Shown one piece after another: positions 1 to 64,000 of a stretch of DNA of 64,000 bases (its first letter is position 1; every line of letters starts with the position of its first letter). Under the pieces are notes generated by a model. That model saw only the letters and a program-made list of their open reading frames with translations. It was not told the origin of the DNA and did no database searches. The stretch comes from Flectonema sp. DT1601 (lineage: Eukaryota), in contig OZ025797.1 in assembly GCA_964019425.1 (NCBI GenBank), positions 62,001-126,000 of the forward strand, in the 5' to 3' direction. A program made the translations under genes and the position numbers.

Positions 1-158
1 AAATCGTCTATGACTTTTCGAGAGGCAGCGTGTACCTGTTTTCAAAAGATATTAAATCACAGCTGTTAGACTCTAATCGTGTAACCCTCCCAACTTGATA
101 GGTTTGCAACACTTATACAGAAGTGTCTGCTACTAACATATATTAGAAAAAAAGAATT

Positions 159-1304
159 TCACACCTGAGAATTTTCTACCAGCTCTGCTTCCATGTTTTC
201 ACGCGAGACAGCTGCTTCGGTCAGTTCAGCATTTAAGGTGTCTACCTGAACTTCTAATTCCTTCACACGGAATTGCAACTCGGAGTCACCGTACTGCGCT
301 GATAATAATGCAGCATTGAGTTTTTCTTCAGTAGATGAATGTTCATTTTTGAGTTGTTGGAATTTTATCTGCCACGTTTCCTGCGCCTGCAGCGCAGCAG
401 AACGATCCGCATCTAGTGCTGCTAACTTCACGAAATGAATTTCGTCATTCTGCTTCAGCTGTTCTGTTTCTATTTGAGAATTCTTCAACTCAATGCGGAG
501 TTCCTGAAGTTCAGCATTTAGCTGAGCTGCTTTTTCTTCTGCGAGTGCTTTGCCAGACAGCAAATCTCTGAGAACCGCTTCAGCCTTCTTTGTGATAGAC
601 TCTCCTTCTTGTAGAGTAAATAACGGACCTAAAAGAGATCGAAGGCACTGTTCAAGAGTTTGAATCTCTCTGTAGAATGCAGCGAGTTTGGCGTGAGCAT
701 CCGTGTTTGCAGAATCAGCATTTGCCAGTTGCTGACGAAGCTGTGCGGCTTCTTCTACACAGCCGTTAGCGGCGTGTTCCTCCCTCAGGTATCCCAAGTC
801 TCGACCTAGTTCTGCCGTCTTTGAATCAGATGCGCGTTGTAGTTCCCTCGCTCTGTCTAAAGAAGCTTTCAATTCCATCACTTCAGCAATAGCTTCGTCA
901 TAGGCTAGTTGTAAGTTCATAATCTTACCCTGAGACATTATCTCATCACCAGCTCTCTTTTGAAGGGCATTTCTCTCACCGATGACTTCATGAAGTTCTC
1001 GCTGCAGATCAGCGACATTTGCTGACAAACCTCTTTCAGGATCAGGTGTTGGATTTGCTCCACTTCTCGGTGTGTTAACGAGACCTTCCGGAGTCTGACT
1101 AACCGCGTTCAGATGGAGGAGTTTGGCTCGAGAATTTTGTGGTGGATTCGTAACGGGTGGTCCAGGTGGAACTGCGACCCCCTCACGTGACATCCAGAGT
1201 CTCCACACCTCATGACTGTGAGGGAGAAATGGATTCGGTGCGTAGCCCTCAACAGGGTTACTGGGAGGTGACGGCTGCGGTTTCGCAACTGCCCGAGAGA
1301 GCAT
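159..1304 (-). CDS. Coiled-coil protein with Pro-rich N-terminus; may continue past the window edge through an intron (36-164)
   Basis: 381-aa ORF with heptad-like E/Q/L/A composition. It ends CAG|GTGTGA, and a TTTTGAAAACAG acceptor at 36 would resume in frame (VHAASRKVIDD). Confidence 0.7.
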   Translation of the reverse strand: MLSRAVAKPQPSPPSNPVEGYAPNPFLPHSHEVWRLWMSREGVAVPPGPPVTNPPQNSRAKLLHLNAVSQTPEGLVNTPRSGANPTPDPERGLSANVADLQRELHEVIGERNALQKRAGDEIMSQGKIMNLQLAYDEAIAEVMELKASLDRARELQRASDSKTAELGRDLGYLREEHAANGCVEEAAQLRQQLANADSANTDAHAKLAAFYREIQTLEQCLRSLLGPLFTLQEGESITKKAEAVLRDLLSGKALAEEKAAQLNAELQELRIELKNSQIETEQLKQNDEIHFVKLAALDADRSAALQAQETWQIKFQQLKNEHSSTEEKLNAALLSAQYGDSELQFRVKELEVQVDTLNAELTEAAVSRENMEAELVENSQV

Positions 1305-1938
1305 TTGATGCTGCTGATAAAAAGAATTAAATTAACAAAACACATCAACATGAGAACACCCTCCTGTCTACCCTCTCAATTCATATTTGAAACTATATTA
1401 AGAACAGGAATAATAAGAAAAGTATTATCGCTTAAACACATACTCAAGTGCAGCAAAATGCGTTGAGAGAGATTGGGGAAGGTAGTCAGTTCAGCAGGCT
1501 CACAATATCTTACGGAGATTAAGAATACCCTTAGCAAATGAGAATATCCTTGATTCCTCCCTAATATAAGCCAAGTCTTACCCTGGAACTATCGATTGAG
1601 TGAGGTATTAAATTTCGACCTCGGGAACAACGGGAGAGGAGATAAAAGGATTTTCTATTCTTTTTTTTTTCTTTTTTTTATTTATTACTCATTTTTTTTT
1701 TATTTTTTTTTTTTTTTTTAAATTTAAGATACGCTACTCCCAGAAAACTTTTTTTTTTTTTTCTTTAAATGGGGGAATTGGTTCTATCTGTAAATATTAC
1801 CAAAGAGTAAACCACTCTATAACAGAGCATCAAAGTGATCGATAGGGTACTACTCTAAAAATCCCACAATCAGCAAATTACAATTAAATCACACCAGCAA
1901 AGAATTGTCTCATTGTGACCTTTAATGTTTCGTGACAA

Positions 1939-1973
<35 letters not shown>

Positions 1974-2847
1974 GCTAAACCCAAGAAGGACAAGGGGACA
2001 TAGAGGATGGGAGGGAAGGGTTAAGTTAGCATGACGCAATGAATCACAATGAAGGATACATTCAATATTATTATTACTTCTTTTATACATTCCGCGAAGA
2101 AAACACATTCAGGCAATTTTTTTTGCTTTTCTTAATCAACCACTTTCTATGAGAAAACTAATATTTTTTTTTTTTTTTTTAATTATTAATCAACTACAGC
2201 TGTCAGAGCAACAAAAGAAGATTTTAAAAAACGGTACTCGTGCAAAAGAAAAACCTGTTTGCCGCTACGAATAATATAAAATGAGATGAGCGTACTAATA
2301 AGTTCTTATTTTTTTTTCTTTAAATTTTTTTTAATAGCAGTTAATGTAGTCGAAGGGCTGCAGTGAAAAAGAATAAAATTCTTTTTTTTTTTTTTTTTTT
2401 AATGAGTATTTTGAGAGAATACAAAATAATAAATAAATAAATAAGGGAAACAAGAGCAGCTTGCAACATTGCAAACCAACAGGGAATAAAATATTGTCTT
2501 GATGAACAAAAAGAGAAAAAGGGATTTGAGTAATGTTCGAATAAAAAATGAGAAATAGATCCGCTCTATCTAGTGCAGTTAAGCAACCACTTGTTGAACT
2601 CCTTGATGGTACTTCAGTCTGTGAACTTATCAAATAATCTTTCATTCCAAGTTTGATACATTCTTCATATTCTTCTTGACAGTAGTGGCGAGCAAGAAAC
2701 TCAAACACTTCGTACGAGGAGTTCTTCAAGTGTGGGGGGATTCTATTTCCATAATAATCATCAAACAAAACAAAAACTTGAAAGGGAAAAGGGAATGAGG
2801 GAAATTCGTTTTTGTTGTTTTCATTTTCTCATTTTACCGGATGACGA

Positions 2848-3441
2848 TTAGAGGTTTTGTTTACCGTTCGAAGGGACACCATATCCATCATTTACCATAG
2901 GTTGGTACTGCTGTGGTTGTTGCTGAACGATAGTAGTTGTATTGGAACTTCTCCTGCACATGCAAACAATGCAGACAACGATTAAGATACAGCACACGAT
3001 ACCTCCAACGATTAGTGCAATAAGAATTCCAACAGCGAGTGATGCAACATCTTCGGCTGTGATACCGTCGTATACGTACTTACCATTGTTTAGAGTAACC
3101 TTGCAAGTGCCACTTCCGTCGACAAGAGCAACAGTGACAGTTCTGAGAGCTGAGCTATTTGGAAGTTTTTCCTTCTTTTTGTACGAAACTACTTTTCCAG
3201 CAGATAGATTACTAATAGTGCTAGTCTTCGCAGACCATGGGTAAACAACAACAAGAGTTGCACCTGAGCATGAGCTCACTGATTTAAGACTAAAGTCGAA
3301 AGATATCAAATCATCACCACCAAAAGTAGACAGGAGATAAGTACTTTTAAATGCACTTCCACCTAACTTCGTAGTCGTCGGGTAAATAGTTCTGCTACTT
3401 GCCGATAAAATAGTTGCAGCAATGAGAAGAACAGCTGACAT
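2848..3441 (-). CDS. Small type-I membrane protein, copy 1
   Basis: Signal-peptide-like MSAVLLIAATILSASS, long Cys-rich TM (LAVGILIALIVGGIVCCILIVVCIVCMC), RR stop-transfer, Q-rich tail. Confidence 0.85.
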   Translation of the reverse strand: MSAVLLIAATILSASSRTIYPTTTKLGGSAFKSTYLLSTFGGDDLISFDFSLKSVSSCSGATLVVVYPWSAKTSTISNLSAGKVVSYKKKEKLPNSSALRTVTVALVDGSGTCKVTLNNGKYVYDGITAEDVASLAVGILIALIVGGIVCCILIVVCIVCMCRRSSNTTTIVQQQPQQYQPMVNDGYGVPSNGKQNL

Positions 3442-4085
3442 TTTCTTGTGTGTTACGAATTGATTTCAAACTGTTTTCGTGAAAAGGGGGAATTACTTGG
3501 ACCTTAATAACCTAAGAAACAGAATACATTCCGAGCCTTGCCCAGTACGGGTCAGGTGTGTCTACAAGCCAATCATTAGCAGTGTCTGTAAGAATGAGAA
3601 ATTATTTTGATTCGCACTTTTTTCCCCCTTTTTTTGTACATAATAGTCAACAAACATGAATTAAAAAAATAATAGTTAGAATATGAGATAATTGTCACAT
3701 TGTGACCTATGAGTTAATGTTTTGTGACAACTTTCTTTTTACAATTTATGCTAAACTCAAGAAGGACAAGAAAACATAAGGACGGGAGGAAAGGTCAATC
3801 AAGTATTTATTTTATTACATTTTTACAAAACAACTACAGATGTCAGAGCTAAGAAGAAGTTTCCTAGTCAAAACCATTTTTACTGTTTGTGTTTATTAAC
3901 AAAACATATTTGACGCTACGAATAATATAAAATGAGATGAGCGTACTAATAAGTTTTTATTATGTTTTCTTTAAATTATTTTTAATAGCAGTTAATGTAG
4001 TCGAAGGGCTGCAGTGAAAAAGAATAAAATTCTCTTTTTTTTTTTCAATGAGTCTTCATTATGAGAGAATACAAAATAATTGATA

Positions 4086-5418
4086 CTGTAATTATAAATA
4101 TCACGGTGTATAAAAAATTTGGAGTATAACAACTTTGGATATAAAAAAGATGGTGGATTCTCGAAAAAAAAACTTGGTGGATTTTTATAAAAAAGTATGA
4201 AAGTACACATTTTGACTGTAAAATGGTAGTTTTTGAATATGAAATCTTTCACACTATTTTTTGAAAAAACGGGATCCTTTTGAACCCCTGAGGACGTCTG
4301 ATAAGCATACTTCAACACGACCCCTGATAAGCATACTCCAACACGGACCATAAGAAGAGATCAACAGTGCAGGCAGGGCAATGAAGCTCTTTGTTGAGGA
4401 ACACAAGAGGAAGACGAAGGGAGAACCACTAGAAGGGCAGGTGAAATCTGGGAGACCAACCATCTTAACCACTGATGAGGAAGCGGGTGCTCGATTTAAT
4501 TGAGAATATCCGTGCCTATGGTGGCTGTGTGTTTGCTTCTCTTCTCTGGTTTTAAGCACAGGTGATACGCCGGAACGCGTGGATTCTGGTTCCCTACAAG
4601 CAACATGGGCCTACAAGTCCCTGGAACGGAAGGGTTGGATACCGTCTTGGAACCACTGCGAAAGTAGCGCCTGAAGTAGAACTCCTATCAGCTCGGTCAA
4701 GGTTTCTGGAGCAATAGTCCCATACTTTATTAAAAAACGCTCCAATCGGATCACCCTGGCCTCGCAGTATATGACCAGTTTAGGGGGCAGATAACTGAGG
4801 AAGTCCTTCGTCGATTTGAAGAAGCCAATATCACGGTTATACTGGTGCAAGGCGGATGGACTTCTCATCTCCGGCCGCTGGATCTAACTGTCATGGCCAA
4901 CTTCAAAGAAGAATCAAGCTTTCTTTGGAGAGTGGCTGACAGAGCAGATGCGCAAGCGGGAGGAAAAGTTGAAAAAAATCAAAAAAAAAAAAGCAAAAAG
5001 CTGAAGAAACTCTAAAGCGCGCTGCGAAAGGGAAGGGTCCAAAAGGAGCTCCTGAATCCGAACCCATGTCAAAATGGATGAAGGAGCTCACAAAAACGAA
5101 GAACATTCGAGGGCCGCAAATTGGGTGGATAGTGACAGCCCTTGATAGCATTACGAAAAATACTATCATGGTTGTAAAAGCAGGTATTGTCAATCCTGCA
5201 AATCCACCCGAGCTCCTGAAGTCCGTAGTTGTGAACATGAGTTCATCATTCAAAAAAAAGGTCAAAAAAAAAATTTTTTTTTCTGGAATCCGAATTTTGC
5301 TAAGTGTTTTCTGTGAATGATTGTACTAAAAAAACTTTGGATATAATAAAGATGGTGGATTTGGCCATTTTTTGGAGATTCGGAGACTTTTTATACACCA
5401 TGATATATATAATTACGG
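4086..5418 (+). mobile_element. Decayed pogo-like (Tc1/mariner superfamily) DNA transposon, copy A (internal deletion)
   Basis: ~31-bp TIRs (ctgtaattataaatatcacggtgtataaaaa / tttttatacaccatgatatatataattacgg) flanked by TA. Empty site visible in unit 1 (~2436). Frameshifted transposase motifs GRPTILTTDEE, LAVYDQFRGQ, GWTSHLRPLDLTVMANFK. Confidence 0.88.
4380..5200 (+). pseudogene. Frameshifted DDE_1/CENP-B-type transposase remnant
   Basis: HTH-like GRPTILTTDEE..VLDLIENIRAYGGCV and DDE-region ITVILVQGGWTSHLRPLD lie in different frames, with stops between them. Confidence 0.8.
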
Positions 5419-5816
5419 TAAATAAGGGAAACAAGGCGGCTTGCAACATTGCAAACCAACAGGGAATAAAATATTGTCTTGATGAACAAAAAGAGAAAAA
5501 GGGATTTGAGTAATGTTCGAATAAAATGAGAAATAGATCCGCTCTATCTAGTGCAGTTAAGCAATTACTTGTTGAACTCCCTGATGGTACTTCAGTCTGT
5601 GAACTTATCAACTAATCTTTCATTCCAAGTTTGATACATTCTTCATATTCTTCTTGACAGTAGTGGCGAGCAAGAAACTCAAACACTTCGTACGTTCTTC
5701 AAGTGTGGGGGGATTCTATTTCCATAATAATCATCAAACAAAACAAAAACTTGAAAGGGAAACAGGAAAGAGGGAAATTCGTTTTTGTTGTTTTCATTTT
5801 CTCAGCTAATTAACGA

Positions 5817-6407
5817 TCAGAAGTTTACTTTACCGTTTGAAGGGACACCATATCCATCATTTACCATAGGTTGGTACTGTGGTTGCTGCTGAACGACTGT
5901 AGTTGTATTGGAACTTCTCCTGCACATGCAAACAATGCAGACAACGATTAAGATACAGCACACGATACCTCCAACGATTAGTGCAATAAGAATTCCAACA
6001 GCGAGTGATGCAACATCTTCGGCTGTGACACCGTCGTATACGTACTTACCATTGTTTAGAGTAACCTTGCAAGTGCCACTTCCGTCGACAAGAGCAACAG
6101 TGACAGTTCTGAGAGCTGAGCTATTTGGAAGTTTTTCCTTCTTTTTGTACGAAACTACTTTTCCAGCAGATAGATTACTAATAGTGCTAGTCTTCGCAGA
6201 CCATGGGTAAATAACAGTAAGAGTTGCACCTGAGCATGAGCTCACTGATTTTAGACTAAAGTCGAAAGATATCAAATCATCACCACCAAAAGTAGACAGG
6301 AGATAAGTACTTTTAAATGCACTTCCACCTAACTTCGTAGTCGTCGGGTAAATAGTTCTGCTACTTGCCGATAAAATAGTTGCAGCAATGAGAAGAACAG
6401 CTGACAT
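5817..6407 (-). CDS. Small type-I membrane protein, copy 2
   Basis: 196 aa, near-identical to copy 1. Confidence 0.85.
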   Translation of the reverse strand: MSAVLLIAATILSASSRTIYPTTTKLGGSAFKSTYLLSTFGGDDLISFDFSLKSVSSCSGATLTVIYPWSAKTSTISNLSAGKVVSYKKKEKLPNSSALRTVTVALVDGSGTCKVTLNNGKYVYDGVTAEDVASLAVGILIALIVGGIVCCILIVVCIVCMCRRSSNTTTVVQQQPQYQPMVNDGYGVPSNGKVNF

Positions 6408-7050
6408 TTTCTTGTGTGTTACGAATTGATTTCAAACTGTTTTCGTGAAAAGGGGGAATTACTTGGACCTTAATAACCTAAGAAACAGAATACATTCCGA
6501 GCCTTGCCCAGTACGGGTCAGGTGTGTCTACAAGCCAATCATTAGCAGTGTCTGTAAGAATGAGAAATTATTTTGATTCGCACTTTTTCCCCCTTTTTTT
6601 GTACATAATAGTCAACAAACATGAATTAAAAAAATAATAGTTAGAATATGAGATAATTGTCACATTGTGACCTATGAGTTAATGTGTTGTGACAGCTTTC
6701 TTTTTACAATTTATGCTAAACTCAAGAAGGACAAGAAAACATAAGGACGGGAGGAAAGGTCAATCAAGTATTTATTTTATTACATTTTTACAAAACAACT
6801 ACAGATGTCAGAGCTAAGAAGAAGTTTCCTAGTCAAAACCATTTTTACTGTTTGTGTTTATTAACAAAACATATTTGACGCTACGAATAATATAAAATGA
6901 GATGAGCGTACTAATAAGTTTTTATTATTTTTTCTTTAAATTATTTTTAATAGCAGTTAATGTAGTCGAAGGGCTGCAGTGAAAAAGAATAAAATTCTCT
7001 TTTTTTTTTTCAATGAGTCTTCATTATGAGAGAATACAAAATAATTAATA

Positions 7051-8709
7051 CTGTAATTATAAATATCACGGTGTATAAAAAATTTGGAGTATAACAACTT
7101 TGGATATAAAAAAGATGGTGGATTCTCGAAAAAAAAACTTGGTGGATTTTTATAAAAAAGTATGAAAGTACACATTTTGACTGTAAAATGGTAGTTTTTG
7201 AATATGAAATCTTTCACACTATTTTTTGAAAAAACGGGATCCTTTTGAACCCCTGAGGACGTCTGATAAGCATACTTCAACACGACCCCTGATAAGCATA
7301 CTTCAACACGGACCATAAGAAGAGATCAACAGTGCAGGCAGGGCAATGAAGCTCTTTGTTGAGGAACACAAGAGGAAGACGAAGGGAGAACCACTAGAAG
7401 GGCAGGTGAAATCTGGGAGACCAACCATCTTAACCACTGATGAGGAAGCGGGTGCTCGATTTAATTGAGAATATCCGTGCCTATGGTGGCTGTGTGTTTG
7501 CTTCTCTTCTCTGGTTTTAAGCACAGGTGATATGCCGGAACGCGTGGATTCCGGTTCCCTACAAGCAACATGGGCCTACAAGTCCCTGGAACGGAAGGGT
7601 TGGATACCGTCTTGGAACCACTGCGAAAGTAGCGCCTGAAGTAGAACTCCTATCAGCTCGGTCAAGGTTTCTGGAGCAATAGTCCCATACTTTATTAAAA
7701 AACGCTCCAATCGGATCACCCTGGCCTCGCAGTATATGACCAGTTTAGGGGGCAGATAACTGAGGAAGTCCTTCGTCGATTTGAAGAAGCCAATATCACG
7801 GTTATACTGGTGCAAGGCGGATGGACTTCTCATCTCCGGCCGCTGGATCTAACTGTCATGGCCAACTTCAAAGAAGAATCAAGCTTTCTTTGGAGAGTGG
7901 CTGACAGAGCAGATGCGCAAGCGGGAGGAAAAGTTGAAAAAAATCAAAAAAAAAAAAGCAAAAAGCTGAAGAAACTCTAAAGCGCGCTGCGAAAGGGAAG
8001 GGTCCAAAAGGAGCTCCTGAATCCGAACCCATGTCAAAATGGATGAAGGAGCTCACAAAAACGAAGAACATTCGAGGGCCGCAAATTGGGTGGATAGTGA
8101 CAGCCCTTGATAGCATTACGAAAAATACTATCATGGTTGTAAAAGCAGGTATTGTCAATCCTGCAAATCCACCCGAGCTCCTGAAGTCCGTAGTTGTGAA
8201 CATGAGTTCATGTTTCTTAATACCGCACCTCAAACCTCGGTGGGGTCACACTGGCTACTGGCTATTACAACTATTGGAGAAGGGAACTCCTTAGTTGTAG
8301 TTGGCCTCGTCTAGACTGCATCACCAGCACTACTCCTTGCTGCTTTTAGGAATTTTGACATCATTCATTAAGACTGGTGTGCAACCAGCTACCAACAACG
8401 TTATTTGTGGATATGTTGTCCTGATATGTATCTGGAAGCAGCTTCAACATTCAAGACATCGTTATCCATCCCCCACCAGGTGGTACACAAGACCAGCCTG
8501 AGAACTTTAACCAGTTCAAAAATTTAGTATCAGAAAGTCAAAAAAAAAAGGTCAAAAAAAAAAATTTTTTTTTCTGGAATCCGAATTTTGCTAAGTGTTT
8601 TCTGTGAATGATTGTACTAAAAAAACTTTGGATATAATAAAGATGGTGGATTTGGCCATTTTTTGGAGATTCGGAGACTTTTTATACACCATGATATATA
8701 TAATTACGG
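7051..8709 (+). mobile_element. Decayed pogo-like DNA transposon, copy B (longer; retains protease-like segment ~8212-8538)
   Basis: Same TIRs, TA flanks and insertion site as copy A, plus ~330 bp absent from copy A. Confidence 0.88.
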
Positions 8710-9113
8710 TAAATAAGGGAAACAAGAGCAGCTTGCAACATTGCAAACCAACAGGGAATAAAATATTGTCTTGATGAACAAAAAGAGAAAAAAGGATTTG
8801 AGTAATGTTCGAATAAAATGAGAAATAGATCCGCTCTATCTAGTGCACTTAAGCAATCACTTGTCGAACTCCCTGATGGTACTTCAGTCTGTGAACTTAT
8901 CAAATAATCTTTCATTCCAAGTTTGATACATTCTTCATATTCTTCTTGACAGTAGTGGCGAGCAAGAAACTCAAACACTTCGTACGAGGAGTTCTTCAAG
9001 TGTGGGGGGATTCTATTTCCATAATAATCATCAAACAAAACAAAAACTTGAAAGGGAAAAGGGAAAGAGGGAAATTCGTTTTTGTTGTTTTCATTTTCTC
9101 AGCTAATTAACGA

Positions 9114-9704
9114 TCAGATGTTTACTTTACCGTTTGAAGGGACACGATATCCATCATTTACCATAGGTTGGTACTGTGGTTGTTGCTGAACGACTGTAGT
9201 TGTATTGGAACCTCTCCTGCACATGCAAACAATGCAGACAACGATTAAGATACAGCACACGATACCTCCAACGATTAGTGCAATAAGAATTCCAACAGCG
9301 AGTGATGCAACATCTTCGGCTGTGATACCGTCGTATACGTACTTACCATTGTTTAGAGTAATCTTGCAAGTGCCACTTCCGTCGACAAGAGCAACAGTGA
9401 CAGTTCTGAGAGCTGAGCTATTTGGAAGTTTTTCCTTCTTTTTGTACGAAACTACTTTTCCAGCAGATAGATTACTAATAGTGCTAGTCTTCCCAGACCA
9501 TGGGTAAATAACAGTAAGAGTTGCACCTGAGCATGAGCTCACTGATTTAAGACTAAAGTCGAAAGATATCAAATCATCACCACCAAAAGTAGACAGGAGA
9601 TAAGTACTTTTAAATGCACTTCCACCTAACTTCGTAGTCGTCGGGTAAATAGTTCTGCTACTTGCCGATAAAATAGTTGCAGCAATGAGAAGAACAGCTG
9701 ACAT
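9114..9704 (-). CDS. Small type-I membrane protein, copy 3
   Basis: 196 aa, near-identical to copy 2. Confidence 0.85.
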   Translation of the reverse strand: MSAVLLIAATILSASSRTIYPTTTKLGGSAFKSTYLLSTFGGDDLISFDFSLKSVSSCSGATLTVIYPWSGKTSTISNLSAGKVVSYKKKEKLPNSSALRTVTVALVDGSGTCKITLNNGKYVYDGITAEDVASLAVGILIALIVGGIVCCILIVVCIVCMCRRGSNTTTVVQQQPQYQPMVNDGYRVPSNGKVNI

Positions 9705-10807
9705 TTTCTTGTGTGTTACGAATTGATTTCAAACTGTTTTCGTGAAAAGGGGGAATTACTTGGACCTTAATAACCTAAGAAACAGAATACATTCCGAGCC
9801 TTGCCCAGTACGGGTCAGGTGTGTCTACAAGCCAATCATTAGCAGTGTCTGTAAGAATGAGAAATTATTTTGATTCGCACTTTTTTCCCCCTTTTTTTGT
9901 ACATAATAGTCAACAAACATGAATTAAAAAAATAATAGTTAGTTAGAGATAATTGTCACATTGTGACCTATGAGTTAATGTTTTGTGACAACTCTCTTTT
10001 TACAATTTATGCTAAACTCAAGAAGGACAAGAAAACATAAGGACGGGAGGAAAGGTCAATCAAGTATTTATTTTATTACATTTTTACAAAACAACTACAG
10101 ATGTCAGAGCTAAGAAGGTTTTTAGTCAAAACCAGTTTTACTGTTTGTGTTTATTAACAAAACATATTTGACGCTACGAATAATATGAGATTCATGAGCG
10201 TACTAATAAGTTTTTATTATTTTTTCTTTAAATTATTTTTAATAGCAGTTAATGTAGTCGAAGGGCTGCAGTGAAAAAGAATAAAATTCTCTTTTTTTTT
10301 TTTTTGCATTTAACAAATACTGTAAGTACGAAAAATCTCACAAGAATTCGACTGGTCAATTGCCAATGAGTCTTCATTACGAGAAAACACAAGAAAATAA
10401 ATAAAAAAGGGAAACAAGAGCAGCTTGCTACACTTGCAACCAACAGGGAATAAAATATTGTCTTGATGAACAAAAAGAGAAAAAGGGATTTGAGTAATGT
10501 TCGAATAAAAAATGAGAAATAGATCCGCTCTATCTAGTGCACTTAAGCAATCACTTGTCGAACTCCCTGATGGTACTTCAGTCTGTGAACTTATCAAATA
10601 ATCTTTCATTCCAAGTTTGATACATTCTTCATATTCTTCTTGACAGTAGTGGCGAGCAAGAAACTCAAACACTTCGTACGAGGAGTTCTTCAAGTGTGGG
10701 GGGATTCTATTTCCATAATAATCATCAAACAAAATAAAAACTTGAAAGGGAAACGGGAAAGAGGGAAATTCGTTTTTGTTGTTCTGATTTTCTCAGTTTA
10801 ATAACGA

Positions 10808-11404
10808 TCAGAGATGTGTTTTACCGTTCGGAGGGACACCATATCCATCATTTACCATAGGTTGGTACTGCTGTGGTTGCTGCTGAACGATAGTAGTTGT
10901 ATTGGAACTTCTCCTGCACATGCAAACAATGCAGACAACGATTAAGATACAGCACACGATACCTCCAACGATTAGTGCAATAAGAATTCCAACAGCGAGT
11001 GATGCAACATCTTCGGCTGTGATACCGTCGTATACTAACTTACCATTGTTTAGAGTAATCTTGCAATCGATACTTGTGCTATAAAGACCAACAGTGACAG
11101 TCTTCAAAGCTGAGCTATTTGGAAGTTTTTCCTTCTTTTTGTACGAAACTACTTTTCCAGCAGATAGATTATTAATAGTGTTAGTCTTCCCAGACCATGG
11201 GTAAACAACAACAAGATATGCACCTGAGCATGAGCTTACTGATTTAAGACTAAAGTCGAAAGATATCAAATCATCACCACCAAAAGTAGACAGGACATAA
11301 GAACTGTCAACAGTACCTCCAGCACTTAACGTCGTAGCCGTCGGGTAAATAGTTCTGCTACTTGCCGATAAAATAGTTGCAGCAATGAGAAGAACAGCTG
11401 ACAT
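10808..11404 (-). CDS. Small type-I membrane protein, copy 4 (divergent ectodomain)
   Basis: 198 aa; same architecture with two substituted ectodomain blocks. Confidence 0.85.
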   Translation of the reverse strand: MSAVLLIAATILSASSRTIYPTATTLSAGGTVDSSYVLSTFGGDDLISFDFSLKSVSSCSGAYLVVVYPWSGKTNTINNLSAGKVVSYKKKEKLPNSSALKTVTVGLYSTSIDCKITLNNGKLVYDGITAEDVASLAVGILIALIVGGIVCCILIVVCIVCMCRRSSNTTTIVQQQPQQYQPMVNDGYGVPPNGKTHL

Positions 11405-12915
11405 TTTTTTCTTGTGTGTTACGAATTGATTTCAAACTGTTTTCGTGAAAAGGGGGAATTACTTGGACCTTAATAACCTAAGAAACAGAATACATTCCGA
11501 GCCTTGCCCAGTACGGGTCAGGTGTGTCTACAAGCCAATCATTAGCAGTGTCTGTAAGAATGAGAAATTAAATCATTAAATAGAAATAAGAGATTAATAT
11601 CAGATAGTAGTACCGTTGCTTAAACTACAATAGTAGTATTCAAAAAAAAGAAAATAAGTTGCTACCATCCCTTCGGAAGGTTAGTTGTGAAGGGTTCTGA
11701 TAAATTTTAGAATGCAGACGACGCTTAAGAACAATAATTCATTTGTTAGTACGAAAAGAAGAAAAAAGGTTTGTTGATCGTACAGTAATACTGGTGGCAC
11801 AGTGAAATAGATAACATTTGACCATAAATTTTGAAAACGTAAAAGCAGTAACAATTTTAGGTATTAAAAACAAAATTAATATCAAAGTACTTGACTGAGA
11901 AAAACATTTGTAGTTGCTAAAGACAAGAAGACGTTATCGAATCTAGTTATTCAAGGAACACGTACTATCTGGTTGAGTTCGTCGGTGCGGCGGTAATTTG
12001 ATACTGCATTTTCAAGCTCAAAGGAACAACAATTTCTCCGACAATCTTGACTGTCAGCGGCAGCGTAGTAAATGACTGCAAATAAATAAATAATACCACT
12101 GGAGGCCACGTGAACATAGTTGAGCGCCATTTGCCTATGTTACCGTAACAGCTTTTTGTAAAACTCATGAGTACTTAATTAATACATTATATTGTCTTGA
12201 AAATTAACCATAGAAAAAGACGAACACCAGGAAGGGGGGCGGCTCTCTGTTAATAGCCGTATATACTGGTATTTGATGATACGAAAACTGTATTAAAAGT
12301 AGTTCAAGATGGCGAAACACGTTGTGAAATAATTAAACGCAGCACATCTCACTACTAACAAAAAACCTAAAACAAAAAGGAAACGTGATAACCCGCATTT
12401 ACGGTAAATGGCAAAGTGCCATTCCCTCGCTACACTCCACTCCCCCTAGCTGTCACAAATGTAAATCAAAATGCCCTGCCTGGCTAGTCACTACAATTAA
12501 ACTTCCCGGAGGGCGACGGGATTGGAAATAAAAGAGGGAAAAGAAACATTGTCTTCGATCATGCCGCTCCAAAATTAAAAAAGAGGCGAGCATAAACATC
12601 CTCATAATTCACACAAGGAGAGGGGGACACCACGCGGACTAGCCGCCGTTTTTTTGCTAAATTTTGTCCCTTGGGAAGTGCATTAAAGTTGTCCACTTCT
12701 ACGGTGGATAGCACGCACAGTCTTTCCTGCCCAGTAGGCACAGTGTGTAACTTTAAACGTACGTTGCTTAAATAATTAGGGAAGCAACACTGGATGAGTG
12801 GTCAATTGTACATGCGGGGGGGGAAAGGGTGCAAATCTACCCTACGTCGCACAACAACAAATAATAACTTTCATAAACTTCAAACGGTAAAGTAAGGAAA
12901 AAAGAGAAAAACATT

Positions 12916-14286
12916 TCACGACAAATGTTGAGGATCTGAATTGCAGACAGCATGCGTATGATCTTCCAATCCGACCCAAAGTGACGGGGAAATTGAATTT
13001 TCCAACGGAATAGCCGCAAGTGATTGAAGGTCTTCTGGTACAGATATTGATGCTACAGCAACTGAAGAATTAGGAGAGTGGAGAACAAGTGAGTTTGTAA
13101 AATTAGATAATAGCTGCCCTGACCAACTTTGTACAACAGCAGAAGGATGAAACCCTACTGAAGGAGGGATCAGGTCACACACATGACGAGTTGTATTTCT
13201 CACATCCCACAATTTCAAACTCTCGTCAGAGTACCGTGCCGCCAACAAGTGTGGATGTGTTTCTAGTAAAGCAAGTGAAGTAGCTGTTGATCTTTCCTTT
13301 TTATTTGTATTGTAGTAATTAAGAAATTTTCCAATTCTCCAATCAATATGTGCTAATGTTCCACCCCTCTGTCCGATATACGTAACACCTCCTTCAGGTT
13401 CTGACAGTATTGAAGTGACAGGTCTTCTGGTTCTTAAGTTTTTCAGATCAAAATTCTGAAGGTTAACTCTGAAGACACCGTCTTGAGTTCCAAACATTAA
13501 ATTATTTGTACCTTTCTGTATTGTTGATGATAAGCAGATTCCCACCGGTAGGGTAACCGACCGAGCGCGTTTCACTAAAAACAGTTCCGTACAATTAGTA
13601 TTCGCAACGGCGCAAATTTCAGACTCTCCAATCGGATGTAAATTCCGTAGCCGACAACCCGGAGGCAAAACTGTGTAGCTCTTTAGATCTTGTGGGGGTA
13701 CGGCAGCTATCTTTCTATCACAAGAATCATATTTCAAGCGAACCTCATTCAGAGATACAGCACTTATAGCTCCGCTTTCGGATGCTCCGCAAAACAGTTC
13801 GTTCGATTTTTCAGAATAAATAACGACTCCACCAATGGGTTCACACACGGCGTTACAATCTAAGTTCCACAAAGTGTTATGATGAGATTGATTTAATTCT
13901 GGTTTGAATCTGACGGGAGTATCAACGAGAACGGTATTCTTTCTCTTTGTAGTTTTCTTATTAACAACAACAGGTACCCACGACATAGCCATCATTGCTG
14001 GGATGCTGCTGCTGGAGGCGTTCTTCCACAGATCTGATCGATCTTGTTTTTTTAAATGACTCGATAGGTTGAAACACCCACCTTCGACATCTTTATCAGG
14101 TGGTTTCTTCTCTCTCAGTGTTAGTTGCATTGTATTTGATATGTCCTTCCATCGTAGAACTTCACCTTTTTCGGATACTAATTCCATATTTTTATTTCTC
14201 ATCATGGCCTCCTCAGCATTAGGGTCTGACCTGAGTGCTGCTATAGAATACATCTTTCCCTGAGAGTCAGTTATGAATCCTTTCAT
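12916..14286 (-). CDS. WD40-repeat protein, possibly DCAF4/WDR21-like
   Basis: Degenerate WD repeats (YIGQRGGTLAHIDWR, SLKLWDVR with a WDxR motif). Confidence 0.7.
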   Translation of the reverse strand: MKGFITDSQGKMYSIAALRSDPNAEEAMMRNKNMELVSEKGEVLRWKDISNTMQLTLREKKPPDKDVEGGCFNLSSHLKKQDRSDLWKNASSSSIPAMMAMSWVPVVVNKKTTKRKNTVLVDTPVRFKPELNQSHHNTLWNLDCNAVCEPIGGVVIYSEKSNELFCGASESGAISAVSLNEVRLKYDSCDRKIAAVPPQDLKSYTVLPPGCRLRNLHPIGESEICAVANTNCTELFLVKRARSVTLPVGICLSSTIQKGTNNLMFGTQDGVFRVNLQNFDLKNLRTRRPVTSILSEPEGGVTYIGQRGGTLAHIDWRIGKFLNYYNTNKKERSTATSLALLETHPHLLAARYSDESLKLWDVRNTTRHVCDLIPPSVGFHPSAVVQSWSGQLLSNFTNSLVLHSPNSSVAVASISVPEDLQSLAAIPLENSISPSLWVGLEDHTHAVCNSDPQHLS

Positions 14287-14451
14287 ATTACTGTAGTTGA
14301 TCTGAAGAGCATAAGGTTATATTGTTTCTGTGGCGATCAATCAGAGTCTTCTGATGGTAACCCTACGAAAGGGTTAAGATGTGTAATAAAAAAAATAATA
14401 TAATCAAGTAAACAGTTTTGTAACAATTATAAGTCCTGTAAAAGACAATAT

Positions 14452-15231
14452 TCATTGTGTGGATTCTGTTGTCGAAAATGAAACAGCAGCGCAGGACTTG
14501 ATGCAAGACTTCCGAGGGAAGGACGTGAGATCCTTTTGAGAATCAACAGAGCCATATGGAGTAGAACAGAACATCGACTCACATGACAAACCAAATCTGC
14601 TTCCAGGTGAGGGCATGACACCATAATCTGAATTAGTAGTGTCAATATATGGAAAAGTATATTTTTTAAATGGAACGGGATCTGCTATCGACACCCTTCG
14701 AGGTCTGTTTACTATTGTAGTTGATGCCCCTGATGAAGTACCTTTACACAATTGATTAACCAATCTTCGAACAGCACTCTTTGGAGCGCTGTTACAAATA
14801 AGTGACGCAATTGTTGAATCAGAAACAGATTCCTCCGATCTATTTCGAACAACACTACATCCAGCAGTCGCAATTACTTTACAGAGTGCTGTCGAATGCG
14901 TGGTGGAGGTGGCTGCCATTGCTGTAAGCCAAGGAAGTCCTAATTCTGTTTTATTTATTTTTTTAATTTTACACATTCTCTGAAGAACATTCATCTGAGC
15001 TCCAACAGCACTACGAAGTTCAATATTATCAGTTGAGTTGACTATTGATTTTAGAGTCTCCTCTTGTTTTCTTAGCATATCTGACAGACGTATTCCAAGC
15101 CAGTTATATTCAAGAGAACAATCACTGTCAGTGTCATCCAGGTTATCATGTTTTATATTTGAACGAATGTTCGCAGCTATAATCAAATCCACGTCAGTAC
15201 TAGAATTATCCCAACTGCTTATAGAAGACAT
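14452..15231 (-). CDS. Hypothetical Ser-rich protein
   Basis: 259-aa ATG ORF, co-oriented with its neighbours. Confidence 0.65.
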   Translation of the reverse strand: MSSISSWDNSSTDVDLIIAANIRSNIKHDNLDDTDSDCSLEYNWLGIRLSDMLRKQEETLKSIVNSTDNIELRSAVGAQMNVLQRMCKIKKINKTELGLPWLTAMAATSTTHSTALCKVIATAGCSVVRNRSEESVSDSTIASLICNSAPKSAVRRLVNQLCKGTSSGASTTIVNRPRRVSIADPVPFKKYTFPYIDTTNSDYGVMPSPGSRFGLSCESMFCSTPYGSVDSQKDLTSFPRKSCIKSCAAVSFSTTESTQ

Positions 15232-15935
15232 TATCCTGGTTTGGTCTAACTTCTCATTTTTTTTTTCTGTATGGAGAAAAAAATCGTATTAATTAAATAA
15301 AAACAAACTTTTTATTTTTTTTTCTGAATAAAAACAAGTAGCATAAAACAGATATCAAAAACCCCATTAACAACACCATTCACAGTTCCAAGTGACGCAT
15401 TAAAAGCCGCTTTTGAACCGAAATTGAGAGGAACGGTAGACTTTTTTTTTTTTTTTTTTTCCTTATTTATTTATTTATTTATTTATTTTTTTTTTTTTTC
15501 CTCAATGAGATAGAATGGATAAGACAAAAAGTACTTTCTTTTGGGAAACTTTTTTAAAAAAAAAAAAAAAAAAAAGTTTTGAAAGAAGACTACTGGTCTG
15601 CTTAATAAAAAACTCACGATTGCTCTTGAACAGCGTATATGGGTGAACTCAAAACAGTAAGACTTTCTCTACACTGGATGGATGGGGGAATCATGAAAGG
15701 TCAAGAAAGCACAATCGGTAGTGCGATACGAAAAAACTAAATGAGACAAGGCTAGAAGCGATAACTAATTTCTATTAATACTTGTTTTTAAACATGGGGG
15801 GGTCTCTTCAAAGAATCCGCAACAGCAGAAAATTTTAAAAAAACTGTAAAAAAAAATCGTCCTACATTAAACGATGGGAGAATTTAAAAAGAAGAAGAAG
15901 AAGAAGAAAAAACACGAAATTCATTTGCGTTGCTA

Positions 15936-17663
15936 CTACAGACTACCAGATACTACACTGCGCTTCTCACACCTACTAATTATCTTTGAGACTGGAACTG
16001 CTGATTCTTTTATTGAAGTTCGATGGTCTGAAGAAAAGTTAATTGCAGGCTGAGATATCTTCTTCATGGATGCCGTAGCTGTTTTTAAATTCCTCGATTT
16101 GAGTACACTGTCAACGTTAGATCTGTTGTAACTTCCGTAAATGTTCGGTACGGACATTTGGTTAGTCTTCATCTTCCTCGAAGATAACATCGTTTCGATG
16201 TTTTCAGCAATTTTTTCATTACTCATCTTTGCTTCCTTCATCTTTCTGTAACTTTGCGTCACAACTTTCTCAGCATCGAATAACGATAATTCCTCTTGGG
16301 CAGCTGAAGTTATAATTTCAGGAAGAAGATGCGACGATGTCAGTGGGAGATATCTACCATCAGTAATTTCAGCGAGTCCTTGCATGAGATCATGAGCACC
16401 CTCAAACATTGACAACATAGGTTCTACAGCAACCACGTGAAAAGTAATACCCCTTAAAGCCATTGTACGTGCAATGGCAATCGGATCTAAACCCGAAGGA
16501 TCTCCTTCCGGGTAGGAATCACGATCCATTTCATCAGAAATAGAAGTTTGAGGTACGATACCGTGAGGAGGAGCATCAGCTATTAGAACCACAACTTTCG
16601 CAGCATCATTCCTCCAACGAAAAAGCATCGCTTCGTTCATGGCTGCGGTCACCGCTTCTGGTCCATCTTCTCCTCCATAAGCTCCGTACAAACTAATTAT
16701 GTGACTCATTTCTTCAGGATTTTCCACAAAATCATGGCATTTAGTCACGAATTCATCTCTGTGATCTCTGTAAGCGACGTATCCAAACCTCACGTGAGCA
16801 TCTGTTTTGTTCACTTTTGCTGCGATTTGTCCGATACTTTTTTTCGCTGCTTCAATAAAGTCACCCATTGACGATGTGCAATCCATACAAAACACGATAT
16901 CAATTAATTTCTTTCCCTTTTGAAATGTAACAGGAGACTTTGGGAATTGTTTACTACTATTGAAGGCAGGTGCTCTAGATGATTTTTTAATTAGTGGATC
17001 GTATTTGGAAGATTCTTTCAGTTCACGCGCAGGAGGAGTTCCAGTTGAGTGTCTGCTTCTTGACACATGAGAATCATGTGGAGGAGTACCAGAGTGCCTA
17101 CCCTTCACAGATCCTGCAGTCATTGAGTGAGGTTCAGGCACTCTGCTAGCTGAAATATGCACTCTCGAGTCACGAGGAGGAGTAATCGAAAACCTGCTAG
17201 TTGCTGGCACTGCGGTGCTAATTGAGTGAGGTTCTGCTACATGTCTGCTTTTCGCTGGAGCTTCAGGTGAGTACATGTTAGAAGGAGAGACTGATGTTCT
17301 ACTAGCAAGAGAGTGGTAACCTCCAACATGTGGTGACTTCCGACTAGCTGAACTGGCGGTTGCCGTGATCGGTGTCGTTGACGTAGCAGAAGTATGCGAC
17401 GCACGAGAAAATCCCGACAATGCTGGGTGAGGAGGAGTAGATAAAGATGATTGATGCGATTCCCTCACTCCAGGACTAATAGCTGACGGCGGGGCGGTGG
17501 TTCCTGTTGCTCTTCCAAAAAAGATATCTGCCGTAGGCGTCATTACTCCTGTTGTAGGCACGCTTGACCTTGTCGAAGGAACTTCCATCCTCACACTGCT
17601 TGGCGGCTTGACTCCTGAAGTAGCCACGCCTGATCTTGTCACACCGTTTGACACGTAAGACAT
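15936..17663 (-). CDS. von Willebrand factor A domain protein with disordered S/T/P-rich N-terminus
   Basis: MIDAS-like DIVFCMDCTSSM, FGYVAYRDH, GGEDGPEAV, VLIADAPPHG. Confidence 0.88.
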   Translation of the reverse strand: MSYVSNGVTRSGVATSGVKPPSSVRMEVPSTRSSVPTTGVMTPTADIFFGRATGTTAPPSAISPGVRESHQSSLSTPPHPALSGFSRASHTSATSTTPITATASSASRKSPHVGGYHSLASRTSVSPSNMYSPEAPAKSRHVAEPHSISTAVPATSRFSITPPRDSRVHISASRVPEPHSMTAGSVKGRHSGTPPHDSHVSRSRHSTGTPPARELKESSKYDPLIKKSSRAPAFNSSKQFPKSPVTFQKGKKLIDIVFCMDCTSSMGDFIEAAKKSIGQIAAKVNKTDAHVRFGYVAYRDHRDEFVTKCHDFVENPEEMSHIISLYGAYGGEDGPEAVTAAMNEAMLFRWRNDAAKVVVLIADAPPHGIVPQTSISDEMDRDSYPEGDPSGLDPIAIARTMALRGITFHVVAVEPMLSMFEGAHDLMQGLAEITDGRYLPLTSSHLLPEIITSAAQEELSLFDAEKVVTQSYRKMKEAKMSNEKIAENIETMLSSRKMKTNQMSVPNIYGSYNRSNVDSVLKSRNLKTATASMKKISQPAINFSSDHRTSIKESAVPVSKIISRCEKRSVVSGSL

Positions 17664-18007
17664 TTTATATATGCTGAAATAATAAAGTTAACTGAAGCAA
17701 TCATTTTGTTGAAGAACACTACAACATCATAGTGAGGATGTAGTAATTGTCATTAAGAAGACTTTTAGTAACAATTTGTTAACTTTTTATTTTATTTTAT
17801 ATTGTTGTTTGTTTTTCTTATTATGATCCCGTCTTAAAAAAGAGAGAATCGCACAAAAACAGAAACACTTCAAAGAGAATAATCCACACGACTAAAAAAA
17901 AAAAAAAAAAAAAACACCGACCACGTGTGGTTCAGCCACGACGACTAAGGATAGAATGAAAGACGCAAGAAGCTAGAGTGAGTACAAACAAAACGAGCAA
18001 CTCTTAT

Positions 18008-18964
18008 TCAGTTAAATGAGAATTTCGTATCCCGTTCTTCCTTACTATCTGGCTTTGTCTGTGAATGCAATTTGTCGAGAAGTTGCTGAAGGAGATTATT
18101 ACCACCAAGTTGAGTGATTTCCCCAGTCATGTCTGAATATAGTTTCCGAAGAACTTGTAAAGTGTACTCAAACGATCCTGTCTCTGACATCAAAGTCAAA
18201 GCGTATTCTTTAATCTCATCACAGTCAGAACAACTTTTTACTATTCTGTGAAGCCGATCATCACCAGATTCAGCAGCCTTGTGAATAGAATGTAATATAA
18301 CAAATGAATATTTCCCTTCTGAAATGTCTTCACAGAAAGTCTTCGATTTATGATAGCGTTCACTAGCAAGGTTGAGGTAGTCATCCAGTATCTGAAAGTA
18401 TGATCCCATTTTATTAAGAAGAGCAGTGAAATTTGCATCACAACTACTAAAGCATTGCATAATTCTAACAGTGAGTCTAAATAGTCCTCCTGTTTTATCA
18501 GTAACCATTTCGTAATATTGTTTTTCAGTTGGAACGATATTAGTGTCTCTAAAGTAGATGTCCTTTCCTTGCCCAACATGTAATGCGCAGAGCTCTTCCG
18601 TGAACGCCGTTAATACTTTTCTACTCAAAGCATCCTCCCCAGCAGGAACTAAATTTATAGCCTCTTGCAAAGCTGTAAAATAAACATAATTTGCGCTATT
18701 TATGGTTGCGGGGACTCCATAAATTTTGTGTGCAACTGGAACTCCCCTTCGTAGAAGAGAATCATCCTCGATATCGTCGATTAAAAGAGACGAGTCGTGC
18801 AGTTTGTTAATAATACTTTTGATACCGTCAGTCTTGTGATCTTCTATTTTCATCCATCCGTTGAAAGAGTCGATCATCTTTCCACGAAATCCCTTACCTG
18901 CCACACTCGAAATGTGGACATACGGAGCAAGGAGTGCTTTATTTAATGTGTCTTCGTCTGCCAT
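18008..18964 (-). CDS. GGPS1: Geranylgeranyl pyrophosphate synthase (animal/fungal type)
   Basis: GKGFR, LLIDDIEDDSLLRRG (FARM), GQGKDI, KTGGLF, FQILDDYLN (SARM), EDISEGK. Confidence 0.93.
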   Translation of the reverse strand: MADEDTLNKALLAPYVHISSVAGKGFRGKMIDSFNGWMKIEDHKTDGIKSIINKLHDSSLLIDDIEDDSLLRRGVPVAHKIYGVPATINSANYVYFTALQEAINLVPAGEDALSRKVLTAFTEELCALHVGQGKDIYFRDTNIVPTEKQYYEMVTDKTGGLFRLTVRIMQCFSSCDANFTALLNKMGSYFQILDDYLNLASERYHKSKTFCEDISEGKYSFVILHSIHKAAESGDDRLHRIVKSCSDCDEIKEYALTLMSETGSFEYTLQVLRKLYSDMTGEITQLGGNNLLQQLLDKLHSQTKPDSKEERDTKFSFN

Positions 18965-21900
18965 AGTTGAATGCGTGCCTGATTTCAGTGATTTAAAAAA
19001 AAAAGAAATAATAATAATGTTTTATGACCCGCTACTTCAATTAAACTACGTCCTCTCCATTGGGGCCTTTTTTTGTTTCCTTAAATTGCACGCAAGTTCG
19101 TTCTTTTGCCCCCCCCTTTTTTTGTCACTTTTTTTTTTTTTTTTTTTCACGTCAGAGTTCCCAGTGAAAACCCTTAGTCGAGGATTGCATACGATTAGAA
19201 GACAAAAACAAGGACAAAAACGACCAAATACAAAACAGAACTTTTTCTCTCTCGGGTCGATCAAGTGCTTTTTTCGAATTTGGTTAAAACAGCCTCAGCA
19301 AAACAAAACCCCCCAAAATTGTAATTACGGGGCTGAAAAACCTTTGGGACATAAGTTGCAGTTTTCCTAAGTTGGCTGCCCAAAAAAAGTTTTTCGCCGA
19401 AAAAATAACCGATGCTTCGCCCTCCCTTTTTTTTTTTTGATCCAGATTCTGTGATTCCCTTTTTTCCTCTTTCTTCGTTCCAGCTGAGTTCTTTTTATGG
19501 TATTTGAGAGTTTACGTCCTATTTTTTTATTTTTTTTTCTTCTTTTTTTTTTTTTCCATTCATTTATTATCCTCTCTTCCCTGATTTCCTATTTTTTACC
19601 AAAAAAAGGGGGGGGGGGCGAAAAGAAAAAAGAGGAGGAAAAAGGAGGAAAAAAAAAACCCCAACAAATTAAAAATTTCAGTGTACTCAATAACACTTCA
19701 ATGACACGTTTTTGATTGAGCGTTTACACAACGTGTCGTTTGCTTCTTTAGTTCCGTGCTGCGTAAGACTTTACCAGTCTTACAAGCAAAAAGAAACAAA
19801 TTAAACACATGAGCGAAGCAAGAATACCACCACCGACAAAACGGGAAAACGTACAACCAAAACCACGGATTTGGAATTTTTGGAAGGCGGGTTTGCGCGG
19901 ATTGTCGGGTGCTGATTAGTTTCTGTGACGACGGACGAGATGTAATCCCAACAAGTGATTCTCTCTTTTTCTGTTTTTATCTTTTGAAATCCGATTCCGA
20001 TATTTGTTAAATCCATCAACAACATAAATTAAACAAATTGACACAGACGAACAACTTCACTCCCTCTCTAACCCTGAAGGGTAACGTTCAATAAAGAGTG
20101 ACCATAAAGGGACTGGTATCCGTATTGCAGCAAAAACTTACTTTTCCACAAAATCAGAAAAACAAACGAAATAGTTCCCCAAGTAAAGCGGTTGCCAAAC
20201 TGGTCTTCAAGAAAAAAAAAAAAAAAAGACAAACACAGGGTGGCTAAAAAGAAAAACCAATGTGCTCACCGTCACTTATGAAGGCGGGTGAGTAGAATTC
20301 AAACCGAACGAAAGGATACCCAGGAATAAAACCAAGAGAAACGTACGTATTAAGGCAAATTACAGTAACGTATCCACAGGAAACTACACACTGTAACCTG
20401 AGCCTGAAATGTTGAAGGCTGAAAAAAGGATTGCTTTTCTGGATAAACTAACCTTCATCAGTGACGAGTAGTTCCACAGTTGATCTTTGACAAGAACAAT
20501 GTATTCTAATATATCCGCTGAAAGAAAGCTCACACAGAAATCAATCACTTTAGTACCGTACATCTTTGAGAACGGTTCTCACACAAGAAAGAAGGCAAAG
20601 CCGAGAAAGAGAAAAAAAAAAAAGAATGCTACCTCACGGACAAAGTGACCAATCACTTTGCCAGTAGGAGCAGTGACTGCAATTGGCAAGAAAGCATCAG
20701 TTTAAAGACAAGGTCAAAAATACCAAGTAAGAACATGCATGTTATTCTTTTTTTAAAAAAAAAAGTCAAATAAAAATATCTATTTTTTTTTTTTCTTTTT
20801 TTCCCCAAATAACAGATCACTTTATCACGTCTAGTACATTATTTTCACAACGAGAGTAATGTTTTGATTGCGACTAACAATATGATTTTATGGGCACGCG
20901 AAGAAAAATCATAGAGGAAAGAAGCAAGCAGAACCTGTTTCGAGATAGTTGCAAAGAAATAAGTACGAAGCGTAACAAGCTTTCAATTACTTGGGTTAAC
21001 GTGTTTTTTATTTCAAACCGTCATTTCACTATTCTTAGGGTCTTGAGTCAGCCCCAGCAACCTATTTTAGGAAACGTTTATAATGCGAGTCACTTGCTTA
21101 CGTGTTTTTATTTTATTCAACCCGAGTATGTGAAAAATAATTTTATTTTATTTTTTTTTTATTTTTTTTTACCCACACCGAAATAATCTAAAGCCACCCC
21201 CACCTCATATCTCATCAAAAAAAAGTTATAAAAAATGTCACCTCTACAATTAAAGAAAAAGTTTGTTTCTTGTATGCGAAGTGAATCATTTAATGGTAGC
21301 CAGACTAAAAATTTAAAATCGATTCAGAGGACATTAATGCAGAGTATGTTCTCGGACCTTAATCCACTACCGGAAAGCCTTTTCTTTCCGTTGAGTGAGT
21401 CTCTTTCTCGAGTTCAACATAGCTCACATTATGCTCCACTTTTCATTTAAAAAAAAAAAAAAATTTCACTTTTTTTTTTTTTTTTTTTTCTGATTGATAA
21501 TAAATGACTCAGTATAAAGTATCACGAATGGGTTATTGGAACTGAACCAGACATCCGTACGAGTGTGAAGCAAATTCGGAATAAAAAAAAATAAAAATAA
21601 AATTTTAAAAAAAAACCAAAGAAATTCCGCATTTTGAATGGGATAAGAATAAGGTTTCCACAAAATGGAATACATCGAACAAAATAAAATTCTCTTTTTA
21701 CTAATTAAAAAAGATACTGTTACGATAAAAAGGATTACCTTTTCAAAGCACCACAAGAAAGAAAAGAGATCAACACACACAAAAATGGAAAGATAATGAT
21801 AAATATAGCGACTGATAACAAATAGAAGGGAAAGGAAATAGAAGGGTTTAAGCACATGATGGGCTGACCAAACCTCCTACCCCATCTTCATCGATGATGG

Positions 21901-22032
21901 CAGGAGGGATACCTTACGTATCTAGTCTGCTCCACATCTGCGGAAAGGACATGTGTGTGTGTAAAGAAAAAAGGAGGGGGAAAAAGAAACAGCAGTTAAA
22001 AACTTTTTTTTTTTTTTTATTAAGATAGTTCG

Positions 22033-22764
22033 TATTATTAGTTATGTCAACCAAAAAATATCAAATGCAAAAGTTCGTAGGACAACAAACAAATAATGGT
22101 TAGGCTCCAGGCTAAAATTAAAATACCTTCTTAGGACCATTCCCCTTACCCAGCGAAGAAAGTAAGGGGGACACTTTGCGGCGTCAGGCCCGTCCTACTC
22201 ATCGCATTTTTTAGTTAGTATTAATGGTTATTAGCTATTTAGTTAACTGATGACTACGAGGGGTCTGAGTAGCCCGTCAGTAAGGACCCAATCGCGAAGA
22301 TTGTAGTTTTGTAGCTTCGGCTGGAAGTTATCGACCTCTAGCTCCTGCCTTGCCTAGAGGCCAACAGGTTAAAACAACTAAAGAAAATAAAAGAGAAATG
22401 ATCTGGGAGTAGGGGGACAAAAATAAAAAATCTTTTTATTCCATGCAGAATCTTTTTTTATAATACGACCATAATAGCCCACATACCACGAAAGAAAATA
22501 AAAACCCCGGAACAGTACCGAGGATCGTTCACCCAGTTGTCCAAAGCATTATAATTGTACTGTGGGCTTACCGAAAGCTTTACAAAAGTACCACAAACAT
22601 TGGGCAGCATATAGCCGTATCACTCAGCAAGAAATGAAAACAAAAGGATCAGGTAAGATGACAGTCAGTTTATAGTCATAACTGCGCCGGACCAATATTA
22701 TAAAGAGAACTATGTGAGAAGGCTCTCAAAAAAAAACAGAACAAAAAGAGGACTGGAAGGGGGG
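22033..22764 (-). repeat. Downstream pseudo-LTR
   Basis: Apparently identical to 25386-26117 (offset 3353). Confidence 0.95.
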
Positions 22765-23093
22765 ACTTGGATAAATAAATCAAGGTTAACACGCAACAAA
22801 TTAGACATGAATCATTATAACTGGATTCTGTCCACACAAAATCGCATGCTTTAAATAAACTACCAGAGAAAGAAATGCTGTCAAGTCAAATTGACCCGGG
22901 GACCACGCACTACAGGTTGAGCATCCCATGCCCTGCAGGTCGTTACAGCTTGAAAACATTAATGCATTAATGGGTAACCAATAAAAATTATCTGGGTGGG
23001 TAGTTACAGGGGTGAGAAAAAAAGAAAAGATAAATAACATGGCAAGAATACGCTGGTTCGTAGCACACTACCAGCAAAGCCCATCCCATAAAC

Positions 23094-25385
23094 TTAGTTA
23101 TGGTTGGTTTGACTCAAAAGCAGGAAAGGTTCACAAGTCAACTGATGGATTTGCAAACCTCGACTTCCCGCAAACCATGTGCCTGCTTTCGTCGTACGCA
23201 TGCCACATCCACAACAAAAGTATATTCCAACGCAATTCAAGCAAACATTCCAATCACATGTTAAACTCTCACCTTTACAAGGGAGACGACATTCAAATAT
23301 TTGTCCAAAGAAATAATTTGAATCACATAAATCACAAAAAACTGGTTTATTAATGAGAACTATTTCAAGATCGTGACCTTGTGGGCAAGTGGTGGTTACA
23401 TCTTTTTGTTCTAACTCGGTATGTACTTTCATTGGAGAGAGCACCTTGCAGGATTTATAATCTGTTTCATTGACGATACTTTTCGATAAGAATCTACTCG
23501 TTATGTCCTTTTCGTTTAAAACAAATAAAGGTAATATGATTTCTAAACCTCCTTCACGCAATTTATCAAAGAGTACCCCGGCTTCGTCAGGTAAGTTTTC
23601 ACTCTCCACATCAGTAAAGCCAGAACAGGTAACCAAATTAAACAGGCCATTGAGAATGACCTCAGTATACTCTATACACCAATCATTGATTACTGACCAA
23701 TCGTATGGCCCTAGTATTGGGAAAAAGTGCTCAGATGGAACATTTGCATGGTGCCCGAGTATGATGAACCCCCTGACAAGTAAAAAAGTAGACCGCGCGT
23801 CGGGAGCGACAAAGTAAGCGGAGTCTTTTTGCTCATAAGGGTCCATACTTAGGAAGAAAAAACTAACACCCAATACATTTGATAAGGCTTGTATGGCTGC
23901 ATGGTCTGCCCACACACCATCAAAACCCATTCCAAGTGCATATTCGTCGTAATTACCGAGTACAAAGTTTTTATATTTATCACTATACTCTACTAACTCA
24001 GCACTGGTGAATTCACGCAGCGTCGCTGCATCAAAGAAGTAAAAGATTTGTTTCGATACTGCTTCAAAGAAACAATTACCAAAACGGTTCACGTCTTCAG
24101 GGTAAAGACCAACTTCTTCCATATACCATATCGTGTGGTCAATTGTAAAGTAATCCACTTTTCCTTCTTGAACAATTGGTTCTTCTGGAATCAACACTAC
24201 GGCTTTAGGCGGGTAAACAATAAACTGTCTTTCTTTTGGAAAATGGTAAGAGTGAGGGTTGTTTAATTTACCAAAGACAACATGAACTAAAGAAAATAAT
24301 CTCTTATATGTGGAATCGTAGGCTTTATAAAACTCATCGCAGAATTCACGAAAAGCAAATGCTACGTCTTGTTTCTTAAAACCTCTTTTCCACATTCTAT
24401 AAAGTATAAATTCAAATTCAACAAAAAGATCAGGTAAATTATTACAAATCATTGCAGCTCTAAACATAGCACCTTTAACCACTCCTTTCGGTATAGACAC
24501 CGGCATAGTTGAATTACTATGTACATATTGCAAAGGGCGAAAAGACCAATCCTTTCGGCTTATAGATAACCTGATAAACTTTCTCTTTTCCTTTGTTTCA
24601 ATTCTGATTCTTGCTCCCAAAAAGACTACGTGGTCTTCACTAATCGTAGTGTCTTTGTAGTCCATCTTGTAGATGCTTGGGGGTGGAGGCTCATGCCCCC
24701 AGCAAAGGAAGTCATCAATATAACGCACCATAGTGCTATAAATCTTTGCTTTTGGAGGGGTTAACGTATCAATGTATTTACTCTCACACTGATAGCAATA
24801 AAGGTTTGCTATTAAAGGGGAAGCATTACCACCCATTGGTATTCCTTTTGTTTGTCTATAACATTTTTTACTTCCGATCGGTTGAATTAATGAATAATCA
24901 ATACACATGTTGATATGTTCAATAACTTGTTCAACGGTAAGGTTTTTCGTCTTGGGTGGTTTCGTTTCGGTAAAAAAATATTCACTTTTTCCTTGCGAAT
25001 GACGCGTTAGGTACTTCAGTTTTTTGTAAGTAAAAGCTTCTTTCACAGCTGCCGCACATTGTTCTTTAAGATAGTCATGTGGTAAGTTGCTGTACATTGT
25101 AGTAAAATCAAAAGTTTTTGGTGGGGTGGAAGCGCTATAAATTGGGTATTTCCTTTTAATAGTTGTAATAACGTCGTCGACAGAATCAACAATGAAATAT
25201 CTACGTACACCTGTACGAGCAAACTCTATACAATCTTTTATGTAAAGCACTTTGAGAATCGTTTTTAGAAAACCGACTACTTCCAACTGTACATCCGTCA
25301 TTATATTAGACAAACCTCTAGCCGATAGAGCTGCTATTGTCTCTACTTTTGTATCTTTCAAACGGTTGTCTTTTTCCAAAAACTC
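23094..25385 (-). CDS. Reverse transcriptase + OTU-like cysteine protease + zinc fingers; N-terminally truncated
   Basis: RT motifs TFDFTTMYSNLPH, QTKGIPMGGNASPLIANLY, RYIDD, FLGARI and thumb RAAMICN..KRGF. OTU motifs FGNCFFEAVS, WADHAAIQALS, EHF. CPxGH..CxxC..CDxxVCxxC finger and CxxC..GLxxHxxxC finger. Confidence 0.9.
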   Translation of the reverse strand, partial: EFLEKDNRLKDTKVETIAALSARGLSNIMTDVQLEVVGFLKTILKVLYIKDCIEFARTGVRRYFIVDSVDDVITTIKRKYPIYSASTPPKTFDFTTMYSNLPHDYLKEQCAAAVKEAFTYKKLKYLTRHSQGKSEYFFTETKPPKTKNLTVEQVIEHINMCIDYSLIQPIGSKKCYRQTKGIPMGGNASPLIANLYCYQCESKYIDTLTPPKAKIYSTMVRYIDDFLCWGHEPPPPSIYKMDYKDTTISEDHVVFLGARIRIETKEKRKFIRLSISRKDWSFRPLQYVHSNSTMPVSIPKGVVKGAMFRAAMICNNLPDLFVEFEFILYRMWKRGFKKQDVAFAFREFCDEFYKAYDSTYKRLFSLVHVVFGKLNNPHSYHFPKERQFIVYPPKAVVLIPEEPIVQEGKVDYFTIDHTIWYMEEVGLYPEDVNRFGNCFFEAVSKQIFYFFDAATLREFTSAELVEYSDKYKNFVLGNYDEYALGMGFDGVWADHAAIQALSNVLGVSFFFLSMDPYEQKDSAYFVAPDARSTFLLVRGFIILGHHANVPSEHFFPILGPYDWSVINDWCIEYTEVILNGLFNLVTCSGFTDVESENLPDEAGVLFDKLREGGLEIILPLFVLNEKDITSRFLSKSIVNETDYKSCKVLSPMKVHTELEQKDVTTTCPQGHDLEIVLINKPVFCDLCDSNYFFGQIFECRLPCKGESLTCDWNVCLNCVGIYFCCGCGMRTTKAGTWFAGSRGLQIHQLTCEPFLLLSQTNHN

Positions 25386-26117
25386 TATTATTAGTTATGT
25401 CAACCAAAAAATATCAAATGCAAAAGTTCGTAGGACAACAAACAAATAATGGTTAGGCTCCAGGCTAAAATTAAAATACCTTCTTAGGACCATTCCCCTT
25501 ACCCAGCGAAGAAAGTAAGGGGGACACTTTGCGGCGTCAGGCCCGTCCTACTCATCGCATTTTTTAGTTAGTATTAATGGTTATTAGCTATTTAGTTAAC
25601 TGATGACTACGAGGGGTCTGAGTAGCCCGTCAGTAAGGACCCAATCGCGAAGATTGTAGTTTTGTAGCTTCGGCTGGAAGTTATCGACCTCTAGCTCCTG
25701 CCTTGCCTAGAGGCCAACAGGTTAAAACAACTAAAGAAAATAAAAGAGAAATGATCTGGGAGTAGGGGGACAAAAATAAAAAATCTTTTTATTCCATGCA
25801 GAATCTTTTTTTATAATACGACCATAATAGCCCACATACCACGAAAGAAAATAAAAACCCCGGAACAGTACCGAGGATCGTTCACCCAGTTGTCCAAAGC
25901 ATTATAATTGTACTGTGGGCTTACCGAAAGCTTTACAAAAGTACCACAAACATTGGGCAGCATATAGCCGTATCACTCAGCAAGAAATGAAAACAAAAGG
26001 ATCAGGTAAGATGACAGTCAGTTTATAGTCATAACTGCGCCGGACCAATATTATAAAGAGAACTATGTGAGAAGGCTCTCAAAAAAAAACAGAACAAAAA
26101 GAGGACTGGAAGGGGGG
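25386..26117 (-). repeat. Upstream pseudo-LTR
   Basis: Copy of 22033-22764, abutting the truncated RT ORF. Confidence 0.95.
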
Positions 26118-26570
26118 GGGGTACATGCTATCTCAGGCCACTTACACATCCGAGCATTGAACGCCACCAAACTATTTGGAGAAAATCTGAAAGATTGGAT
26201 GCAGTGACTCATCGCTGTATATTTGCATTACTGCTTCCGATCTCAGAAAAAATATTACGTTCCTCATAGCGTATCACAACGATGAAACAAAAGATATCAG
26301 TACACAAGAACTGCGTTAGTAACGACATTCAGAAATCTTCGTTTGAATTGTGATGGTGGTTCCGTAAATCATACGGTAGATTAACGTCAAAAAACACGAA
26401 AATTTGAAAAAAATTATTATCTAAAGACATTAGGGCTATTATGATCGATGCATTCCAATAAAAACAAAAAAAAGAAAACTTTTTTTCTTTTTTTGTAACA
26501 TTAATGGAACTTGACATGAGTGAAATAACAGATCAAGCGAACGAACATTGACCGAGAACGAACATGAGCG

Positions 26571-26866
26571 AAAAAAAAATTTTCAAAAAACTTCTATTTT
26601 CGGAAAAAAATTTCGTTATATTTCTAAACAGAAAATTTTTCTACATTCTCTATTTTTTTTTTTTCCTCAAAAAACCCATTATTTATTAATTATTTTATTT
26701 ATTTATGAAGCCTAGGAGCCAAAAGCCAGGAAAAGCTCAAGATACAGCCTTATGTTGTTGATCGCAAGACTGTATTTCTGAGATAACATTTGACCATAAA
26801 ATAAATAAACAAGTTCTTAATCTGAATAGTTTTCTTCTCAGAATTCGTCGGTCGGTGCAAAAACTA
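26571..26866. repeat. ~300-bp direct repeat, left copy
   Basis: Matches 27762-28067; the right-hand ~160 bp look identical. Confidence 0.9.
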
Positions 26867-27753
26867 TAACTCCACAAAAAAGTTTCTGAAATGTCCGATC
26901 TCAACATGAAAGTTTCCGAAACGGACAGCTCCACACAAAAAAGTTTCCGAAACGGACAGCTCCACACACGAAAGTTTCCGAAATGGACAGCTGTTTTTTT
27001 TTTTTTTATAGCTTACTGCCAGTGCATTTCGGGGTCGCCCAAAGTCGTGGGGATTTTTTTTTCTCCCAAAAAAAAAGTTTTTTTCCTACGTAAGGCAAGG
27101 CCATCCGACGAGATGAGTGAAATACACCGAACCTGTGTGACCTGGGGCTAGGCCTGACTGCGCCCCTGGATCGGCATAGCTCGGTATGTGGTGTGCAGGG
27201 CCAGGTATAGGGATGGACGAATTTCGGGTAGAGACACTTGTCCCGACTTGTCAGCTCATACAACCATGAGAATTCAGTTTCTAAAGATTCAATCAGCCGA
27301 ACTACTCCGCTACTGACTTTCACTTGATTAGCGAGCTACTAGTATATTATTATGTCACCTGTTGAAAAGGGAGTACTAAGAGGTTGATTCAGGCCCTGCA
27401 CGTATTAGTTGTAATTACAGCACCTGCTTTACCTTAAATTACTCCTTCCCTCATTAAGAACCAACCCATCTCGGCCAACAGCGAAAAATCCGAATATCAC
27501 TTTCAGTGAATAGCGAAAGAAAAACCTTTCCGTTTACTGAACAGCGAAAATGAAATTACCTACCATAGCAATTTTACACGGGAAAAAAAAAGTTGTTCAC
27601 TAGCGAAAAGTTTTTTTGGGTGCAGGTGGAGAAAAAAAAAAAAAAAAAATTTCATTTTGCTGTCCATTTCAGAAACTTTCGTGTGGAGCTGTCCGTTTCG
27701 GAAACTTTCATGTTGAGATCGGACATTTCAGTAACATTTACGTGGAATTAGAG
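26864..27753. mobile_element. MITE-like non-autonomous element with ~95-128-bp inverted repeats built of ~30-bp subrepeats
   Basis: 26864-26991 is the reverse complement of 27659-27753 (unit gaaagtttccgaaacggacagctccacac; left arm has one extra unit). No credible ORF. Confidence 0.7.
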
Positions 27754-27761
27754 GTTTTCCC

Positions 27762-28067
27762 AAAAAAAAAATTCAAAAAACTAAGGTTCTTCTATTTTCG
27801 AAAAAAAATTTCGTTATATTTCTACACAGAAATTTTTTCTACATTCTCTATTTTTTTTTTTCCTCAAAAAACCCATTCAGATTATTTATTAATTATTTTA
27901 TTTATTTGAAGCCTAGGAGCCAAAAGCCAGGAAAAGCTCAAGATACAGCCTTATGTTGTTGATCGCAAGACTGTATTTCTGAGATAACATTTGACCATAA
28001 AATAAATAAACAAGTTCTTAATCTGAATAGTTTTCTTCTCAGAATTCGTCGGTCGGTGCAAAAACTA
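27762..28067. repeat. ~300-bp direct repeat, right copy
   Basis: Matches 26571-26866. Confidence 0.9.
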
Positions 28068-29868
28068 ACGCACCAAGTGGGGTGGGAAACACTTGAGAAT
28101 TAGTACACAAAGTAGTAATTTTTGGATTATTTTTTTATTTCACAGCCAACTGTTATTTTTTTTTTTATCATCTGGCCATTCATGTACACACCAAATCAAA
28201 AAAAAAAAAAAAAAAAAAAAAAAGAAGAAGAAGAAAAAAAATAATGATACCATTCTTAACAAATGACAAATTAGTGTAGATTTTCCCCAACGGGGATAAT
28301 CCGCAGCTATGGATTTTTTTGCTGGTATCGGTAAAAAGACTAACAATCGGTGTTGAGTTATTTTGAAAATCGGAAAGATAAGGACAACACCCTGCTAGCC
28401 AAAACAACAACTTTTTTTATTTGTTGAACACAAGAAAGAGCAGAGAGAGCATAACAAGTAACTGAACAAGCTCACGCGCAATATTCATTTCATACCACAA
28501 CCCCTCACATGTAAAACGAAGAAATCAACCGCAAGAAGAAGAAAAAAAAAAAAAGAGAAGAGAAAAATTATTTTTCGTTCCAAAAGCCTCCACGTGAAAC
28601 AGTTTGTTTTGTAATTACACTAACAAAGTGTGTGATGCAGAACTGCATAGATATAAAGAGGGAAACTAATTACAGTCCCTGTTGTAGCTACAGAGGCGTG
28701 TGATTAGCTTACTCATTAAAGTTTTAAGGTGAGAGAACCTCATTTTTGAATAGGTTTTTTTTTGAATTTTTATTTTATGCTTTTTTTTGTTTTTTAGTGT
28801 TCTCCCTTCCTTAAAAATAAACAGAAGGGGAGTAAACCTTTTGACAATGTAAAAAAAAACAGTAACAAACTTTTAGGTATTAATACAAAATTAATATCAA
28901 AGTACTTGACTGAAAAATATTTGCAATTATTAATCAAAGAAAGGGTACGTTTAGAAAAAAGGAAAAAAAAAAAGAGAAAAAAAAGGGAAAATCTTTTTGT
29001 CTTATTGACCCGAAAACGTTGTCGAATCTGGTAATTCGGGGGATCAGATTGAGCGTCCCATGAATAGAAGAGAGGGAAAACTTTTCTTTTTTTAGATATT
29101 GAATTACCCAATTCTTATTATTATTTCTTTGTTATCCAACTGGAAAATGCAATCACACAAAAAGTCCACTCAGCTTAAGAGCGACAGTTTTCTTGCGACG
29201 CAACAAGACAGAAGATGCCATACCATAAATGGACTGCATACCTTCAGGACTTGGGTTGGAAATCTCATTAGTCAGCAACCTATCACTCGGAGGCATAGAC
29301 TTTTTATTGCTTGAAGGCTGATAAGCCTAGATTTCACACAGCACAACTGCTGAGACAGACTGACGTGTTACTCAAAGCAATGCCGTAGCTGCTGACTAAA
29401 GAACTAGTAGCTCCTATTTATAAAAATAAAATAAAAAGAGGGAAAAGAATCTTAAAAACACGGCCGAAGGAAAACAGTCAAATCTCTTCACCCAATAAGA
29501 AAAGGGAGGACACGCCACTGCCAGCTAAAGAGCCGAATAATTGATAATAAGCAAAAGATAATAAACGACAAGAGTACCTACAGCCGTAGGAGAGTACCAT
29601 TTTTTTTTTTTTCTTTTTGTTTGTTTTATTTGTTCACGACTCTATCCAAGATAGTTTAGACCCTCAACAAAGAGAGGCTTGTTCCGCATCAAAGAAAGTC
29701 AACGAGATAATAATAAAAAAGAAACAGATATTAACCAAAAGAGAACGGGGAGAGGGAAGTATTAAAAAAAAAAAAAAGGGGGGGAAAATTTACATACTCA
29801 TAACCCACACCTGAGATAATTGCTCAGGGAGACAGTTAAGTCGCAAGTAATTGTCATAGAAAAATCCA

Positions 29869-29904
<36 letters not shown>

Positions 29905-30612
29905 AGTTGAGCTAACCTGGTGTATTCTATAACAAAGAATATCGAAAAAGTTAAATACAACGTGTATTCCCTTTTTCGAATTACCAAAGAGAAAAAGTTC
30001 TTCATTGATCCCATTTCAGCAGCAAAAACTTTATGAGAGGGTGACTGCAGTTGTACTTACGTTATTCCTTTATGGAAAGTCACTACCTTGCTGGACTTTA
30101 GCAAATAACACACACAAAAAAAAAAAAAAAAGAAAGAAACAGCAAAAATAGCTGGCAGCAATCACGCAATTTAACGGTATCAGAGCACCGTGTGTCCAGT
30201 AAAAATAAAAACTAAGATTAATCCCCCTTCTTCTTTTTTTATTTATTTTTTTTTTTTTTTTAATTTTTAAATTAAGAAATTGAGACGAATAGGTAGACTG
30301 ACTACCCTCACATGTCATAAGTTTATTCGAAAAAAAAGGGCATTCGAAGCTAATTCTTAGATTAAGATTATTGGTTTCCAATGCTGATACTTACAGACTC
30401 TGCAATGCCTGCTGAGTCTGACTGACATTTAGTAGTCAGTAGAGTGAGCTTTGTAAGAAGTTTTTCTGATATTTCGATTCAGCCACGGCAGCTGAAAGTT
30501 CTTTTTTTTTTTTTTTTTTTGCCCCATTCGAATATGGTAACGATCGAGATACTCAGAGTTGAGGATGATCCCCAGTGTTGTTCTTTTTTTTCCAATTCCA
30601 CGCAAGATTTTA

Positions 30613-31878
30613 TCAGTATCCATTTGGATGTGCCTGACGCCAGTTCCAACAGTGACGAAGACCATCGTGAACGTCTGTGTATCTCGGGTTCCAATTAAGT
30701 TCTGTTTTAATCTTCTTAGGATTGGCATAAATCTCAGGAGAGTCTCCTGGTCTGCCATTCTTCTGCTCAACAACAGTAAAGTTAACACCAGTCACTTTTA
30801 TAGCAGCGTTGACGATTTCTCTTACGGAAACACCAGAACCTGTTCCAACGTTGTACAGAACTGGGGGGTTTGTTATCTTTGGAATTAAAGAAATGTGAGC
30901 ATCAACTAAATCACTCACATGAATAAAATCACGAATAGCCGTACCATCAGGAGTTGGATGTCCTGTTCCAAGAATCTTCACTGATGGGATTGTACCCTGA
31001 GCAGCATCTAAAGCTGCGTTTGTAATACGACCGTGTTTCTTTTGGAGGGCAGGTCTAGGCCATTCTCCTAAAAGTCCATCTGGATCACATCCATAGACAT
31101 TAAAGTATCTCAGCATACCAACCTTAAAGCTAGGATTCGATATTGAATAATCTTTTATAATCTGTTCAACCCACAGCTTAGCATGACCATATGGTGACAT
31201 TGGATTTGTTGGTGTCATCTCAGTAACTGGAAGGTCTTTAGCAGCAGGAGATCCGTATGTTGCACAAGTAGATGAAAACACCAAACGGTTAACATTGCTA
31301 ACTCTCATTTCTTCAAGAAGAACGACACTGTTTATAGATATGTTTCTGTAATAAGCTAATGGCTCTGCTACAGATTCACCAACATACGCCACTGCAGCGA
31401 AGTGCATCACAATATCAACATTAGGACCGTTTCTAAATGCGTCTTGAACTGCGTTTCTGTCACCTAAATCACCTTCGACGAATCTGAGAGGAATTCCTGG
31501 TTTTCCTTTTCTTAAAGTCTGAGCATACCATAATAGTGTATGAACAGCTCCACGATTACCTCTACTTAAATTATCTATAATAGTGACAAAGTATCCCATC
31601 TTCATTAATGCCATAACTGCATGGCTTCCGATATACCCTGCTCCTCCTGTCACTAAGACGTGTTCTTGTCCTTCTCTGAGATTCATGAATGTTGGTCGTG
31701 GTTTTTCTTTGTTGTCTTCTCCATACCTCGCTTGTTCTAATTCTAATATCCGTTGCATCTCAAGAGCGTTCATTCCCATCATAGAGTAATATATCCAAGC
31801 AGATACAATCACAGCCAGAACTGCAACAACCCGGACTCGGGGACTGACCGGTGGCGACACATCTGTTTCTGGTTGCAT
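30613..31878 (-). CDS. Membrane-anchored UDP-xylose/UDP-arabinose 4-epimerase (MUR4/UXE-like, GalE family)
   Basis: N-terminal TM anchor, HVLVTGGAGYIGSH, VMHFAAVAYVGES, SSTCATYG, YGHAK (YxxxK), LRYFNV, HGRI..A..DAA.G. Confidence 0.88.
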   Translation of the reverse strand: MQPETDVSPPVSPRVRVVAVLAVIVSAWIYYSMMGMNALEMQRILELEQARYGEDNKEKPRPTFMNLREGQEHVLVTGGAGYIGSHAVMALMKMGYFVTIIDNLSRGNRGAVHTLLWYAQTLRKGKPGIPLRFVEGDLGDRNAVQDAFRNGPNVDIVMHFAAVAYVGESVAEPLAYYRNISINSVVLLEEMRVSNVNRLVFSSTCATYGSPAAKDLPVTEMTPTNPMSPYGHAKLWVEQIIKDYSISNPSFKVGMLRYFNVYGCDPDGLLGEWPRPALQKKHGRITNAALDAAQGTIPSVKILGTGHPTPDGTAIRDFIHVSDLVDAHISLIPKITNPPVLYNVGTGSGVSVREIVNAAIKVTGVNFTVVEQKNGRPGDSPEIYANPKKIKTELNWNPRYTDVHDGLRHCWNWRQAHPNGY

Positions 31879-32452
31879 AATTTACCTTCTGAAAAAAAGG
31901 GGGGGGGGAAATAAAAATATAATAACAATAATAATAGTTTTTTCCTTTTTTTAAAGATCACATGTGATGTCCTAACATACAGAAACTGTTTTGGGGAGTA
32001 AATTAATATTTAAATTAACTTCTTCAAATAAACTAAACAATTGACACCAAATCAGTCCATTCTTGAAGTCAACTTATTGAAAGTGTGCTGTGAAGCACAG
32101 TACTGGTGGTATTTTGAATGTTTTGAAAATGTCATTCTATCTTTTTTTTTTTTTTTTTTCGTTCCAAAAAGAAAAACAGGAAGACCAGGATGCCAGATAT
32201 TGAAGTATCCCCCCACTAAGATCGAAAACGAGGCAAGGAATTCCGTGAAGAGGAGGAAAGGGTTTTTTTATATTCAAACAGACGACTGCACCATCTGTCG
32301 GACGATTCTCCTCAGTCACAGTGACTAGCAATTAGGTCAAAAAACATCTCAAATATTCACAGTAGTGTACAACTTCCAGGTAGATAGTTTTACAATAATA
32401 ATAGTCCTCGATTCGTTCTTTTCGTCTGTTTACTGATTGTGCTGATGGAAAA

Positions 32453-33100
32453 TTACGCAGCTTGCATGGTACGTTCTTCTTTAACTGGTTCCTCGATAGT
32501 AGGATTAGTGGTGTTACTAGTGAGTGGATCGAGATCAGATGTGTTGACGGCGTCAAGTTTTGCTTTTAGGATAGCGGCATCCTTTTCATCTTGTTCCTTT
32601 GCGAGAACCATTAGACTTTCATAAGCTTCTTCATCATCTTCGGGTGAAAGAGACTCAGATAATATTTGATTTATTTCATCTGCTATCGCATAAGCCTCTG
32701 CCGTATCATCCATCAGTTTCTGAGCAGTTTCCACATCCAACTCTTTTTGTAAACTCTGAAGGGTACTAAGTCCTGCCTTCATTGCATTGCTAATTTCTAT
32801 ATTGGCCTGCGCAACCTGAACATCATCAATCATAGTAAGTACATTATCAAGCTGTCCATTTGCTGTAATTATCATTCGTTCTTGCATTTTTTTCCTTCTC
32901 ATTAGTGTGAGTGCTCTGTCTTTCTTTCCTTGTGATAAAAGGATTCTTGCTTGTTTGACTTCTTCCTCGATGACAATTTCCAATCTTTTTTGATAAATTT
33001 CAAGCTTGTCGCGGGCGCCCTTTAACTTCAAGACTGCTATATCGTGGTCATTTACCTTTGAGTCTTTCTTCTTAGAATTCTTCGAAAATAAATTTCCCAT
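32453..33100 (-). CDS. VPS20: ESCRT-III subunit Vps20/CHMP6
   Basis: Myristoylation-type MGNLFS, DIAVLKLKGARDKL, Snf7-family helices, acidic tail. Confidence 0.9.
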   Translation of the reverse strand: MGNLFSKNSKKKDSKVNDHDIAVLKLKGARDKLEIYQKRLEIVIEEEVKQARILLSQGKKDRALTLMRRKKMQERMIITANGQLDNVLTMIDDVQVAQANIEISNAMKAGLSTLQSLQKELDVETAQKLMDDTAEAYAIADEINQILSESLSPEDDEEAYESLMVLAKEQDEKDAAILKAKLDAVNTSDLDPLTSNTTNPTIEEPVKEERTMQAA

Positions 33101-33870
33101 TTATTTTATTTTTTTTTGAAGGAAAAAGGAAAAAAAAAAAAAAAAAAAATCCTGCTTAGAAATTGATAATAAGAATTTATTGACAGCGATTTTGACAGTG
33201 GTTGCTCAGTAGTCTGGGCTGCTGTATCACAAACGAGGTATTTTCTGTTCGTACAAATTTTCAATATTGCTATCTCGGAGGCTATTTTTAGTTTTTTTTT
33301 TTTTTTTTTTTTTTGTTCTTTTTTTTTTTTCTGGCAGCAATAACAACATAAAGAAAACAAGAAAAAAAACAGCAAAACATGCGCAGGAAATTAAAAATGT
33401 TTTCACACGATTACGACAATACAATCCCTTGCGGCAATACTAAAGCATAACAGAGACCAATCCGCCTATAAACGGCTGGAGAGTCGTCTGTTACTCTTGG
33501 TACAATCGCTCAATGATAATAAACAAATAGATGTTTTCGAAAAAATGATATCATGCCCCGGAGATGATCGGCTTCTAATTCGAACAAACAGGACAGAAAA
33601 ACAAACGCAACAAGCAGTACACGAACACAGGTCTGGGTCCAACCGGAGAGTTGACGTGCTGCGAGAAATTGCTTCAAAAATAAAGACATGTATAAAGCGC
33701 TGGTCTGATCAAAGCTAAAGGTTAGTTTTCAAAATGAGAATCGCATTCATTCCGTGACAGCTACCCGCTTGATTTACAAAAACAACATAATCCGAGCTTT
33801 CAACCGTATGAGGCATGATTTGCAATCGTTTTATCACCAATTTATATTCAAAATCCCCCCTCGCTACCTA

Positions 33871-35874
33871 TTAGGCAGATGAGAGTCTGTTCTTGACCCA
33901 CCCCTCAAGTCCCCCGGCCAAGCAAATTTCCTGTGCGAACGGACCCAATGGCGCTACCGGAAAGGTTTTTCCATCGAACGATGCCTCACTGTTTCTGAAG
34001 TTGAGCTCAATTTGCTTGTCAGTCTTCAGAGTTAGTGGGGAATCAGGGTAAACTTCACGAAGGTATTCCACAAGAAGAGGCGACTCTAAAGCTGCGAAAC
34101 CGTTATTAAATGCGTTCCTTTTGTATGTCTCTGAAAAGGATCCAGCGATGACTAATGGGATTCCTCTAAACTTCAAACAGGTTGCTGCTTGTTCTCTGCT
34201 GCTGCCACATCCAAAGTTAAAGCCACCAACAATAATATCTCCAGCAGTTACCATCTTACGGAATTCTGGATCGTAGTTTTCCATTACAACGTCTGCCATT
34301 TTCTCAGGGGTGAGGTCGGAGTAAGTGTGAGCCCCTGCGTAGATACCATCAGTGTTTAGGTTGTCTTCCTTACAGAAGACAAGCGTTCCAGCGAGAAGTT
34401 CTTGAAAACCAGGAAGAAGTTCAACAGCACTCTTTGGTTCTTCAGGTAGTGGTTTACCGACTTCAACAGCTGAAGAAGAAGGTTCGGTAAGTAGATTTGG
34501 TGAAGTAATTTTACCTGATGCTGCTGACGCTGCGACAACTGCAGGAGATGCTAAGTAACACTTCGCGTTAGGATGACCCATGCGACCTTTAAAGTTTCTA
34601 TTTGTTGCAGATATTCCAACCTCACCGTCCTCCAAAAGACCAACACCTAATCCAACACATGGACCACAACCTGCTGGAAGAGGTATCGCTCCAGCATTTA
34701 AAAGTGTTTGCCAACTGCCTGCTTCTTCTGCTTCTTCCTGAACTGACACAGATGCTGGAGCGATGTACAGCTCGACGCCGTCTGCTACTTTTCCAATACC
34801 AGCATTTTTAAAAACTGCTGCTGCCGCATCTAAATCAGATGCTCTTGAGTTAGTACAAGATACGATGTATGCTTTATTAATTGGAACTCCTTCATTGTGG
34901 AGTTGACTAACTGGTTTTGAAATTTTAACAGAATTTGGTCCCGAAACTGCAGGAGTGACTTTCGACAGGTCGAGTGTGATCTTTCTGGCGTAGGTAGCTC
35001 CCTCGTCAGGTGACAACAATCCTTCTTCAAGACTCTTCTCGAGTTGAGTTAGACTGTCGTTTGCAAAGTTTGCTGCGGCATCCGGGAATGAGTTGTCTTT
35101 TTTAATATTAATTCTCGACTGTCTAGCTCTCATCCAGTCTATTAAAACATTATCAACTGGGAACAGTCCTACTAACGCACCCCATTCTGTTGTCATATTA
35201 GCGATAGTCAGTCTTTCATCAATAGAGAGCTTCTCGACTCCAGGTCCGGAGAATTCAACGGCGTGGTTGAGGACTTCGTCGTTGCTAATTTCACCGCAGA
35301 GGGTGATGATTACATCTTTTCCGGTACAACCTTCAGGTAATTGTCCAATGAGGTTAACACTCGTTACTGGTGGTACTGTCCACCAAGTTTGACCTGTTGC
35401 CCAGATTGCTGCTGCGTCAGTTCTAACAACTGGAGTTCCTAAGCAACCAACACCACCGTACATGTTAGAGTGACTATCTGAAGCAACTACCATTGATCCT
35501 GGGTAAGCATATCCATTCTCAACCATTATCTGATGAGCAATTCCTTTCCCTGCTCCACTGAATCTAACTCCGTGTTTTAACGCAAATTTCTCAATCGAAT
35601 CGTACTTTGTGAGGTTCTTCTCTGTTTTATTCTGAACGTCGTGATCAATACCGAAAAATGGTTGACGAGAATCATGAAACGTCGGTTCACCCTTCGTGAA
35701 TAATCCTTCGAACTTTGGCATCACCGCCGCAGTGTTATCGTGAGTCATAACTCGATGTGGTTTAATTGAAACAAAACTCCCTGACTTAGTCACATTCGCC
35801 GGAGGTAGGGGCTTCCCCGCTCCATCGACCACATGTCGCTGGACAATTTTCTCAACAAGATTTTGACACCTCAT
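33871..35874 (-). CDS. LYS4: Homoaconitase (single-chain, fungal Lys4 type)
   Basis: QNLVEKI, MTHDN, DHDVQN, SDSHSNMYGGVG, SCTNSR, GCGPCVG, SATNRNFKGRMG, swivel NTDGIY and GCGSSREQA. Confidence 0.93.
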   Translation of the reverse strand: MRCQNLVEKIVQRHVVDGAGKPLPPANVTKSGSFVSIKPHRVMTHDNTAAVMPKFEGLFTKGEPTFHDSRQPFFGIDHDVQNKTEKNLTKYDSIEKFALKHGVRFSGAGKGIAHQIMVENGYAYPGSMVVASDSHSNMYGGVGCLGTPVVRTDAAAIWATGQTWWTVPPVTSVNLIGQLPEGCTGKDVIITLCGEISNDEVLNHAVEFSGPGVEKLSIDERLTIANMTTEWGALVGLFPVDNVLIDWMRARQSRINIKKDNSFPDAAANFANDSLTQLEKSLEEGLLSPDEGATYARKITLDLSKVTPAVSGPNSVKISKPVSQLHNEGVPINKAYIVSCTNSRASDLDAAAAVFKNAGIGKVADGVELYIAPASVSVQEEAEEAGSWQTLLNAGAIPLPAGCGPCVGLGVGLLEDGEVGISATNRNFKGRMGHPNAKCYLASPAVVAASAASGKITSPNLLTEPSSSAVEVGKPLPEEPKSAVELLPGFQELLAGTLVFCKEDNLNTDGIYAGAHTYSDLTPEKMADVVMENYDPEFRKMVTAGDIIVGGFNFGCGSSREQAATCLKFRGIPLVIAGSFSETYKRNAFNNGFAALESPLLVEYLREVYPDSPLTLKTDKQIELNFRNSEASFDGKTFPVAPLGPFAQEICLAGGLEGWVKNRLSSA

Positions 35875-36422
35875 GGTTTTTTTATTATTCGTATTTCTTA
35901 TTCTTTTTAATTAATAGTGTTATAAGGAAAATATTTTTTTCTTTGAAACTTTAAAAAAAAAAAAAGGGAATCCAATTTCTTCATGACATTCGTTGTTGTT
36001 GTTGTTACAAAAAAAAGTGATCTGTTAGGAAGAAATTATTACAATATTATTTTATATGAGAAAAAAAACAAAACATTGCAAAACCTCATTTTTAAAAGAA
36101 ACATGAAAAAAGAAAAAAACAGAATTGGACGAAGAGATAATTAGAAATGAAAAAAAAAACAGGGGGGAGGGAATGCAAAAAATTGAGCGAAGAAAAAGAA
36201 AACTGCGCTTACTCTTAATAGCCGCACGCAATCTGTAAATATTTTTAAACCTGTAAAGTGGTTCTTAATAGCCATCTTACTGACTTTGGTAACAGAGTAC
36301 CAGGGGTAACGAATCTTCCACAAAGCTCTTATGTAGGGTCAAGTTTACCAAGTGTCTTCACTCTGTGATATTTATTATTATAGTGGTTTAGTGTCAGTGA
36401 AGAGTACTGCTTTATAAACTAA

Positions 36423-36872
36423 CTAAAGACATACCTTCTTACCTCTCGACATGAAGAACGCGAAGGAACTTACTGAAATTAGAAGTGTTTGTATTAAGTT
36501 TGCTATGCCGGGGTATTCTAAATCACCACCTCCACTGCTGTAGTCAGTAATTAGAAAGACAACAGCTATAGTAATAGCACCAAACATGATGAGAACGCTG
36601 AAGAAGAACCAGCCTTTGTTCATTCCGACTTCACGTTCATCATACATGCCGCTGTCCTCAGAGAGGTGTTGTGGAGTAATTAAATTCATGAAGAAGAATG
36701 CGACCGTCGCTACTAAACCAGGAGCCCAATCTTTTGAGTGTTGGTGTCCTGGATTGTGTCTCGCAATTACAAATCCATCGGCGAACATAATCCAACCTCC
36801 GGCAAAAAACACACCCGACATTAGCGCGATAAGATATCTCTTATCGAACCTATCATCATCCATGTTCATCAT
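36423..36872 (-). CDS. Vps68/TMEM50 (UPF0220)-like four-TM protein
   Basis: SGVFFAGGWIMFADG, WAPGLVATVAFFFMNL, YPGIANLIQTLLI; four hydrophobic segments. Confidence 0.8.
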   Translation of the reverse strand: MMNMDDDRFDKRYLIALMSGVFFAGGWIMFADGFVIARHNPGHQHSKDWAPGLVATVAFFFMNLITPQHLSEDSGMYDEREVGMNKGWFFFSVLIMFGAITIAVVFLITDYSSGGGDLEYPGIANLIQTLLISVSSFAFFMSRGKKVCL

Positions 36873-38667
36873 TTTGTAAGTGTTGTTATTATAGACACCT
36901 GTTGTTTGTTGGAATTACATATTGCTAGTCTCTGTCACTTTTACTGTTGCTGTTTCCTCCTATTGAAATGAATTGTGGTAGTAATCGAAAAAATTGAATT
37001 ATTTTTATAATTTTTTTTTTTAAAGTAAACCATAAAACTGAAGACTCCAAATAATCAAAAATCGTAAAACTCCCTTCTTTTTTTTTTTTTTTTTTTAAAA
37101 CTTTTTTTTGGTTTGTTTCTTTGTGTGTTTGAGAAAACAGGTTGCGGGAAAATACCAAAGATTAACTTAACCACATGGTCACACCTTTCAACTTGTGTCT
37201 AACGTACTTACAAGAGGAACATTTACTCACAACCAGCATAGACGCTGAAACGATAGCTGTAACGGAAACAAACTAAAGGAGAAAGAGGAAAGAAATAAAC
37301 GATTAGGGGATATTGTATCGAAGTTAACTAGTAATTTATGATACAGTGACTAAAGGAAAAAAAAAACAAACAATTAGAAGGGGGAAAGAAAGAAAAGCGG
37401 TATTGCTACCGCAAGTGGGCACATATGACTTTAGGAACAGCGTTTCAATTTTTTTTTAAAATATATATGTGAGCGGAAGAATTCATCCAAAAAAGGTTGC
37501 AACTTCTAAAAAACAAGTAAAACACCCTAAGAAATAAGACTCAAAAAAAGCGGAATCAACTACATGAAAGCGTTGCTGATATGACTGCAAAGGCTCCTCA
37601 TGCAGACGTCGATTCCAGCAGAAAAGAAAAAAGAAGAAGAAAAAAAAAGCACTACACCACTTCATCACATTCCGCTGATAATTAAAATCCTAAAAAATAA
37701 AACGAATCGAAGTAATTAGGAAGTCGAACGAATGAAGATAAATTTGAGGGGAACATTAGTATAGATTTACGTGAAAAGCGAGAAAAAAGAAAATAACGAA
37801 AAATCATCGATTGTGAGTTAATCTCATATTAATAGAGTGACTAAATACTTTGATGTGTTCATCATATTTTATAATGAACCGTTTGTGACCAAGTGATTTG
37901 CATTATCAACTTGGTACCCATTACAGCTTATTATTAATTTGAAGATTCTCTCCAGGACTAGTTGGGAGAATGAATCATATTAATCGATTCTACGCTAAAC
38001 AAAAAAAAAAAAATACTTTTTTTTTTTTCTTTAGCTAATCGCTTGTTATTCTAACAGCAAAGAAAAAAACAAAAGAAGAAAAAAGAAATCCACACACACA
38101 ACAATACGAAAACAAACATAACATAATATAGATATAGGAGGGGGGGTTCACATACACAGCAATAACGATTATAAATAACTGTTTCTCATCAGCAGTTGAT
38201 AGAGTTAGTTATTAAGTGAGGGGGGATGAAGAAAACACGATTTTATACTTGCCTCCCATTGTCTGATTGCTTAACCAATAATAGATATCGTTCGCTTCTC
38301 AGAAGGGACCAACTTCCCCAAGTGAAATATCAGGTGGGAGTAGAGACAGCTTTACTTCACGTTAAAGAAAACTAAAGTCACAGACCGATAACGATCAAAA
38401 GCTTGCAAACGCAAACCGCAAAAAAACAGATTAGCAGCCTTGGGAGACAATACACACTTTTTTTTTTTTTTTTTTAAAAACCTACAAATGCTCACGATGT
38501 CACCACCAAGTTTGGTACAAACACTTGGTTTGATAGTTTCTTGTGACAAAGAAAATCACCACTAGTGAAAAGAAAACCTTCACTCGTCTACCGAACTCAG
38601 GTCATGTGAAATAAGCAAAACAAAGTAACTTCATTTCTTTTATAAATAAAATGATATCATCACGTGC

Positions 38668-40206
38668 TTATTGAGGTTGTGGAACTGGTGATGGTGCTGT
38701 CGCAGGTCTCATAACTTCCCCAACTTCTGAAGAATCACCCAGAGATCCTTGATATACTTTCTTATCTGTTCCTAAGATTCTGGTGCGGACCTGTAATTTC
38801 TCATTTTTAGGAGGAGATGGCGTACTCGGAGGTCCCGTTTCTTTAACAACAACTTGAACTATTTCACTCTGCCTTGAATCAGCTGTTTTAGGACGACGAC
38901 TAGGACTAGGAACTCTACTTGACCACTCAAGGTATGCTTTACTTGTTGGTGATGACACTAATACAGTTCCTGGAGGGAAAACTCTTGATGGACCTGGAAC
39001 AAGTATATCTTCATGTTTATCAGCGGGTCCTTTACAAGATAAACATTTATATCTAAGTAAACCAGTACCATCATCACTATGATGGAAGTTAATACTCGTA
39101 CGATGTTCTACTTCTGCAGAAGCTTGTCTGGATGCTTTATGAAGCTCTGAACGATTAGCCTTTAGTCGTTCTACTCTGTTGTACTGGTCTTCAAGTATTT
39201 GTAATCTGTCACTTACTTCTCCGTATGGAAATCTATTTTGTTTTTGTAATTGTATTTGTTGTTGTAGACTTCTTGCTTCATTCTCAAGTCCTGAGATCCT
39301 TTCTCTAACGCCATTTATGTCTACGAGAGTGACTGATGGTTGGGTTTCCTTTTCTCCCTCGTCAGAAACATCTTCGAATTGAACTCGTTTTGTCTTCTCA
39401 GAGTCTTCTCCATAATCAGACCTGACTCCAGTACCGTGTGGATGGTGTCCTTCATGAGTCGAATAGGCTGAGTGGTCTCCGTATCCTACATGTTGGTGTC
39501 CTGCATTTTGATTTCCTCCATGTTCTCCGTGTGTTTGGTGTGATCCTTTCAGTGCAAACTTATCATTAAAACTTTTTGTAAGTTTTTCCAATTCATTGAT
39601 ACGATTCTCTAAACCATTATCAGTTTTAGGTCGGAAGGTTTGAACAGGCGTCTGTGGTCGCAAAGAAAATCGCGAGTTGAGTTCATCAATTTGTGACTGC
39701 AGAGGATCAGCTAGTTTTGTAAAAGAAGGAAGATCATGAAGAGCTTTAACACGAAATGATTGTTGAGATTGGACAGCAGTATGAGCGTCATCTTTTGATA
39801 AATCAAATAATGAATACAAGTCTGATAGTGCTTGTGTGTCAAGGTTTGGTTCATCAATTTTTAATTCAACTTCGCGTATCCTTCCCTCTACAGTTTCTAT
39901 GTCTTTATCAGTTACCTGTCTTTCAGCATCAATCATGGTTCTTACTGCTGATTTGGTACAGTACATGTCGTCAGACATTTCTCTCTTACGCATTGCTTCT
40001 TCCAAACCTAACATACCTTCCTGCAGTGCAGTGATGTCTCTTTCAACTCCTTCTATTCGATCGTTAGCGAAGTTCAGTCTCTTGATTTCACTGTCTTGAA
40101 ATTCTAATTTCTTTAAAATACCAGACACCACACTGTGGAGGTATGAAGTCTGTACCGGAACCAACTCCGTAGAGAGAGTGTCCGCAGAAGGTAGCTCAAA
40201 ATCCAT
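38668..40206 (-). CDS. Coiled-coil protein, possibly DUF4795-like
   Basis: 512-aa ORF; LKANRSEL and YKCLSC motifs; H/G-rich insert. Confidence 0.7.
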   Translation of the reverse strand: MDFELPSADTLSTELVPVQTSYLHSVVSGILKKLEFQDSEIKRLNFANDRIEGVERDITALQEGMLGLEEAMRKREMSDDMYCTKSAVRTMIDAERQVTDKDIETVEGRIREVELKIDEPNLDTQALSDLYSLFDLSKDDAHTAVQSQQSFRVKALHDLPSFTKLADPLQSQIDELNSRFSLRPQTPVQTFRPKTDNGLENRINELEKLTKSFNDKFALKGSHQTHGEHGGNQNAGHQHVGYGDHSAYSTHEGHHPHGTGVRSDYGEDSEKTKRVQFEDVSDEGEKETQPSVTLVDINGVRERISGLENEARSLQQQIQLQKQNRFPYGEVSDRLQILEDQYNRVERLKANRSELHKASRQASAEVEHRTSINFHHSDDGTGLLRYKCLSCKGPADKHEDILVPGPSRVFPPGTVLVSSPTSKAYLEWSSRVPSPSRRPKTADSRQSEIVQVVVKETGPPSTPSPPKNEKLQVRTRILGTDKKVYQGSLGDSSEVGEVMRPATAPSPVPQPQ

Positions 40207-40373
40207 ATTACAGCAACTATTGATTACCTAAATAATAAAAAGGATGAGTAGAATGTTGTTTATACAAATAGTCAGCAGCTTACCTCTCCTTGAAACCACA
40301 CCAAACATCCAATTTTGTTTAATTACCCTAATTACCCTTGGTAGGAAATAACGTTACTAAAACACAACAAAAC

Positions 40374-40404
<31 letters not shown>

Positions 40405-40658
40405 GGGTGATTTCCACAGCGAAAAACTCCCCTGGGATTGTTCCCACAGAGACTTATCGATAGTGGTGACTACTCGTGTAATCGATGCGAAATTATTTAT
40501 TATTAATACGAAAAGGAAGCATATCTACCATAACAAAATAAGGAACGGGAAATGCGGGTATTTTTTTTTTTTTATTACCCCAAAACTCACATTAGGAACA
40601 ACCCAGTAAGCAAACAATTCATCACAAAAAAAAAAAAAAGAGGCAATTTTCATGCTCT

Positions 40659-42295
40659 CTACAGAGACGGAACACATGGCAGTGTTGGAACATCAGGAGC
40701 AGTTATCCAATTAAATGCTGTTATGGCAGTGACTAGAACTGACATGACTACCCCGCAGTACGCAATAACCATATCAGCCTTGGGTGATGATCCAATTATT
40801 CCATTATGAATCAAAGCAGGTAGTACGAATCCCATTGGAACCCCAGCCAATCCTCCTATGATCGCTACAATGTAGTGTAAGTAACTACGTGTAGCTGTCG
40901 CAAACCCAGCTAGTGACATTAATATAAACGATCGAAGAACGTTCTTTGTCCACTTAGCGGTATCGTTATGCTTACCGCTAGGAATCTGTAAGATTTTTTC
41001 AATCACACGATATGCTGGAAAGGCTTGTAAAGGAAGACTACAGAGAATTGCGATTATATAAAGAAATGAAACCATGTGAGATACCGCACCGTGAGCTCCT
41101 ATTGAAATTAAGACGTTTTGCTCAACAGTATCACCAAAGGCAAGCAATCCCAGTAAACCAACCAACACGTACACAAAACAAACGACTATAGTTGCAGTTG
41201 TTAACACGGATTTAAAGTGATCAGGGTGTTGCATACATTCTTTAATGGGAATCATGCAAGCGACACCCTCATAAGATAATACAGAGGTACCAATAAACAA
41301 AGGCGCCGTGTTTGGTTTAAAAGCATCAACCCTCTGAATCCCATGAATTGATATCACCTGCAGACAACTACAAACTACTAAAACAAGTCCACTAACGATA
41401 CACAGATCAGCTATAGTCGCAGCGAGGGCAAGTGATCTTAAATTTCTTAGAAATGATATTGGCAATTGTAATAAAGCATTAATATAAATAACAACAGTTG
41501 GGTCCAGCTGTAGACTGCAATTACTAAAATCAGCCACTAACGCAATAAGTGTATCAGTAACGAATATAAAGTACGACACGACTAAACCAAACTGAAAAAG
41601 TATCAAAGACATCTGTACGGCTATTCTGCCGTTGCGACCTGTTTTTTTTTTTTTTTTTTTTGTTCCCCATAACACCAAGCAAGAAGCAGATAAAACCTGA
41701 TCGTAGACCGACGCAGAGGGAAATAAAAGGATTGAAATAAAATACCTAGAGCCCTCTCTCCAAGTTCCGCAAAAGATAATGCTCCAGCTTCATCTCTCGC
41801 TGATAGTAAGAGTAGTATACAGTTGGCTGTAACTGCGGCTGTTAGAAGTTGAAACACACATGAGAATAAGGATCCTCCATCAGCGAATGCTCGAGGTAAA
41901 AACAAAACACCTGACCCGACTATTGATTTAAGCATCGTAAAGAATGCCTGATAATCTGTTGTAAGTTTATCTGCTGAGAGTTGAGTAGTGAGTGGTGTTG
42001 TTTCTGAGATGTAGTCAGAGTCTTCTTCTTCGAGATTCTCACCAGCATATCTCATTAAAATATCTGACATTTGATGACGTGTTGTCCGCTTTGATAAGTG
42101 AGCTCTTCTCATACCCCCAGGCATCTTTATTGTTTCTCTTAAATGATCAACTCCAAAATGATCAGTCTGTTCATGTCTAGCTGTCTGTGTTCTTCCTCTC
42201 TCTTTATTCTCACGCGATATCGCTCTGTAAACTCCATGTGTTATATCGCCACCGCTGGTTTGTAATGCAGTTTCAGCAGCCTCATCCGGATCCAT
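40659..42295 (-). CDS. Amino-acid transporter (SLC36/Avt3-4-like, Aa_trans family), two exons
   Basis: MLKSIVGSGVLFLPRAFADGG in exon 1; FIGTSVLSYEG, GLLAFG, PLQAFP in exon 2. Intron 41639-41745 joins the frames as ERALG|RNGRIAV. Confidence 0.9.
41639..41745 (-). other. 107-nt GT-AG spliceosomal intron
   Basis: G|GTATTT...A-run..CAG|GT; removal restores one transporter ORF. Confidence 0.85.
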
Positions 42296-42836
42296 TATCT
42301 CCTTTTATTCTGTTTTTTGATGAAACAAGTTAGTATAATTAAACGATAAAGACAGACCTTCTTGCTGACTAGTAGTGATTCAGATCTCATTGCACCGTTA
42401 AAATTAATTTAATAAATTATTTTAAAAAGGAAAAAAAAAAAAAAAAAAAAAACACACAAGATCTCAACACAATCTGAAATCTGGAACACAATACCATTTT
42501 CTATAGATACAAGTACACAAATAATTTAATGCCGTGTTGCATAATTCTACTTATGGAAGGGGAGGAAAAAAAAATACGAAGAATTCTGTTTTGCTTCTTC
42601 TTTTTCTTTTTTTTTTTTCCTTCCCCCATACAGTAATTATGCCTCCGTTGCACACACAGGTTTTTTTGAACTAAAAATCGTTCGAATACAGGGAAGGGGA
42701 AAAAATAAAAAAAATAAATACAAACAAAAGAAATCGTTGGGAACGTAACTAATTAAAAGCACTTTTTTATTTATTTTTTTTTTTTTTTAAAAAAGTCTTT
42801 GAAAAAGTCATGTGAACCAAGACGGAAGCAACTTCG

Positions 42837-44732
42837 TCATACGAAAGTCATTTTTACAGTTTCTGCGTCTTGTGCAACTTCACATGCTTCGGTAACGGTA
42901 CCGACCTTTACATCATTAATATGGGTTAATCGTTTTCCAAGTAACTTAGAGCATCCGCATAGGTCTGCCGGTGAATTTGGAATCACTTCCTCAAGTAGCA
43001 TATTAGCTCCACAGATCGCACCGGTTCCCTCATCTGGTTCTCTTGCAATTACAACAGTCGTTCCCTTGTCATTACAACCTAAACAGATATCACAAACATC
43101 ATAATCACATGTTCTACAACCAGCGAATCTAGCAGCTGGTAATATTAATTCACACGAAGAACAACAAACATCTCCAAGACCTGATGACTGAAGTTGTAAT
43201 TTATGTCCTAATGGACAACGACCTTTAGTAATGTGAGGAACTACTGGATGTGTTTCAATATTTATAACTTCAGTTGGTGGTAGTTGAAGATGATGATGTG
43301 ATTCAATTGATTTGTACGAAGTAACTTCTGTTGGAGCTCCAGCATGAACTGGTACTACACTTGGTGTGTGAGGTTGTCCTGTCATACTACAGTAAGGTGA
43401 TACTACTTGTGATCCTCCACAAGATGGACAGATATCAGTATCAGTAACTCCTTCAACTACTTCATGCGATTGTTGTACTGGACCAACCTGACTGTTGTGA
43501 TAGTCTTGTGAATGTGATTGTGATTGTGATGGTTGTTGTTGTTGTTGAGTTGATTTACTACTGTGACTATGTGGTTGAATAACATATCTAGGAGCTTGTT
43601 TAGGTTGTGGTGGTGATCTAATAGGCGATGGAGGAGTATTATCATTTGGATGATAGCCAGGTTTAGTCCAAACATCTCCATCATTCCACTCCAAGTAGTC
43701 AGGTCTTGCTTCTTCAAGTAATACATCCGCCAGAGCGATTCCATAGTTGCCAACTCTGATCGGATGTCGTTGGATCTCACCATCCATGACAACAGCTTCT
43801 CCTCTGATTTCAAATCGACGAATTGGTCTCGTTCCTGAAACCCACTTTCCTTGAAGCATTTGAAAAGCATTAACTGGTAAGTGCTCAGGCCATGTTGCTC
43901 TAGGCTTCTTCTTCGCACCTGTCATCCCATCAGCTATTGACTGATATTGTTGAGCTGGTACTTGTAATTCACTTGCTCTCCTTCTAGCAGGTGAATCCAT
44001 GTCTACTCGATGTTTTCTTTTACGTTCGGTAAACTCTGAATTACTTACATGTGGAGCACATGGTCTTCTAGACAAGAAAGGATCATCCCTTGAAGTATTT
44101 CCAACAACAGACTTATGATTTGCAATAATATCATCAGGTTTATAAACTGGTGCGTGTCTTGGTGATACTTCTCTTCGAGGTGGTGTTGCAGGAGGAGGTT
44201 GAATATGAACTTGTTGAGATTGATTAGGAACTCTACGTTGAACTGGTGACACCGATCTGATGATTGAGGGACGTACTTTTCCTGGAGAGGATCTGATTGA
44301 TGTGTTGTGCATTCGTTTTCTTCTTGAAAACTCAGCATGTGAAGTACTCATCCCTCTTGGGGTTACCGCAGCAGGTTCGGAGTAGGGAACAGATGTAGGA
44401 GACGGATAATATTTATTATCACCATGTTGTTGATGTTGCTGTTGTTGCTTAGGAGTTGGAGGAGTATACGAGGGAATCTCACCCTGAGGATCTTCATGTG
44501 CCATACCTCTTATGGTTTCCTTTAGCTCATGAACTGTTTTTCTTAAATTCATAACTTCAGATTCTAAGAACGGATTTTCACCACTGTGATCAAGTCCCCA
44601 AAGACCAGTTCTGTGCTCTCTCTTTTCATTTTCAAAATGTCTGTGAGATCTTGAATAGACACCTCCATCTGCAAAGACTGGAGCCTTCGGTTCTACAACA
44701 AGCCCTGAATACGAGGGACTGTCGGCATCCAT
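42837..44732 (-). CDS. Low-complexity protein with CPxGH-type zinc finger and C-terminal PDZ-like domain
   Basis: CPLGHKL..CSSC..CRTCDYDVCDIC; LLEEVIPNSPADLCG..LTHIND. Confidence 0.75.
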   Translation of the reverse strand: MDADSPSYSGLVVEPKAPVFADGGVYSRSHRHFENEKREHRTGLWGLDHSGENPFLESEVMNLRKTVHELKETIRGMAHEDPQGEIPSYTPPTPKQQQQHQQHGDNKYYPSPTSVPYSEPAAVTPRGMSTSHAEFSRRKRMHNTSIRSSPGKVRPSIIRSVSPVQRRVPNQSQQVHIQPPPATPPRREVSPRHAPVYKPDDIIANHKSVVGNTSRDDPFLSRRPCAPHVSNSEFTERKRKHRVDMDSPARRRASELQVPAQQYQSIADGMTGAKKKPRATWPEHLPVNAFQMLQGKWVSGTRPIRRFEIRGEAVVMDGEIQRHPIRVGNYGIALADVLLEEARPDYLEWNDGDVWTKPGYHPNDNTPPSPIRSPPQPKQAPRYVIQPHSHSSKSTQQQQQPSQSQSHSQDYHNSQVGPVQQSHEVVEGVTDTDICPSCGGSQVVSPYCSMTGQPHTPSVVPVHAGAPTEVTSYKSIESHHHLQLPPTEVINIETHPVVPHITKGRCPLGHKLQLQSSGLGDVCCSSCELILPAARFAGCRTCDYDVCDICLGCNDKGTTVVIAREPDEGTGAICGANMLLEEVIPNSPADLCGCSKLLGKRLTHINDVKVGTVTEACEVAQDAETVKMTFV

Positions 44733-45138
44733 ATGTTGGTACGATGCCTACTGAGTAAAAGTAATGTAACATTACAAAAAATAAATAAATAACATTTATC
44801 AGAAAAAGATATTTCGTAGGTTACAATAACGTCGAATGAGAATATCACAATGAAGACCCTTTTTTTTATGAGTGATTCCCTTCACAGAAACACAGGCAAC
44901 AGACAAAGTAACAACCTCTTAGAAAAGAGACCAGGCAAAAAAAAAAAAAAAGTGTAAATAGCAATAAGTACAATTCAATTGAAAATGCTAAACCCAACCA
45001 ACAGACTCATTCGTTCCTCAGAAGAGAAAAATACGCAATCAAAAAAAAAAGATTGGATACAATAGTAAGTAGAACAAAACATAACACACCACTAAGGCAT
45101 GACAACAAAAACAGCAATACAGATAAAAAACATAACTC

Positions 45139-48100
45139 TCAACGGAGTGACGTCAACGAAAAGCAAAGACTAGAACACGGAGGAGAGATATTGAGCGTTG
45201 TCTGAGTATTAAAACTTTTAGGAATTAAATCTGACGATGGAGTAGTCACTGGATTACTGTTCTTCCTCTCTCTCATTTTTTGAGCAAAGAAAACCGCTTC
45301 AGCTCTGTGAAGAGAATAATCAGAAATTGATTCTCTTCGAGGAATCGCATCAACAAGTGGAAGAGCTGAAGAAGACAACATCGGCTGTGCTGCAATAACT
45401 GTTAGCTGACCACTTGGTTGCTGAAATTTTGGATTAATCTTTCTCTGACTGTGACACAGTTCTGATGGAAGTGAAAACTCAATAGAACTCACGCCACCCT
45501 TCGCAGACGCATTGTTGGTAACACTTCCACTTATTGCTGGTGGTATTCCTCTTTTTGTTTTTATCATCGCACAGATCTCTGGAAGTAATTCAGTCCCACA
45601 CTCGATAAGAGCTTTAGGGGATCTGTCAATATTTCCAATCTCAGATGAACAAGCTAACAGTTCTTTATTTTGAGACATTATTCTTTTCTTCTTCATGGTG
45701 CGGATGGCTATCCTGGAAGAAGCCTTTACACTTTCAACCACAGCAGGAGATTCCTCAATAAGTTTGACAGGTTGATTAGAGTCAGTTGGTATAATGTGAT
45801 GTACGGAGGTTACTACACTTCCCCAAGTTTGAACATTTCCTCCATAATTACCGACTGGATACTTGTCAAAGCGAGGACTTGAAGGTTCTCCTGGATCACA
45901 TGCAGCTATTGCGTCTTCAACGATTCCTAACTTTATATCAATCCATTCTGAAGAGACTCCTCTTTTAGCAGCAGCTTCCTTCTCACATTCGATGACCGCA
46001 CGAAGTCGAACTAAAACTTCTTTTCTTTGAATCCGAAGCTTTGCAACCCTCCTAAGCCACATCTCCTTCCTGTAGACAGCTTTCTCACGCATCTTAATAA
46101 GAATTACTTCTTCAGCTTCTTTAACAGTGTCTTTAATCTTACCACTGTCCTTTAAGAATTGCATTAGATCACATATCAGGTGTATTTCTGCTTTGGTTTC
46201 AGTCAGTTGGGTGTTTGTATCTCCTACTGTGTCTTCTATTTTATGTAATTTGGAAGCAATCCACTGGAGCTCTGACTGATTGTCTGCTTTTGAAATCCCT
46301 CGTAGTAGACTTGAGCAGATGTTTCTGATATCATTGAATTGTTGTTCGTTGTTTGAATTTGATGTTTTTGGAAAAGGTAATGATAATTTATAGAGAGTTT
46401 CAGCTACAACTGGAGACTGCTGGTCGTTATCATCTACTACAGATGTAACTACCGATACTTTGGGAGAATGAGGTGTTCCACTACTGAGTTGTTGTAAACG
46501 AGGTTTTTCGATAACAACATTCTCGGCTTCTTTTTCTAACGTCAACACTCGACTTGTTAATTTTGAAATTTTTTGAGTCAACAACGATGTTTCTTCGATG
46601 TGTTTTCGAGAATGTTCTCGAAGGCTCGCAACTTCTTCAGCTAATTTTGTTGCTGCCTGTCCAGATTGCGCTTCTGCTTTTTTAAGAATTTCGTTATCGA
46701 CAGTTTGCTTGTTAAACGCTGAAACCAATTGCTGTACTTTCCAAATTATTGAAGACTTCACAAGAGACAGTTTATTCAAAACCGCTTCTTCATAAGCGGC
46801 AGCATTGAATGACATATCAGAAGGGATTATTAAAGATAGTTTTTTAACTGCGCGTAAAGTTGATTCTAATTCTCCATTAAACTGTTCAGAGCCTGATAGA
46901 GCTGCCTGGTATGATTTTAAATGTTTCGCTGATTCCCGTTCCATCGCCACAAGTTTTATATTGCTTTCCGCAATATGAACTACGACTTCTGACATAATTG
47001 AGGTGCTAGATTCTTGAAAGAACTCGTGCATCTTTTGTAGACACATATACACAACGCTGTGCAACATATCACATTGTTGTCTAAGGTCTGATATCTTCAC
47101 TCGAAGGAGTGATATTTCAGATCCTGAAACCATCGATTTCTTCTCAGCTGTCAGACGAACGATGTCATCATTTAGATTTGTTATTAAATTATCCTTCGTA
47201 CCATTTGAGACTCGGAGGCTTTCAACATCTTGAATTGATCTCGCTAACTGTCGTCTAAGTTTCTCCGTTTGCATTGCGAGTCCCAAAACATCGTGTTCAC
47301 CAGTTTCTGATGAGCTTTGTTCGGATGCGTTAGCTGGTGAACTCTTTTCTTGTTCTCCTTCAAGGTCACCTTGTTTCCTTTCAATCCATGCTTGAAGAGA
47401 AGATAAAGCCTTAGCAGATCCGGATGTTTGCTTTTCTGATTTTTCAACAGAATTCGAAATATTTGAGAACTCCTGCAACAGTTTGAATCGAGTCTCTTTC
47501 AGATTTAACTGCTCTGAATTAATTGATTTCGTCAGCGTCTTACGCAACTCTGTCTGTCTAACAACCTGTTCAGCTGTCAAGTCTTGATACTCAACAATCT
47601 GTCGTTGGTGTTCTTCAAGTCGTCTTCGTAGTTTTGTACACATTGCTTCCTCTCTGCTTAATACTAGTGCGAGTTGTTTTTCTTTCATTAGGTATGCGTT
47701 GCTTATTCCCGCTAGTTGTTGTGCATTTCGGGTAATTTGTTTTTTTAATTCAGTTTTATCAACGTCGTCTAAGTCAACAGATTGTGCGAGTTCTTTTAGT
47801 TGAGCTGCTGCTTTTGTGAATCGTTTCCCTTGTTCGGCTTCGTCTTCTTCGATAAGACGAAGTTTTATATTAATTCTGTTTACTTTATCAACGCTTTCAT
47901 TTGGAATATCCGTAACGTTGTACGATGATGCTTTTCTTCTGGCTTTACAATTTGATTTTTTCTCTTCTGACTGAATAACCAAACTGTTGATTGTCGTCGC
48001 GAATTCAAAAGGTTTATTAATTTCAGTTTTAGTGTCTTTTTTATTTTCATTTCCTTTTAAAACTATTTCAAATGGATCGTTATGATCAGCGGGAATAGAA

Positions 48101-48204
48101 TCAACTTCTTCTATCGTTAGCCCAAAAACACCTGCTCCGTTCTCGGCATTTGCCTTTGCAGTTTTACTCATCTTCGTGCTGGATTTTCTGATACCCAATT
48201 CCAT
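45139..48204 (-). CDS. Large coiled-coil protein
   Basis: 1021-aa ORF with extended heptad regions. Confidence 0.8.
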   Translation of the reverse strand: MELGIRKSSTKMSKTAKANAENGAGVFGLTIEEVDSIPADHNDPFEIVLKGNENKKDTKTEINKPFEFATTINSLVIQSEEKKSNCKARRKASSYNVTDIPNESVDKVNRINIKLRLIEEDEAEQGKRFTKAAAQLKELAQSVDLDDVDKTELKKQITRNAQQLAGISNAYLMKEKQLALVLSREEAMCTKLRRRLEEHQRQIVEYQDLTAEQVVRQTELRKTLTKSINSEQLNLKETRFKLLQEFSNISNSVEKSEKQTSGSAKALSSLQAWIERKQGDLEGEQEKSSPANASEQSSSETGEHDVLGLAMQTEKLRRQLARSIQDVESLRVSNGTKDNLITNLNDDIVRLTAEKKSMVSGSEISLLRVKISDLRQQCDMLHSVVYMCLQKMHEFFQESSTSIMSEVVVHIAESNIKLVAMERESAKHLKSYQAALSGSEQFNGELESTLRAVKKLSLIIPSDMSFNAAAYEEAVLNKLSLVKSSIIWKVQQLVSAFNKQTVDNEILKKAEAQSGQAATKLAEEVASLREHSRKHIEETSLLTQKISKLTSRVLTLEKEAENVVIEKPRLQQLSSGTPHSPKVSVVTSVVDDNDQQSPVVAETLYKLSLPFPKTSNSNNEQQFNDIRNICSSLLRGISKADNQSELQWIASKLHKIEDTVGDTNTQLTETKAEIHLICDLMQFLKDSGKIKDTVKEAEEVILIKMREKAVYRKEMWLRRVAKLRIQRKEVLVRLRAVIECEKEAAAKRGVSSEWIDIKLGIVEDAIAACDPGEPSSPRFDKYPVGNYGGNVQTWGSVVTSVHHIIPTDSNQPVKLIEESPAVVESVKASSRIAIRTMKKKRIMSQNKELLACSSEIGNIDRSPKALIECGTELLPEICAMIKTKRGIPPAISGSVTNNASAKGGVSSIEFSLPSELCHSQRKINPKFQQPSGQLTVIAAQPMLSSSALPLVDAIPRRESISDYSLHRAEAVFFAQKMRERKNSNPVTTPSSDLIPKSFNTQTTLNISPPCSSLCFSLTSLR

Positions 48205-49402
48205 TATTGTTTTACTAACTTAAGTGGAAACATTTTAGAAAAAAAATAATATAAAAAAATCACAACCTGGACTGGCCAAACAAAATTAATACGAAAACGT
48301 GTTTTGTTTCTTCTTCTGTGTCGTTGTGAAAACTAATGTTTCAGTTTTTGTTCTACACAGCTGAATTAAAACAACACGTACACATACCAATGTAGCTTTG
48401 TTGTATCCCAAAGGGAGTGATGTAGTCACCTAAATCTTGTTAGTTTGGTCAACGTAGAATTAACTTGAAGGGGGCGAAGCGACCCGGCGTGGTATCTCTA
48501 GTGCAGGTTTGCCCAGAACAGGTGTTGCCTATTAATTGCCAGAAGGCAAGGCTCACACTGATGAAAGGATCCTCGAATGAAGTATCCATTCACTTCCAAG
48601 ACAAGTTGGAATTACTTGTCAAGTAGGAAGGAATCTGTGTGTTCTGTGCGCGTTGCTAAAAGGGGATATATGAATATATCCCACAACCTGTATTCAAAGA
48701 ACTCCCTCCCTCTTAATTGATGCCGCAGATGGCACTCGTCTAGCAAAGGAGCTCTGTGGAGCACCTATAAGCAGCTCACCATTAAACTCTGTTGTAGAAT
48801 ACTGATCGGTAAGAGTGAAGTTATAAAACTGTTGTAAGTGAAAACACGGCATTGTACTAACCACCTGCTAATAAATAAATTAAAGAACCAAAACCAAACA
48901 CAATATTCTAATTAACAAAAAAGCATCACTTCGATTACTAAGTTGCTACGTCAGGTCCCCACGGAACTGATGGCAGGGAATACTCAAAAGAGTAATTATA
49001 TTAAGAAAGGAAAGGTCTGCAAGTCAGATCATCCAAATAGCGGATGTGCAGACATAAGAAAACGAATGAAATAATTATTGTAACAGAGCAGCAAATGAAG
49101 AAGAAAGTAAAGACGCGCATGAATGGACCAATGAGATTCCTTCTGTTCCTACCTACAATCTGGCGTCAAGGGCAACAGCAGTCAAGGGAACGGACTTGAA
49201 ACTGTCAGCGGGGAAAGAAGACCCTGTTGAGTTTGACTCTAGTCTGACTTTGTGCAGTGACATAGGGGGTGTAGTTATAGGTGCTGGAATTTCGGAAAAT
49301 ACTTTCCTTTTCATCGCCTTTTTGACATTGCTGAATACAAAAAAAAGAACAAAATTCGATCTATTCAACCGCATTGGAAGTAAGCAGCTGTATTTCTGAT
49401 CA

Positions 49403-50047
49403 TTAAGAAGTGAGACCCTTGATGGCATTATCAGCTCCGTTAAAACAGTTTGTGTAACCAATGACATCTGTGTCGAGTCTTTTTAAGTACCTTTTGATGT
49501 TTTGATATGGCGCCAGGTACTCATCTCCAGGAAACTGGAGCTGATCAACTTCAGGTGCGAATAAGAAGTCAGCCAGAGAGACGCTGTTTCCGAGGATGAA
49601 TTTCTGTTTTCTTAGAATATCGTCGAAGAATTGGAGAGTTGGCTTGATCTTTTCATATCCGCTGGCCATCTGTTCTTTCTTTCCTTCCTTTGTGAAGATA
49701 AAGTGTCTAAAGAACTCCGTCGAACACTTTCTAATGATAGAATAGTGACGACCAAAGTACTCATCTAAACGAGCTTGCTGTCTCTTATTAGAAGACTTTA
49801 ACATCTCATCACCATCTGAGAGGTATTGAATGATAGCAAGTGATTCTGAAAAACAAAATCCATTCTCATTTTCAAATGAAGGAACTTGTCCATTTGGAAA
49901 CTTCTCTAAATATTTTGGTTCCTTGTGCTCTCCTTTAAGAACGTCAACGAACTTAACTTCGACATCCTTCTTATTTAAATATTCAATCAACCATTGACAT
50001 GAACGAGCTGGTTGTGAAACTGGGTGACCGTACAAAATAGAAACCAT
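49403..50047 (-). CDS. Glutathione S-transferase, theta class
   Basis: SQPARS, GEHKEPKY, PNGQVP, SESLAIIQYL, SLADF. Confidence 0.92.
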   Translation of the reverse strand: MVSILYGHPVSQPARSCQWLIEYLNKKDVEVKFVDVLKGEHKEPKYLEKFPNGQVPSFENENGFCFSESLAIIQYLSDGDEMLKSSNKRQQARLDEYFGRHYSIIRKCSTEFFRHFIFTKEGKKEQMASGYEKIKPTLQFFDDILRKQKFILGNSVSLADFLFAPEVDQLQFPGDEYLAPYQNIKRYLKRLDTDVIGYTNCFNGADNAIKGLTS

Positions 50048-50296
50048 TTTTATGAGAAGATTTAAAGTTACTGAGGAGGAGATGTAAAAATATTTTTAAA
50101 AACTCATAAAGTGTTCCAACGTTAGCAATAATTTAATACCTCATTAGGTTGGCTGGGACACTTTCTACACTAACTAGATGCGAGACATCAAACAAGTACA
50201 GCTTTATAATAAGTTGTTAGGATTGCTGTACTAATTTGATTGATTTCCACATTCGTGGAATACCTTGCCGAAGTACTGCGATCATAAGAACGATAC

Positions 50297-51916
50297 CTAC
50301 GCACCAAGAGCAGCCAGATATCCGTCAGCCTTCGTAGCAGATGGTGAGAAGTTGCTCTCATCTTGGGTGTCTTCTTTTTTTCTTTTGACAGGAGGGGCAT
50401 CACTTGAGGCATCAGAATCGTCAGAATCAGTAAAGTCAACATCAAGTCCTAAATTAGATAACACTGCAGAGACAGGTTTTAATGGTTTTTCATCAACTTC
50501 TAACGTAGCAAGACTTGGAGCAGGTGGCGCGTTGTCATCTAATTCAGTTTGTTCTACTCCAGATTGTAGTGTTGTAGTTCCAGCAACTTCTTGACGAAGT
50601 CTCTGATTAAAAGGGTGTTCTACAGAACGAGGTTCATGTAAGTATGTTAGCGGCTGTGTTATTAGACTATGTCTGCCACGGCTGAGTTCAGTTGATATTT
50701 CTGACGATAATATTTTCACAATTATATTCATTCCTGACTGACTAACTTCACCAGAAGGATCACTTGTTAGAAGAGTAACCACCTCGTCTGTTACGATAGC
50801 GTCTTCTTTATCTTCTCCGCGGGTACGTTTTTCTTTTCCTTTTTCACGTCTAGCTTCCCTCTCCAAACGTTGCTTACGAAACTTTGCATACGAAGGCCCA
50901 CATGCTAAGATGTAATTTATTAATGTTGATATCTCTGTGGTTGTGTCGTACCTCCAATCAAAACCTTCACCACCAACAGGGTAAATATGTCTTTCTTCAG
51001 ATGAGTGTTTACTGCAGTATTCCGGGTATGTTTGTAGTCGGGCAACAGTATTAAAATAAAACATCATTTGCTCATATGATTGATGATCAAATTTACGAGT
51101 TGCATCAGAAAGTGGTAAGTCCGGGACATAACGAGTCTCTGTACTTGTTTGACCTCCATAAACAGGTAAGAATATCCTACCAGCAGGAACAACTGTAGTG
51201 CCCGCTGTGTACGGCAGTCGAAACTTCAACAACGCTCCGCTCAGAGTCGAAAACAACGAACAAATTTCAAATTGCTTCTGCTGATCACCCTCCGTCCAAC
51301 TGTCCTTTGCCGCTGCATTTTCCCAATCGGTGGCATCCTTTGCTCTGTTTTTTAAATTGCTTATGAGAAGGACTCTCGTTTTAGTTCTCGCGAATGATGC
51401 ATCAAGTTCCCTTATGAGTCTATCAGTTAGTCTTTGTTGAATTATTCTAATCCTTTTTGATTCATCACAAGCAGGTGGTTGGGTGTCAATTAATAAGAAA
51501 TTAAGTAACGGAAAGAATGATGACAAAGTCTTAATGTGAGTACCCGGGTGAGCACCGAGATAGACGACAGTAGCTGAAGAACAACCAGCGTATTCGGTGA
51601 GGAATTCCATCTCGTAGAGGAGGAGTTTTCTATCGTTCCAGTGTAGGGTTGTTTTTACTTCTCCCTTTCTTCTTCGATACGCTGCTTGTTTAGCATCATC
51701 ACTAAGTATTCTTGAAAGTCTATCCATGCTCAATACTTCCTTTAGAACAACTGGTGCTTGGACTGTAGTTGATCTTTTTCCTCCCTCTTCAAGTCGTTTT
51801 CCACCCTTTCCTTTGCTGCCCTTTCCTCCCTTTTTCCCGGATCCCTTCGTCGCACTTCTGAGCTGCAGGTTTTTAGCTCCACGTGATGGAACGGGTTCCA
51901 TGATGTCAGAATACAT
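50297..51916 (-). CDS. VP39/poly(A)-polymerase-regulatory-family cap 2'-O-methyltransferase-like protein
   Basis: LHWNDRKLLLYEMEFL, VVYLGAHPGTH, LLKFRLPY, LPVYGGQTSTETR, YEQMMFYFN. Confidence 0.85.
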   Translation of the reverse strand: MYSDIMEPVPSRGAKNLQLRSATKGSGKKGGKGSKGKGGKRLEEGGKRSTTVQAPVVLKEVLSMDRLSRILSDDAKQAAYRRRKGEVKTTLHWNDRKLLLYEMEFLTEYAGCSSATVVYLGAHPGTHIKTLSSFFPLLNFLLIDTQPPACDESKRIRIIQQRLTDRLIRELDASFARTKTRVLLISNLKNRAKDATDWENAAAKDSWTEGDQQKQFEICSLFSTLSGALLKFRLPYTAGTTVVPAGRIFLPVYGGQTSTETRYVPDLPLSDATRKFDHQSYEQMMFYFNTVARLQTYPEYCSKHSSEERHIYPVGGEGFDWRYDTTTEISTLINYILACGPSYAKFRKQRLEREARREKGKEKRTRGEDKEDAIVTDEVVTLLTSDPSGEVSQSGMNIIVKILSSEISTELSRGRHSLITQPLTYLHEPRSVEHPFNQRLRQEVAGTTTLQSGVEQTELDDNAPPAPSLATLEVDEKPLKPVSAVLSNLGLDVDFTDSDDSDASSDAPPVKRKKEDTQDESNFSPSATKADGYLAALGA

Positions 51917-53644
51917 GTTTTGTCTTTTTTTATTTCGAGTACAACACCTGCGTCGTTTTGGAATGTAAGATATTGATTACTAGAGAAAAAGGTTTTTTTT
52001 TTTTTTTCGTTACTTTAAAAAACGAATTGCGAGTTTTCAAAGTAGCAGATGCGTTACGTGAAAATTACGCCAATCACAGACACGGCAAGAATCAGATTTT
52101 TTTTTTTTTTTTTTTTTTTTTTCCATTCAATTCGTTGGTTTACTACTATTCGTTCATTTTCGTCTGTCCCCAGGACAAGTGTGCCCACCCGAGAGCACAA
52201 GGCTGTGAATCAGCGAAGTGCTTCACCGGGGATCCGAATTTATTTCATTTTTTTTTTTTAAATTTTTTTTTTTTCTTTTAATAAATTCTAAATGCTGCAC
52301 AACTCAAAAAGTTGGCTACAACCAAATACTTATCAACAACAGCTTAGAGTCGGTAGAAATAATAATAAAATAAACAAAAAACACACATCAAAATGAGGCA
52401 TTTGGTTGCCTTCAAGGTAGTTTCGCAAAACAGATTAAAGACACACGTCTCTGCAACTGAGACATGAGGACTTTATTTTATGATCAGATTTACTTATTGA
52501 AACACTGCAAGGCACGGCTACTTCCCGGAGGGGGTCTCTCTCCATCCAGGTTAGTGGATTGAACTCTTAGAGGAGACATCCTATTTAGACTAAGAAATAA
52601 ACGGATGAGATTGTAATGACAATCTCAAGTCAAAATTCATTTTTTCCAGTTGATTTCAAAGTGTAACTGAACATGTCAAAAAAAAAAAAATGATATAAAT
52701 TCCACTCAAAAAAAAAAAAAAAAAAAAAAAAAAAAACATGAGGATATCATCGAAGACATGCAACCAGTAAAATAGATTGCTGGAATGGAATATTTTTTTA
52801 TTCTCGCTGCAGCACTTATTTTTTTTTTTTTTTCTTTTTTTTTGAAAAAATTGAAAAGTCAAGTGAACAGAACTGTATTCAAGAAAAAACGGCTGCCTAC
52901 TTTCGAACAGTTATGACGACTAGTGTCTGAAGTGACTGTTGCAATCAAAGAATATTTGTTCACGTTCGAAGCAATAATTGCATTCAATTATTCCTAACGT
53001 AGGCATAATACCGATTCTAAAGAATTTTTTTTTTTAATTTTTTTTTTTTGTAACAAACACGAAAAACACAAAGGGAGGTGTGATGATGAAGAAACAGAAT
53101 TAGAAAAACCAAAACTGGAAAAAAAAGTTTTAAAAAAACACTGGCCTGGAGAGTACCGACTTGGTACGGATGCAACAAGACATCTGTTTTGAGTCTTGAC
53201 CATAATTAATCACATTGGTAAAGTTGTACAATTCACAGTGCATGCATGTACAAGAAAGAAACGAAAGAAAAAAAAAAACATAACTTAACACAAAAAACGA
53301 ACATGAAATAAAAAATCAAAATATAAAAAAAAAACCTTCATTTCTCTCTCACGAAATATTATTGTCGATCAAGTCTTCTAAAGGATAACGTTATTTTACC
53401 CTTTTTTTTTTTTTTTTTTTTTTTTTACGCACACACACAAAAAATCCTTAGCAAAAATAAATATAGCCCTTAGGGGTAAATCGATACAGTATTATCAAGC
53501 TTTGGGGGAACACGGAGGATTGCGAAAGCGAATGCGCATACGATTGTCTATAAATGAAAGAACAATAGTTTTTTTCTATAATAAAAAAAAAGTATAAATC
53601 AAAAAACAACACGAAAAGTTGTTAGTGGGTTGCCATGTTGACAC

Positions 53645-56638
53645 TCACCGTAAAGTTGTCGGAACTCGAGCGTCAAGCAGCTGCTGTTTATTGCGACCTT
53701 TTGCAGTCTCTGCTTCGTTAATAGCGATGGTCACGCCCATACTACCTATTTGTTTAAAATTTTCGGCATAGCCAAGTGGAGTGAGTCCCAATATGTCTTT
53801 TCTACGACGTGATTTTCTATCTTTTAAATGACTACTACTTCCTAATGACACCAACAGGTAAACAACACCAACATTCCTCATTACGACTGCATAGTGGAGA
53901 GGGGTTCGACCCCAGCAGTCTGGTCTATTTAAATATCTATGAACATTAATTGGGATAGTACACATATCAGTGAGGTCTAGGTTGGTACCGAGAGTACTTC
54001 CATTCCCTCCACTCGCTATCGAATAGTTTGATATGATTGAACCCCTTCGAGGAGAAGTATCAGAAAGTGGAGATAGGTTTTGATTCGTTAACAGAGTTGG
54101 TTGTTTCTCTTCACGTTGTTGTAACTTATCGACGTCACACACAACTTGAATAGCTCTGAGTAGAGTAGCTCTGTCATCATCTGTAACGTTACTCATTAAG
54201 ACTTGTTCATTTAAACGACGTTCATGATGAGATATATTAGCGAGTGTTATCTTTGGATTTACTACACTTCGTCGTATCTCTTGAGCAAGTTGTTTTGCCT
54301 TTGCTTTGGTCATGTGAGATCCGAAAGTACAACTTTCAGGTTTCCACTGATACTGTCCTTGAGTTAATACAGAAAGCATTTCAGGTGAAAGATGTTCATT
54401 AGAAAGAAGTGAAGATATTAAAGAAACTTTTTCATTGGACTGCTGTTCATCACCCGTCTCATCACAGTCTGGCCATCCTTCATCCAAACAACTGAGAATT
54501 CTATGCTCTGCCGGCATCGGTTGTAATTCACCTCTTGAGTTTAAAACTGTTAAGGCAGCTAATAATTCCTCTTCGATACCAACATCTAATTCATGAGTCA
54601 CTGGATACTTATCAATTGGAGGTTCAAGATTAAATCTGTCTGATAAAGTCATCGCTGTTGATAATAACTGAGCTGTGTAACTGTTGTCTGGAGAACCAGA
54701 ACCATCTTTTGATTGTTTTTGTTGAGGCAGTGGCATTGTGACTGTATCACCAGCAACTTGGTAGTTTGAAACCTCTGATTCTGAAACAGAGTATGAACAT
54801 CTATCGTAGGTATCCGTGTCTGTTGTTCCTCCAATTGGGACTTGTTTTCCACTTATCAGTACCTTCACAACTGTGTGAAGTGCGCATGGATCTCCACCAA
54901 TTGCACAGCAATGCAATACAGTTAATTTCCTACTCGCTCTACCAGATACCATGGTATGCCATACAGTAGCTCCTTGATCCAGTAGATATAAAGCAAGTTT
55001 TGTGTGACCAAAATATGTTGCTGTCATTAAAGACGTCATTCCCAGAGGTGATACCTGATCGATGCTGCAATGTTTAGGACACGTTAACATCATTTGCTGA
55101 ACTATGTGAAGAGCATTTAACTCAACTGCGAGTATAAAAGCTGATTTTCCAACAGTAATTTCTCCGATTGACTTTTCAAAGTGTGCTTCCCAGTCTTCGA
55201 CTCGAATTTCGTCTTTCGGGATTTTCGATTTTGGGGAAGTTTTTGAAGGATCCGCACCAAGACCCAGAAGAGTAGTAATTGTCCCCAAGTCGTCTAACTT
55301 AGTAGCGATGTGGAGTGGTGTCGCTCCGTCGTTTGCGACGATGTTTATTAAATTACTGATTTGCATCTTTTTTGTGTCGCCCAACTTAGCGCTCTTCATG
55401 GCTGACTGAACCATTAAGCATACCATCCTTGCATCTTCCATATACGCTGCATGATGTAGTGGAGTTCTTCCTTCATGATCTTGTGCACCAAGTGAGGCCT
55501 TCATATCAACGAGTAAGTCGATCATACCAATCCGATTTTCGTAACTAAGTTGTGGACACATTACTGCGACATGTAGAGCTGTTTCTCCTTTAGGTCCTGG
55601 ACAGCTTAATAGTTCAACTCCTTTATCAAGAATGAATCCACGACACTCATCTGTCTCACCTTGAATAATTAGAGTGAATAACTTCTCAGTATCATGTGCA
55701 GGGATTGTTATGTGTGAGGCCATATAATCATTTTGCTTGACTGGAGGTCGTTTATCATCAGCGATAACACGACGAAGTTTTGGTAGCTGATTTACATTTG
55801 ATGAGAATGTTCCAGTTCTATGATCGAATACTTGATTTGGAAAAAACATCATATCCGGAATCTGTTGACTGCAACCCAACGCAGCTGGGATTACTTCCAA
55901 CCACAATAACAATGCGGGTAATAAGACGCCTCCAATTAAAGCATAAAGATTCTCTCGTAGACACTCATCACTAATACCAGTATGAAATAATAACGGATAC
56001 GATAATATGTACAACACTCCAATGGTGAAATCAACAACAGCGTTGTATGCTTTTGGATGCAAGTGAGCATAATCAGCCTCTGTATCTCGGTACACGGTAT
56101 AACCCAGAGCCGCAGACATGGTGCAAAAAGTTACAACAAGAGCGGCTTGGTAACCTATTAAGGGATATGAAAAGGTGTCTGGAATATCACAATCAGTTTT
56201 CCCAGCAGGGTGTTTCACAATTGAAAAAATACCAATAATAGAAATACATCCCGTCCATATGACTAAGTGTACTGTTCCTATGGTACGACGGTACTTTTCA
56301 AGAGCGTGCCATCTCGTGTATAATACAACTTGTCGACTTAATAGCATTCCAACAAAGGCCGTCAGTAATATCAACCGTAAAGACATTCCCCACATCCAAC
56401 ATGTTAGGCTGGCTGCTTTCCATAAATCCTGGAGTTGACTATTAAGCACGCTTGTCATCCACCATAAGAATCCGAGAAAATACGATGCGCATAATAGCTT
56501 TGGTGATAGGCGATGAATCCGAGGATGTTTTCTATAATACAGAATACCTACGCTGAGGATCATTCCAGCTCCGTACAGCACCGCTCCAATTATCAACATG
56601 CTATCATAGATGTTAAATTTTAAATCGAATCCAGGCAT
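53645..56638 (-). CDS. Seven-TM (class C GPCR-like) protein fused to ankyrin repeats
   Basis: Seven hydrophobic segments, YRKHPRIHRLSPKLL loop; GETALH, GRTPLHHAA, GATPLHIA, GRTPLHYA repeats. Confidence 0.8.
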   Translation of the reverse strand: MPGFDLKFNIYDSMLIIGAVLYGAGMILSVGILYYRKHPRIHRLSPKLLCASYFLGFLWWMTSVLNSQLQDLWKAASLTCWMWGMSLRLILLTAFVGMLLSRQVVLYTRWHALEKYRRTIGTVHLVIWTGCISIIGIFSIVKHPAGKTDCDIPDTFSYPLIGYQAALVVTFCTMSAALGYTVYRDTEADYAHLHPKAYNAVVDFTIGVLYILSYPLLFHTGISDECLRENLYALIGGVLLPALLLWLEVIPAALGCSQQIPDMMFFPNQVFDHRTGTFSSNVNQLPKLRRVIADDKRPPVKQNDYMASHITIPAHDTEKLFTLIIQGETDECRGFILDKGVELLSCPGPKGETALHVAVMCPQLSYENRIGMIDLLVDMKASLGAQDHEGRTPLHHAAYMEDARMVCLMVQSAMKSAKLGDTKKMQISNLINIVANDGATPLHIATKLDDLGTITTLLGLGADPSKTSPKSKIPKDEIRVEDWEAHFEKSIGEITVGKSAFILAVELNALHIVQQMMLTCPKHCSIDQVSPLGMTSLMTATYFGHTKLALYLLDQGATVWHTMVSGRASRKLTVLHCCAIGGDPCALHTVVKVLISGKQVPIGGTTDTDTYDRCSYSVSESEVSNYQVAGDTVTMPLPQQKQSKDGSGSPDNSYTAQLLSTAMTLSDRFNLEPPIDKYPVTHELDVGIEEELLAALTVLNSRGELQPMPAEHRILSCLDEGWPDCDETGDEQQSNEKVSLISSLLSNEHLSPEMLSVLTQGQYQWKPESCTFGSHMTKAKAKQLAQEIRRSVVNPKITLANISHHERRLNEQVLMSNVTDDDRATLLRAIQVVCDVDKLQQREEKQPTLLTNQNLSPLSDTSPRRGSIISNYSIASGGNGSTLGTNLDLTDMCTIPINVHRYLNRPDCWGRTPLHYAVVMRNVGVVYLLVSLGSSSHLKDRKSRRRKDILGLTPLGYAENFKQIGSMGVTIAINEAETAKGRNKQQLLDARVPTTLR

Positions 56639-56825
56639 CGTTTTTTTTTTTTTTTTTTTTTTTTTTTTCGTTGTGGTGTCACTCAGACATCATCAACTGT
56701 GAGAGAATAAATGAAAATAATAAAAATAAACTTTTTTGAAACGGTTCTCAGATTTTTTTGTTAAATAAAGGAATAAAAAGGTACTGCCGATATCAAAGGA
56801 ACTCACTCTCTTCAGTTATCCAATT

Positions 56826-56858
<33 letters not shown>

Positions 56859-56936
56859 AAATCAAACACAACTATTGGGTTTGTTAGCGAGGGATGAATT
56901 AATTAAAAAAAAAAAAAAAAAAATTAAAATTAAAAT

Positions 56937-57464
56937 CTATGGAACAAAAATCATAAGTAAAATTCCCAAACCGATAGCACAAGAGTAAACCTGATACATG
57001 AGGATGTGAATACCACCAACCCAATGAAATAAGAGAGAGAAAGTTAACATCCACAAAGTCATCAATCCCCAGTTAGGTATCAAACTAATAGGGCGACGAT
57101 ATTCATCGCTGTTGTGTTCTTGGTGGCGTCTACGAAGAACAAGTTCACCTTTAGCATGTCTATTCCATATAAAATACATCAAAGTTCCAACACAAAGTAC
57201 ATAAGTTACAATTGACGTTATTGGAACAGGTGGGAATTCATAATAGAATGAAAACATGAATTCAACAATTTGATAAATCCATTCGCTGACTTGAATAGAC
57301 CAAATAGTGTAATGATAATCAACAGTCATTCCTGTTAATGATGAATATGGGAGATCAACTTCCTTAAGTCTGTCAGGAACAATTATAAAACACGCAAACG
57401 CACATGCTGACGTCGCAGTCCATACCCAAGGTTCTATAGCTCCGAAGTCATCCGCTGTAGTCAT
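56937..57464 (-). CDS. Small multi-pass membrane protein
   Basis: 175-aa ORF with about four hydrophobic segments. Confidence 0.7.
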   Translation of the reverse strand: MTTADDFGAIEPWVWTATSACAFACFIIVPDRLKEVDLPYSSLTGMTVDYHYTIWSIQVSEWIYQIVEFMFSFYYEFPPVPITSIVTYVLCVGTLMYFIWNRHAKGELVLRRRHQEHNSDEYRRPISLIPNWGLMTLWMLTFSLLFHWVGGIHILMYQVYSCAIGLGILLMIFVP

Positions 57465-57934
57465 TTGTTATTATTATTTTTATTTTTTTTATTTTATTTT
57501 TTTCTCGCTGATTTTAGTAAAAATACATAAAACGAAAAAAGAAAAACACCCAATTTTTTTGTATTTTATCCTCATTATCACAGTCATAATATTAATATAT
57601 ACCTGTTGAACAAGACAATAATAAAAAATAACACTAACCAAAACATGAATAAGTTAACAATACATAAAATAAATTACCATAATCTACAGAAATAAGGGAG
57701 AGGAGATCCAAACAACTTCAAGTAAGAAATTGACGACCACTACGGTGGAAAGAAGAAAAAAAAGGAAATTACAAAAAAAAATAAATTGGGTTAAGGAGAA
57801 ATATAAAGAAGATACAAAAAAGGGGGAAGAAAGAAAAAAAAAAAAAAAAAAACTGCCTTGCAATAATTGAATTGCAAGGCTATATCCATTAAGAGCCGTC
57901 AGCATCAAAATGATTATTATTAACAAAAATATTT

Positions 57935-60082
57935 TTATCTCCTTCCATAAGGAGGTGTTGGATTATTCATAAATATAGAACTGTCACTGTGGTCTGTGTG
58001 GCTTAATTTCCTCGTTGATGATAAGGGAAATAACGACCCAGTAGGTCCCTGCATATTAATATCAAAACCATCATCAGGATACTGCAAAGAGTTTATTGTG
58101 TGATTTCTTATTGGAGATGGTGGTCCAGAAGGTTGATTCCATTCAATATTTTTACGAGGAGTAAACCCAGTTGAATATTTTTCAATAGTCTGAAGATTTT
58201 GAAGTCTCGACGTGAGATCTGCAACCTGGGCATCCTTCGCACCAACTTCAGCTTTATATTTCTTTAATTCCTCTTCTTGAAACCTGAACGTGGTATCATA
58301 GTATTCCCTCATCTTCGCTGCTTCAGTATCCAAGTGATCCGCAGCGTTCTTATGTTTTGCTTTGAAATTTGATACCTCAGAGGCCATCAACTTTCTTGCG
58401 GTGACGCCTTCTCTCGCAAGAGATTCAAGTCGTTGAGACATTTCAATATTTTCTTGTTTTATATCACGGTGTTTCTTTTGAGCTTTATTAGTCTTTTTAG
58501 CGAGTTGAGAAAATTCTTTTTGAATTGAGAGAGAGTCTTTGTTTTTAGTTGCGATCTCAGAAGACATTCGACGGATCTCTTCCTCCATTTCAGCTCGTTC
58601 TATTCTCCATGAACGATCATTGCGGAGAAGTCGAAGAATTTCAAGTTCGTCTCCTTTTTGTTTTTCTCTGAAGTGTTGACGAATTTCACCGACCTTTAGT
58701 TCAGCGTCTTCGCGTTCTTGTCTGATTTGTCGAGTTTCTTGTTCACTCTCACGTTGGGATCTTTCTAGTCTGAGGATCTTTTCTTCGAGTTGAGAGCGTT
58801 GCTCTTCCAGCGCTGGTACTTTTTTCATTAACTCTGACCTATCAGATTCTTTTCTATAGAGCTGTTCTTTGAGTGTTTTTAAACTACGCATGCGATCCTC
58901 TCGTTCGTCTGAGAGGGCAGAGAGAGCTGTGTGCTTCTCAGACCTTGCTTTGTCTAACTCTTGTCTCATCGCATCCATCTTAGATTGCAGTTCTTTTTCA
59001 TTCTCTGATGCAGTTGCTATGGATAGCAGCGCTTCTTCTTTTTCAATTAAAATCTTTTTCATTTCATGTTGTCTCCGCTGTTTTTCTAGTCGGATTGCTT
59101 CTGCTTCCTTCTCTTGTAAGTCTTTGTAGTCTTCGAGTTGTTTCTTTGCGAGATTTGTAAGATTTTCTTGTTTTGACTGTGATTCCAGAGCATGCTGTCT
59201 GTTTGACTCAACTTGATGAAGTTCATCTTGAAGATTATTAATTTCCTCACCATGTTGATCTACAACTCGTTTTAATTTTGTTCCGTTGTCTCGTCTCTCG
59301 TTGCGGACTGCTTCGAGGATGGCTCTGCTGCGTTCTGTTCTCTCGATTGCCATTCTGTCTTCAACTTCTTCGACTTCAATTCGATAGTGTTCACACCAAA
59401 GGTATAGTTCTTCTCGTGATTTAGTGTTAAAAACAGTTGCTAATCTTCTCGACTGTGCTTCCATGTCTTGTTGAATCCTCTCAACGTCAAACTGGAGGTG
59501 TCTCGCCTCAGCTCGTGCCGCTGCGTGTTCAGTTTGTGATACCTGGAGTTCACTTTCTAGGGTGGCGTATCTCTCGTCGTGGGTAGAAACTTTCTTTTGG
59601 AGATCAAGAATTGAATTGTCTCGAAGGGCTTCAGATTGCTTGAGTCGAGTGTTTTCATCTTCGAGTGTCCTTATAGTTAAGAGTTGCTCTGATTGTTTTG
59701 ATTTCAGGGCTTCTAATTCAGCAGATGGAGGAGGAGGCTGTTCAATTGGTACAACAGCTGGCTCAACTATGGGTGTTCCAAGATCTTGATTTGGTGGAGT
59801 CGGTGGAGCAACAACCGCAGCCGGGACAACAGGAGGCGTTCGACTTACTTGTGGAATAGGGGGCGCAGCTGTCGCTCGGAATCCACCTCTACTAGTGCCT
59901 CCTTTCCTAGCGGCTTGTGCTGCTTTCATTGCTTCCATCTTTGCAGCTCGCTCAGCAATCTGAGCAGATAATGCATTGGATGACATGATCACCCCCCTCC
60001 CTGATGAATAAATTAAAATAAATAATAAACACATTACTGTTGGATACATCAGTCTTGACCTCCGCACGCTCATCAACCTCAT
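57935..60082 (-). CDS. Coiled-coil protein (true start probably ATG at 59986, MSSNAL)
   Basis: Long E/K/Q/R-rich heptads after a Pro-rich segment. Confidence 0.8.
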   Translation of the reverse strand: MRLMSVRRSRLMYPTVMCLLFILIYSSGRGVIMSSNALSAQIAERAAKMEAMKAAQAARKGGTSRGGFRATAAPPIPQVSRTPPVVPAAVVAPPTPPNQDLGTPIVEPAVVPIEQPPPPSAELEALKSKQSEQLLTIRTLEDENTRLKQSEALRDNSILDLQKKVSTHDERYATLESELQVSQTEHAAARAEARHLQFDVERIQQDMEAQSRRLATVFNTKSREELYLWCEHYRIEVEEVEDRMAIERTERSRAILEAVRNERRDNGTKLKRVVDQHGEEINNLQDELHQVESNRQHALESQSKQENLTNLAKKQLEDYKDLQEKEAEAIRLEKQRRQHEMKKILIEKEEALLSIATASENEKELQSKMDAMRQELDKARSEKHTALSALSDEREDRMRSLKTLKEQLYRKESDRSELMKKVPALEEQRSQLEEKILRLERSQRESEQETRQIRQEREDAELKVGEIRQHFREKQKGDELEILRLLRNDRSWRIERAEMEEEIRRMSSEIATKNKDSLSIQKEFSQLAKKTNKAQKKHRDIKQENIEMSQRLESLAREGVTARKLMASEVSNFKAKHKNAADHLDTEAAKMREYYDTTFRFQEEELKKYKAEVGAKDAQVADLTSRLQNLQTIEKYSTGFTPRKNIEWNQPSGPPSPIRNHTINSLQYPDDGFDINMQGPTGSLFPLSSTRKLSHTDHSDSSIFMNNPTPPYGRR

Positions 60083-60271
60083 GTCGTCAATTTGATTATC
60101 ATCTGTGAATTAAGTTGATAATGATAATAGTAATATCATTCCCTTTAGTGATTAATTGAATGAGGTTAGGTCGTCACGTTAGACTTTAGTGTCAGTTGGC
60201 TGACGTGTATAACATCCTACTCGATGTGAATTAGTATTTCAATGCAGTCATTATTAACAAGTGAGCTACTT

Positions 60272-61330
60272 TCAAAGGCTCAACTTCATTGGTCTCAGAG
60301 CTGATTGACTTCTTCTAGTCGGTCGTATCGCAGCATCCGGAGGAGACTCAGAAATAATAACATCGGATGAAGTTTTGGTTGTTCGCATCCATTCTTGAAG
60401 CGCACTTTTGTTGGGAAAGCCAAAGAACCGCCGAGCTCTTTCAAGTGAATTCGACGAAGGGGTAGAACTGCTTCGGGTGAGAGATTTGTGTTTTCTAAGC
60501 AGATCAAGTTTTGCTTCTGCTTCATAAAGATTATTAGGACAAGAACGACGTCGTTCTTTTTTTCGTTCTTCCCTCGCAGCGGCGTACTTTAACGTGGGGC
60601 ACTGTGGTGATCTCTGCTTTTCAGATGATTTCTTCTCACGTCGTAGTTCCGTTACCTCTTGACGGAGTTCCTTAACTTCGTTTACTAACCAATCAACTTT
60701 TGGTAATAAAGATTCCATAGAAGCAACTTTTGATTCTAACGCGAGAAATCTCATATCACAATATTTCTTTATGTCTGTAGCTTGCGGCATTACACGAGCT
60801 GCGAGTGAAAGCATTTCTTCAAAACCAGAACTTTGAGGTGGTCGATTACCTGATGGAGCTCCAAGACTTGCCATCTGAGCAGACTGAGGAGGAGGACAAC
60901 TGCTACCACATTCATAGCTGAGACGTAACCCTTTTATGATGCAACTGTTAGTTGGTTGGCTAAGTGAAAATAATTTTAATACGATAGGAGACTTACTCTT
61001 TCGATCACATGCGATACTACAATGCCATGTTCCTTGAGATATTGGTTCCTTAGCTCGGTTACTTTGCCAATATTCCTCCTTTCCTGATGATGAAGTTCCG
61101 TAAACTTCTACTATTCTAGCAGATGATACGAGGTCTATGTGTGATATTTTATTAATCCCTTCAAACGCTATTTGTAATTCACATCTCTTCGGTCCGTCTG
61201 CCGGTTTTGATAAAGTAACAAAACTACTTTCTGCGATCCAACAGCCTGCAGCTGTCCCTTCTTCACATTTAAAACAGTTAATTATATCACTGTCACTGTT
61301 CCATGGACATGCTATCTGCACATTATGCAT
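60272..61330 (-). CDS. Protein with PAAT/C10orf88-like N-terminal domain
   Basis: IDLVSSARIVEVY..EEYW and LKLFSL recall the PAAT motif SSARNMEVY..EEY (from memory). Confidence 0.6.
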   Translation of the reverse strand: MHNVQIACPWNSDSDIINCFKCEEGTAAGCWIAESSFVTLSKPADGPKRCELQIAFEGINKISHIDLVSSARIVEVYGTSSSGKEEYWQSNRAKEPISQGTWHCSIACDRKSKSPIVLKLFSLSQPTNSCIIKGLRLSYECGSSCPPPQSAQMASLGAPSGNRPPQSSGFEEMLSLAARVMPQATDIKKYCDMRFLALESKVASMESLLPKVDWLVNEVKELRQEVTELRREKKSSEKQRSPQCPTLKYAAAREERKKERRRSCPNNLYEAEAKLDLLRKHKSLTRSSSTPSSNSLERARRFFGFPNKSALQEWMRTTKTSSDVIISESPPDAAIRPTRRSQSALRPMKLSL

Positions 61331-61469
61331 TTTTTGAGGGGTTATTTTTTTTTTTCCTGTTTTTTTTTTTTTTTTGAAAAATTAAAAATAACTCTTGTTT
61401 TTTTTTTTTTTTTCAAAAAAAAACACACAACAAAAGTAAAAGACAGATTGGGAAATCAGTCTCGAAGAG

Positions 61470-61832
61470 TCATCTCACAACGAGGTCACATATTTCATCA
61501 TAAGAAGAGCACTCAGAGTGAAGTATAATTCCATGAGCTGTAGTACTGCTACTAACATTATCAGTTACAGTAGACTCTAACAGTGATAAGACTTGAGCGT
61601 TACCATTACACATCGCATAGTCTCTGGCACACCAACCAGCAGGACCTCCAAGCTGGACATCAGCACCCGATGACAGTAACATTTTAACAATATCTGACCA
61701 TCCTATTGTGCTTGCAATTTGTAACATTGTCAAACCATCTTCATTTCTTAAGTCAGGGTCTGTACCTTGAGATAATTGATATCTAACTGCTTCTACGTCT
61801 CCGTTCCAAACACATTCATGTACAGTGCTCAT
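61470..61832 (-). CDS. Small ankyrin-repeat protein
   Basis: GDVEAVRYQLSQGTDPD, DGLTMLQIAS, IVKMLLSSGADV. Confidence 0.85.
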   Translation of the reverse strand: MSTVHECVWNGDVEAVRYQLSQGTDPDLRNEDGLTMLQIASTIGWSDIVKMLLSSGADVQLGGPAGWCARDYAMCNGNAQVLSLLESTVTDNVSSSTTAHGIILHSECSSYDEICDLVVR

Positions 61833-62031
61833 GACATCACTGAGAGTACCTTAAAAATGAAATATATTAAGCACCAGTCAGGTACCGGGTAGTATGTTCA
61901 CATTTTAACTGAAAAGTAAATGCAAAAAAAATTTCAAAAAAAAAAAAAAAAAAAAAATTGGCGACATAAAAAAAAAAAAGCAAGTACCCGATTTGCGGAT
62001 TCGGTTGTGTAAATGTAATATCGAACTAGAG

Positions 62032-63939
62032 TCACTGAATTGGATTAGCTCTGGATATATCTACAGCCTCAGTTACAACAGAGTTGAGTATCATTCGATG
62101 GTGTCTTGGAGATGTCGATCTCGGAGTGTAGTTAGAGGACGACTTAACTCCACAATCATCAATTACAGGAGGCAGCATTCTTCGAAGTGAACTATTCCTA
62201 ACTTGAATACCCTCAACAGGAGATGATGATGTTGGAGATGTGCATTCCACAAACCTTGATGGCCGTTGAATAGATTTCCTACACCGAACTGGAGGTTTCA
62301 CCACAACAAGATTTGGTAAGAAACACGGAGGTTCTCTGTGTTGTTCAGTAACGTCTGACTCGCTGTCATTTTGTTTCTTAAACTGTTGAGTGCTGGTACT
62401 GAGGTCTTTTAGTATAACTTTAATACGCTCACTCTGCGTCTGCTGATATGTCTTAGCAGGTATTGGTTGCATAAACCTTTTCAATGCCAAGTCACTTGGA
62501 AATCCCAACACCAAATGCAATGCCTTAGCAGGTTTTCGATTACTGTTAATATCAAATGAAGGTCTCGAAACTGATGTATTCTCACACAAGGGTGCAATTG
62601 GAATAACATAAAGTGATTTATTATTATTCGCTACACTCATCCGTGTTGGTGAACTCTGCAATGAGTCTGGATGTCTCTGTTTAGGTACAGTGCGAAATCC
62701 CTTCTTCTTTGCTTTTGGAACACTAATATTGATGTGAGGTACGGCTCTTTCCTCTATTGGGATGTCAACACCAGTGACATCGTTTGCAAGTCTGTATGTC
62801 GTAAGAAGCGATTCGATGACACCTTTTACTGTTAAGTTGTCAAGAAGTAGATTACTTTTAGAAATTGGTTTTGGTGGTTTTTTTGGAGCATCTAGAATCT
62901 TACAATAATCGTACTGACTGAGAGAAGTATACCGTTTTTGTTCTAAATTATAAAACCGATGAGCACTTTCATAATGTGAAAGTGACTTGACGTGAGACTC
63001 TCTTCTTCGCTTGTCTAATTGTAATAACACAGCGTGTCTTACTGAGAAGGGTACAAACGACTCTGGAACAATACAAGGGATTGGATCCACAGGAAATGGT
63101 GAATACGCTAATGGAAGTTCTCTGAACACCTCATAAGGATGAAATTGATAAGCACTTGACTCGTGTGGTAGCCTTCGAAGAACTTTAGCTACCTCAAACC
63201 AATCAACTTGTCTAACGTTGCATTCTATTCGAAGCCACTGTCGGTGGTATAGACTTATTCGTGCGAAATTCCTTACTCTAAGTCTTCTGTATCGTTGTTG
63301 AATTCGTATGACACATTTCAATAGTTTGCAGCATGCATGACGTATTTGGTTTCCCTTACCTACGGCTTTGAGAATTACTTTTATCATCGCAACTTGATCG
63401 TGTTTTTTTGCTTCTCGTCTTTTTAAAATAGTTCTCTTGAGCCCTTTTGATATTATTGCGAGAGAGTTATCCTCAAGTAACTTTCTACGAGCAGAAGCAT
63501 GCTTGATGTCTGTAATAGTTTGACTTAACATTGATGAGTGTGCATGCCATTCAGAAATGACGTTGAAGTACCAAAGCCTCCTAACTAATTCGAATATCGA
63601 AAACCATTTCTCACTGAGTTCTCTTTTTATTTTTACTTTTCCTGGAACTGGAGGTCTACCAGTGTCAGACTTCGTCGTTCCTTCTTGAAGAGGTTTTCTG
63701 TGTAGTTGCTTAGTATTCATTCCGTGTTCTAAACAGGATTTATTCCACCTCACAAAGTTTATTCTTTCCTTTGCCATTCGTCGTCGTTGTTGTGTTTTTC
63801 TTTCAAGTTGTTTTTTCTCAGCCGATAGTCTGAAATGATCATACAGACTTCCACCTGATTTCGCACTTTTTCGCAGTTCATCAATCTGAGTTTCAATAAG
63901 TTTTTTAATTGTACTGCTGTCATGTTTACGTTCACTCAT
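62032..63939 (-). CDS. Basic hypothetical protein with an IQ-like motif
   Basis: 635-aa ORF; VIRIQQRYRRLRVR. Confidence 0.7.
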   Translation of the reverse strand: MSERKHDSSTIKKLIETQIDELRKSAKSGGSLYDHFRLSAEKKQLERKTQQRRRMAKERINFVRWNKSCLEHGMNTKQLHRKPLQEGTTKSDTGRPPVPGKVKIKRELSEKWFSIFELVRRLWYFNVISEWHAHSSMLSQTITDIKHASARRKLLEDNSLAIISKGLKRTILKRREAKKHDQVAMIKVILKAVGKGNQIRHACCKLLKCVIRIQQRYRRLRVRNFARISLYHRQWLRIECNVRQVDWFEVAKVLRRLPHESSAYQFHPYEVFRELPLAYSPFPVDPIPCIVPESFVPFSVRHAVLLQLDKRRRESHVKSLSHYESAHRFYNLEQKRYTSLSQYDYCKILDAPKKPPKPISKSNLLLDNLTVKGVIESLLTTYRLANDVTGVDIPIEERAVPHINISVPKAKKKGFRTVPKQRHPDSLQSSPTRMSVANNNKSLYVIPIAPLCENTSVSRPSFDINSNRKPAKALHLVLGFPSDLALKRFMQPIPAKTYQQTQSERIKVILKDLSTSTQQFKKQNDSESDVTEQHREPPCFLPNLVVVKPPVRCRKSIQRPSRFVECTSPTSSSPVEGIQVRNSSLRRMLPPVIDDCGVKSSSNYTPRSTSPRHHRMILNSVVTEAVDISRANPIQ

Positions 63940-64000
63940 CTAGTCTGTTGACGTCTTTACGATGATCGCATCTTTTGTATTTATATTACTGTAGAATTAA

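What the first reader, a model, noticed from the sequence alone, without database searches (positions are those of the whole stretch)
23094..25385. Penelope-like RT fused to an OTU deubiquitinase-like domain and zinc fingers
Seen: an uninterrupted ORF with PLE RT motifs, then an OTU-like domain retaining candidate catalytic Cys (24072-24074, FGNC) and His (23727-23729, EHF), then two zinc-finger modules; no C-terminal GIY-YIG. Known: canonical PLEs carry a C-terminal GIY-YIG, whereas Naiad/Chlamys PLEs place it N-terminally; the TGVRRYFIVDS..DFTTMY..PH segment resembles the latter. Inference: a protist PLE lineage carrying its own OTU protease, for self-processing or countering ubiquitin-based silencing. 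I do not know this architecture from described PLEs but cannot confirm novelty.
Basis: partly seen in the sequence, partly recalled or inferred. Interest (0 to 1): 0.9.

Follow-up and report, generated by a model that had tools for sequence, protein, structure and literature searches.

The report
Penelope-like retrotransposons swap deubiquitinase tails
This is a young, front-truncated copy of a Penelope-like jumping gene whose protein ends in an OTU-fold domain and zinc fingers; its relatives carry three other ubiquitin- or SUMO-protease-type domains in the same slot, which likely means these elements repeatedly captured enzymes that strip ubiquitin marks off their own protein to keep it from being destroyed.

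Summary
Observation confirmed. The 763-aa minus-strand ORF holds a PLE RT, an OTU domain (Pfam above cut-off; the model's best structural match is OTUD1; Cys438, His553 and the aromatic gatekeeper are present) and two zinc fingers. It lies between two identical 732-bp pseudo-LTRs and is 5'-truncated: a near-identical family member runs 321 aa further upstream. A sister family (59% RT identity) reads GIY-YIG without CCHH – CxC – RT – OTU – zinc fingers, the Chlamys plan. The larger result: of 191 non-redundant related RTs, 70 have a tail of 150 aa or more, and 46 of those 70 tails hold a ubiquitin/SUMO isopeptidase domain (USP 29, Josephin-like 11, OTU 5, Ulp1 1). Catalytic motifs are mostly intact and the families are interleaved on the RT tree; one OTU clade is rejected by an AU test. 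Precedents exist: a Josephin tail in three Chara Chlamys families, and OTU/Ulp1 swapping in Ginger1 DNA transposons. I found no OTU-, USP- or Ulp1-bearing PLE in the papers searched; Repbase could not be checked. Enzyme activity, expression and substrate are untested. Verdict: new variant of a known kind, with a recurrent pattern worth testing.

The parts
25386..26117 (-). upstream pseudo-LTR (duplicate of the element's 3' end), joined directly to the truncated ORF
   Evidence: 732/732 identical to 22033-22764
26112..26121 (-). C10 run at the 5' junction: 6 C belong to the element, 4 to the flank
   Evidence: one of 4 runs of 8 or more C on this strand in 64 kb; no target-site duplication found
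23094..25385 (-). 5'-truncated ORF (763 aa): RT, thumb, OTU, two zinc fingers; begins at aa 322 of the longest family member P0128; first Met at aa 29 (25301)
24270..25223 (-). PLE RT core and thumb (aa 55-372) with the long motif A-B spacing of the insertion-in-fingers type; YIDD aspartates at 24716-24711
   Evidence: 59% identical to sister family P0133
23706..24116 (-). OTU-fold cysteine protease domain (aa 424-560): Cys438 (24074-24072), His553 (23729-23727), aromatic gatekeeper Phe554
   Evidence: Pfam, PDB, fold, conservation
23229..23387 (-). C1/ZZ-like zinc finger (aa 667-719)
   Evidence: conserved in P0133; weak C1_2 match in sister; atlas leads under 0.9
23130..23216 (-). terminal C2HC zinc finger (aa 724-752); similar fingers in the USP-bearing relative P0197
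22765..23093 (-). unique part of the 3' untranslated region
   Evidence: between the stop codon and the downstream repeat
22033..22764 (-). downstream pseudo-LTR (3' end of the element)
22063..22209 (-). non-canonical hammerhead-like arrangement near the 3' end (stem I, GAUGA, 7-bp stem II with a long loop, GAA; no CU of the core, no stem III); also at 25416-25562
   Evidence: no Rfam match; pattern defined after seeing the sequence
22004..22032 (-). 14-nt extension present only at the 3' end, followed by A15

Best explanation
This is a young, 5'-truncated copy of a Penelope-like retrotransposon, inferred to be of the Chlamys type, whose single protein ends in an OTU-fold domain that likely works as a deubiquitinase on the element's own protein, shielding it from ubiquitin-directed destruction during retrotransposition. 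Shown: pseudo-LTR structure, truncation, a multi-copy family at about 99% protein identity, OTU fold with Cys, His and gatekeeper, the full EN-CxC-RT-OTU-zinc finger order in a sister family, and USP, Josephin-like or Ulp1 domains in the same slot of relatives. Inferred: the full element nicks DNA with an N-terminal GIY-YIG and copies its RNA by target-primed reverse transcription (established PLE model); the OTU is an active Gly-Gly isopeptidase; its substrate is the RT/EN protein or its RNA-protein complex; the zinc fingers bind substrate, chromatin or nucleic acid. This copy lacks the endonuclease, CxC, DKA and LHK regions and probably cannot move on its own.
For: Element: 732-bp identical repeats; cluster of 12 near-identical proteins on long contigs, 6 of 12 with the whole OTU, 3 with part of it, 3 RT-only fragments, none with another tail. 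Sister family of 29 members, P0133, 1428 aa: N-terminal GIY-YIG (Pfam E 0.002) with no CxxC in the core, CxC, DKA, A-B spacing 91 aa. Selection on catalysis: the two OTUs are 25% identical (34/134) against 59% for the RT, yet keep GNCFFE and SEH-aromatic; G, C, F, R and H are invariant in 5 of 5 RT-linked OTUs. Recurrence: 46 of 70 long tails among 191 representatives carry an isopeptidase domain; 26 of 27 complete USP domains match both Cys and His boxes; 11 of 11 Josephin-like domains show Cys and His-aromatic (10 by pattern, P0167 by eye). The query pair sits in a 24-row clade (99/91) of 11 USP, 7 Josephin-like, 2 OTU and 4 others; one OTU clade is rejected, p-AU 6e-81. RT and USP lie in one stop-free frame in 4 of 29 metagenome loci. 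His followed by an aromatic marks DUBs (PMC7391069, passages). Helitron VTD domains were shown to be active K48/K63 DUBs and proposed to prevent proteasomal degradation of transposition proteins (PMC9741609, passages).
Against: No activity, expression or substrate data. The usual Asp at Cys-3 is Phe (Ala in the sister) and His+2 is Phe (Met in the sister), not Asp/Asn, so the third catalytic residue is not where most OTUs have it (the usual motif and the A20-type exception are recalled; the solved viral OTU 11nq also reads RLGNC). The endonuclease was never seen in this family itself: P0128 starts downstream of it. P0133's OTU has no Pfam hit and is assigned by similarity to the query (E 1e-9 among 177 proteins). 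24 of 70 long tails have no recognised protease and 111 of 191 representatives have under 60 aa after the thumb (some are fragments), so the domain is dispensable in many lineages. 5 of 12 Josephin-like calls rest on my own iterated profile. Action on the element's own protein cannot be told from action on host chromatin or repair proteins by sequence.
Confidence: 0.5

Rival explanations
1. The OTU is an active isopeptidase, but its target is host chromatin or DNA-repair proteins at the insertion site (ubiquitinated histones, PCNA, repair factors), with the zinc fingers as chromatin readers.
For: A Ulp1 (SUMO) protease fills the same slot in P0213 (Pfam 32.9 bits) and near the RT in locus L008 (59.5 bits, different frame); P0303 pairs OTU with a PHD finger. 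This role was proposed for Ginger1 OTU/Ulp1 tails (PMC2836005, passages).
Against: USP, Josephin and OTU dominate (45 of 46 classified tails), which fits general removal of ubiquitin better than one chromatin mark; no chromatin-reader family passes cut-off in the query.
Confidence: 0.25
2. The OTU is a polyprotein-processing protease that cuts the element's protein into parts.
For: The query has a ubiquitin-tail-like LREGG at aa 608-613, just after the OTU; some viral OTU-fold proteases process polyproteins (recalled).
Against: The sister family has no Gly-Gly outside the RT motif PMGG; four unrelated Ub/SUMO-type families, and no general protease family, were found in the slot.
Confidence: 0.07
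3. The domain has the OTU fold but is a catalytically weak or dead ubiquitin binder, or a captured passenger.
For: Missing Asp at Cys-3 and no Asp/Asn at His+2 in both families; many relatives lack any protease tail.
Against: Cys, His and gatekeeper survive at 25% domain identity; a passenger would not be replaced again and again by other isopeptidase families with intact motifs.
Confidence: 0.13
4. The RT-OTU junction is a chance fusion or gene-model artefact at this locus.
For: Several Diplonema hits are chimeric gene models joining the RT to host genes.
Against: One stop-free frame in raw DNA; the same junction in other family members and in a 59%-identical sister family; enclosed by identical pseudo-LTRs.
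Confidence: 0.01

Closest known systems
Chlamys-1, -4 and -6_cBra of Chara braunii (Craig et al. 2021, PMC8557442; abstract, sections 6, 9, 12, passages and supplement rows read)
   Same: N-terminal GIY-YIG without CCHH, CxC, IFD, pseudo-LTRs, frequent 5' truncation; a C-terminal extension with a DUB-type cysteine protease followed by a Cys/His-rich domain.
   Different: Their protease is Josephin-like (weak homology); here it is OTU. OTU, UCH, ubiquitin and peptidase occur 0 times in that paper's main text; OTU, ubiquitin, UCH, USP and peptidase 0 times in its supplement text. The host here is probably euglenozoan, not a streptophyte.
Naiad PLEs (same paper)
   Same: Same N-terminal-EN clade, CxC, DKA, IFD. 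A group of 17 USP-bearing representatives falls among RTs with Naiad-type endonucleases.
   Different: Naiad EN has CX2-5CxxC and CCHH motifs, absent in the sister P0133. Described Naiads are 3.4-4.4 kb and no USP tail is reported in that paper; my strict Naiad pattern matched only 2 of those 17 rows, many being N-terminally incomplete.
Ginger1 DNA transposons (PMC2836005, passages)
   Same: A C-terminal slot filled by either OTU or Ulp1; the authors suggest wide involvement of the ubiquitin pathway in transposition.
   Different: DDE DNA transposons, not RT elements; two protease families against four here.
Helentron OTU/VTD deubiquitinases (PMC9741609, passages; PMC6431247, passages)
   Same: Transposon-borne DUB domains of interchangeable class; VTDs shown active on K48/K63 chains.
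   Different: Rolling-circle DNA transposons; the paper states their OTU domains were not tested for activity.
Cellular OTUD1/OTUD3/OTUD5 catalytic domains
   Same: Best sequence and structure matches: fold, Cys loop, DGxWA-like loop, His-aromatic.
   Different: 15-22% identity in the structural alignments; Asp at Cys-3 and Asp/Asn at His+2 not kept; viral OTUs match nearly as well, so the donor is unresolved.

Membership tests
Penelope-like elements | RT of PLE type | tested here: met
   Motifs and homology to GIY-YIG-bearing PLE-type proteins. No named PLE or TERT reference sequences were available for the tree.
Penelope-like elements | Partial tandem giving pseudo-LTRs, 5' truncation, extension at one end | tested here: met
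   732/732 repeats; ORF cut at aa 322 of P0128; 14-nt 3' extension, shorter than the 30-40 bp described
Naiad/Chlamys clade | GIY-YIG endonuclease N-terminal to the RT | tested here: inconclusive
   Met in the sister family P0133; not seen in this family, whose longest protein starts downstream of it
Naiad/Chlamys clade | CxC motif and DK(A) motif upstream of the RT core | tested here: met
   P0128: CKC at 96, DKA after 221; P0133: CPC at 403, DKA after 525
Naiad/Chlamys clade | Insertion in fingers between RT motifs A and B | tested here: met
   Spacing 88 (query) and 91 (P0133) against 85-91 in six proteins of the Naiad-type clade; no canonical PLE was on hand as a short-spacing control
Chlamys (versus Naiad) | EN lacks CCHH and CX2-5CxxC | tested here: met
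   Tested in the sister P0133 and in 12 other clade members where the core was found: none has CxxC in the core; the pattern found no core in 2 further rows
Chlamys | No canonical hammerhead ribozyme | tested here: met
   No Rfam match at E up to 5; only a non-canonical look-alike
Chlamys | Groups with named Chlamys elements in an RT phylogeny | not testable with these tools
   Reference consensus sequences could not be brought into the tools; Chlamys is itself possibly paraphyletic
OTU deubiquitinases | OTU fold | tested here: met
   Pfam above cut-off; Foldseek OTUD1 E 3.4e-9
OTU deubiquitinases | Catalytic Cys and His with aromatic residue after His | tested here: met
   Cys438, His553, Phe554; invariant Cys and His in 5 of 5 aligned
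OTU deubiquitinases | Asp at Cys-3 and Asp/Asn at His+2 (typical, recalled, not universal) | tested here: not met
   Phe435 and Phe555; Ala and Met in the sister
OTU deubiquitinases | Cleaves ubiquitin isopeptide bonds | not testable with these tools
   Needs a biochemical assay

The most novel reading that the evidence does not exclude
Naiad/Chlamys retrotransposons have a C-terminal slot that has been filled repeatedly, OTU at least twice, by four unrelated ubiquitin/SUMO isopeptidase families (OTU, USP, Josephin, Ulp1), because hosts from protists to animals restrict these elements by ubiquitinating their RT protein; the tails are counter-defence enzymes and can be used as bait to find that host pathway.
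Probability: 0.4. Interest if true: 0.8.

Novelty: new variant of a known kind. Interest (0 to 1): 0.62.

Why it matters
The repeated capture of unrelated enzymes with one shared chemistry at one position is good comparative evidence that ubiquitin or SUMO marks limit these retrotransposons. It turns an old suggestion (made for Ginger1, Helentrons and Dualen) into a direct test in the RT class closest to telomerase: small domains, standard probes, and a recently active family. It also matters for annotation: such elements are deposited as host genes, for example a Diplonema protein named ubiquitin carboxyl-terminal hydrolase 26 that carries the RT, and PLEs are not mentioned in the main text of that genome paper.

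Tried and rejected
No whole genome is held for this window, so copy number, full-length copies and insertion sites could not be read at DNA level. No sequencing run was listed; this is no evidence on expression. AlphaFold on the whole protein with a 2-row alignment failed (pLDDT 31.7) and was not used. A search with the OTU pair alone among proteins of 81-277 aa found only a fragment of the same family, so the OTU donor is unresolved. A profile of the other four RT-linked OTUs did not hit the query OTU at E up to 1. Viral contigs: 81 pattern matches, none a relative. Metagenome contigs: 29 loci, none with OTU or Josephin. Rfam found nothing around the element and two sub-threshold matches in 16 of the 29 loci. 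The atlas gave leads under 0.9 only. A first tree on 191 rows did not finish; FastTree was used instead. A tree of 27 USP domains separates the Naiad-type and Chlamys-type groups (93/92) but has long-branch warnings and no cellular USPs, so it does not show independent USP capture. The wide structural search was busy and not repeated. No target-site duplication. Earlier findings of this scan: none returned. No complex prediction was run. Rejected: gene-model artefact, non-PLE RT, C-terminal-EN PLE.

Full report
Observation. The minus-strand frame is open from 25394 to 23094 and gives the 763-aa P0001. Pfam gives OTU 29.5 bits (cut-off 23.3), RVT_1 E 2.9e-5 and no GIY-YIG. The best solved relatives by sequence are OTUD1 (E 4.3e-5) and, with a two-family profile, OTUD5 (E 5.6e-5). 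A model of the domain alone (pLDDT 77) matches OTUD1, OTUD3 and OTUD5 (E 3e-9 to 7e-8); viral OTUs follow closely (best E 1.4e-7). A model of the whole protein failed.

The element. Two 732-bp repeats, identical at every position, flank the ORF (22033-22764, 25386-26117). The upstream one abuts the ORF in mid-RT. This is the partial-tandem pseudo-LTR structure described for PLEs (PMC8557442, section 6). The 3' copy carries a 14-nt extension and A15. The 5' junction lies in a C10 run, six C of which belong to the element. Craig et al. report (C)n and (CA)n targeting for many Chlamys, and three cluster members begin with proline-rich, non-homologous starts (P0131, P0143, P0161); this is suggestive only. 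No target-site duplication was found. Identity of the repeats implies a recent insertion (inference).

Family and sister family. P0002, 99% identical, heads a cluster of 12 proteins on contigs of 0.14-1.39 Mb. Six of 12 hold the whole OTU, 3 part of it and 3 are RT-only fragments; none has another tail. P0132 differs from P0001 only at its start and is probably this locus. P0128 (1084 aa) extends 321 aa further upstream and adds CxC, DKA and LHK but no endonuclease. The sister cluster (29 members; P0133, 1428 aa) has an N-terminal GIY-YIG (E 0.002) without CxxC in its core, CxC, DKA, an A-B spacing of 91 aa, then RT, OTU and both zinc fingers. These are the Chlamys criteria of PMC8557442 (section 9). 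Identity between the families is 59% in the RT, 25% in the OTU and 38% in the zinc fingers, with GNCFFE and SEH-aromatic kept. The endonuclease of the query's own family is inferred from the sister, not seen. No named PLE references were available for the tree.

Host. All 24 ORFs of 200 aa or more in the window lie on the minus strand, and the nearest named RT relatives are from Diplonema papillatum (39-40% to P0133), whose genes sit in co-oriented clusters (PMC10161547, passages). A euglenozoan, probably diplonemid, host is an inference. A host ORF at 42837-44747 has a similar C1/ZZ-like finger (tblastn E 0.34), too weak to name a donor. Shared contig lengths among clusters suggest that the two OTU families and two Josephin-like families live in one assembly.

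The wider pattern. 32 of the 120 listed hits carry the USP family PF00443. I pooled 332 proteins; 311 have an RT match, 241 cover most of it, and 191 remain at 80% identity. Seventy of the 191 have 150 aa or more after the thumb, and 46 of these 70 carry an isopeptidase domain: USP 29, Josephin-like 11, OTU 5, Ulp1 1. Labels come from Pfam extended by my own profiles; on reversed tails the best E-values were 0.58 (Josephin), 0.014 (USP) and none (OTU). Of 12 Josephin-like representatives (one has a short tail), 7 have a Pfam match, 4 of them above cut-off, and 5 rest on my profile. Of 5 OTU representatives, 2 pass the Pfam cut-off, 2 are below it and P0133 has none; P0313 passes but has too little RT for the tree. 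Two more tails (P0215, P0269) look Ulp1-like by eye, have no Pfam match and are not counted. 26 of 27 complete USP domains match both catalytic boxes; 11 of 11 Josephin-like domains examined show Cys and His-aromatic. RT and USP share one stop-free frame in 4 of 29 metagenome loci, so the fusions are not gene-model artefacts. Bias: the pool comes from searches with the query and its sister and from length-limited searches, so these are not population frequencies.

Trees. FastTree on 191 rows puts the query in a 70-row clade holding 30 isopeptidase-labelled rows; the other 121 rows hold 17, all USP, among RTs with Naiad-type endonucleases. My strict Naiad pattern matched 2 of those 17. IQ-TREE (LG+G4, no mixture model) on 67 rows that I chose (52 of the 70, 15 of the 121) places P0001 with P0133 (100/99) in a 24-row clade (99/91) of 11 USP, 7 Josephin-like, 2 OTU, 3 short tails and 1 unknown; the other three OTU rows form a separate clade (100/100). 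Forcing the five OTU rows together is rejected (p-AU 6e-81), and a profile of the other OTUs does not detect the query's. At least two OTU captures, or tail exchange between elements, is the simplest reading; gains cannot be told from losses without a root and cellular donors. The USP domain tree is not decisive.

Mechanism. The endonuclease and RT are taken to work by nicking and target-primed reverse transcription, as shown for a Poseidon element (PMC11167929, passages). What the four tail families share is cleavage after the Gly-Gly end of ubiquitin or SUMO (established knowledge); His followed by an aromatic residue marks this chemistry (PMC7391069, passages) and is present here. Helitron VTD domains are active DUBs, proposed to protect transposition proteins from the proteasome (PMC9741609, passages). 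I commit to protection of the element's own protein (0.5), against action on chromatin or repair proteins (0.25), a weak or dead binder (0.13) and self-processing (0.07). Against activity: Phe at Cys-3 and at His+2 where most OTUs have acidic or amide residues (recalled). Against self-processing: the LREGG at aa 608-613 is not in the sister. This copy lacks its N-terminal half and is probably not autonomous.

What is known. Three Chara Chlamys families carry a Josephin domain and a Cys/His domain. Ginger1 transposases end in OTU or Ulp1 (PMC2836005, passages); Helentrons carry OTU (PMC6431247, passages). Eight searches of the open library turned up no PLE with OTU, USP or Ulp1; most listed papers were seen only as listings. 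A 2026 preprint on retrozymes (10.64898/2026.07.22.740005, passages) added nothing. Repbase, Dfam, subscription journals, figures and preprint supplements were not searchable, so prior annotation there is possible.

Verdict. Real, and a new variant of a known kind: a Chlamys-type PLE with an OTU tail, one case of recurrent isopeptidase capture across the Naiad/Chlamys clade. Interest 0.62.

Noticed in passing
window 22063-22209 and 25416-25562 (-): Hammerhead-like layout at the 3' end of the pseudo-LTR: stem I, GAUGA, perfect 7-bp stem II around a 113-nt loop, GAA; lacks the core CU and stem III. 0 of 3000 shuffles matched both stems, but the pattern was defined after seeing it; fold z -2.1. 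Possibly a degenerate ribozyme.
   Followed up: partly
P0057, P0061, P0087, P0102, P0192; loci L009, L012: A clade of Naiad-type elements (N-terminal GIY-YIG, RT) with an intact C-terminal USP domain; 17 representatives. Not reported in the Naiad paper.
   Followed up: partly
P0181, P0183 (Diplonema papillatum), P0009: RT-USP elements in clusters of 18 and 7 members, one deposited under the name ubiquitin carboxyl-terminal hydrolase 26; other Diplonema gene models join the RT to host genes.
   Followed up: partly
P0158/P0005 and P0167/P0006: Two more high-copy families (59 and 35 members), probably of the same assembly, with a divergent Josephin-like tail that Pfam misses.
   Followed up: partly
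P0311, P0303: RT-OTU elements of a second lineage with a further DnaJ domain (P0311, E 4e-15) or PHD finger (P0303).
   Followed up: no
window 26572-28067: A separate non-coding repeat next to the element: about 300-bp direct repeats (93%) at 26572-26866 and 27762-28067 enclosing inverted arms (26859-27007 and 27636-27758) around a 600-bp core with no long ORF; possibly a non-autonomous element.
   Followed up: no
window 2848-11431 (-): Four tandem near-identical genes for a 205-aa predicted membrane protein with a Cys-rich transmembrane end.
   Followed up: no
window 1-64000: All 24 ORFs of 200 aa or more lie on the minus strand, and the element is inserted in the same orientation, so it could be transcribed by read-through.
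   Followed up: no
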